DNA of 64,000 bases from Lingula anatina (lineage: Eukaryota; Animalia; Brachiopoda): the NCBI GenBank assembly GCA_051362555.1, contig CM120642.1:27466001-27530000 (forward strand), read 5' to 3'. Numbering within the stretch: position 1 is the first letter of the stretch; each line of letters opens with the position of its first letter. The notes under the pieces were generated by a model, which worked only from the letters and a program-made list of their open reading frames with translations, ran no database searches and had not been told where the DNA came from. Shown in pieces: positions 1-64,000 of this stretch. The position numbers were made by a program, and so were the translations under genes.

Positions 1-544
1 CGAGCAAAGCGATGGGCAATGTAAAATTGTAGACACAGACAATGTGACTAAAATGCATTTAGTTTGGCATTTATTAACATAATATGTACAAATCACCATG
101 TGCCTGTAAGTCACCTCAGTTTATACAGTTTTCAAATGCACAGAATAATGATGAGACAGAACAAGAAAACACATTCAGACTTATTTTAATACAGTAGTTA
201 GACATTTGTATAGGGACCTACATTGCAATTTTTATTTTTAACGGACCAAAAACAACACTATCTCAAACTATAACAGAGACGGAAACGTTGCCTAGTGTCG
301 TCTAGCTTGTTACAGTGTGTAAGCCCGTTTATTTGAAACTTGTATTCTTTTGTAATAATCTTTCTTCAAAGTTACCCATTTAACTCTTTGGCAAATTCTC
401 GCCAGTACAAATCTGGCTATTCACATTAAAGCCATTCAGCTGCAGATCCTTCACCCATTACATCACTTTTAGTAGCTAATTACTTCCTGAAGTGTCTCTA
501 GCCATGTGGATATCATTTAGGGTGCATTCAGATAAACACAATTG

Positions 545-737
545 GGGCCTATTCCCATAGATTTTAGATCGATCTATCCCCGTGGGGAGTCTCACTAGAT
601 TACTGTCAGATAATCCGGCTTTAATGTCCGTCCCGCCTACTACAAGCTGTAAGGGGGTAATTAAGTGTCGTGCCCGCTCAGCTGACAGGGAGTTAGGTTG
701 ATCTAGTTGGATCGATTTAATCTCTGGGAATGGGGTC
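545..737. mobile_element. PIF/Harbinger MITE, family A, nested in a family-B MITE (about 520-930)
   Basis: attcccatagattttagatcgatcta ... tctctgggaatggggtc|tta. The flanks (gggtgcattcaga..., gatcgacccaactctgcagggactcg...taacatgcctcctc) match family B. Confidence 0.75.
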
Positions 738-2101
738 TTAGTCTACCTACGTGGATCGACCCAACTCTGCAGGGACTCGCGCTGAGTGCAGTCGGCATAA
801 CAGATTAACATGCCTCCTCCTGGCGTTAAGTAGTACACAGAAAAGCTGGAGATTATACAAGTATGTTGGAAACTCTACGAGGAGTGAGATTCAATTAAGG
901 TGATTGCACTTAACGAGGGTTCCTGCAGAGTTTGGTCGATCAACGTACACCGGTCGCGTCTTTATAGGAATGAAGTCTTTAAGTACTGTAGCACAACGCA
1001 ATCTGCAAATAATTACCAGCTACCTCACATCTGGTATATCACCATTCACGATCTATTCAAGATACATATTTATGTAATAAAAAGGATTGCGTACCACCTG
1101 TTATTTTACGTGATGCTATCAGTTTAACCTGAATTAAATTCACCTGAATTAAAACAAAAAACTATGCAATCTATTAAACATACATATTTATATTTTACCC
1201 CAATGGATCATTTTAACTTATTCCAAAGATATGCGATCTTTGAAAAATACATACAGTGTGCTAATATTTTACTCCAAAGGCTCATTACACATAGTGAAGG
1301 ATCATAATGCTTGTTATTGCTATATGTAATGCATTTTCGTTCTCAGGTCTTACAGCTATTAAGACATCTCTACATTGTTGTGTAATTTTTAATTCACAAA
1401 TTGACTAAAATGATATTTGAAAATATTTTCACCTCAATTATACTGTGCATTCTTTGTAGCCAGCATTAATTTTGTTATATTGCAGGCCTAAGTGGTATAA
1501 AATCCCGTGATGCTTTGCAATGACACTTTTTGATTGGGCAAACTGGTGCCTTCTGTCTATGAGCTATGCAAACATTTGACCAATCAAAATCATTGCCAAT
1601 TAAGGTCTTGGGTTTAGTTATCCTTAGTAGGGTTGTACGTGATTTTTTTACTTAAGTACTCTTGTGTTTGGATTGTAAGCGTATTCGGCACAGGACTGGT
1701 ATTATTTCACATAATTGTCCATTTTCTTGTGTTGTGTTGTAGAAAGGTGAAAGTTTTAGTTTGAAGAGTAAATTTAAACTATGATTTAGAAATAAAGAAA
1801 TTGAGTTTTTTATTTATTTGTTAACATATTAAGATGTATAACCAACCATTTTCTAGTTCATTGACAACCGCCAATCAATGATAATTTTACATTTGAAAAG
1901 TAAGTTTTCGAATTGCAGAAAAATGGATTTTTCTTGTTTTTACAGGAACTATGGTATTGAAGATAGCCATCTAATAGCTATTCAGTTGGAGGACCTTTTT
2001 GAATCGACAATACATGCTAAGAACCTAGATCAGAGAGGGCCCGATAAATGAGCAAACCAACTTCCAAGAACTGAAGAACTTGTGACATCCTTCCCATCAA
2101 T

Positions 2102-4207
2102 ATGCGAAAAAAGGCACTGGTAATATTCATATGCATGTCTGTGTGGACATTTATGGCGTATACGCGAATCTATCATTCCACCGAAAACTATCACAAGAAA
2201 TTCATCATTCATAAACGTAAAGGAAGCAAATGGAATTCTAGTACTCCACTTAAACACGTTTCACAAACAGTATATCCATTTCCATCAGCTCCCTCCGTAC
2301 GACATTTACAACAGGAAGCAGTAAAATCAAGCGGAAGGAAACCGAAGGGGGACTCTGAAAACGAAAGCAGAGAGGAGTTATATAATATTGCCGATGACGA
2401 GCATGTAGAACCGCCATCCAGTACTGGATTCTCAACTACATCGACTTCTGCTGTCCCGACAACGGCTCCATCAACGTCTACAGTTGGGAAAACTATAACC
2501 GATCTATCGCTGGCACCGTCACAGTTTCTAGCGAGCAGACCTACAATAGGCATGATGGTCATGCCTTCAAAAATGGGGATGGAAAGGAAAATATTTCCAA
2601 CAACTAAGCGGATCTCGTTATTCGAAGTGCCCCGGAGAAAGGAATCCCCCTCTCGCTATATCGACAATCCCGACACTGATGTGGATCTCGTGTCTTCACA
2701 GCTACCTGTCAGAAATTCTTATTACATAAAGGCAACCAAGCCTACGCCTGAACGCGAACATACACTCAAGGTTAATTTTCAGACCCATACAAAAATACCG
2801 CGTCAGAACAGGTCACAGGAGCATAACAGCAAAAATATTGTTCCAAGTGTAGGCTTAATACAAAATGTTCCACAGCGCAGCAAAGCTGGCACACAACACT
2901 TTGAAAATATCCAGGTCCCCAATACAAGGAATATGGTTCATCCCACCAAAACTAACGCCGATTTACCTCTACATGTAGATAAGCATCTCCACACGATACG
3001 AAATTACCAACCATTGCACACCAGAGAGGAGCAAGCCTTTAATGGAAACAATAAAGCATTCCAGTATTCTGTCAATTTAGGTAAAGGTGACATTCATCAA
3101 CAAGTTAGGAAAATTGCAATGATGAGGAGTCGCTTCACAAAGCCTGCGGAGACTACCCTGGAAGAGCCACCACCGAGTTACTTTGTACCAAGGGCACGGC
3201 CTGTGAACAACTTTACGTACACCAAACTTCTGTCTCCAGATGCGTTGTGTGATGGAAAAGTCGAGATGATCATAATCGTTATAACTCACCCAAAGTCACA
3301 TTACCTGCGGGCTACACTGCGACGGGTTACCAAAAATCTTTTTAATGCAAAATCACCGTTTCGCCTTGCTTTTATGCTAGGGCGCGATCGGACTGGTAGT
3401 TCTAAATCTCCCCTATGGGAAGCTGTGGAATATGAAAGTAAAGCGTATAATGACATAATAGCTTTTGATTTCCTAGACACATACCGGAACTTATCAGTGA
3501 AGTCAATAATGATGCTAAAATGGGCGTCGCAGCACTGTAACAATGCCAAATATTTAGTCAAAATGGATGACGACGTTTTCCTCAACGCAAAAACTCTGAG
3601 GCGTATTTTAAAGAGCGGGCGGTACACCAGGGGTTTCCTCGGCGGCCACGTGACTTCTGAGGACGTGGTCCACAGAGATGATGAACCGAAATGGGACGTT
3701 ACATTTGATGAATACCCTTACGGGTACTTTCCGAGTTTTGCCCATGGGCCGATATACGTAATGTCAATGGACGTTGTTCACAGGTTGTTTAAGGTGGCCC
3801 CGTTTCTCCCCATGATTCACCTTGAAGATGTCTTTGTAACTGGCATTCTTGCCCGCGCCATCAACGTGTTCCCTGTCAATCTCAACGGAATGTCTCTATA
3901 TCCAACGGACTATGATAAGGAACACGTTTGTTCTACACTTGATTCGAGGATGTTTGCGGTTCACGACTTGGAAATCAGCGAGCTAGAGGCCTTTTACACT
4001 ACATGGTGCGAGGGGCAAAGCGATGGTGTTATTATCGTCAATGATCCAAGCCCACCCAAGGAGAGAGTGCTCCAAAGACGCACAGAGTTAGATGTGCTCC
4101 AGAAGAATGTTCCAAAAAATAAGGAATCGACGCAGTTATTGCAAACTCGCCAAAATAACCAATCGTTATTGAGGTCGAAACCGAAAACGAACGCTTTAGA
4201 AATATAG
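2102..4207 (+). CDS. Beta-1,3-galactosyltransferase family (GT31) type II membrane protein, single coding exon
   Basis: 701-aa ORF. N-terminal signal-anchor (KKALVIFICMSVWTFMAY), long S/T/P-rich stem, then GT31 motifs: DFLDTYRNLSVKS, YLVKMDDDVFLN (DxD), YPYGYFPSFAHGPIYVMS, LEDVFVTG. Probable 5'UTR acceptor ttttacag ends at 1945. Confidence 0.92.
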   Translation: MRKKALVIFICMSVWTFMAYTRIYHSTENYHKKFIIHKRKGSKWNSSTPLKHVSQTVYPFPSAPSVRHLQQEAVKSSGRKPKGDSENESREELYNIADDEHVEPPSSTGFSTTSTSAVPTTAPSTSTVGKTITDLSLAPSQFLASRPTIGMMVMPSKMGMERKIFPTTKRISLFEVPRRKESPSRYIDNPDTDVDLVSSQLPVRNSYYIKATKPTPEREHTLKVNFQTHTKIPRQNRSQEHNSKNIVPSVGLIQNVPQRSKAGTQHFENIQVPNTRNMVHPTKTNADLPLHVDKHLHTIRNYQPLHTREEQAFNGNNKAFQYSVNLGKGDIHQQVRKIAMMRSRFTKPAETTLEEPPPSYFVPRARPVNNFTYTKLLSPDALCDGKVEMIIIVITHPKSHYLRATLRRVTKNLFNAKSPFRLAFMLGRDRTGSSKSPLWEAVEYESKAYNDIIAFDFLDTYRNLSVKSIMMLKWASQHCNNAKYLVKMDDDVFLNAKTLRRILKSGRYTRGFLGGHVTSEDVVHRDDEPKWDVTFDEYPYGYFPSFAHGPIYVMSMDVVHRLFKVAPFLPMIHLEDVFVTGILARAINVFPVNLNGMSLYPTDYDKEHVCSTLDSRMFAVHDLEISELEAFYTTWCEGQSDGVIIVNDPSPPKERVLQRRTELDVLQKNVPKNKESTQLLQTRQNNQSLLRSKPKTNALEI

Positions 4208-5289
4208 TTGTCTCCATGGAAAGATGACGGTCACAAATAGGACGCCAGGAAGGGATAGATCTCCACAAGCTGCTCTAATGGAGATAATGTACGTCAATTC
4301 AGAAGTGCAATTTCCGGAACAAAAGCCGTGAAAGATAGTGTTGGTTTTACGTTTCACATATTTCTGGTGTGAAAAGAAAATGAACATTGAAAAAATTCAT
4401 CAAATATATATCCGGTGAGGGGAAAATGTAGAATTTACAGTAGAAATGTTCAATTAAAGACTGTAGCGTGTCTTGCGTGGTATCACACGAGTTTCAGAAA
4501 TAAAAAGATGAGAATGCAGAAAATATAGGAAACTCATGCAAACTGAAGCTGAAGAAAAATGATAGTGTTGCGATGAGTTTTTTTACATATATGATGGTGC
4601 TTTTACTATTTTCCAGTTCAAATTTACGCTAGCAATATCTACACCATGTAGGGAACGTATTAACTGCCTTTTGTCTGTACATTTTAAAGAAAGTGTTAGC
4701 AATTTAGATAAATATTTTTGGAGATAGATGGTCCCGGGTTTTCCAATAAGTTTCCTAGTTAGTTGTGTGTGCAACTTTAAATAAGAAGTAATATGGAAAA
4801 TGTTTTTTTCCATTGGAGGCTTTGAAAACTGTTTCATTTGAAACTGAATGTAAATAGCTTGAATGAGCTAACTTACATGTATCGTTTTAGATACAATAGC
4901 ACAATGACAGTTGAACATTTATACAGCGCTGTGAAAAATTATCAGAGATTATTGCAACTGTATGGTCATATTCGGCTCGTTACAAACGGTTTCAATCGTT
5001 CAGCGAATTTGACTTTATAATATAAATGTTTTGAAGTTTAAGAAAAATGATAATGATGGAAATTTTTTGATATATAATATTGTATAAATGTAATGGTGCT
5101 TTTACTATTCTCCAACATATTTTAGTGGCAATATCTAGACTAGTAAGAAACGCCTTTAAATATTAACTGCATTTTGTCTGTACATGACTTGGACACCGTT
5201 AACAATTTAGATAAATATTTTTGTAGATAAGTAATCCCGTTTTTTCCAGGAAATATTCTAGTCATTCTGCTGTGCCATATAATATGTAA

Positions 5290-5503
5290 GGCTGCGTTCA
5301 CATGAAAAATCTATTTTCTAAAAATCCGCGGCGTAGATCTAATTACTGGCAGCGCCGAGAATTAATTACAGCTTTGGAAGTAACTGGCTCGCGCTGCCCG
5401 TAATTACGCCGTGGGGTATTCAGGGCACAGACCGTGATCACAAGATACCGCAAATAGATTTTTTAGATTTTTTAGAAAATAGATTTTTCATGTGAAAGCA
5501 GCC
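5290..5503. mobile_element. PIF/Harbinger MITE with TIRs of about 33 bp
   Basis: taa|ggctgcgttcacatgaaaatctattttctaaaaa ... tttttagaaaatagatttttcatgtgaaagcagcc|taa. Confidence 0.88.
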
Positions 5504-5603
5504 TAACACTGAAAACAAATTTTTTCATTGGAAATTTTGCAGCTGCTTTATTTCAAACTGAAAGTCAACAGCTTGAATAAGTTGAATAACGTGTATCGTT
5601 TTA

Positions 5604-5950
5604 GGGCTCATTCCCAATGGAACTATCGTTCTGCCTAGATTGATCCAACTCCGCGGAGACTCTTGCTGAATGCAATCAGTTTAACAGACTAACATGCCTC
5701 CTCTTGTTTCCGACGTACTTTATATCACCAGCTTTTCTGTATTCCACTCGAGAGGAGGCGCGTAAATTTGTTAAACTTAGGGCGCATGTACACTTGAATG
5801 CTTGTCGCGTAACCCCAGCGGGTTATTCCCTCGGTGTGTATTAGGGGATTATGCAGCAAGCTTTTAAGTGAGTCGCCAAATTTTTCCGCGGATTTGTTAG
5901 TCCGCTGTTGTGAATGCGGCCTTACTGCATTCAGCGAGAGTCCCTGCGGA
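5604..5950. mobile_element. Harbinger MITE family B containing a nested TTA-flanked MITE (5780-5921)
   Basis: tta|gggctcattcccaatggaacta... is similar to 54023-54229 and 48410-48556. Nested element is tta|gggcgcatgtacac...tgtgaatgcggcc|tta. Confidence 0.7.
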
Positions 5951-6842
5951 ATGACAACAGTATCAGAGTATGAAAATCTACTATGTTACCGTCTTGTACT
6001 GCTCGTTACCAACAATTCCAATCGATCAGCGAATTTGGCGTTATGTTCGCATCATTGTACACTTTTTAACTTGACTTTATGGCTTAAACAAAATTATAAA
6101 AGACATTTTATTAGAATATCGAGAGCAATGCTACAGAAGTAGTCATTCGTTTTCAAAATGAATTAATTTTAATTATTTTATTAATTCTGTGTAATGTAAT
6201 ATCCTCACTCCAGAAATATATACCCCAGCTTCAGATCTGATGCGTTCCAGGTTATTCATTTTCAAATCTCTGCATTTGCACGCTTATCACACCGTTCACA
6301 AAGTTGGCCACTAAAAAGGCGCAGGGGTTGTTTACGACGTCTTTTGTCCGACAGGCCTACAAAATCGGAATAACCGAACCGAATTTTATCGGAGCGGTAA
6401 ACTTTGATAAAACATCAATGAAAAATAGAATCCTTTTGAAAATGAAAAAGAAACATGGTACGGACCGGAACTGTAGCTTCTGGAAGATATTTTATGCATC
6501 TATAGTATGAAATAGTTTCTGTCAAGTTAAATTGTTTTTTTTCATGGGTATATGGCTTAAAGCGCCAAAGTGAATAAATACAAAATGTAAAAAGTTGACG
6601 TAAAACTGCAGAATCCATGTATTTATAAACGAATAAAAGAAATATTATGAATAAAGTATTTTAGAAACAATGAAATGCATGACCAAAATAAATAAATCTT
6701 CACGTGAAAGTCCTCGAAAAAAAGTGTGTTTATTCACATCTAACACATTTACAAAGCAAATTCATCACAACTCTTTTCCCAACCAACAGACATTTTCTAC
6801 TTCATTCGTAAAAATTGTTTTGGTCGCAGCACGAATAATATT

Positions 6843-6843
<1 letters not shown>

Positions 6844-6879
<36 letters not shown>
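6844..6879. repeat. (ATT)n microsatellite
   Basis: Seen directly in the sequence. Confidence 0.9.
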
Positions 6880-6882
<3 letters not shown>

Positions 6883-7227
6883 ATGGGCCACAGAGGCTTA
6901 CTGACTGAAAGTATATATAGACTAATAAGTTATTGGTCGTCATTTAATTTCCGAATTGTGCATTATTAAAATTAAAATGGAAGCTTAAGAATTTGATAAT
7001 TTTGTATGAGGCATGGCTGTTAACACCTCTAACAGTTCATTTAAAGCAAAATAAAGTGAACTGATGATATGATTAATTACGACGTCGGCTATTATATTGG
7101 TGCAATTTCTGGGCAACGTCTTTCAAAGTTGTCAAGGCAATTATGAGCTAAAATATAAAATGTATATGCTTCTTTCCCCTTCTTTCCCCCTGAACATCGT
7201 GTTCCCGCGTTTCATTATGATAACAGT

Positions 7228-7268
<41 letters not shown>

Positions 7269-7557
7269 AAAAGTGTGATTTTGTTAAACTCAAAGTTTTT
7301 ACCTACCCCCATAGATTAATTTTCACTTGATATTCACATATATGCCTCTAGCTAATTATGTGAACTTATCTGTACTTGCATCATGAATTAGCTATGTGAC
7401 ATTTCTGTGACTATCTAGTGAAAAATAATCTGTAGTCCTGGTAGGGAGTAGTTTTTTACCTGTGCCGCAACCAAACAGTGTTATAGATAGTTGATTCAAC
7501 CTTCTTTACTATTTTGCAAATAGTGGTCATTTCTTTTTGCTCATTATAAAATTCTTA

Positions 7558-7792
7558 TGGTGCATTCAGAGTCACACATCGTACTAGCTCAGTTGGTCAA
7601 GCTCTGCAGTGGACACTTGCCAAAGTGCAATCAGTGGAATTAGCTTTCATGTGCACTCGGCTTAATTACCCCCTAGCTGATCGAGGAGGCGTGTCAGACA
7701 ATTAAGCTGATTCCACTTAAATAGCGAAATAGAGAATCACCCTCAGAGCTGGACCGACTCAGATTGTAGGTTGTGTGAATCTGAATGCCGTC
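7558..7792. mobile_element. Diverged Harbinger-like MITE
   Basis: tta|tggtgcattcagagtcacac ... gtgtgaatctgaatgccgtc imperfect TIR. The start resembles the family-B copy at 520. Confidence 0.55.
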
Positions 7793-8099
7793 TCAGTGTA
7801 AAATTGATAATTTTTCTTATCATGTGCCCCTTGGTATTTAAATCATTTTATGAACATTTATTACATTACTTCATAGATTTTATACTTTTTTTAGAAACAT
7901 CGATGCTGAGAACCCAAAACAGAACTACAAGGACAGATGTAAAACACAGAGAAATAGAACAATGATGGATGGTAGGCCTAATCACAATAAAACCAATTAA
8001 AGGCATTTTATGTAAACAAATGAACACTGAAACATACAAATAGCGAAAAATCAATTTTAGATCACCGCAAACGGGTCGGCTATAGCCCAAATTGTTTTA

Positions 8100-8325
8100 C
8101 ACCCCATTTCCAAAGATTTTTAGATCGATCTATCCCTGTGGGGAGTCTCACTAGGATACTGTCAGCTTAGCTGGCTTAAGCGTCTGTCCCGCCTACTGAA
8201 AGCTGTAAGGGGGTAATTAACTATGGTCCCCCCTCGGCTGACTGCAATTTAGCGTGAACCCCCAGGGAGTTAGGTCGATCTAAATCTTAATCTTTAGATC
8301 GATCTAAATCTCTGGGAAAGCACCC
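8100..8325. mobile_element. PIF/Harbinger (Tourist-like) MITE, family A
   Basis: 226 bp with TTA on both sides and a subterminal IR containing tagatcgatcta. Near-identical inverted copy at 61628-61853. Confidence 0.85.
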
Positions 8326-8496
8326 TTAGTCTTCACCTCCTGAACCAGACGCATAATTGCACTCTTATGTTAACTTTTGAAGAACCACTTGGCTTTAGCA
8401 AGGAGTGCGTTCAACTTAGAGATTTTAATGAAAAACGCGGAGATCGCAATCAAAGGACTACCGTATCACACACACCGAATAACCTGCATATATTAA

Positions 8497-8837
8497 AGAG
8501 ATAACAGCTATTTGTGTGAGATCTATATATCACAATAAATGCATTGTAATTTACTCATGGAAATATGATCAATTCCATTTTACCACAAAAATAGCAGTTG
8601 TCGCAATTATTCTGGACTCTGTGCTTGCCATCAGATCAGAACTTCAAAGATGGCTATACTTCCGTAAAGATCTCTAAAGAGATTGTAACAAAAATTAAAA
8701 CTTCTTAGAAAAAAAAACTTGGACTAACTTTGGATGTCGGGATCGATTCATTAACCATTGATAGGTACGTGTATACGAAAATCGTCCTTTACCCCAGATA
8801 AACCCGTTTTCGGCCCAAACGAGCAATTGTTATCCCT
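8497..8837. mobile_element. TTAA-flanked (Kolobok-like) MITE
   Basis: ttaa|agagataacagc ... ttgttatccct|ttaa, with termini like those of 27956-28287. Confidence 0.6.
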
Positions 8838-9664
8838 TTAAGATCACGGTGACACAGATGGACGCACTTCCAGGGCATTGCACTAATAGCTCCCTTAGGG
8901 TGACCCACGCTGCTATCAGTAGGGGTCTACGTGAGCGAAGCTGCAAAGAAGGCAAAAGACAATGAGGCATATCCCCCTCCCCCCCCCCCCCCCCCCCCAC
9001 GCATACACACTACTCCACACCCTGTCCTAACCAGGGTATAGCGGGCCAATCCAAGGAAATAGCCTCGCTCTACCTTATTGATAGGATGGATATTTTAAAA
9101 ATCAGTTCAATGGCCATTAAATTCAGAAAACGCTGAAGGAGTTTTATCTCGGATTTTCAATGCCTATTGGTAAAATATTATCGGGAGAAACAGATATATT
9201 TAGCATTATCGGGCAATGATTCACATAATACAAACAGGACTTGGTTCAGCATTTAGCTAATGTGTACAATTTTCTGAAGGAGTAAAGGCAAAGGACTGGA
9301 AAATGATAACATACTTATAAAATATGTATGTATGAGTTCAATTTAAACGAACATAGCATACCTGACATTTCATATAGTAATAAGCGGACAGCAAGAAAAA
9401 AATGAATGAAATTAAAGAAAAAAAACAAAGGGAAAACAATAAAGAAGGGAAATAAAGATGGAAACTCAACTCAAAGAAAAAGAGGAAAAAAATAACGAAA
9501 GAAAAGAGAAAGAAAGAGAGAAGAAGAAAACCCGCACCAGATCGTTCACCCCCCTCCCCTACCTCCCAGATAACCTTCACCCTATCCTTATCCTTTGATA
9601 TGTCATCGGAACTTATTAATCAGCCTTTGGTTGGCTCACGCTGACTAGCTTTGGTAAGGTGATC

Positions 9665-9671
9665 TATAAAA
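9665..9671 (+). promoter_or_regulatory. TATA box of the chitinase gene
   Basis: ctATAAAAgg context (TATAAAA) about 50 nt upstream of the ATG at 9718 (context caaaATG). Confidence 0.7.
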
Positions 9672-9717
9672 GGGTTCATATCTCACTCCGTGTACACACT
9701 ATTACTGTAACAACAAA

Positions 9718-12700
9718 ATGAAGGGAGTCAGTGTGATTCTACTGGTATGCTGCTTTCTATGGCACGCTGAGGCCAGGAGTTACCTCAGGGCTTATAGCAC
9801 CACACCAGGTATGTTTTTAATTGCTTTACGGGACTGAATTTTGGCAGTAATCTTGTTTTGTAGAATCTATCCTCCTATTTTTCTTCATAGTCCATTTTAT
9901 TTTGATTAAACTAAACGTTTTAAGTGTGTAGCATTTAAAATACAAGTAAGTACATGTATATCACTCATATAGTTTTCATAATGATAAAAAATATTTGTGA
10001 AAGAAAAACTGAAAAATCAACAGGATATACGACTCGTGAGTACGCTCCCTATCGTTGTCTTGTTTTTTAACTGTAAAGGTCCATTCTGAATCTAACAGAT
10101 CTAAGGTCCATTCTGAATCTAACAGATCTAAGGCTTACTTCTCATTAGGGTCTTAAACTTTTCTAGTTTATAGCATTTCTTGAGTGGTTCTTTTTATCTT
10201 CAAAAATTATTCATCACCAGTTTCTCCTTACATTTGTATCCTAGACTCCGCGTTGTTGAATTTTCTGAAATAAATACCCAGTTCTCTTTAATTTTGGAAA
10301 GTAACTTTTAAGAAATTTTTAACCTGGTTTTAAAACGTATTTGTTAATAATTTTCTGAAATAAATACCCAGTTCTCTTTAATTTTGGAAAGTAACTTTTA
10401 AGAAATTTTTAACCTGGTTTTAAAACGTATTTGTTAATAATAAGCACTTTGTCATTATAAACTCGATTAGGATGAACTAATGTGGCACATCTCGCACTTT
10501 TTACAAACACAAAATACCAGCACGCACATATACACATTCATACATACATACATATACATAACTTAGAAGACCATATAACCACCTAGACATTGGGATGGTA
10601 ATTTCAGGTAAAGATTACAAGTTCGTTTGCTATCACACCAACTGGTCCCAGTACCGCCCCTCGCCAGGGAAGTTCTTCCCAGAAGACATAGACCCCAACC
10701 TGTGCACCCATCTGATTTATGCCTTTGCCAAGTTCAACGGGAACAGGCTGGCGGCCTTTGAATGGAATGACGAGAGCACGGACTGGTCTGTAGGCTTGTA
10801 AGTACTGAAACAGCGACAACAACAACAATAACAACAACAGCAACAACAACAGCAACAACAACAACAACAACAGCAGCAGCAACATCACCATCATCATCAT
10901 CAACAACAACAAAAAAAAAAAATAAATATAAAAATAAGTTATTTTTAAATATTAAAATATTAAATGCATGCTCATTTACAGGACCTCTTATCTTTTCAAT
11001 ATGTATCGGTATCCCTTAACATTTACTCCATATACAAGGAGTCATTGACATTATAAGTTTTGATTATAACTTAATTAAAAATCTTCAAATATCACAACTT
11101 ACATATTACAAAGACCCATAGGAATGCATTTTTTTTTAAAAAGCTAAGAATATCAATTCATAAAATCATGTGTAAATCGCGCACTCGTGCTGTCATTGAA
11201 ATCAAAGGAATGAATTAGTAAACGAGTGAAAATGTTTTTAACAACGCGCTGCTCTGTCACATAGCGCCACGTTGTGTGTTACTGGGCTGTAAAATCCCGT
11301 ACATAGCAAAAATGTGAGGAACTCATGGGTCTAGCCTCAGAGAAAAAAACTTTTATGTTGAACTACTGAAAATAAATCAAATCGCCAACACTATTTTTTC
11401 AGTGGCCCGTGACACCGAAAGAGTTAATGAATTGTATTTACGGTCAGGGTGCACGTCATCGAAAGATAGGCTAAATCTAGTGCACAATCCTACTTCTGAG
11501 TAATAAACCTGCTATCAAATTTGGATTTCGTCCCTCATTAGAAATCGGCCATCAACAACAAAATAATAGTCTTCCCCTTTCTGGGACGTGACTTAACATT
11601 TGTCACAGCTATTGATTCATAATATGAGTCACTGATCAGACAGTTCTATTGCGATTGATTTTTTTTCTTTAAGACGTGAACATGCGTTTTATTTTTTGCT
11701 GTACAGTAAGTTTCGTGATTAAGCATATGTAATACTGATTTGTTTACCAAGATACAACAAAACCAAAATGTCCTGTTTGGCGTCACGAGCACTCATTCAG
11801 CCAATAATAATAATAAGGAAGGGAGTGCGTTCAACTAAGAGGTTTTAATGAAAAACAGAGAGATTGCAAACAAGGAAGTTGGTATCTGAAAGCAGGTGAC
11901 ACATCTATCCCACGTTATTCTTTTTTTACTTTTTTATGCTGTGTCATGTTGCACCGTCAAATCCTTTTCGAATCAGTTTACAGAAAATAAATTGAATCAT
12001 GTCAGGACAACAAATCTTACCTTTAATTTCAGATAAATGTAAGGCAAGGCGAGAAAGTCAGCTTTTGGAAAATAGATCGAGTCGCGCAACAGTACAAAAA
12101 ATATTACGTTTATTTCCAACACGGAGTATGCGGGTTTCATCCGTCCACTGGGGTCTTTAATAAAATGTCAGGCGTAAGAAGCCTATTTTGTCACCAACAT
12201 AAAGGAATTTTAAAATTTGTTACCCATTATTTTTAATAAAAACTTACCAGTAAATACTCAAATGTATACCCACTGCTTAGAAGATGTTAAAATTGTGTTC
12301 AAATTAGACAGGGTATAAAAAACAATCTTAGTAATGATATAATGAAACCTGGTTACTCATAAATATGTTAATCATCAACCCGTACAAGAGTATTTTTAAA
12401 ACACACATAATGTAGAGCTTCAAAAACCAATTTATCTATTGCAATTAAAATTACAATGCACATAAATATAAAAATAATCGAAACTCAAGGAGAGTGAAAG
12501 AAAGGCCATATGTCAGGGTCAACAGTAGGGAAAAGTGGGGGAGGGGGGAGAAACTCACTTTATTCTCATAAATTTATACAGAAAATACACAGCTGTATTT
12601 CACTTGCCATTCAACATCTGAAAAAAATAGGAAGAGATTAAAATCTTTAATTTTGCAAAGGTAGTGAGACGATGAAATTACTATTCTCCTATAACAGGCT

Positions 12701-15700
12701 TATCTCTATAGTTACTTCATCGTAATCAAAGTGATCATCAGTCAGGTTTACTGTACCTTGTCAAAGTATCAGCGTTGCATTCAAAATATACTAAATATAT
12801 CATACACTGTATAAGGATCATGCCTTGTGCTAAAATTAAAGGAAAAATCACAGTTCTTGGTTTCTTTATAAAAATGATATATCAAATCTTCTCTTTTTTT
12901 CTTAATCCATCTTTTATGTATGCCTACAGCTCCCTGTTGTGAAAAGCTGCATTCTGCTATTTTGCCAAAAAAGTATAGGCAGAAATATTTTATGCATCAT
13001 TTATTTTCTTTACCTAGAATAATCTCTTTTCACAACCAGATATGAGTTTTACACTCAAGTCAAAACCCAGTAAATCTTTCTTCATTAAACCCCTTTTTTC
13101 TGCATCCTAAAATTTTGACGTCATAAGTTCCTTTAAAAACAACAATAGGCCTAGTCGAAAATAGATAAAGAGGGAAAATGGTAATGAACTTTGGAATTCT
13201 CTCCCCATGTACTTAAGCTGTATATTTGTAACTTGGTTAAAGATCTCACGCACTGACATGTTTTAAGTAAACTTGATTTAAAAGAAAAGAAAGAAAATTA
13301 CAATATTTCATTTTTAATTCCAGATACGAGCGCTTTAATAACCTCAAAAAACAGAATCCAAATTTGAAAACTCTCATCGCCGTTGGAGGATGGAACCTTG
13401 CCTCGGGGCCTTTTACCAAAATGGTATCTACAGCAGCTAACAGACGAGAGTTTATTGACACATCTATCAAGTTTATGAGAGATCGCAACTTTGATGGTTT
13501 GGATTTGGACTGGGAATATCCCGCCGCTAGGGGGAGTCCGCCTGAGGACAAGCAGAGGTTTACTGCTTTGGTCAAGGTATGTCTGCACCTAGAAATCTGG
13601 GCCGTATTTTCAATTGAAAACCCGAAAGAAAACAGTCATCATGTCAGTTACTAAAAGTCACTTACTTCTACTGCCAAAATTATAGACTTTCCTATAGTAT
13701 GAGATTGATATAGTCATGGGGCAAATGTGCCCGAAACTTTCTTGCTAAAACGTTGCACATTTTCATGATAATTATAGATATGTATATCTTTATAAATAAG
13801 ATAAATCAGAGCGGTCTATTCCTGCTAATCCTAGAAAATACCGTTAAAATATTCAAGAGGTTGGCCCTTAAAGATGGCAGTGTTTAAACCATCTACATGT
13901 GTACTATACTGTATATTTGTTGTCGGTAAGACAATATGTTTTGAAACAAGCCCTTTGAACACACACAGTTGCGAGGGCAGAGAGATATGATCAAATAAAG
14001 GCGTGTTATGTCGGCCAGCTGTCTTACTCCCCATGACAGGAATTCTATCTGCTACTTCACAAGTTCCCAGCTTCACAGTTAATCATCGCCTGGGCGTCTC
14101 TCGCATCTTGACACGATGACACCAATATCATACTTGCTATCTTTGGTTAGCTCTTGGATAAGATTGCACAGTGTCAACTGTGGGAACCTTAATATATTAG
14201 AAGGCCTACCCAGTGTCTATATTATCTACATTAAATGTTGTGCACAGACATTGCCCGCCTTAAGACCTTTATAAAGCAATCAATAAGAAACATGTATTAC
14301 TACTTTCCTGCTCTTGATATATTGCTAGCAAAAATGCAGTCACCTCATCATAAACTTGATCTACACATATATACCATGTATATTTTCATTAAAATTGACA
14401 GCTTGTTTCTTTAACTCTTTGGGGTTTCTGTTACTGACCCATTTGCTACCTTGTATCTCATTAGGCCTATACACCAAATCGTACATTAAGATCTAAGGAC
14501 CAATTATTATTAAAACTTCAATTCGCAAGGCTTAAAACATTTGGAGAAAATCTTTTGAATACGTGGCCCGTGCGTATGTAAATAAGTCTACCATTAGAAC
14601 TAAGAAATATAAGCTCATCAGATGATTTAAAAACTGAAAACTATCTAAAAAAATATATGAGTGGACATTTTATACTTTACAGAACATTGTAATCGGACAT
14701 TCTTCTCTTTACTTTTAATATAATAACCTTTCAATCAAAAATAATTATTTTAAGTTTTAATTTTATTTGTTAAGTCTACAGAACATATTTTTTATGGATT
14801 TTAGACTCTTAAAGAATATATCATTAGGCCTATATATATTACATGGCAAAGACACATGCTCACGTGACGTATATTCACTTTTTGAACTCCTTTATGCCAT
14901 ATAGTTTTTAAAATTAAAATTCACTTTGGACGACTAAATGTCAGCAAAATTAAGGACGTCTGTGAGTAGCTGAGTCCAACAAAGGACAGTTGGCCAATTT
15001 CAAAGGAAACCCCAGACCGTGATATTTAGCCAAAACCTTACAGGAATTTTTGTTTTCCTTTTCGTCAAGGGTGTCCATTCAGGTAATTGTCACGAGTGAG
15101 TCAAAGTAAAACTGTGCGTGTTTTTCACATATACTCGGTCTGTTCTAGGAATTGAAAGAAGCGTTCATTGACGAAGCTAGAAATACCGGCAATGAACGGT
15201 TGTTACTGACGGCAGCTGTTCCAGCAGGCAAGGAAACGATTGACAATGGATACGAAGTTGAAACTGTTGGCAAGTAGGTGTTTTAATAGAAGGATCCCTT
15301 GGTATTTTCATGGGATGATATTAAGGCACACAAAGCCAGATGCTTGCTCGTCCTTTATATACAAAAGATACATGTCGTACTGAAAGTTTGGCCTGTATCG
15401 GGGTTCCTAAAACAATTTGGCTCGTTTAACTTGGTATTTAGGCCTATCTAACTATCACCCTTTATCACAAAATGTTATTTTTTCAAATAATTTTGCACAT
15501 CATGTCAACATATTTACTTTTTCAAAATAAGTTGTGGACGCAATTGCCAAATTGGCAAGTCAATCGTTTTAGTGCTGAACTAGGACGATCACTCAAATTA
15601 GAGTTATTTGACAGTGTCTAATTTAACGACGACGTTGCAGGTACCTCGATTTCGTGAATCTTATGTCGTATGACCTCCGAGGAGCCTGGGAATCAGTCAC

Positions 15701-17982
15701 CGGCCACCAGAGTCCTCTTTATCCAAGAAAAGACGAAACCGGAGAAGACCTTTACTTGAATTTGGTAAGAATTAAATGCATATAACGGTTGGAATTAAAG
15801 TTTTTCCTCGTTTCTACTTCAAAAATGCTAAGTTCCACGCTATATCAAACAAATGTATAAAATTTGGATCGTCCGGAAGTTGCATTATGTGGTCTAACGG
15901 ATAACAGTTAACAGGAAAAGTTTAATACAAAATATATGAACAAAGTCAGGGCGTATGTTTAAAAGTCTTAAGACAGCTCGCCATGGATTCCTGTGCAAGG
16001 TTCTCTGATGACAAATAACATTGGTTCCAGGAATTCACTGCCAAATACTGGGCAAGCCAGGGTGTGGTGCCAGAGAAACTGATCATCGGCATGCCCACCT
16101 ACGGGCGCGGCTTTACGTTGAGCAATCCGGCAAACAACGGAATGGGTGCGCCAGCCAAAGGTGCGGCCAATGCTGGAAGATATACCAGAGAGGGTGGATT
16201 CTTGTCCTATTATGAGGTAACCCCTTGTGGAACTGATGAGTATGAAATATTGGATACTTTTTTGAAAACTCGACCTATCTTTAAATGTGATGTTGGCACC
16301 GTACATACAAAATTTGCAAGTCAATAAAACATAGAATAGTAGCATACAAAAAAGGAGGTTTATTATTAGACATTTGAAAAAGTTCGTCAAACGCTATTTA
16401 TGAAGAGAGGCATTGCCTTTAAAAATGTCTATGGCTAGCTTATGTTTCCATATCTCGACATGCACGTTTGTACATTAACTAATGCTTATTTAAATAACTG
16501 TACAAAACGCTGATATTTTAATTAAATCATTACACTCATCTTTTTTAGATTTGTGAAATGTTGAATAATGGCGCCACCAGCGTGTGGCATAACGAACACC
16601 AGGTACCATATGCTTACAAGGGCGACCAGTGGGTAGGATACGACAACCCGCAAAGCTTGAAACTCAAGGTAAGCGACGAGGTCTACCCAGCAAACACATA
16701 ACGTTATCATAACGTTACCATAACGTTAATTTTTTTTTAAAAAAATAACGATATGGCCACGTTATGGTAACGTTATAAATCGTTCTGTGTTTGCCGGGTA
16801 GGCAGTTGGTCGTAAGTTCTGTCGTTCATATCTATCTTTACGTTTGGCTTCTGAGAACCTTTGCTGATGATAAAGGCCTGTGGACTGATAGTAAAATATT
16901 TAAGCATGAATAACATGTATTTCAAGAGGGAGAAAAACTAAAAAATATGATCGTAAATCTACACTATATGCGCAGGCACCAGACCATTTGTTACCCCTTC
17001 TTCTTTGCGAGGCCAGGATCACAAGGAAAAGGGGGCGAGTTGTTGATGGAAAAATGCCCTATGAAAACTATTTCTTCTTGCGAGTTTTTATACTCTAGCC
17101 ACATATAGAATCCCATCGGCTCCCAAACTGCTCTATTTAGACACGAAATATCGCCTACTTTACCTTTTCAAAGTAATACCTTTAATGCGGTATTAAGCCT
17201 GTGGATGTAATAGATACTTTAACTTGTAAAGGTTGACTGGTTGAAACGAGAAGGATTCGGCGGAGCAATGGTCTGGGCTTTAGATCTGGACGATCACACT
17301 GGGAGCTCCTGTGGTGAAGGGAGATATCCTTTGATGAACACCGTCAAGAGCAGACTCTTTGGTGCCGGAGGACCACCGTCCCTACCTCAAACAACGCCAA
17401 GACCCGCTCCAACAGAGACACCAACTGAGAAACCTACACCTGCACCAACTAAGCCTCTGCCCGAATCTACTAAGGCACCTATTACTGATCCGAAGACTAC
17501 CGTTCCACCCGCAACAAAGGCGCCATCGAATCCTTCTACCAAAGCGCCAGTAACAAACCCACCCACCAAAGCACCAGAAACAAACCCGCCCACCAAAGCA
17601 CCAGAAACAAAACCTCCCGTGCAGCCAACACAGGCGCCTGGATCAGGTAGGCGGTGTAACCTTAACATGCATAATATTCAGGCAACAGTTACTAGCAGGG
17701 GCGGATTTAGGCCGTCTTCTGGGTCTTCCGGAAGACGATCAGATTTTCAAGTTTACATTGACGGGTATCTGATTTTTTCTGTCGGAAGACGGTCAAAAAT
17801 GGAGGATGGATCAACAAAGATAATTTGGAAGACTGTCAGAAAATATCTCTGAATCCGTCCCTGACTAGTATTACATTAATGAAGTACCTACTCTCTTTTT
17901 TGACCAATCTTAATGAAACCAGATCCTGTTATTCTCTGTTGCCTCCGTCTTTCCAGCAGAAATGGAACTAGGAGGCAAAAAG

Positions 17983-18018
<36 letters not shown>

Positions 18019-19871
18019 AGTTAAAACTGTCGTATAGTATACCCTCTACCAGGCCCGCGGAAAATATGTCCTCTTTGTCCTCTTCTCTATCACAGTTAGA
18101 AGACTGACCATATTTAACCAGAGACATGATCTTTGAATATCTAGTGAAAAATCAATGTGCAACCCTGGTAGAGGGTACGTATAGTATGGGGTTTGTGTTT
18201 CCCACCGGTGCCACAATTAGATTGGCGGACAGTTTTAACGGAGACGTTCTGTTTTTTAGAATTCAAGTGCCAGTCTAAGGGATACTTCACTGACCCGAAG
18301 GACTGCGGTAAATTCTACATATGTGAACCCGCCGGCTCTGGGTTCACCTCGTATCACATGAGCTGTGGCGCCGGAACTCACTTTGACGAGACAAACAAAG
18401 TGTGCGACTTCCCTGAAAAAGCCAATTGCAAATATGGTGATGGTAATTATGGCGATTATTTTCTATGCCCCTACGCCCTTGCCCTCGCTACGTAGGCCTA
18501 TTTGGCACTCTTCTGCCGGGGTCATGATTCTAATATAACTCTGTTCATTGGATGCCAAAATTGAAGCGTTGTTATTTCACCCTTGTTTTTAAATAATTCT
18601 AATATACTGTAGTTATTTTGATATTTTAATAAAGCAAAGCTCTTTGCGAATCGGATTTTGAATTGTAAAAGTTGAGTATATTATTACACTTAAAAATATA
18701 TATGTGGTAGATAGTCCTCTTTTCTGGACATCAAACTCGTTATGTAGGCCTACATATTGTCAATGTGGTGATTGGCTTTGGCAGGTTTACGTCATCAATA
18801 TTTTTTAATGACTGTTAAATATCTGATAACCTGGGAGGGCACGCAAACTTCGTCACACCTTTGTTGTCTCAGAATATTGATAAATGTTCTTTATATATAA
18901 GGATCGTTTACTTTGACAACATCATATCTAACTTAAGTTGAGGAAGTCTAGAAGGTTTTCCACAGTTTTTCATTTTAATTTTGAACTAGCCGTTCACATT
19001 AAAAAAAATAATTTGATTATTTTAAATGTCTGGGGTCGTAAGAAGATTTTGTATATACCGAGTCCAAATCTACTTTTAAAAAGGGCCCTTTGCCTAACAT
19101 GGCTTTTACATGACATGGCCTTTACCTGATAAAAACCTGATAATCACGAAACTATCGCAGCTGGCATATATAAAAATAGCAAGGCTGTGGCAAGGATTAG
19201 GCAAATGATGCACGTTTTTACTTCGTCTGGGCTTATTTTTAGATAAAACTGCCAAGGTTGGTAAAGGGAGCCCCTCTACCTTTAACGATGGGTTATTTGC
19301 CTCTTCAATTTTTGGTCGCAGGGCCAGTTTCACAAAACAAGTTTAAAGTGTACAATAATGAAAACATGTCAGTGACATGAGTTATTTTTTACATTTTGCT
19401 AATAAACATAAAAACCTCATTGAAGTGAGCCACTTTTGGTTTCTCATCTTGGCTAAAATTTGATAAAAAATTTTGGTCTTAAAGTCCAAGATTCATCTTC
19501 TTTTGTAATATAGCCTCATGGAGAATAGTCCAGAGCCGTAAAAGCATAACAGAGCTCCGTAATTAGGGTGAAAGACAGCACTCCGTATGACTTAAACATT
19601 TGTTTGGCGTAACAATGATCCGAACACAAACCTTGAGCTTTTTTTAAAGTTACATTTCACCTTTTCAGGTTCGTCTGTCCAAAAGCCAGATAGCATCTGC
19701 TCATGGAAGGGACAGGGCGTGTTCAGAGACCCGGACAACTGTGGGAAGTATTACATGTGCGTCCCGGGTCACAAGCCTTACCGTATGGAATGCCCGCACG
19801 GACTCGCGTTCAACCAAATCGGCAGCGCCAGCGGCGTGTGCGACTGGCCTTACAATGTGAAAGGGTGTTAG
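9718..19871 (+). CDS. Secreted GH18 chitinase (signal peptide, catalytic domain, P/T-rich linker, two CBM14 chitin-binding domains), 10 exons
   Basis: Exons with GT-AG boundaries and consistent phase: 9718-9808, 10608-10797, 13324-13576, 15149-15273, 15641-15764, 16031-16216, 16549-16668, 17232-17646, 18260-18442 (alternative donor at 18436), 19669-19871 (TAG). Motifs: [25 protein letters not shown], intact catalytic [29 protein letters not shown], two six-Cys CBM14 modules. Confidence 0.95.
10261..10440 (+). repeat. Perfect 90-bp tandem duplication (chitinase intron 1)
   Basis: 10261-10350 equals 10351-10440. A 27-bp tandem duplication also lies at about 10076-10133. Confidence 0.9.
10817..10910. 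repeat. (CAA/CAG/CAT)n compound microsatellite
   Basis: Seen directly in the sequence, just after the chitinase exon 2 donor. Confidence 0.9.
12840..13132. mobile_element. Possible TTAA-flanked MITE
   Basis: ttaa|aggaa ... ttcct|ttaa, with only a 5-bp TIR visible. Confidence 0.35.
16686..16798. mobile_element. Small MITE with TA flanks and internal taacgtt repeats (chitinase intron 7)
   Basis: ta|cccagcaaacaca ... tgtgtttgccggg|ta. Confidence 0.75.
17696..17863. mobile_element. hAT-like MITE with a 5-bp TSD (chitinase intron 8)
   Basis: actag|caggggcggatttag ... ctgaatccgtccctg|actag. Confidence 0.8.
18040..18177. mobile_element. MITE with 14-bp TIRs and a 9-bp TSD (chitinase intron 8)
   Basis: cgtatagta|taccctctaccagg ... 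cctggtagagggta|cgtatagta. Confidence 0.82.
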
Positions 19872-21270
19872 ATCATCTTAGATCACTTCGCCCGACCGCA
19901 GATATGAACAATCCAAATTTTGTTGGGTATGATGTTCGAGAAACGGCGTTAAAATAAAATTTTGATATGTAATTTGGACTGTTGAAATGAATTTGCCAGC
20001 GGATATTTTTCAACCAGCTAAACTATTAAGAGGTCTAACGTAGAAATGATTTTCACACAAATATAAACATGTAGCATGAATTTCCCTCTTTGGTAGTAAA
20101 ATAATAGTAAAAATAATAATAATAACAGAATTTGACAGTTTCATGGTAAAAGAAATGATTGCAGCGTTTAACTGACTGTAATGCCAATACTTATTCAGAA
20201 CACCACTTATTTGTTAGAGTCGTTTTCTTTTAGTACCACACTTCAAAACTCAATAAATAAAGGATACTAAAAGAACAAAATTCAACTCAGTTGAAAGAAA
20301 TGAAGTCGATCTACTTTCAGGCAACAGCTATCCTTACCTGCAATTGCCATGGTTCTTTTGATTATCAAGCAAGTACAAAATAAACTAAATAACAATTTCA
20401 GATTTCAGTGACATTTTATTCAATAAAAATATATATTTAATATATTTGTATGCACGATTTCTCATACTTTGTGACCTAATTGCAACAAGCCATTTGAGAG
20501 GTCCTTCAAGGCATCAAATTCTCTTTATATAAAAACAATTCAGTAATATTTTACATATGATAATCTTATCATTTCCCAAAGTGTTTATGCAAAATATATT
20601 TATTAGAACATGACATCTTAATGCACTCTTCATCGTCTGTCTTCTATGAAAGTGCAAGGATACTGACTGGTCTACACAAACAAGAAGCATATTTTCAATA
20701 GCACCTTGAAAGAGACCAAGCACGGGGCACGTTTTCAGTCAATTTCAACGATAAAGTTATATCACAGTACAGTCACAGCTGAAAAAAAAAAACATTTAGG
20801 TTGTGTGAAAACTTATTCATCTCATACAAGTTTTAGACATAATTTGGACCCAACAGTACAAGAGGCAAAAATGGCAGCAGTATAGACAAAGATTTACAAG
20901 TCAACCTACAGATACGCTTGGATGTTTGGTGTGTAAAAAATATTACATTGTATATTATTTATCTACAAAAATGTATATAAATTTATAATACAAAACAGTT
21001 TGATTTTAAGGTGCAGACTGACAATACACCATATAATTTCAAATTTTCCAGGAATTCATTTTTCCTGCATGTTAACCTTAAAAAATTTCATAATCTACAT
21101 GAAAAAAATTATATGAATCAAATAAGTACAATAATTCTAGATAATGTGCTTCAACTACAATGGAAGACACTGAGTACAAATTCATCTTTCTTTTCTGCAT
21201 GTGCATATTTCACTGGTGGAGACTCTGATTCTTCTCTAGCATTAAAGATAGGAAGCATTTGGGTACCGTG

Positions 21271-21687
21271 TTATACTTGAATACTGGAAACCTCCTCTGC
21301 TACTCCTATATTTTCATGAAAAAAAAAAATCAAAATCAAACAACAATATTAATACACATTAAAATATTTTTTGAATACGGGTATACCTGCAATTCCTACT
21401 CTATGTCATTTAATCAATTGTAGAATATTGTTACAAATGGGCCTGACAGTTTGTGTGAAAGAAGTCTTTTGCTTTCCTAGTGTTTAATAAATTTTGCACA
21501 CATAGGATATAAAATAAATAAAAAATATATATAAATAAATTCTCACCACAGACATTGTTTCCTATTCTTATATGGATATAACCGTTTAAACCAAAGTCAT
21601 CTCCCCACGAGTTTCTGATGATAAAATAGGGAACTGGGCCTGTAATACAAATGCATTAAGTAGAAATGTACATTCCAAACATCAAAT

Positions 21688-21726
<39 letters not shown>

Positions 21727-24591
21727 ATGGTTTCTATGTGATATCAATTCTGCTGTATCAATGGCTAGAAATTTTTGATGGAATATGTATAATGCATTAA
21801 CAAACATCACTTCAGAACATCAATTTTCAAAAGGGCAATTTTGCCCTCGTCTTTCTACCTGTCAGATCATAGCCTATTATCTGGACAGCATGATTGTTGA
21901 AGTTGTAGCAGTGGTACTGGATGATGCCTCCAAGGTAATCTTTCCAGGATGTAGCGTCCACTGATATGGTCAGTGGGCCATTAAGTAGCATACTGACCAT
22001 CTGGCCCTCAGTGGATTGACCATGGTTTATAAACCTGTAAAAATGGAGTGAAAACATATGGTGAAATTCTTCATGAAGTCTAGGGTTTATAAAAAGTGAT
22101 TTTTTTTCTTGAAGAAACTTAATTTGATAAAATTTTAAATACTCACCATGTTATTAGTTTTGAAATGTTACAGAGACTGTTATCAGGCTAAAATATAACT
22201 ATGGTCTCTTTTTGAAGCTGTGTGTTTCCAGTGGACTTTTCACCAATAAAGTCGGTGACTGAAGAGGATACATGGTAGAAAACTTACTTATCACAGGTGT
22301 AGTCCGCCAGGGACACCCCTTTGGTTGCATTGGATTCTATCTTACAGAAGTCTGAAGTGTCTGTAAGAGGATACTCCTGATCTGTCACCAGTGGTGTTCT
22401 GGTCTAAAATAATAAATAAATAATAAAAAAGTTAGGTCAAACATCTGACTTTTTATGATCCTCCAGTAGTAATCTGTCTTATCCCGTCTCAGCTTTTTAA
22501 ATTCGAACTTTTTGTTTTAATTCACACAATGCATAAAAACTCATTAGAGTAACAAAAACATTTTATCATTTCTGGGCTCACAACATAAACAGACCTTTCT
22601 TTTTAAAAAGAAAAATGGTTCCTGGAAATTTCAGCAATTTTCTCACAATCACCAGAGTATGCCAAAACCATAGAAAAAACTAATCCAATCCTCTCACCAG
22701 TTTCATCCAGTATAAAGCATGGCAGGTGTCTCCCCCTCTACAGCCAAAGTTACCATAGGCTGCACAGTCTATGACTTGTTGGACACTAAGATCACGTAGG
22801 TCTTTGGTTTTTATGGCATACATGGTCTCCACTGACTCCACAGAACTGAAGGCCCTGGGGAAAACGGGGAGACAAGGTGTTGGCTTGGACAAATGAGGTT
22901 TTATCTCTATCTTTTTAAAATTTTTAAATATAATCTTCATGAAAAATGATGACTTCATGGTCAAGATCCACTCAGCATGGTCTAGACATGTTTGAATTTG
23001 TTTGATATATGCCATATTTTTAACTTTTCTGAAAAAAAAATTTTTGTTGCAAAATTCATAATTCATTGGTTCATTATTTTGATTAATCTTAAAAGGTGTT
23101 ACTGTCTGTTTAGATAAAAATCCTAGAGTGAACCAAGTTTTTCAAGGCATACAGAATTCATTCAGTACAGAGTGAAGTACATGTACCTACCAACATCCCC
23201 CACAAGATCTCTGATTCTTTACTTTGGTGATGACTGGCCATTTCCAGTCTGTCCTCCTTAAAAAATAATAATAATAATAAATCAGTTATCAGTTGTTTGT
23301 ATAATTTTATTAAATTGTGCATCACTCAGCAATACCTCAAAGTTAAAGAAAACAAACATGAATGTAAATACAAATTATCACAGCTTAAAAATAAATTCAT
23401 AACAGCATATATAGTTTTGAAACACAGATGAGATGTGAAGTTTTTGCAAGATTACTGTCTTTACTTGCACTATGTTTAAAAAAATAGTCTGGTCTTTTAT
23501 TAAAATGCAATCATTGGTATCTTACCAATCCCACTTCTGTGGTTGGAATGATTTATAACTATGATCTGTGGTTTGTTTTTGTGTATTCTTGACATAGCCC
23601 CCCTGGCTCTTCAGAAGATGGTGCTTCAGTGGCTTTTTGGTATCATCAAGGTATTGAGCTTAAAACAGAGCATTTGCATTAATTTTTGAATAATAATAAA
23701 AACCCGAATTCGGGTTAACTTTTATAATTTATTTAATTAAAAAATTAGGCCGACTAAATGTTTTCCACACAACTTAACAATCATTATATTGAGATCAAAT
23801 ATATGAATAATGTACTTGTTTAAAATTTCAATCCTGCCCTCTGGCAGTCCATAAATTAATTCTGTTTAACATTTAATCATTTTATCACTGAAAGTCAATT
23901 TACCAATGAATTCTTCATCTGTAAGGTCAGAGAACTTTGTGACACCATATATTGCACTATGATTACTTGTCCTTAAAGAATTCAACTGATGGTGCTTCTT
24001 CAGACTGTCCTGGAATGTAAATCATAAGAAAACTTCATGAATGATGTTGTCAACATAAAACTGAATATTGCAATGTCAGGTTGACAAATCTTATGACAAA
24101 TATGTATAAGCTATCAAAAAATCCAAAATTTCAAAAATATATACATGATAAATGTACTTACACCAGTATATACACTGTACTACTATAATACCAGTACCTG
24201 TCTTCCAGTAAATTGGCATTATTAAAACAGACACGAACAACTATTTTTCCTGATGAAGAAATAAACGCTTTTGTAATCTGAGAATTATTTGGAATATTTC
24301 ATGAAGAAAGTAACGTAAACTTGCAAGTTGCAACGTACGTTAACGTTACTTGAACTTTCTTGTTACTGTTTACAGTAAGTCAGCTGATGGGGAACTCACC
24401 TGGAATATTTTTAGTCTTTTGTAATACTCTTCTGAACCTATCTTGTACGGCTTTTGGTACTTTTTAATGAAAAGTTTAAATTTCTGCTCAACATCCGTAA
24501 CAGCAGTTGTTACAAAATAGTGACTTGAAATAAATATTACTGTCATGAAAATCAAAACACTGGACATGTGACTTCTCCATGGTGGTTCCAT
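21271..24591 (-). CDS. CTSO: Cathepsin O-like papain-family (C1A) cysteine protease, 9 exons
   Basis: Exons on the minus strand: 24591-24400, 24009-23904, 23658-23526, 23256-23191, 22854-22698, 22403-22288, 22034-21859, 21639-21547, 21305-21271 (TAA). Signal peptide, I29 propeptide (YGVTKFSDLTDEEF), catalytic QRSCGGCWAFS, LSVQQVIDC, GCRGGDTC, NHAVQIIGYDLTG, IIRNSWG. LSVQQVIDC and WKDYLGGIIQYHC are typical of cathepsin O. Confidence 0.92.
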
Positions 24592-24628
24592 CTTGGCTAC
24601 CCACAATGCAACGCGGCAACGAGAACTG

Positions 24629-24648
24629 CTTCCTCTTTTCCGGCCTCC
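24629..24648 (+). promoter_or_regulatory. TCT initiator / 5'TOP pyrimidine tract of RPS3
   Basis: cttcctcttttccggcctcc lies immediately before aaaATG, the canonical start of ribosomal-protein transcripts. Confidence 0.8.
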
Positions 24649-24651
24649 AAA

Positions 24652-27438
<2,787 letters not shown>

Positions 27439-27955
27439 AAGAATGGTGGAGAGACTGAACTTAACTGAATTGTAAAACTGTGAATATTATTACTTTATCT
27501 CAAATGTGGAAAAAAGGAAGTAAAAAAAAGAAACTTATCCATGAAATAAAGATAAAGTGAGATGGAAAAAATGTCTCGAGTTCTTTATCCCTGTGAATGA
27601 CTCTTCATATATCATAATTGATGGTTTAATATTCATCTCTTCAAGCTTGGCTTTGTGCAATACATGATTTGGTCATTGAAATAGTCTTCCACATATTAGA
27701 ACTTACTTGTTTCATTTACCAATTTGAAAAAAGTTTCATCTCGTATGTGAAGAAACTCGTTTCTTGCAAGATTAGATTTTTTAAAATATTTTTTTCACAA
27801 GAATTGGGACAAAGCTTGCTTTGAAATTGAAGAAAATAACACCATCAAAGCTTGAATACTATTAAATTGCTGAGACCAGTCAGTGCTGCTGAAGTTGAAG
27901 TTTCGCGATTAGTGAAGAATGGGGTTGGTGTTTGGGATGAATGTGACCTGTTTAA

Positions 27956-28287
27956 AGGGATAATAACTCTTCATTTCGGCCAAAAAATGAATTTTCCTGG
28001 AGTAAACAACAATTTTCCCATACTTACCAATGGTTAATGAATCCATTTTTGCATTCAAAGTTAGTCCCTGTTTTTTTTCTAAAATTTTGGTTTTTTGCTA
28101 AAATCTCTTAAGAGATTTTAACTTAGTATAGCTATCAATGGAGGTCACGTGGTCTAAAGACAGGCTTAAATATCAGAATAATAGCTATAACTGCCATTTT
28201 TGTTGTAAAACAGAATATATTATATTTTATGAGTTATTCACAATGTTTTTATTGTGAAATATACATCTCATACAAAGAGTTATCCCT
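27956..28287. mobile_element. TTAA-flanked (Kolobok-like) MITE
   Basis: ttaa|agggataataactct ... agagttatccct|ttaa. Confidence 0.65.
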
Positions 28288-30303
28288 TTAAGGTAATGGG
28301 AAATGGACTACAGTTCCCAGCAGACTACTACTGTCAAACCAATTTGTGTGGTTTCACTAGAGGAAGATTTCTTTGAATTTATGTAATTTACCATCAAAAA
28401 TGGGTTTTTAAAAAAGGTGGTCAGATGTCACTTGTGCATAATTCTTTTTGAAAAGCACAAAAACTCAAAAATTCTTACTGCTGTTCAAAAAGAGTTGCGC
28501 ACAAGTGACATCAAGTTTCAATATGAAAAATATAAAACTTTGATGAATTCACATTTTTATTTTCTCTGAAGACTGCCCAGCTCACTCAATACTTCATAAA
28601 TATACAAAATAACTTGTAATAATACTGGAAATTTGTTCCTTACATACAGTATATATATATACCACAATGTTTTCATAGGCCAAACGGTGCTGAAGACGTC
28701 CTAGAAGACCTTTACAAACCAAGTTTGTATGATGGCACCACCTGATAAGATTGTCTGTACATCTAATATGTTATCATTAAAAATTAATTTGTATTACCAT
28801 AACTGTACACTGATTTTTTCATATCTAAAACTTACATCCTTGAGATAAAAACAATGCAGCCTAGTAGCACCTGTCTACAATATTGAATAGATACATTAAT
28901 GACATTCATTGGTGGGAAAAATGTTAAAAATTTCTTTCTCTTTTTGCACCCACTGTAAAATGGGTTTTGGGGTACATGACAAGGCCACAAATGGCAGATT
29001 AAAAATGAGAAAACTTCCAGAAAGATTGTATCACTGTGATGACGTGGAAGCATATGAATTGCATGACTTAGCATGTCCAACTGACTTGAAAAAGCAGATG
29101 CACCAGTTTTCAAATTAGCACATTAAAAATTTGCAAACAAAAGCACGTAAGATGAGGTGACCCCTCATACCTGCAAACGTGACACAAGTTGATACGATAA
29201 GAAACGATAACATGAAATATTAAAATCATGTAAATAATGTGAAAAGAACCCTTGCAGAAATACAATAATTGGTTTGACCAAAATTCTTGAGGTTCAGATT
29301 TGTATATATTTACAGCTATGCTGAAATATTTAAAATGATTCTGGAGGCTGCTCCCCTCAATGACTAATTTGATATTCTTTAATATTGGCAAATTTGCAAT
29401 AGCACACTTCCACTGGCAGACTTCAATGAGTAATCCTTTAAGCCAGAAAATATCTCTTTTTTGATAAAACATACAAGTTAAACTGAAATGTGAATGGAAA
29501 TCAATCAAATTTTGTGTACACTTATTTTAAATTCAGACAATATACCCATACACAATTGTCTCTTAAAGAGAATAATAGATTTAAGAAAATTGCGTTTCAC
29601 AATAACTTTGCAAAACAACTAGAAGCCTTCTTTAGATTTGTTTGCAGGCAAAAGAATGAGCAGCTACCAAATTCTTTTTTTTTCAGATCAATTTTCTTGA
29701 CTATTAAGAATATTTGCTTTTGCAGTGCAAAACTTTTGTTTCTGATTTTACAAGCAAGCAAGGATACCAAATATTGAGGTTTAAAATACCTGATCTTCAC
29801 TGTATGAACTTGCTTCATTTAATATAAAAATTTTAGGAAATGTCATGTGATCTTACATTTTAATAATTTTTTTATTCATAGCACATTTTTGTTTGGTGGA
29901 CACTCACTTCTGGGCCAACCTTAAGTCCACCAATGTGCAATTTCAATGAACAAATCTGTTACTTCTTTAACTTATCACATCACAGTTCATGCTCCAAATC
30001 ACCCCATTTTTACCAGATCGACTGTTCAGAGACACACTGATGTTGATACAATGTTAAGCCTCCTAAAACACTGTTAATTAAAAAACCTGGTTCATTGTCT
30101 GGAAGGCTGCATGAATTTCCACCTTTGACAAGCAGGATTTTGTAAATGTTGTTATCACATATCATGCAGACTCTTGCAAGTCCTTCTGCTTGTGTCATCC
30201 AGTCCTCTATAACAAATAAATACCCATATTTTCAGTAAGCACCCACATTTTCACAAGGGCAACATAACAATAGATGGCACCACCTGCAGGGGAATCCATT
30301 TCA

Positions 30304-33300
30304 TCAGACCTGCCACAGCAGTAAGTGGTTGGTGCTATCGTCCCTGCCTGCTGCTTCATTATTAATCCCTGTGCGGAAATCCTCATAACCATCCCCTCCA
30401 CTGATAACCAGCATCTTGGTGGCACGAGCAGGAGTGCCCCCTATTGAGCGGCGACGTATTAAGTGATGTTGTTGTAGCGACTGTTCCGGAAAAGGTCGAG
30501 ATGAAGGCATCTCCACTGCTGTAAGGAAGCGCACGTGACCAGTATGACCATGGACTAAACCTGAAAACAGTTGAAAAACCTTGAATACTTAACTGCATTT
30601 TTGAGTACATAATGGTTAAATATTGTAGTAGCATTCTTTTTCAGTTGAAATATTTCACAATAATATTCAATTGCTTTCTCTATTATTTTCTGTGAAAGTG
30701 ATCCTTTATGTACTTCTTATATAACTTCATTTTGGGAAATTTCATAGATTTTATTTGAAATAAGGAAACAATTACCCTACTCATATTTTAAAAGTCAATC
30801 AAAAAAAAAAAAAAAAAAAAAAAAAAATGATACAGCTTACCTGTCACACTGGGTGCTTGAAGAGTAGATTTAGTGGTGGATGAAGTAATCTTCGGCAAGG
30901 GAATGGTGAGGATGACCCCTGCACTGGTTCCTACCCAGAGGAGATCTTTACAGGCCAGGAGGGAGGTGATACGAAGGCACGCCGTTTTATGCTGTCTAAT
31001 TATGTCATCTGTAGCTGATGAAGAGCAAAAAATTTCATGAATTAAATTTACATACAAGCTAGCATAAGTTAATTTTTCTATTACAGCATAAGATTAAAAT
31101 ATCCATATCTTGAACAAAACCAATTTACAAGGTTTTTTTTCTCTTCAAGATATTCAGCAACTCAAATGGAGGGAGGAGGGAACGACACATTTCATCAAAT
31201 GCAAGGCAAGGTTCTCACATCTGCCTTTTGTCTGTCTTGTTACATGGAAAGAAAAATCTTTCACATTACCCATAAGTTTCTGTGTCACTGCCTGAGCTAT
31301 GCTGATGTCTGTAAGGAACTGTCTGTTGGTAGCATGGAAGAGCACCACCTTGGAGCTGCCCTGGGGTGCTATCCAGACCCCCTGACCAGAACACACCATG
31401 GACTGGATGGGGCGTGGGCTGTCTGTGGGAATTTGAAATGAAACCTGAAATATTGGGGAAGATGATGTGAATGGTAATGTCAATTTTAATATCACACTTA
31501 TAATATCTATAGTTGCACGATTTTCCCCTGGTGACTAGGTTTTGACTATTGTAAGCAAAGAACTATATATAAGAAATATATATATATATTTTAAACACAC
31601 ATACACACAGTGCCTACATGTAATTGTCTTTTATAACACAAAAAATATGAGTATCACAAACTTGCTCATCCTCCCATCCCCCAAACAAGCTCCAATATTT
31701 AACATTTTTCTTCATTCTCAGATGATTTATTTCCTCTGTACAAGAACATCATGCATCCTCTCTATGAATCACACAAAATTCTCAAAGATGATCTAAAAGA
31801 CAACAGTTGCAACTGCTGGTAGACACATTCATCACCCAACTCTGATGTACAGGCTACCAGCTTCAATACAAAATATCAGTGGAAATGTTTAAACTCGCCC
31901 CTTTTCTCCATTGTGCTGTAGTGTGATTTCCATTCATGTAACTGTGCTGATTTTTGTTAATGTAAATTATAATGTTTAGTCTATTTTATCTGTGTATTCA
32001 ATAGTATGTGTATTAAGTATAAAATAATAAAATGAAAACCTATCCCAAACAAGGACCATTTCAAATTTCACTTGGGCCACAGGCCATAACATATCTTTGC
32101 GCAGTTACCTCAGAGACGAGAGTTGTGGGGTTCAGCATCATGACCCCACTCTGACAGCCACACCACAGTTTACCAGCCACTGCCAACATCTTGGTCACTG
32201 GTGATGTCACAGTGCCCACTGATAGAGTGTCTGGGTGCTGTGTGTCCCAGCTGCCATCTAGTGGTAAATGGAGAAGTTAATATGAACTTTTCATGGAAAG
32301 TAACTTTTTATGGAGAAAAACTTAATGTCATATGTTTTAAGCCATTTTCTGGAAGGCAGTCATCACAATTAGTTCAAATTGTCACAACCTGCAGATCCTT
32401 AAAACTTGTAAAAAAGTGAAAAGATATAAAATAGAAAACAGAAAACCACTTTTTCTCAAACTAAAATGATGAAATACATGTGCTTGCCAGTGTGCTCACA
32501 GGTGGTACACATGTACATGTATTTCAACAAAACAAAGGGGGTTTAAACATATCAACTTTCTACATAAAAATCTTTTACAACACTAATTTAAGATTTTAAG
32601 GCAATCTCACCTGCATCCCTCCTGTACACACGGATCTCTCCATTTGCTAAAGAAGCAAACACCTTGCAATCCAAATGCCTGAGGAGAACAATAATACACT
32701 ATTAGTGTCCTCAAAGTCAAACTTTGCATATAACTAAGACTAGACATATGTACCAGTAGTACTGCTGTTTATAATCTCTCTCTCTATCTCTCGCTCTCAT
32801 AAATGTATAAACATTAAATTCAATTGGTGTCACACATTTATTGACAATATTGCACTTATCATAATTCCCTTAACAATTTTTTTGGTTTTTTAAATACTTT
32901 AAATACTATTTTTTAAAGTTTCTAATCATTCCTTACACAATGCATAGAACTCCTGCAGGATGTGGCACTTTCAGTTTGTTCTTGGTGGTCTTGATGTTGT
33001 CTGTGCTTTGAAAGATATGGATACTGAAAAAGATACAAGGAAATCCCATATGCCACTATCTAATTTTGCAAAGATATAGATCTGTCCAAGAACTCTGAAA
33101 CAAAAGAATAGTTGCCAATAGAGAAATTTTGCATTTTTCCCAAATTGCATTAAAAAAATATCATTCTGAACAGGAAGTTGTGAAATCCAGACAAGAAATA
33201 ATGCTGTTAAGATTAAGCTTCTGGTCTGTTTAGTCTGTATAGTCATTTTTTCTTAGACACATACTATCCATTGTCTGTTCCTAGCCACATAGTGCTCTTA

Positions 33301-34516
33301 TAGGGGTCCAGGAGAGGTGTCTGCTTGCTGCTTTCTGAGCTCTGTCTGGTGTGGCGTCCTAAAAATAGTAAAACACATTTCATATTTGATACAATATAAT
33401 ATTTGATACAATATAATTGATTAAATAAAGTGTACAAATCTGCACAATAAATATTGTAAAGTTAGAGGTGTTTGTGTAAATGAGATAGAGAACGAATATA
33501 TAACAAATATTCAGTTTTACTGTATCATTATATAAAGTATTTTCAAATTTGTAATAAAAGAGAATGTTTATATACTGAGTCCTAACACATACCAACATTC
33601 CTCCTGCTATAAGATGGCATATCATCCTCATCATCAGTTGACTCTGTATCAGACTCAGACCCATCACTGGACTCTGTGTTACTCAGCTCCAAACTGACCT
33701 GATTGAAATCGTCCTGGTGACCACTGTCCATTGATCGATTGCGACCACTTCCTTTCCTGCAAACAATAATTCCTTTCATCATCATAAAGCTTTGATATAT
33801 ATATATATATATATATTTGTACTTCCTTCACAATAAACAAAACTTCACAATTATATGAGTTGCAATTAACCTGTTAGGTACGTAGCATGTAGCACCATTT
33901 GTCACTGGAAAATGATTGTTTTCTGGCAATGACTCGGAGCTGATTCAAAATAATTATAGAAGTAGTGGAAAAAGAACATGATAGATAATTGTTGGACATA
34001 AACCACTACCTAAACCGTAAACTGCGAATGTTTGGTCAATAATTGAGGGGGGAAGGGGGGGAAAAGAAAAATCTTATACCCATTTGTACCTTTTTAAAGG
34101 CCCATTGTATGCTGGCACTGCAAATATACACAGTATCTTTGAGTTGCACCCTGGGACGGGAGTGTTCAGTGTCACTATGGGTTCTGGCTGTAGACTGAGC
34201 AGGCACATGTGCCCCACGTAGCCATCGCTGTTACACACCCACACATCTCTGTAGCCTGACGTGTTCACACCGTCCACGGGGGAGGCACAGGAAAACTGCA
34301 AATAAAGATTGGTAAGAAAGTTAGAATGAAAAAATAATGTAAATGTAGCTATCCATCCATAAATTTTAATTAATTATATCAAATTAAATAGAAATATTCA
34401 GGGATGAAGAGAAAAAAAGAGCCAAAAGGGTCTATCATGTAGTAATGGAATCCACAATTTATTTTGTCACATAATAAAATATTGTTTTTTTAAGAAAGCA
34501 TGTGCACTTTTGCATT

Positions 34517-34560
<44 letters not shown>

Positions 34561-36235
34561 CATAAACATAAGTGTTACATACCTGCATTCCAGCTCTGGT
34601 CTTAGTGATCTGCAAAGCTTGCATGAATTCTGGTGGCCTTTTCTCCGTAATGGCAGCTGGAATGTACAAACAGGAAATCCTTGAAAATGATCAGGTATAT
34701 GAATAAGGTCATCAGTTCTACAGATCAGCAACCAGCATATTCTTGGATATATATTTTTTACTATGATTTACGGAATACAGATACTTATCATGATGATAAC
34801 AGCTGTAATAAAATCTGAATTTTTTTCAAGTCACAATAAATAACTTTCATAAAACAAAATGTACCAGTAATCTTTACTGAAACATATGACTTATCTGGGC
34901 CAATTAAGACAATGCTTGCATAAAAGAGTTAGCTCTATTAAATCTGCAATAATTGCACAGTGATTTTTCATAAGCAATGGTACATCCATTCATGAAAAAA
35001 ATATTGATTTTCATTTTAAATTAAATGAACTTACACAGATTTTGCTTTGCCTCCATGAATCCGTCTTCCCAGGATTTCCTCTTGTCTGGAGAGGGGAAGA
35101 TAGCTATGATGTTGGACACACCCTCACTGAAAAAAAGGAGAAAAAACTAAAATGTTCATGGGGAAAATTAGTGTGCTGTATTCAGAAAATTATAAACAGG
35201 TATTTCTATTCATTTGTCAAAACATGAAATTATTGGATGTATCCTTCCATTTTTTACATACAGTTACTTGTGGTATTCAATAAATTGAAACAAAGACGTT
35301 TTTGTATCTCAAAATATTTTTGTAAATATGAAAATAAGGATTCTTTTTTCTCATCACAAAAGAGGAACAAACATTCAGTTCACATTTCCAAAATATATAC
35401 CAATAACAGTGCATTTTATTCATCAAAATACCCATTCACATTTGCTCGAATTTTAAATCATTACAAAGGCAATGTTTCTTGTAGATTTTATTATTATTAA
35501 TTAATAAAATCTTCTTCTTCTCATTATAAATACTGATAAAATGATAAAAATGAAACAAAAAATAAAATGCAATTAATTGAAAATGAAATAAAAGGCTTTT
35601 TTTAAATTGTAGTGAGTTATCATCATGTTTGTCTGTAGTGTACTTACGGTGTAGTGGCCATGAGATCAATCCTGCACATATCTGTACCAGCACTCTGGAG
35701 CTGCAGCTCTGACAGACGGTTGTTCAGGGTGTTCGTTAGCTCTGCGATGTCGTCCTTCAACATCTGAGACAACAACACATGTATGGTATATATAGAATAG
35801 TTTTAATTTAAAAGCTAATTTTTTTTTTCAAATGATGAACTGACCATTTGTTGAACTTAACATTGTTCTATGGTGACTCTTTAAGAAATTTGCATTGTAA
35901 TTTGCAGAATTGTCAATGCCTATTTATGTATCATACAGACAATTGAGACAAATATTGTAAACACACACAAACACACACACACTATAGTACACAAAAGCTA
36001 ATAAAAACATGCAACAAAGACACTATATAAAGCCCTGTGTCCCAGCACATACCTGATGTTCACAGTTGAGTTTACAGACTAGTTCTGTCACATCTGTGAG
36101 AACAGCCAGGTCAGACTCCAGCTGATCTTTGTCTTTGTGGCGCTTCCTTGTCAATGTGTCTGGTGCTGAAAGCAGAGAGAAGAAACTGCCGTTATGTGTG
36201 ATTTCTTTAGTGCAGTAAAACTGGTCATACATTAT

Positions 36236-36308
<73 letters not shown>

Positions 36309-37594
36309 TGCTTAAGTGCAGACATTACGTCTTTCCTAGCTGTTTCCTAAAGTGAAATTAAACATTTTCAATTTAAATATTTGGAAAAATTAAGATTATT
36401 GATACCATGCAACAGATAGGGTACTAAAATAATGTTATAAAAAGTTACATTGTGTTAGAGGAGACAAGTGGGTTGTGCTAGTGGAGATGTGTGGAGTAAA
36501 TTGTCAAGTTACTGATTGTGATCATAACCCATAAAACAGTTCATTTACAATGTGCTGTATTACATCTATAATACATTACTTACAGTTGACAATTTCAACA
36601 TCATCTAAGCCAATCTTGAGCCAAAATTTGTGTTTGATATTCTCAATAAAATCCACTTTCCCTGATGGAGATTGCCTGGTAAAGGAAAAGAAAATCACAC
36701 ATATAATAAAATTATATCTGGCTTCCTTTGGAGAAAACTGGAGAGAAGTTACCCAGTTCTTTCAATTGAAAAGTCTAAAATATACATATTTTCTGATCAT
36801 TATAAAAAGCGAAGAAGTCATTAAAGTTCTGGTATTTTGCCCAAAATGTTGCCAGGCTTATTTTATACATTTATTATGGTTGGCACAGACTGATGAAAAA
36901 TGATTGAGTATTAGTCCATAGGGTCAAATATACATACACAAGTAAAGATGTCTTCCTTCCTACACTTCCACTTTTCCTTTTGACACTGGTAAATACAATG
37001 AGATCAGAGAACATCCATATGCAGCACATGTCCTTTCGGTTCTAAGACAGAGAAAACATGAAAAGATACAAATAAATGCAAAACATTTTTTTTGAGCTAA
37101 ATAAATTTGAATAATTATTAGTGATTTAAACTGGACAAATAAACCTGTCATCATTCCATACCATATCTACATAATAAAAGTCAAATTTTGTCCTGGTTCT
37201 TAATGAAAGTAACTGTTTCCCAAAGCAAACACTTTCACTGAATGACCAAAAGTGTTTGCCAGTTGGGACACACTGTGTAAAACCAACCACTTAACTCATA
37301 GATAACAGAGGTCGATTGCAATCAAGTATCTGCCTTCTGAACACAGACCTACCACCTTTCTTGCTTATGTTGATTAACACAATTTCAGCTTCAATATATG
37401 ATAAAATACAGTTAATTCTTTTTTTCTAAGTGATGAGAAGATACATGTATATTGTAATAATGTAATAGGCAAGCAGCAGTCTACTTACTGGCACTGTCAC
37501 CATATCATGGCGTAAGTATACTCTATCTGGAGTGGCAAGCTGGAGTATGAAAGAAAAAGGAAGTATTACAGTTAGCATTTCAGTTTATCTTCCA

Positions 37595-37674
<80 letters not shown>

Positions 37675-40600
37675 TGTATGCCTGCATGTGTTTCAATGCA
37701 CGTATAGATGTACAATCTACAAATGTGTTCATCTTATTTAATTATACATTTCAAATGCAGGGTAAACAAAATATTATAAAACATCTGCAAATCTATTGTA
37801 AATAACATATAAACTTTAAATATTTGTATCCAAGATAAACAAATTCATCATCACCATCACCAGGGTGGAATCACAAAAAATAATTTTTGAAAACTATATC
37901 ACAAGCTATTTACATCATCAATGAGGAGTAACAGTTCCAGTTTCTTTAAAGTCTCCTGCATATCCTCTCCCCTCCGAGATTTGTCCACACTTCCTATCTT
38001 CATGGCCAGGTCATGAATAGCTTTTTCTGCCTCCTTTAACAGGGGGTAATCAGGGTGATCTTTGCTGGTGTGATCAAGGAATCTCTGAAAATATATACCA
38101 AAATGTCTATTACCTTTGCTAGTTGCTTCAATGGGAAAAAGGATTGTTGTTTGTTGGAAAAAACAAACTAACAAACAAACACACAAAAAAATAGACAGAC
38201 AGACAAAATAAAATAAAATTTAGATTGAACTTTAACAAAGAAAAGTCAAGGTTATCTCTGTAGGTATGACCCACAAAACTGACAACAAGAAGTGGATTTA
38301 GCCAAATCAGTGTGAACTGAAAGTCCTACATATAGATAAGAGAGGAATGCAGACTTTTTTTTTTTACTTTTTCTGTCCATTTAAAAACAATGATAGGTGG
38401 GATTAAATTTGGTGGTGTGACAAAGGAATTTCTGAAAAGCATAACGATAGCACAGAAGCATGTGATTGAATGAACATCTTCCTGGTTTTTCTAACAGAAG
38501 ATTGGATGATTTTTGGTGGTGTGACCAAGGAATTTTTGAAACAATATACATAAGTATAAAAAGATTTGCAAAGTAAAAGTTCCTACTGTCGAACAATAAC
38601 AATGATCTGACACATAATCAATGAGAACATCTTGACATGTACCAAAACCTCCCAGTTCAACTTTTTCAATTAAAGGACTAGATTCAGCCATAAGAAACTT
38701 AACCCCCTCTCCCCATCATAAACCTTAAGTTATCCCATCATGACATGTTGATCCTTAAATTCACGGCTTAGTGTGAACATATTACTAGTTTGGAATGAAA
38801 TCAGTAACATATAGACCAAAAATACAGTAACATATTGGGAATCACGATCAATCAGATTTCATTCAATGGTGGGGATCACAATAAAAACAGTGTTGATTGT
38901 AATAAAGTGCCTGCTTTCTAAAGTTAAGCCTAGAACCATTCTGGTTAAACAAGGATTTCGTACCAATATGATAAAATAAATTACATTTGTTTTTTTTATA
39001 AACTTGGAATAATGGGAACAAAGTTTTGAAGTCATTTCTCGAATGATTAAAATCCAATGAATTATCCAAATATCAATTCTTAATCCTGAATGATGGTGCA
39101 GAAAAACATGTGCTCTACTGTAGACATCAAATACAGTGGCCTAAAGTTTAACTGAACAATGTCCCTGAACATGGATTCCAATCTTTTTTTCACATATCAT
39201 ACCACCTTTCTGCCACTGAATCACATGTGCTTAGACAAATCCAAACTGACAAGTTTTTGTGCTACGAACAGAAAATAAAGCGGATTACACAATGCAAACA
39301 ACACTAGAATAGCACACAAACAGCAAGACACTGGAAGCCTAGCTGATCCTTCTTATGACACTGTTATGAGCCCTGCTCTCACTGTATAATAAGATGAAAT
39401 CAGCAGGATCTGCCTGTCCATAGTTTCTGAACACATACATAGTACGTCATACACATGCCATTTTGTTTCTAATAGGCATGCTATGGCTGAATCCCAATTT
39501 TGAGTCAGACAACTTCTCTTAAGTATTTATTATTCTGTAGATATACACACACATTACAGGATATAGTATAGTGCTTCATGGCAAATTTGAATGAAAATGA
39601 CAGCATTTAGATATTTCAGCATAAAAAACTTTTTTGCTCGTTTTTTGTCTTTCTTTTACACATGGAAACAAAGCAAATGAAAACTTGACTTTTTAGTTAA
39701 TTCTCTCAGTTATACATTCAGAATTGCAGATTAAAGTTGAGAAAACAAGAGCCATCATTGTTGTTTTTTAACCATAGATATAAACATTTTAATACACATT
39801 TTTTAACTTAAAAGTGCATTTTCGCAAAAAAAAAAAAAGTCAAGTTCATTGAACTTGAAAACATCATCAAGAAAGTATTTACAGTGAGCTCCTCAGGCTG
39901 AAAATATCTTCCCCGCTATGTGCACTGCATTGGCCAGCAGTCCCTATTAATCCTGGCTAACTTTAGTTCCTTAAACTTAACCTTTAGAGACAAACCCCCA
40001 ACACTCTCCCTGGATTACATCTGAAATTAGCACCAAACAGGACAGGAATAATTTCCCAAAATATCTCCTGGGTATATAAACCTTCTTATAAACTCAGGAG
40101 GTAGTGAATTTGTCCTCCCTGGGGTTAAGATTGTGACCCCCCAACCTTTGTGGGGTAACCATCTAAGTGCCAGAAGTCAACATCAATTTTCTCTAATTAG
40201 CATGACAAGCAGTAGCAGGTCGTCTGCTTGGAGATTTTCTAAGAAAAGTAGGGCCAAATCACCTTGGAAAAAATCCTGCAAATCTGTTTCTTAAATCAAG
40301 TTATTTCTTCCTCAAAGAATTCAAGGCTTGTTTAAAATGTCCATAATTTGCTAATTTACAAGGCCAACACTACCTGTTCCATAAGAAAACCAAACCTGTA
40401 TAAAGAAATAAAGAACCTGCATGCCAACAAATGTCACCAATTAACAGCTCTTAAGTTCTTTATTTTTGAATATATTTTTAGAACAAGGCAGGCTCCATAT
40501 ATGTCTTTCCATTGTGAGTTTCTTTGTAAAAACTTGATACAAAGAACATCATTGGCATGTAAGGCACGAACCTCTTCTGTTACAGTACACTTCTTTGAAA

Positions 40601-43600
40601 ACCTTTTCATATTTTTTCCTTGAAATCTTTCTCCGAAATGTCCATATGTACACTGTGTGCAATCTGACTCATTCATTTGATCTTTTTTTTGCTGGTGTTT
40701 TCTTACCTGAATCAGCAGTTCATATCGTGGTATTCTTTGTGCTGGCTGTATAATCAGGTCCTTGATCTTAAGCTTTCTGCGACTACTTCTTTGGCATTGC
40801 TGAAATACCACATAAATATATTTCAAAGTAACACTGGTTATCTTAATAATTTAAATAAAAAGTATAATTACTTGATTGGCATTAATTGCTGAAATACCAC
40901 ATGAATATATTTCAAAGTAATACCGAATACCTTAATAATTAAAATAAAAAGTATAACAACTCGATTGGCACTGCAGAAATATACTATGAATAAATCTTAA
41001 AGTAATGCTTATTATGAAGTAAAATACATCAACATAATGATAGGTACATAAAAACATTAAGCTCTTTTTTGCATGTGTCATGTTGTTTCACATTTTTGTA
41101 AACAAAAAGACAACAAGTTTTGAGGAAAATACCTCTGAAAATTTTTGGAATGATGACTTTGTCTGCAAAGCGTGGTCTATCATCTTCTCGGAGCGCTTGT
41201 AGTTTTTGATAAAAAGAAGGTAGCTTTCAACTACAGACTGCTTTGAAAACTGAAAATAAAAATATAGAACATAAAATTTTAAATCTTTTTCAGCAACTTT
41301 GGAAATGAAGGCGAAATCTAAAATCTTTATTCACAGATGACCAAAATACTCTAATATACACCATAATAAAACCAAAAAAACAAAATTTTTTTGTTTACAC
41401 CACAACATAACCAAACACTTCAGTGACTTTAATTAAAACCTTTTGTTTCTACACACTGACACATATATTTTATTTCTGCTTCAGCAACTTTTCTGAATTG
41501 CCTATCACGTTGCTTAAGTATACATTTCAGTGTTAGGTAGTTATTCAGTACTAACTGTTTCAATTTCAGTGAATAGGAACTGCAACCTGCAACATGTCAC
41601 CATAAGTCTGTTTTCCAGACTCTCCTAACACAATGACACATTGTAAATGTCACAGCGTACACCTGTGTTTAGTTGTGTAATCGGTGTCAAAGTGTCCCGT
41701 GATTACGAGTACTGTTAACAAGATTACAAGAAAAACAAGACTATCACATCAAGAGCAGATCACGTCACTTATTACGCTGTATGCCAAGTTGTGTAAAAAA
41801 AAAAACTTTAAGTAGACGTCACCATCTTTATGGAAAACCCTGTGCACGCTGCTGTATGTGAAATACACTACTTTAATATTTTATGTACATTGTCATTGCA
41901 TCATTTTATGTGATAATACATCTATGGAATGTCAATAGACTTTTAAAAATAATTCATGAAACCTAAAGAAAAAAATACAACTAAGAGGTTGAAGTTTATT
42001 TATGTTTACCTATCCACTTGGGTAATATCAGGTTAATCAGTAATTATCATGATACGCCCAATAAAAAGATACAACCTCATCATCGCACATATAAACATCC
42101 CCAATCATGTTACAGTGTTTGAGGATGGATTAAGAACGACCATTTTAACTTGCAGTCTGACACCACTGCCTTCTTTAGTGCGTCTCACGGATGTACCACT
42201 TGTCACTGTGTTTAAACAGTGATTACAACATATGCTGCCGAGATTAGATGCCCTGATTTCGAGACGCAAAACCAAGTGCGTAATAACCTCTCTCTAGTAG
42301 TACACTTGATGGTAAAGATCTGTATGTAAAAAAGTAAAAAAAATTCACAGGAAGTTGGATTTGTATCTTTTCCCTTCTGATCTCTATCTTAATTAAAATT
42401 TGTACATGTACTGATTTCAGACTAATAGGTATGAAATTGCATTCAGACTTGTTTCCTGTTAGTATGGTAATGTTTTTTTGCCTTTGACTTTTAATTCACT
42501 GAGGCTGAAAAAATGAAAAAAAAAGCTTATTTTTCATCAAATTGTTATTGAATTAATAAGGCCTTTGACATGGCTAATTTATTTTCAAGTAATCCACCTA
42601 AACAAAACAATACAGTAGCATGACTTTTACCAGCTTGAACATCCATATAAACTTCCTGAATATTGCTCTTTTTACTTGTTGTGCCAGGTTTCGCTTTCAG
42701 TGACTGGGTCAGGTTGACCCGATTCTATCTACCATATGAAACACGCACACTCTCACTGGGAGTCTCTTACCATAGCTTTTATAACATCCCCCACCGTCTG
42801 TGTGCTGCTCCAGTTTTCCCATGTTCTTTCTAGTGAAGTCAGGAAAATTGCATGATGTGTGAGGATTTCAGGAATCATGGTCTTGTAAAATATTTCATCC
42901 ACCATGGAGCTGTCCAGAATGTCTTGAGCTTTCAGTGGAATCACATATTTCTGTTAAAAAAAACAGCAAAAACATATTAATTCTTTAAACAGATGTTCAG
43001 AGTGAGCCTTGTGTATAGCCTGAATATAGAAAATGTTATTTATATTACCAGCAGGATAGCAAGAACATTTGGATATCATTATGTCATGTTAAACACTGCT
43101 GCCATGACAGTTTAGTGCTGCACTATCATAAGACAGTAAGATGTAACAATATTAAGTGTGTCACTATTGAATGTGCCTAAGTATAAGTGTGCCAATACTG
43201 GATTGACCAATATTTGAAGTCAGCTACTGCTGGGTATAACAAAATGTCAGGTGTACCATCTTTGGTTATGCCAATGTGTTAGGTGTGCCACTATTGGGTG
43301 TGTTAATGAGTAAGTTTGTGACTATTGGGTGTGCTAATGTGTTAGGTGTACCACTACTGGGTGTAACAATGCGTTACACGTGTCACAATTTGTCATGCCA
43401 ATGTGTAAGTTGTAACATCATAAACAGTATGACAATAATACAATAATTCTAAGCTGGATAAAATATACTACCTAACTTTATAAGTTACCCCCCTCCCCCC
43501 TGCTTATCCTATATTGTTATACTTACATCCACCAGTATTCGGAGGGAGTCCACATATTCCTGTTCTACACTATACAGCTCCTTGATGATGTGGTAGCGCT

Positions 43601-43604
43601 TGTC
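30304..43604 (-). CDS. ARHGEF17: Rho guanine nucleotide exchange factor 17-like (DH, PH and WD40-like beta-propeller), 5'-incomplete, 19 exons
   Basis: Exons on the minus strand: 43604-43527, 42950-42771, 41249-41133, 40799-40707, 38084-37914, 37539-37489, 37041-36938, 36675-36584, 36165-36053, 35763-35648, 35126-35035, 34656-34583, 34295-34090, 33756-33593, 33358-33265, 33023-32937, 32678-32611, 32257-32109, 31444-31270, 31014-30841, 30560-30304 (TGA); 21 segments listed, so the exon count is about 21 rather than 19. Motifs: RYHIIKELYSVEQEYVDSL, DLIIQPAQRIPRYELL, KTRAGMQFSCA, IIRQHKTACLRITSLL, ISGGDGYEDFR, GRDDSTNHLLLWQV. Upstream exons were not found, so 43605-64000 is probably a long intron. 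Confidence 0.9.
36240..36306. repeat. (CA)n microsatellite
   Basis: Seen directly in the sequence. Confidence 0.95.
37597..37672. repeat. (GT)n microsatellite
   Basis: Seen directly in the sequence. Other simple repeats: poly-G 7228-7264, (CT)n about 17985-18014, (AG)n about 21690-21719 and 34519-34556, poly-C about 55367-55400. Confidence 0.95.
40796..41010. repeat. Tandem repeat of about 89 bp overlapping an ARHGEF17 splice acceptor
   Basis: attgctgaaataccacat...gattggca occurs twice (40796 and 40885), plus a degenerate third start near 40972. Confidence 0.8.
43150..43415. repeat. Degenerate minisatellite of about 30 bp
   Basis: Recurring gtg(c/t)cactattgggtgtg...aatg(t)gt(t)a(a/g)gt units. 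Confidence 0.6.
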
Positions 43605-44663
43605 CTGAAAAAGACAACATCATTTTTAAATATTTTGCATAATTATTGCTGTGCTGTATTTTTTATTTATACAACTGGTGTAAAATGATGATTTATAAAT
43701 GCCATATTGCTAATTTAAAAAAAATCCAACCTGAAAAAGCAGAGAATGGTGATGAAATAGAATTGAAATGGATCACATTTAGAGAATTTTTTCATTCTGC
43801 ATAATCACTTTTAGAAATAGCATTCATTTTATGTTTTAATAAGCATTTGGAGATGATTGAAATCATGGGCCCCTAAAAGCACTCTCTTAGGTAATGTTAT
43901 TGGTTTAATATACACATCATTCAGTAGAAATGTAATGTAATTGGGTCTTTTTATCACACACAGAACTAACTTGGACCAATGACTGACTACAATGCATCAT
44001 TTGACTTCATAAGATGACCTAGAATATACAGACCATCTCAAACAGGCTTTCAAATCTAACTCTAATCAATATGATGCTTGATTATGTAGAATGATGCAGT
44101 TTGGACCAATTTCGGTCCAAATTAATCCAGAGTTTGACCAGGCCACATCAGGTCCAGAAAATGTCAATGAAATACCTGGTGTGATCTACCCACTATCTAG
44201 CTGAGTTTCCGGTGCATGTGTGCATAAAGACTGATTATAAAATGAACTGACAATGTGGTTTGTCCACAGATTAAATCAATTACACCAGATTAACTAGGTA
44301 AGCTGCACTCAGTGAGCTAAAACCACAAACCCCCCTAACATCCACATGATAACATTACCATTCACCTGTGCGTAATTATACATAAAATTCATTTAAGTAG
44401 CAATCCTTACATCTAAATAAATTGTCCCATACAGACTGGGAAAACCTTCATCACATAAATTGTACTGTGTCAACTCTGGTGAAGGCTCGTTTCTTTCTAC
44501 TGGGACAATTGTGAATTTAACTGAATACTGTTTTTTTTTAAGAGATAAATTCTTAAAATAAGAACATTCCTATTGAGTGGTTGCAACAAAAATGAAAAGT
44601 AGACTACCTGATAGTCCTATTCTATGCAGTAGAAGCACCAAATGCTACACAGAAATGTTTTTT

Positions 44664-44770
44664 AAACTAGAAAAGCACTCCGAGAGTGCAGACCTCCGCC
44701 AAGGCAGCAATTTTTGATTATTATTGATCTGGATCACCACCAAAAACTAATCATCTGTTGCTTGGCAATC
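44664..44770. mobile_element. Fragment of another Helentron-type non-autonomous element
   Basis: aaactagaaaa-GCACTCcgaGAGTGC hairpin followed by agacctccgccaagg (subTIR-like), the same end architecture as HINE elements. Confidence 0.45.
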
Positions 44771-44856
44771 AACATAAGTGGCTTAAATGTCTGTCACCCC
44801 TACTGAAGCTGCTAGGGTAGGCGTTTAACAGCTTTGGTAGGCTTGTTAGATATCTT

Positions 44857-45404
44857 CAGGCCTAACCAACTACCAGACTCGGCACCTAAGGATCCTGAAT
44901 TAACCGGTATATCGGACCACACTACCCGTTTTCAAGGTGTGTGTCAGATAGCATTTCGGAGTATCATACCCAACAACAAATTTTGTATGACGACTGCGGG
45001 CTCATCCACGCTCGGCTGAACAACCTTAAACTGTACTCTTACTTTAGAGTACTCTATTTCATTATCTCTATGGGGGTATATGGGACTTTACGACATTCGG
45101 TTTGAATGCTTTAACCACTTTTGATAGGGCTTTTTTGCATTGTATTAGATTAATATGCCAGTCTAAGGTTCATCTAGGGGGCTTTCAAATTTATGCACCC
45201 GGTTTTTAAATCATATAGCGATTTAATACGACAATCGTTTACTATCCAATCAAGGTGACAGCCGAGCGTGGGCTCATCCTGTCGGTGTTCTGACTGATAC
45301 TCCGAAATGCGATCTGACACACACCTTGAAAACGGGTAGTGCGGTCCGATATACCGGTTAAGTCAGGATCCTTAGGTGCCGAGTCTGGTAGTTGGTTAGG
45401 CCTG
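44857..45404. mobile_element. Foldback MITE with TIRs over 100 bp and a 5-bp TSD
   Basis: caggcctaaccaactaccagactcggcacctaaggatcctg... is mirrored almost perfectly at the other end (...caggatccttaggtgccgagtctggtagttggttaggcctg). TSD ATCTT at 44852-44856 and 45405-45409. Confidence 0.9.
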
Positions 45405-46013
45405 ATCTTAGTTGCTTAAGCTGAAAGCAATTTAGCAAGAAAACCCCTTGGAGATGGATCGATCCTGTTAGATTGATCTAGGTATGGGAACCCAGTCAAT
45501 GATAACAGCATGTGAAGGACTCACAAGCCTCATTACGAAACTTTGCTTTTGTCAAAATGGTTTTGAAACAGACAAAACACAATAAAAGCCCCTTTGAGTA
45601 TATCTGGGAGACCCATGTGGTAAATTGTGTCTGGGCTGTGGTTTCCGTTCTCAGATGGCAATGATCTCTATTTTGCCCATGAATGAACTATACACATGTT
45701 CACCATTGTGTAGATTTTGTGATGTTGTCCAACTTTCATGTAATTTTTCATTTTCCCAAACAATCTTCTCCGAAATCTGTTTGATCTATTGGTAAACCAC
45801 TAGAACCCATGGTGGCTGGCAACCAAATCCTGATTTTAACAGTTCATGTCTCTCATTTCCTTTGGTAATTACGAGCTCTCATATATTCTCAGATAAACCA
45901 GTTACGGTTGGGATATTTTGACTGCATGATGGTTTATAAAATTATTATCATCATTATTACCATTATTAATATATAAAACTGTCCAGATCACCCTTGGCAT
46001 AAACAAGCTATTG

Positions 46014-48242
46014 AACAAGGCAGCAAAGCTGTCAAATGTACAGACAAAAAGCAGGAAATAACTATGCACAAAATAGGCTACTGTCAATTCTGATGCAAAA
46101 GTACATTATGTTAAACTGCAAATTCAACATCAAATTTTAATTATGCTCAACAGGTAATACCAATGTAAGTAAAATGTGTAACAAGCATAAGGCTTCAGGC
46201 CCATGGCAGTTCAAGTTCACACTTTGAAAATGAATAACTTCCAGAAAAAGAAGCCAATCAGACTGCTTTTCCAACTCAGGCTGCATTTTAGTCCTGTATT
46301 TCTTTTTTGAACGTTTGGCAATCATCAGTAACATGGTTTTCCCATAATGGTCATCATGGCAGCAGCACCCAAAATTGTGTTTTCTTCTATTCTGATGCAT
46401 TATTACATAATGGTTAACAGCATAATGACCGTCAATTTTTAATAATAAAATATACATATCATGGATTTTCAGAAAATGTGACTAGCATGGGTCTTCAAGC
46501 CCATGGAACTTCAAAGTCACACCTTGAAAATGCCAATATGTGAAAAATTAAATTTTCACAAAAAAAAAAAAACTGTTTAACTAGCAGAAAGAATTACCAA
46601 ACACACTGCATTGCCTACTGAAGCTGTATTTTAGTCCCGTGTTTCTTTCCTGTAAGTTTGAGAACAGTAAGTGACATGATTTTTCTTAAATGGTCATCAT
46701 GGGAGCAGTGCCCAAAATATTTTTTTTCCAAATTTTGATGCAATATTACATAACGTTTAACAGCATAATGACCATCAATTTTTAATGATAAAATATTAGT
46801 ATTATGGATATTCAGAAAATGTGACTAGCAAAGGTCTTCAGGCCCATGGAACTTCAAAGTCACACCTTGAAAATGCCAAAATGTAAACAAGACAGCACTG
46901 TTCTGAAATGGGTGTTTTCCCATTTTTAACAATTTTTTAACATAAAACAAAATTAACAGTTTACTGCCATTTTTATATGATCAACTAAGAAAATTGATGA
47001 GATGTGAAAAATATCAATAGAACAGTGTCAAATGTCCAATTTCCTCCATTCTGAGTTTCTGAACATAGTGAATGATTGAATCTTACAAACTGCAATGATA
47101 TGAGTTTATTTCCATTTTTGAAACTTTATTACACAATACACGATAATAAGTTTACCATCATTTTTACAAAATCAACTAACAATGTTGTAAATATGCAGGA
47201 AATGTCAAACAAACACTTTTACTTATCTTATTAATTAAATAATGAAACTGTCAACATGCCTAAAAATTGAATCTGAGGAAATGTGAAACAAGACAGCACT
47301 ATTCTGAAATGGGTTTATTTCCATTTTTAACACTTTTTTAACATAAAACAAAATTAACAGTTTACTGCCATTTTTATATGATCAACTAAGAAAATTGATG
47401 AGATGTGAAAAATATCAATAGAACAGTGTCAAATGTCCAATTTCCTCCATTCTGAGTTTCTGAACATAGTGAATGATTGAATCTTACAAACTGCAATGAT
47501 ATGAGTTTATTTCCATTTTTGATACCTTATTACACAATACACGATAACAAGTTTACCATCATTTTTACAAAATCAACTAACAATGTTGTAAAGATGCAGG
47601 AAATGTCAAACAAACACTTTTACGTATCTTATTAATTAAATAATGAGACTGTTAACATGCCTAAGAATTGAATCTGAGGAAATGTGAAAAAACAGCATAA
47701 CTTATAAAATAATGGTCCGATTATGCTGATTTTCGAACTTGACCTGCGCTTTAGTAAGATTGATTACTCCTGTGAGTTTCATGACAACAGGCCTATGGGT
47801 TTTCCTTGAAATGTGTTAACAGTGTTGCAAATATGCTGAAAAGTGAAAAAACAGCATAACTACTAAAATAGTGGCCCCATCAAGCCGATTTTCGAACTTG
47901 ATCTGCGTTTTAGTAAGATTGATTACTCCTGTGAGTTTCATGACAACAGGCCTATCAGTTTTCCTTGAAATGTGTTAACAGTGTTGCATATATGCTGAAA
48001 AGTGAAAAAACAGCATAAATTCTACAATAATGGCCCGATCATGCTGATTTTCGAACTTGACCTGCGTTTTATGAATATTCATCAGCTCTGTAAATATAAA
48101 ACCAAAAAGTAAAACTGTCTTCCACTTATGGTGTTAACGCTGAAAGTGCACGGCGACATGATCGGCGACGGCGACGGCGACGGCGACGACAGACGCAGGT
48201 GATGGCAATATGTACAGACACATCTGTGTCTGTACATAAAAA
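46014..48242 (-). mobile_element. Non-autonomous Helentron-type element (HINE/DINE-1-like) with internal tandem arrays, copy 1
   Basis: One end is aacaa-GGCAGCaaaGCTGTC (hairpin) plus subTIR atgtacagaca. The other end is a (GGCGAC)n microsatellite, the palindrome atgtacagacacatctgtgtctgtacat and an A-run. Internal tandem units of about 300-345, about 401 and about 159 bp. No TSD seen. Confidence 0.75.
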
Positions 48243-50330
48243 GGCTAAAATTATTAATGATTGGCTGATTTCATGTTATAAATATAGACATTTCAGCATT
48301 TTTCATGACAAAAAGCAAGTGGAAGAATTTTTCATAGAGACCCATTCTATGGTGAGCAGTGGCATGTTTACAGTTGACTTTTGACTGCTTATCTTGGCAC
48401 AATATTATCACGCCTCCTCTTGTTTCCAACATCCTCACATAATCACCAGCTTCTCTATATACTACTCAATGCCAAGAGGAGGTGTGTTGATCTGATAAAT
48501 TGATTGCATTTAGCGAGAGTCCCCGCAGAGTTTGATCTTCAGTGGGAATAAGCCCTATGTGTACAATATGTTCCAATCATTCCCAGTGCTAGGTTAACTA
48601 AACTTTAAGAATGTGGAACAGCAGAGGGATTAGATAGGCTTCCCAATGTTAGGAAGTGTACTTCCCCCATCTGCCAAGATGGTATGGTTGTAAGCTTAGC
48701 AGTTACAACAGGACTGTAAATGCACCTTCAACATCCAAATAAACTGCATTCTTGGACATACAATAATGTTCCACATTCCTGTGGTCATTTATAACATTTA
48801 ATTTGGTTCTGTTATCACACACACATATTTTGTTTATTTATTTATCCCACCTGTATTGCCCAAAAAAAGATAAACGGTGGGTTAGGCAGTCGACTGGAAT
48901 GCGTCTAGCCAGAGCTGCACACTTTTGTATTAAAACAAGATCAATCAAAATGCACACTATCCTTATTGTCCATGATTACCGTCTGTATTTATTACCTCGT
49001 CAAATGATATATGCGGTACTTGAGGTAAAGGTCGTCATCACTTACAGTATTTATTCTATTTGCAATATATACACAAAATATCTTTTATAGCCTTGTTAAC
49101 TTTTTAATACATGGTACTTAAGTCATAATATTGTTCAACACACATTTGTCTCATTTCGAAATCAAATTTGATTCATGTTATTCACTCTGCATTTATTCTC
49201 TGCCCCTTATTTTCAAGCTGTTATTATTATTATGGCATAATTCAACTCAATTAGGGCCTTTAAAGTTACCGACTCTTTTGTCCAATATCAACAGACTTGA
49301 TATTATTAACACCTCTCTTATGTGAAACATTTTGTTAAGCCTTATCTGACTACATCAGGAGTCTAGGAATAAAACATGTTGAATACACCCTGAGTTTCAG
49401 ACTAGTGACACATCCCAGTTGTCTGAATGTGGGCTGAGATAAAACAAGGCAGCAAAGCTGTCAAATGTACAGACAAAAAACAGGAAATAACTATGCACAA
49501 AATAGGCTACTGTCATTTGTGATGCAAAAGTACATTATGTGAATGATTGAATCTGACAAACTGCAATAATATGAGTTAATTTCCATTTTTGAAACTTTAT
49601 TACACAATACACGATGACAAGTTTACCATCATTTTTACAAAATCAACTAACAATGTTGTAAAGATGCAGGAAATGTCAAACAAACACTTTTATGTATCTT
49701 ATTAATTAAATAATGAAACTGTTAACATGCCTAAGAATTAAATCTGAGGAAATGTGAAAAAACAGCATAACTTCTAAAATAATGGTTTGATCACGCTGAT
49801 TTTTGAACTTGACCTGCGTTTTATGAATATTCATCAGCTCTGTAAATATAAAGCCTAAAAGTAAAACTGGCTTCCATTTATCTTGTTTACAATGAAAGTG
49901 CACGGCGCTGGCGACGGCGATGACGGCGACGACAGAAGCAGGTGATGGCAATATGTACAGACACATCTATATATATTTACTGTACTGTTTGAGAACAGTA
50001 AGTGACATGGTTTTTCTTTAATGGTCATCATGGGAGCAGTGCCCAAAATAGGTTTTTTTCAAATTTTGATGCAATATTACATAATGTTTAACAGCATAAT
50101 GACCATCAATTTTTAATAATAAAATATTAGTATCATGGATATTCAGAAAATGTGACTAGCAAAGGTCTTCAGGCCCATGGAACTTCAAAGTCACAACTTA
50201 AAAATGCCAAAATGTAAACAAGACGGCACTGTTCTGAAATGTTTTTTTCCCATTTTTAACAATTTTTTAACATAAAACAAAATTAAGAGTTTACTGGCAT
50301 ATTTATATGATCAACTAAAAAAATTGATGA

Positions 50331-50723
50331 TAGAGAATAATGAGCATACTGTAGTTTTCATTCAAAGGTAATTGCTTACCAAGAGTACTTAGTCAGATGT
50401 TAGATGTAGCCAAAGGCTATGTTGCATCAGTACTTACCTGGAGAACATGTCATTCTCTATATGCACACTGTGTAGGCCTATATAGTGAATCATTCAGACA
50501 CTGGACTTCACCCTGATAGGAGGTGTGCAGGACTTTTTATACCTGAGGTGACTTTCATTTATTTACATATATAAGTATTTCATGATCTAGTTCTTTATTG
50601 TGTATTTCATATTTTTCCATTTATTATATTACTGAGTTTACTAATAGTTTGTTTGTATGCATTTCAGCCTTCATTGTTTCCAGTTAATAAAGATTGGAAA
50701 TCAAATAGTGTCCATCTTATCTA
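50331..50723 (+). repeat. 5' LTR (TAGAGAA...TTATCTA)
   Basis: Direct repeat of 52001-52393 with no mismatch seen by eye. Contains a TATA-like ctatatag near 50478, a GT-AG intron candidate at 50548-50667 and AATAAA near 50686. Confidence 0.95.
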
Positions 50724-50779
50724 TGAAGGCTCAGGTATGACCATAGTCTACCGGTAAACAGTCCATCCTACAGGCCAGC

Positions 50780-51961
50780 ATGCCAGTTGTAAAGTGCCCA
50801 TTCCCAGACTGCACTTATGAGACAGAAGATGTGGCAGATACCATTGTCAACACACTATTGACAATACATGCACAAAGCCATAATGCCACTTCCTCTCAGT
50901 CATCTACAAAGGTCAAAACTGACAAGATTCGTCGCCCCACAATATCTACAGCTGGTACTAGTGAAGATTGGACTTACTTTCTGACAAGGTGGAAAGAATA
51001 TACCATAGCAACCAAAATTACTGGCCAAGATCGTGTAATACTTGAAGATTGGGGTGTACATCACCGTTTATCATCTGTAGCATTTCCCCACAGCAATTGT
51101 CGCGCTGAAGTTGGTGTCAAAACAGTCAAACGATTGCTTATGAACAATACAGGACCAAATGGTGAGTTGGACACCAATTCAGTGCAGCGTGCAATATTAC
51201 AGTACCGTAATACACCTGATCCAGATACAAAACTGTCCCCTGCAATGTGTATATTTGGAAGGCCAATAAGGGATTTTATTCCAATACTACCAGGTCGATA
51301 CGAACCACATCCTACATGGAAGTCAACATTAGCAGCACGTGAGGAAGCACTCCGTAACAGACATATGAGATCCGCAGATCACTGGAGTGAACACACTAGA
51401 CGCCTACCACCACTTGCTATTGGAGACCACGTTCGTATTCAGAATCAGACTGGTCCGCATCCAAATAAATGGGACAAAACTGGCACTATTACTGAAGTAA
51501 AACAGTTTGACCAGTACCTGGTGAAAGTTGATGGATCTGGACGTGTGACACTACGCAATAGAAAATTCTTAAGGAAATTCATTCCGTATGTGTCATCTCT
51601 ACCTCGTCACTCTATCATTGATGACCTAAAGCACAGATTTTACATACAACAGCCTACAGTCAACAATGACACACCTACATTCAGCAAATTACCAGAACCA
51701 GAATCTACCTTATTGAAAAATTCACATGAGTCAGTGGAGTCGGAAAAAATTGTCACCACAACTCTACCCATAGTACCAAATGAAACTGATGGAAAGTGTA
51801 AAGAAACAGGAACACTACCTTTAACACAACCATCTCATGAAACTCCTAAAGCACTTCCAAAACCACCACGGATGTTAACAAGACTTTTACCACACAACAA
51901 ACCCGGACTAAAGGAATCAAATGAAGGACTACGCAGATCTGTAAGACTAAATAAAAACTAA
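50780..51961 (+). CDS. In-frame Gag(N-term)-integrase(C-term) fusion ORF of the deleted Gypsy element
   Basis: 393 aa. Residues 1-87 are Gag-like (CPFPDC..H..H; [23 protein letters not shown]). From about residue 88 it is the integrase core end ([28 protein letters not shown]; [26 protein letters not shown]) followed by a C-terminal SH3-like region ([10 protein letters not shown]...[20 protein letters not shown]). No protease, RT or RNase H motifs. Confidence 0.85.
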
Positions 51962-52000
51962 CTTTAACCGTCTTTAATGTTTAAAAGACTGGGGGGGGCA

Positions 52001-52393
52001 TAGAGAATAATGAGCATACTGTAGTTTTCATTCAAAGGTAATTGCTTACCAAGAGTACTTAGTCAGATGTTAGATGTAGCCAAAGGCTATGTTGCATCAG
52101 TACTTACCTGGAGAACATGTCATTCTCTATATGCACACTGTGTAGGCCTATATAGTGAATCATTCAGACACTGGACTTCACCCTGATAGGAGGTGTGCAG
52201 GACTTTTTATACCTGAGGTGACTTTCATTTATTTACATATATAAGTATTTCATGATCTAGTTCTTTATTGTGTATTTCATATTTTTCCATTTATTATATT
52301 ACTGAGTTTACTAATAGTTTGTTTGTATGCATTTCAGCCTTCATTGTTTCCAGTTAATAAAGATTGGAAATCAAATAGTGTCCATCTTATCTA
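52001..52393 (+). repeat. 3' LTR
   Basis: Direct repeat of 50331-50723, preceded by the polypurine tract and followed by the TSD GATGA. Confidence 0.95.
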
Positions 52394-54022
52394 GATGAGA
52401 TGGGAAAAATATCAATAAAACAGTGTTAAATGTCCAATTTCTTCCATTCTGAGATTCTGAACATAGTGAATGATTGAATCTGACAAACCGCAATGATATG
52501 AGTTTATTTCCATTTTTGAAACTTTATTACACAATACACAATAACAAGTATACCATCATTTTTACAAAATCAACTAACAATGTTGTGAAGATGCAGGAAA
52601 TGTCAAACAAACACTTTTACGTATCTTCTTAACTAAATAATGAGACTGTTAACATGCCTAAGAATTAAATCTGAGGAAATGTGAAAAAACGGCATAACTT
52701 ATAAAATAATGGCCCGATTATGCTGATTTTCGAACTTGACCTGCGTTTTAGTAAGATTGATTACTCCTGTGAGTTTCATGACAACAGGTCTATCGGTTTT
52801 CCTTGAAATGTGTTAACAGTGTTGCATATATGCTGAAAAGTGAAAAAACAGCATAACTACTAAAATAGTGGCCCGATCATGCCGATTTTCAAACTTGATA
52901 TGTGTTTTAGTAAGATTGATTACTCCTGTGAGTTTCATGACAACAGGCCTATCGGTTTTCCTTGAAATGTGTTAACAGTGTTGCATATATGCTAAAAAGA
53001 GAAAAAACAGCATAAATTTTACAATAATGGCCAGATCATGCTGATTTTCGAACTTGACCTGCGTTTTATGAATATTAGTCAGCTCTGTAAATATAAAGCC
53101 AAAAAATAAAACTGTCTTCCACTTATGGTGTTAACGCTGAAAGTGCACGGCGACATGATCGGCGACGGCGACGGCGACGACAGACGCAGGTGATGGCAAT
53201 ATGTACAGACACATCTGTGTCTGTACATAAAAAAGTTTAAGGGGTTTGTCCAGCTAATCTAAATAGTCCTTGGTCTTAACAAGAGCACCTTTCATTTCTC
53301 TTTGTATTTTTGGTCAAAATGTACCAAGCAAATTTTACCAAGCAAGGGACAGAGGGGGAGAGAAGGAAATCAGAAGTATGTCCTTTGAAACACAGGGTGT
53401 CAGCATTTCATAGACGTCAACCTTCACTGTCTGGTCATGCTTTATCTATCCTTAAATATCAAATCTCTCACACGTCCTTTTTCTTATTAAAACCCATTTG
53501 CTTTTGAATGGGCCACATTTTGTTTAAATGAAAACAGTGACATTCTATAATCTCTTCTCTGAATGCATGTGCAATGCTTTTCTGTTGAAATAATCAGGAA
53601 GTCTAGACACTTTAATTGCTTATGTCTTTGAGTAAAGACGGTTTTTAGATGAAGACCATTGGAAAGGGGAGGACAGTGACTGCCAATCATTATTTTTTAC
53701 AATGACTGAAGATAAATTTTATTTAGGAAGTAGGTATACTGCACCGTAAATCAAGTGAAGAAGAAACGAAACCTGTCTTCAAACCTATTGCTTTGTAACA
53801 CCTAAAAGTGTACTTTTTAAAATTCATTTTGGCTTTCTGCTTTTTAACACCCTCCATATTGCATGGGGTTATTAATCATGGAAGATGTTGCTCAAATCTA
53901 CTTTCAAAATGCAGTTTTTCCATTTATCCTCTCCATATGCCCTGAGTTTCAGAAGAGATTACCTGAAACTAACAACCTCCATGAAACAGCTGTAACAGAG
54001 GTTTTTCTCAAGTAAACTCTAA

Positions 54023-54229
54023 GGGCCCTTTCACAATGAAACTAGCATTCTACCTAGATCGAATCAACTCAGAGAGGACTCGATGTGTTTGTATAAACAG
54101 CAGCTTTTCTGTATTCTACTCAGTGCCAGGAGGAGGTGTGTTAACCTGTTAATCTGACTGCATTCAGCAAGAGTCCCTGGGGAGTTGGATCAATCCACAT
54201 GGGATCATAGTTTCACTGGAAATGAGTCC
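54023..54229. mobile_element. Harbinger MITE family B
   Basis: taa|gggccctttcacaatgaaacta ... tagtttcactggaaatgagtcc|taa, with a core shared with 5604-5950. Confidence 0.75.
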
Positions 54230-55365
54230 TAAAACTAAGGGTGGTTTACTAAGGATTTTATCAGCTGAAAGCCAAATTGAGGCAAGTTTAACCCTGTGCT
54301 TGGGAAACACAATCAGCATTTTTCTCCTTTTTAAAAGGTTAAAAAAGAAAAACAGTCAAAATTGAAAGGCCCTGGCCAGCACACTGGAGAAACCCCTGGT
54401 AATTGTTTCCATTGTTTGCTGATAGCATAAACACATTAATAGCCATTAACAAATCAAATGTTAATTATTTTACAATACAATGAAATAATAAAAAGAGCAG
54501 GAAACCATCTGCTACCCTGAGTTTTGCAGTGATGAAAACAGTTGACAGGACTAAAAGAAAGGCACGCAACCCACAGCAGTTTTAAAGGTCTCTTGGGCTA
54601 GATCACAAATCTCTCATACAAATACTAGTACTACATTCTCACTTCCATGCAACCCAGGGTGCCCCTGCTATGAGGCTGTCATGCCAAGCATGGTAACCTG
54701 ATCTGTAGAGTAATCTATAGCAAAATACTGGAGTCTTCACCTCTGAGACAGTGCTGTTTTTATAGCAGCAAATTTCTATTGTGACTGGGCTTTCTCAAAA
54801 TTGGTCAGTGAAAATAGGCACTTTAAACACATATTGTCCTTTTTCTTTCTGTATTTCTAAGAAAAGCTGGTAAAACAATGCATTCAAACATTTTGTATTT
54901 ATATTGACATTTAAGATCCATGTTGACTTTTGTTTAATGTAAACAGTTATTGTTTCAATAACATAATATTTATTCAAAAAGAGATTGAATTAAGAATTAA
55001 ACTTACATAATAAACAAATACTGAAAAAGGAATGACGCATGAAAAATGGTGATAATACTTTTATGTGAAGAACAATGAAACATAAAAAGTTCAGATTCAC
55101 CAAACTTTTTTTCTGGCAGAATTCTTTTCTTGTCCACCCTTACTCTGAGGACAGAACTGTTTGTTTTACCACTTTTACGATGAGACTTTGACATATTGCA
55201 AATAAAACATCACTGCATGTTTGCTAATCTTTCTCTGAGATTAACTTTTAACTGTCAAATATATAAGGATACACCAGGACTTAAAATTACCCTAATAACA
55301 GGTGATAAATCTCTTACAAGGTGTTGTGTTTTGCCTCCCTCCTTGAGCTTTGCATTTCCCCCTCA

Positions 55366-55401
<36 letters not shown>

Positions 55402-58400
55402 CCAAACCTCACTCTTTATCAGCAGGAACAATGGAGACAGCACAACTTCCAATGTCAATAAGTCAAGAAGGAAATTTGATTGCAATCACAATGTTATAGT
55501 TATTTTTCAGTTAACCAATCTTAATCACTCAATAATTAATCAATTGATAAAATTCAACCAATTAATTAATGCTTATATTAGACTGATGGTTGGGTGTAGT
55601 CAATATGTCTACCTGGAGTTAGTCTATAAACAGTTTTAGTTAAAACCTTTCTGAATGTGATCATATGTATTGCCTGATACCAGCAAGTACACAGAATATT
55701 TGGGAGATGAACTCTCAACCTCCAATTACTGATCAATCTTCATCAATTCTCTCATACAAAAACATATCAGGTTCACTTAACTTTTGATCATTATACCAAT
55801 GCATGTGTCAGCATTGAAAACCTGCATCACATTTGACAGCTCTCGAGCAGCTGAAACTAGTAGATGCAGATATACCACGCAAACCAAACTTGAGTTTATT
55901 TACTATTTGCTTGTGTCAAAAACCTTTATCAACTACCACAGGAGAAACATGTTTGGAATACATGCAAACAACACAATATTATTGGGATCATTAAAAAAAG
56001 AGTAAAAAAAAATGGTGAAAGCTTGGTGTGCAGTGACGACAGGCGACCATAAACATGACAACCAAGAGGATTTGTTGCTGCTTAAGGTCATGTCAACTTC
56101 GCTAGAATGGCATTTATTGTTATTAAATTGGTCCTGCTGAAAAACCATACCTCTGTTGATATTAATTCTAAGCAGGCAGACCTTAGCAGACATCTTAAAC
56201 CAATGATTATGTACTGAAAGCACCATGCGGCCATTTTTTTTTTGTCTGCAACGTGTGTTTAGTAATTGTAACTGTGGAAAGCATATAAATAACTTTTTCT
56301 TTCCCCTTTTAAAACATGTTACGCAAGTTTACACCTCTATTTGGTCTTGTCACTCAGTTTGTACTTCTAATTTAGGGGAAATTTAAGACACATGCACTTT
56401 TTTCTCTTCTGGGCGAATTTGATTAGTTTCAATAGTTTTGATTGAAGTTTATTTTATCAAATAAGTTGATCTAGTTCAGCGAAGAGAGTTCTTATTTTAT
56501 TATGTTTTTTATATTTTTGCTTCTATAAATTATATCCAGTAAAAACCTATAGATATCATGACCTTAGATAAGTTGGTAAATTTTTTCAAACCTTTCTTGT
56601 TGTTGTTGGCCTACATAAGACAAAGACACACTTACAACAGTTATTCTTCCTTCTTTAAGGCTCTGTTTTGTTCCCTCTTCGCCAAAACCTAAATCCATAA
56701 ATCAATTAAGTTATGAAGAAATGCTTTTAATACTGCTACTTGCTGTCAAATAAATTGTAAAGTATACTCTTTACAACAACGGTATATAAATATTCTGGAT
56801 ATTACATTTCAACAGACAAAACAAGGAGGAATTTTGTTTTTATTAGTGTAGTCATTATTTTTCATTGTTTCTTGGGACAGACACGTCTGGCTGTCATGTG
56901 TATTACAGAGTGACACGAGACACTTTTTTGATGACACGTGTTTATTTACTTTTGTCAGGAGAGGGAGTCACGTTAAAGAATTCCCTCAACAATTAGCTCT
57001 GACCCATAAAAAAATTAGCGGAAGATATCAAGTAAATTCTGAAAGAAAAATTCTAAACAGTTTATAAATGCTTCAAGCGAAGTCTCATGTAAAGGCATTT
57101 AAAAGCTTATTTAAGCTGCACTCTGGGTATGCGCATGACAAAAAAGTGACATTTTGCCAAATTTTAGGCGGCATAGACTTTATGTAATGTAACATGCAAT
57201 TCAGTCAGAAAAAAAGGATGATTTATCTTCTGACACCTGAACCTTGTCCATTGCTCTATGTTCACACATACATCATAATATATGGAGACTGTGGCCCGAA
57301 AGACCTTGTGTAATATTATTCCACTCAAAGCAAAACATATGACAATAAAGGCTCACTAGGAGTATAATCTAAGTGCCAGCGGAGACTGTTGGCATTTATA
57401 GGTATTGTGCTAAAAGGACACAGCTTGCTCCCATACCAGATACCCGTGATCTGTCCACATAAATCCTCTCCTGCTGGGGTATTGCGTTGTACTGGGGAAA
57501 TGGCGTAACAGTCCCCTGTGACTAACTGAAAAACCTCCATCATCCTCCCCCCCCCTACACTTTGAACTTCTCCCAAGAGCAGCCACAAAACTTTTATTGT
57601 TGGTTTACTAATTCTTGAAGAGGAGATTTCACAGGCGACACATTTCTCATTCGGTATCAGTTGCTTTCTGACCACCACTGTTTCACAGACTACAGAATTC
57701 ATTCATCATATTTGCCAAGTATTGTGGCAGTGCTATATATACTAATAAATGGGGACCTTTTTTCTCGTTTGCTATATAATTTGTCTTCTCACCCTTGCTC
57801 ATTTATACAGACTATGGGATAGCTTGACTAAAGGTCCCTTGTCCGGAGTTCCCTCCTGTACATGACACTTTGTTCACAAAAAGTGCAAAATCGATTTAAA
57901 CCCCATAAAACTACACCCCTTTTCTTATCTGATACCATCTGTCTTCTGACAATTGTTCTTCAACAGACGCAAAAGTTTTCCGACTAAATGTTTTTTTTTG
58001 TCCAGTACTCTTCACCTGACCACCACACCTTCTCCATGACAAGGTTTCAATGGACTGAATAAATCCATAAAATATATACCAGACAACCTGCCAACCTCTG
58101 ACCGTTCATTGCTGCACTGAAAGTCTTCAGTGAAGCACCAAATGAACGAAACCTGTAATTTTGTGCCATCTGTCTTCTTGCCATTGCTCTCTTACAGTAT
58201 TTCACACACTCGAGTGTCAGAAGTGTTTTGTCCAACAATTTCCTTTTATGGTACTTAACAACAACAAAGTCTGGTAACTTAGATGATGTGAGCAATTTCA
58301 AAGGTGTGCTCAGTTTACTGTCAGTGTAAGGTAAACAGTGCACCATCTGTCTGAGAATTTTTATCATGTGAATTAAAAATGTATGCACGAAAGCACATGT

Positions 58401-61400
58401 ACACAAACATACACACAAAAATTTACTTAATTAAATTGACAGAATCAGAAATCTTGTACTTTCATGATATATATATAACAGTCATTATTTTTTTCATTTG
58501 AGTGATTTTTGTGCTGTTATGTTTGATAATAAACATGGATTTTGTTATAAAAAGCCATAGAAGTTTTTACACATATGAAAAATAAAAAGATTTCGTGGTG
58601 TGCATTGCTCATACAAAGACTGCATTTTCCTTTCCAATCTGTAACCCTAGAACTGCACCAATACTGTCCCTTCCTATCTTTTATTTTTTTCAGTCCAAAG
58701 AACTCATCTTCTCCTTTTAAAGGAACACTTATGACACTCATAACAGTCCGGAGTTAGATTTATTATCCCTGATACAAAACTCTCTGGTTCCACTTGGTTG
58801 TACTTTGTCTCTTCACTCTTGTGAAGTGTCTATTACATGTGCAGACCCAAACACAGAACATTTTTTAAAAATCTATTTCACATGGCTCCAATTTAGTAAA
58901 ACTGTGTAAATTGGTCAAAATTACTTTCATATGTATTCCGTAGGAGACTGTGCAGGGCTTTATTAAGTTGATGGTTATTTTTTTCCCCTTGCTTCCAAAT
59001 TTTTTTTTGGTAAAATGAAATTTTATCAAAATGTATTCCATGTGTGCTCTGTAAGGTGTTCTTTCTTTATTTGACAAGACTTGTAGTCAAGCAGTGAAGA
59101 AGAAAATAGCAAAAGGCAATGTTCTCCACAAAGATGTGTGACTTTAATAAGTTGACCACAGATGCTGTTTCACTTTAAGTTGAAAAAAAAGAAAAACAAC
59201 AACAACCAATTCAAGGTCACAAAACCTAACATGACCCCTAGGCATAATGTATGAAGTTAATCTTTTTTCAACTGCATAATAAAATGAAAATATTTTTAGT
59301 ATGCTAAAGCAGCTTGAAAATCATATCCATCCAGATATTTTACACTTATAAACAAGACAAAAAAAAAAAAAAAATACACAAATGACAAATGTCCTATGAG
59401 ATTGAACAAATAAATTACACAGAAAGATAAATGTTCAAATAATGAAGACTTTCTTACATATGTGAAAAGCAAAGCTTTTATTGATCAAGCACAAAATTGA
59501 GGTGGGGTAATACATATAGGATCAAGTAGATTCCTCTTCATGTTAAACAGCAATGGGATCTTCTGATGAGGGTCTGCCAGGTACTTCACACACTGCCCTT
59601 TAAGTAAGTTTGTGTTTGGATTGGCAGAGGCTTCTTACTTAAGATGAGCATCCAAAAGAAAAAAAAAAAAAAACTAAACAATTTTTCTCTACTCAGTAAA
59701 GATTATCAAAAGCAGTACGTGACATGCTAACCTCAAAACACACATATGGGACTGAATAAAAAATTAGATTCCTCATTTCTCACCATACATCTGACAAAAA
59801 TACACAAACAGTCATTTCTTCAGTATGGTGAGGCATTTCACAGCATATTACTCATGCAAAATGCCAATATTTATCCTTTTCAAATGCACATGTATCACTG
59901 CAATATATGATTGGCCAAGGTGGCTCATAACTCAGCCAACTCTACAGCTTCACAAAAAACTTTTTTTCCCTGATACGGCCAATATGATATGCCTTTTTCT
60001 TTAAAGCAGAGATGTAAAACTTAAGGCGCATTCAATCTACATTCCACATATGAATAATCTTAAGGATGTATTTACACGGAAATTATGTCAATCCTTCTCA
60101 AATTGACCCCCTCTCTGTGGGCCCCCTGACTAAGGTAAGCAGTACCTATCTCCACTGTAAACACATCCTAACTGATGTGACCAAATGGCAAGATAATATA
60201 AGATCCTAAACTGTATCGAAAAAAAAAAAAAAAAGCAATCCAGCTGTCTGATGATGTTAATTTATTTAGTGGATTAGTGGACTGCTATCGATTTGTTTCG
60301 TTTTCGTATAAACCAAGTTTCAGGATAAGATTCTCTTGTGACCCCCCCCCCCCCCCCCCCAATATTAACACATGTTACGCTATTTCCAAAATACAAAGAA
60401 AATAGGGAAAAAAGTTCCCACAGTTTTCTTTTTTACAATCTCAACTTTTTGCCATATCTGACTGGAAATGTTGTCTTTTCTGACCATAATGTATCACATA
60501 AATTGTGTGTTATCGGCCCATGTAAAGGCAACTACCCATAACCTGTCTGCCAACATATTATCCCTGTTAAACTTGAACCATGGAGCTCAAATAAACCGTC
60601 TGGCTATCAATCTTACTGTTGATGTAATGGTTAAACAACCAAAAAATAAACAACAATTCATTTGAAAATCATGTTTCCAGACGTTCTAGTACTTCAACTT
60701 GTTTTTTTTTCTTCTGTTAAATGTTAACATGTATGATGCACCAAAAGACATAAATGAAAGGTGAAAAAACCAGTACTCAGTCAAATAAAGTCTGACTTAT
60801 GGATTTGTTTGTCACGGTGAATGAACTTTTAGGAAAGGTATCTATTCCTGCTTTTTACCAATTCATGCAGAACAAATCTTTTTAAAAGCACATACTTTCA
60901 CAGATCTTATAAAAAGTATTCATCTACTGATCAAGTAGTGTTACCATGAGTGTTGTGTATCTTTTTTTACTATTTTACTCAGAGCATTTACACTTACATC
61001 TTGGGTAAGGCTGAAGTCAACAGTACTTATGCACGCTCTCTTTAAATTTGTGATTAATAAGGAAATCAGGTATAAATAGAGGTAAAATGTTACAAATCAC
61101 TACCTCTTAACTGCTTAATCTCTGGTGAATAAAAAGCAACATTTAATGATGAGGACTAGAATCAACAGGTTCTATTTTATGCTATAGCATCGATCACGAT
61201 AAGGTAGCGCAACTGTCGTGACGAGGTCAGAATTTATCTCTTCCCATGACCCCAGAATCTTCATTCAAACATCATTTTATTGAGAAAACCCAATATCCAT
61301 GCTAGGGGCCTTAATTCAAATGACAGGAACTGATAAAGTGGATCACACTTTACGGTCTACATCGAACACACATTGCAGCCAAAAATTCATGACAATATGC

Positions 61401-61627
61401 CCCGGGATATGTATTGCTGTGCAGCTCAGCACTGGGTCCCCCTAGAGTGAATTCTTTGGTTCCCACAGTGAAGTCTTCAGGTTCTGTTGCTAACCTTCCA
61501 TATTCTATTGTTGAAAATATCCCCCCTCAGTGCTTACTAATATCATAGCTGAAGGCTCCACTTGGATCCCTCGTAGTTCTCCATAACCATAGCAAAGCAA
61601 AGTAAAGCACAGGATGTTAAGATGTAA

Positions 61628-61853
61628 GGGTGCTTTCCCAGAGATTTAGATCGATCTAAAGATTAAGATTTAGATCGACCTAACTCCTTGGGGGTTCACG
61701 TTAAATTGCAGTCAGCCGAGCGGGCATCATAGTTAATTACCCCCTTACAGCTTTTAGTAGGCAGGACAGACGCTTAAGCCTGCCAAGCTGACAGTAATCT
61801 AGTGAGACTCCCCACAGGGATAGATCGATCTAAAAATCTATGGAAATGGGGTG
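61628..61853. mobile_element. PIF/Harbinger MITE, family A (inverted copy)
   Basis: 226 bp with TAA TSD at 61625-61627 and 61854-61856. Reverse complement of 8100-8325 with a few substitutions. Confidence 0.85.
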
Positions 61854-62153
61854 TAAGACAAGGTGCCTGTAAACTCTTACACGCACATGAATACATATAC
61901 ATGCATGCGAAAAAGAGAAAAGGATTTAAAGAAGCAAAGGAGGAGAAAAATAAAAGGAGAGGAAAGAAAAAGAAAGACCAAAGAAGAATTGTGAAAAAAT
62001 ATTTTATTTGATACTAGCATGATTTTTACAACAGGCTATTGGACCTAAAAACTAAATAACAAATAAATGCCATTTCAGTATGTAGAAGTGATAAAATCTA
62101 CACGATTAAGAAAGATTTGTAGTGTTGGACATGAAGATCACATAGGTGTCTAA

Positions 62154-62340
62154 GAGTGCATTCCCATAGATTTAGATCGATCCGTCTAAATCGACCTAAC
62201 TCCCTGGGGGTTTACGCTAAATTGCTGCCAGCTGAGTATGCACGGTAGTTAATTACCCCTTTATAGCTTTTAGTAGGCGGGGACAGACATTTAAGCTCCC
62301 CACAGGGATAGATCGATCTAAAATCTGTGGGAATGGTGTC
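62154..62340. mobile_element. PIF/Harbinger MITE, family A (internally deleted copy)
   Basis: TAA flanks and a shared core (tcgacctaactccctggg, gttaattacccc, ctccccacagggatagatcgatctaaaatc). Confidence 0.8.
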
Positions 62341-64000
62341 TAATCTAGCTAAGCCTGGACATGTTGCTGATTCCAGGTCTGATGTTTGAGTCAATAATGC
62401 CATGATCTCTTTGTCAATATTGCCCCTGTGACTTCATAAATGTTATCAAGAAGAGGTTTATCAGACCTACAGCAAGTGGAGTCATTCTGAAGTGCTAAGA
62501 TCAGATAGCAGTGATAAAAACTGTCAAAATGTCCAGTCAAGATGTCATTTTGTCTCTAGTGTTAACAATTTGTCTTTGACATGATGGCAACATGGCATAT
62601 AGGGCATGGTATGGTGAGGAGGGGGGGGGATGGGGGTGAGAAGGGGAAGGGGAAGTACCATTATACAAACATATACTATGATGAAATAAAGATACCATAT
62701 ATGCACAGTGCCTCTCTGCTTTCTCGACTTATTTTCAAATAATCTCCTTATCTCTAAAATATAGCAGTTAATAAATTTCTCTTTTTTTCTGCAAAATGGC
62801 AATGCCATGGTTTACCCGGCACCATAAGTGCTCTACAAAGAATGCGAAACTTGGGTGGGCTCCAAACATTGAATATTCATGTTTCCAGTTATGTATCTGT
62901 CTGACTCTGAATACAATGAGGAATATTTCAGACACGCAACTTCCCTGTCCCACGTACAGGTGGAATGGTTTTCCTTCACAATTGTGAAAAATAAGTGTGT
63001 GTGTGTGCGCACGCGCATTTGTGCACACATGCATGTGAACATATACATATGCACACAACTTTTTACTGTCGCCTACAATACATTCTGCTGATATCACCAC
63101 ATTTTTCTGCAAGATGCTTCACAACCACTGTTTGCTCTCTGCATTACCCCTTGCAGAAACCTTTTGTGGTACCTGCAAGATGCAATGCAGTCAACTCATT
63201 TACTCAAGTCTTATTGTATAGCAAATTTTAGATTTAGTTTCATGTCCATTACAACATTATACCAGATGCTAAAATTTTCATTCAGTAAGTATTCCAATCA
63301 AGTGTCTTCTTCCATAACTTAGAAGCAAAACTTTTTTATCATTGAAGGCAATCTAAGTGCAACTTTAGGCCTCGATGTTGTTATTCATGGTCATTGCTGT
63401 CTCTTGATTGCTCTCCTGCAGTGTGTGGTATAAATGTGATAGCATGGGTTAATTGTCACGTAGCTAAGCAAGCCCACTGATTATCAGCAATGCATTGACA
63501 CAGATGGAGTCTGAGTGGGAGAGAGGATGTAAACATCACCAAAACCTCTCCTGGTTAGCAGTGATATTTTGAAGGTGGTTTGGTGGGTGACGGGGGGTGG
63601 GTGGGGGTGGGGGTATGATACACAAATGTATGCCTGTCATCCAAAGTTTCAGAGATTCTGAAAAAATACATGTAAACACCGCTGTTGTTGTCTGCAACAG
63701 CATAAGGTTAGATCCAATGACATCTCAACAGGGTGATGCATGTTTGTGAACTCAGGGTGATATATTGCAAATTGCGATTTATGCCGTACTTGGGATAGAC
63801 AGATTCTGGAATTAGTGCACAGGAGGATGGGCATCCTTCGCACCTGTCATATAATGTGTGATCATTACTGGTCAGTGACCACCATGTATGTAAAGACTGG
63901 AAAGCCTCGGAGCTAATTTTGTGTGCCCCCCAGTATGAGAGGTCAGGGTACGCAAACACTAAAACTACCTCTAATGCAAAAGTGCCCAGAGTATGTCCAA

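Follow-up and report, generated by a model that had tools for sequence, protein, structure and literature searches.

An LTR retrotransposon of 2.06 kb in Lingula anatina raises the question of how its reverse transcription is primed. The element lies in the 64,000-nt stretch of DNA that we analysed (the window). Reverse transcription of LTR elements initiates from tRNAs, tRNA halves or a contiguous self-primer. The bases after the 5' LTR of this element have no TGG start, and hence lack a feature of tRNA-primed LTR elements; they are the complement of two pieces of the LTR separated by a GT-AG intron. We consider it probable that splicing of this LTR intron makes a continuous RNA primer from which reverse transcription can start without a tRNA.

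The putative primer-binding site (PBS; 50724-50738, like all features here on the forward strand unless stated) matches, exactly and in reverse complement, the sequence obtained when 50539-50547 is joined to 50668-50673, its 15 nt being divided as 9+6. The first segment, which pairs with 50730-50738, is the putative primer's exon-1 arm, and the second, which pairs with 50724-50729, is its exon-2 arm. The 120-nt intron between them (50548-50667), delimited by sequence and by read-depth arithmetic, opens with GT at 50548, closes with CAG at 50665-50667 and contains a branch-like motif at 50639-50645; within the short R/U5 downstream there is an AATAAA (50686-50691) that presumably acts as the polyadenylation signal. 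The preliminary description had placed each of these signals here, and all were borne out. The joined 15-mer has no contiguous occurrence on the forward strand of the window, and without a gap the LTR matches the 30 nt that follow it over at most 9. When any GT-AG pair within the LTR was permitted, none of 1445 random 30-mers from the window reached 15 (the best reached 14, once) and the PBS region, shuffled 1000 times, never exceeded 11. These controls exclude a chance origin of the split match, and the central claim of the description, an LTR retrotransposon whose PBS is the complement of a splice junction in its own LTR, holds.

The boundaries of the element are fixed by empty-site reads, which run from 50330 directly to 52399 onward (83, 144, 886 and 753 reads in four runs). 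Target-site duplications of 5 bp (left, 50326-50330, seen in the sequence and in the empty-site reads; right, 52394-52398) flank two identical LTRs of 393 bp with TA...TA ends (50331-50723 and 52001-52393), and the intron is retained in the 3' LTR at 52218-52337. A G-rich polypurine tract region (PPT; 51983-52000) lies before the 3' LTR, and the same motif precedes the 3' LTR of relatives. The single ORF (ATG at 50780, stop at 51961) fuses the N-terminus of Gag in frame, near 51040, to the C-terminal part of integrase; the copy is internally deleted, with the 5' part of gag and the 3' part of the integrase region but no protease, reverse transcriptase (RT) or RNase H. Because the rest of pol is missing, the window copy needs an autonomous helper, and it is a young non-autonomous gypsy derivative. 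The surrounding DNA (46000-50330 and 52394-53240) belongs to an interspersed repeat of the host; several copies of it lie close by, 159-bp tandem units among them. The U3 of the element carries a further good donor motif on the forward strand and a strong donor motif on the reverse strand (50366-50375 and 50431-50442); a short motif with a similar antisense-donor look is repeated upstream of the primer in relatives whose primer is unsplit.

Pfam found no families in the fused ORF. Used as a query, this ORF retrieved 963 relatives longer than itself, most often made up of one ORF of about 1600 aa; their names include Mytilus, Palaemon, Diadema and Clytia. A search of viral contigs gave no matches. 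Full-length relatives encode protease, RT, RNase H and integrase in gypsy order with a gypsy-type RT, and the best solved structure for a full-length relative was Ty3 Gag-Pol (E 2e-48). The two LTRs, the 5-bp duplication, which falls within the 4-6 bp expected of the group, the PPT and the order PR-RT-RH-IN in the relatives place the element in Ty3/gypsy (Metaviridae). BEL/Pao elements are recognised by BEL/Pao-specific protease and Gag-region Pfam families; membership of that group was rejected, as Pfam showed just RT, RNase H and integrase families and the best structure was Ty3.

We retrieved 102 related loci and examined the 76 with at least 120 nt before gag for a match between PBS and LTR. 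In 56 of the 76, a set that includes many copies of one family and amounts to roughly 35 families, the bases immediately following the LTR match the element's own LTR over a contiguous 10-18 nt, at a site 38-74 nt before the LTR end. The match fell below 10 nt in the other 20, and those inspected were truncated contigs, point-mutated copies, nested insertions and a tandem-repeat locus (L025). Among the LTR pairs shown, 30 of 32 begin with TA. More distant gypsy copies from the same records (L151 and L153) have TGT...ACA ends and a TGG PBS. Judged by these sequences, the clade with TA...TA LTRs looks self-primed like Tf1, and the earlier reading of the window PBS as a non-tRNA site extends across it. 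Twenty-two of the loci (L081-L102) are animal-type retrotransposons within bacterial genome bins and are likely to represent host DNA contaminating those bins; a search of ten contaminated bins yielded one new close element, L149, with an unsplit primer.

This variety bears on whether the primer might be a host tRNA fragment or other small RNA, the LTR match being a relic or a regulatory hairpin. The exon-1 arm has a few letters in common with the 5' end of U1 snRNA, which would suit such a source. The PBS, however, differs from family to family, each matching its own LTR (the only LTR with which it was compared), and single compensatory changes in PBS and LTR separate L043 from L044 and L011 from L014. 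To the missing TGG start can be added that Rfam found nothing at the LTR or PBS (its single weak match, E 1.4, lay elsewhere). On these sequences from the window and its relatives, we regard a host RNA primer as highly improbable. ARAGORN found no tRNAs in the window.

Three layouts were seen among the relatives. In the first, a short LTR has a contiguous match of 13-16 nt beginning at the A of an initiator-like motif, as would be expected by analogy for a Tf1-like 5'-terminal primer. In 17 of 20 such unsplit families (L006, L009, L013, L029, L033, L036, L037, L041, L043, L049, L055, L071, L078, L081, L082, L085 and L089) the PBS continues with a C, while in the LTR a C or T precedes the A; such a C would be consistent with the primer's 5' cap G being paired or copied. 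In the second layout, a pyrimidine tract and AG stand directly before the match, mostly without a donor in the LTR; AG directly preceded the paired stretch in 15 of the 19 candidates tested. Very short LTRs of about 85-135 bp (L001, L010, L022, L026, L060, L074 and L095) contain AATAAA shortly downstream of the primer and, just upstream of it, a branch-like motif, a pyrimidine tract and AG, but no donor; if they have an upstream exon at all, host DNA or sequence preceding the PPT would have to supply it. No donor that extends the pairing was found elsewhere in the element in the short-LTR families that have an acceptor and no donor, and a common spliced-leader end was ruled out for the donor-less families, as the required ends vary between them.

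The third layout has a donor in the LTR whose exon end lengthens the match. It is found in the window element (9+6), in L016/L017/L019 (6+8) and weakly in L091, where 2+10 was read by eye across a GTAAGT donor. A nearby donor extended the pairing by at least 6 in just two of the 19 candidates. Other split matches (L012, 5+10; L066, 3+10; L036, L040, L043 and L081) were left uncounted, their donors lying outside the LTR or not being placeable inside it.

The L016/L017/L019 family is the second to divide its primer, here across a GT-AG intron of 144-147 nt, and its proteins are 58-59% identical to the window's over 249 columns. In a midpoint-rooted FastTree of the window and 58 chosen loci (44 loci were left out as duplicates or for want of a readable PBS) the two split-primer families fall on different branches, the window standing beside intron-less families with a support of 0.56. 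L017 and L019 differ in the interior of the intron and in the upstream U3, yet they are identical in the PBS, in the acceptor region and over 18 nt around the donor. This pattern is one of conservation; the covariation, as read from the sequences, is between this family and that of the window. The exon-2 arm by itself supplies 6 nt in the window and 8 nt in L016/L017/L019, compared with 10-18 nt in unsplit relatives. A second, divergent family thus keeps an LTR intron and conserved splice signals, but most related families are unsplit: they retain the complementarity of PBS and LTR and lack the intron, which is in part an outcome that the preliminary description gave as refuting. In both split-primer families an initiator-like pyrimidine-A motif is found exactly 9 nt before the donor (window, 50539; L017, about 799), and if it were the true start site the first exon would be 9 nt long.

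Splicing was looked for in polyA RNA. Nine runs from the same species were found and six (X1-X4, X7 and X8) were examined; about 6% of the X1-X4 reads were sampled and 30 reads were placed on the element in a binned analysis, with 15-nt bins aligned to the intron ends and splicing deduced from bin arithmetic. Neither read placement gave a junction row at a level of at least 3 reads. In X1 the bin 50533-50547 has a sense depth of 2.87; the next seven bins, up to 50652, are empty, the bin 50653-50667 has 0.13, and the depth is 1 from there on; the 0.13 corresponds to two bases, the AG common to the end of exon 1 and the acceptor. These bins fit one 151-nt read covering 50509-50545 and 50666-50779 (the sum was checked), whose mate continues in gag. 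The X2 bins fit two further spanning reads beside two unspliced reads, with a depth of 0 after 50547, and X4 has two unspliced reads and a further read ending at 50547. Altogether, three inferred spanning reads and three that stop at 50547 are found among the 30. Splicing from 50547 to 50668 appears to occur, incompletely: the junction reads that the preliminary description called for are deduced at the predicted ends, in company with unspliced reads in X2, X4, X7 and X8. The deduced spliced read beginning at 50509 is in keeping with a transcript start upstream of 50539, and suggests that at least one spliced RNA begins no later than 50509 and has the PBS on the same molecule.

The X7 and X8 reads, which are unstranded and derive from divergent copies, read through the intron at depths of about 16 and 6. 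Among the rows listed for these copies (there were 47 further rows), ten substitutions fall in the intron, one of which affects the branch-like motif; the primer arms and the PBS have none. This divergent subfamily is relevant to the proposal that the split match arose by chance or incidentally, when a recent insertion of 120 nt that happened to be spliceable broke up a formerly contiguous primer in a decaying family. The contiguous 12-18 nt primers of the nearest branch and the single window copy found as DNA speak for this proposal. Against it, the divergent subfamily also has the insert, with listed changes in the intron and none among those listed in the arms or PBS, and a second family conserves a split primer. 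Both of the identical LTRs carry the insert and the target duplication is intact, so the copy must have been reverse transcribed recently with the insert in place. A mere insertion is quite improbable on this evidence.

The folding predictions are less one-sided. In the spliced leader all 15 pairs form with a probability of about 1.0, and the junction-PBS helix, with 15 predicted Watson-Crick pairs (18 with flanking A:U and G:U), has a computed energy of -30.3 kcal/mol; either unspliced half gives -17.4 or -15.8 kcal/mol. In the unspliced leader all 15 pairs are also predicted, around a looped-out intron, with a probability of about 0.6-0.7 for starts upstream of 50539 (0.62-0.68 for the exon-1 arm with starts at 50331-50509), and the exon-1 arm of unspliced L017 is likewise predicted to pair. 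The claim that the primer is present only after splicing is thus not established, and self-priming could occur from unspliced RNA, the PBS pairing both exon ends in a three-way junction. Splicing would then have another role, in expression or in defining the terminal exon for the nearby AATAAA, and the PBS might hold the two splice sites together or mask them. Unspliced reads exist, many short-LTR relatives have a pyrimidine tract and AG before the primer without a donor in the LTR, and a motif resembling a 5' splice site overlaps the PBS at 50732-50740, all of which would suit this arrangement. On the other side, the arms abut GT and AG to the base in two distant families, a precision that a looped-out insert would not need, and the spliced helix is computed to be about 13 kcal/mol more stable. 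Moreover, if transcription starts at 50539 the exon-1 arm hardly pairs in unspliced RNA (0.03). Priming from unspliced RNA is the chief alternative, but on balance an unlikely one.

Some reads end at the last base of the PBS. Seven reads cover 50728-50738 and five of them stop at 50738 (three from X4 and two from X2). In the three X4 reads the next 17 letters match 50522-50538 in reverse complement, after which the reads diverge from the window; within the window the letters beyond the 17 have chance-level matches only. Another acceptor (AG), upstream of the primer exon, may lie at 50521-50522, as suggested solely by this point of departure. Molecules of this kind need a PBS paired with the exon-1 arm and then extended by reverse transcriptase. 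Three origins are conceivable: plus-strand strong-stop DNA in which copying of the primer went on beyond the PBS, transcription of a copy of this kind of product that had integrated, or fold-back from library preparation. The PBS/exon-1 duplex can therefore form and be extended, which implies neither splicing nor a cellular origin. Exactly 50686-50721 is covered by antisense reads, 4 from X1, 2 from X3 and 1 from X2, and those from X1 pass by way of 12 additional letters to 51181 (segment 51094-51181). These probably come from a rearranged genomic copy. The end that they share lies 2 nt inside the LTR end.

For priming by the spliced RNA we propose the following circuit. The PBS is, as its sequence shows, the complement of the end of exon 1 plus the start of exon 2, and the few reads available suggest that sense polyA transcripts from the 5' LTR are spliced from 50547 to 50668 and continue through the PBS. 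The junction is predicted to pair with the PBS as a single helix; by analogy with Tf1, RNase H from the helper would cut after 50673 and RT would copy the 50 nt of U5-R back to about 50674. Strand transfer would use the short R near AATAAA, and the intron would be inherited from an unspliced 3' LTR. Plus-strand synthesis would copy the primer back into the PBS, so that primer and PBS would stay in step as families diverge. The primer might act in cis or be supplied in trans by a spliced transcript of the 3' LTR or of a solo LTR. Incomplete splicing, an intron-less nearest branch and the looped-out pairing in the unspliced leader count against a splice-made primer, as does the 5' extension of 30 nt or more on at least one spliced RNA, unlike the 5'-terminal primer of Tf1; the retention of unspliced 3' LTRs is left unexplained by the mechanism. 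The fullest version of the proposal, in which the host spliceosome assembles the primer in an aquatic-animal gypsy lineage, only correctly spliced 5' LTRs are copied, an unspliced 3' LTR passes the intron on and the reads from PBS to antisense exon 1 are captured primer copies, seems to us evenly balanced between true and false.

Self-priming itself is known (Tf1/sushi, Tcn1, TAR); what sets the window element apart is a putative primer divided by an intron. In Tf1 the PBS pairs with the initial 11 bases, and RNase H cleaves between bases 11 and 12 (PMC7175516), and the same self-priming has been proposed for Tj1 (PMC4600332). Like the window element, Tf1, Tf2 and Tj1 of fission yeasts, in the Tf1/sushi group, have a PBS right after the 5' LTR that complements their own LTR transcript, and no tRNA site. 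The window element differs from that group in its putative 15-nt primer split by a spliceosomal intron and in its TA...TA LTR ends; it lacks a contiguous 5'-terminal primer of 11 or so bases, and one deduced spliced read starts at 50509. Its unsplit relatives may have such a Tf1-type primer, since their match begins at an initiator-like A. A chromodomain at the end of integrase is typical of chromoviruses. In a further difference from Tf1/sushi, none was found among the Pfam matches (E 0.01) of three full-length relatives (P0004, P0001 and P0010). In plants, self-priming has been predicted from PBS-LTR complementarity for Tcn1 (gypsy) and TAR/Houba/Osr-1 (copia) (PMC6317226); hosts and lineages are different there, and the excerpts of that paper mention no primer intron.

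The Mag lineage's C-clade (SURL) and other marine-invertebrate gypsy clades likewise have a single gag-pol ORF and marine invertebrate hosts. The Mag C LTRs are set apart by their TGT...ACA ends (PMC3601003, Table 3) from the TA...TA seen here. Troyka comprises LTR elements of aquatic animals that likewise have ends other than TG/CA, in that case CG...CG with 3-bp duplications (PMC12440569), compared with TA...TA and 5 bp here. Identity with Mag C or Troyka was thus ruled out by the LTR ends and, for Troyka, also by the duplication length. In excerpts, two papers on marine-invertebrate gypsy elements (PMC6238403 and PMC8556966) have no mention of PBS or primer, and these two and PMC8220671 do not describe a splice-built primer. 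The open full-text literature, a scope that excludes Repbase Reports and most subscription journals, yielded no description of a splice-built primer, in agreement with the preliminary description, which knew of no element working this way; nor did it yield a self-primed animal gypsy clade with TA...TA ends. Repbase entries mention self-primed gypsy families in invertebrates.

Elements of this large clade, by their TA...TA ends and their PBS, would escape tools that demand TG...CA ends and a tRNA match. A splice-built primer also poses a puzzle, for one LTR must be spliced while the identical other LTR must not. If such a primer is indeed used, it would represent another route to the initiation of reverse transcription, one that ties the copying of the element to nuclear RNA processing and that would provide a control point for the host or for the element.
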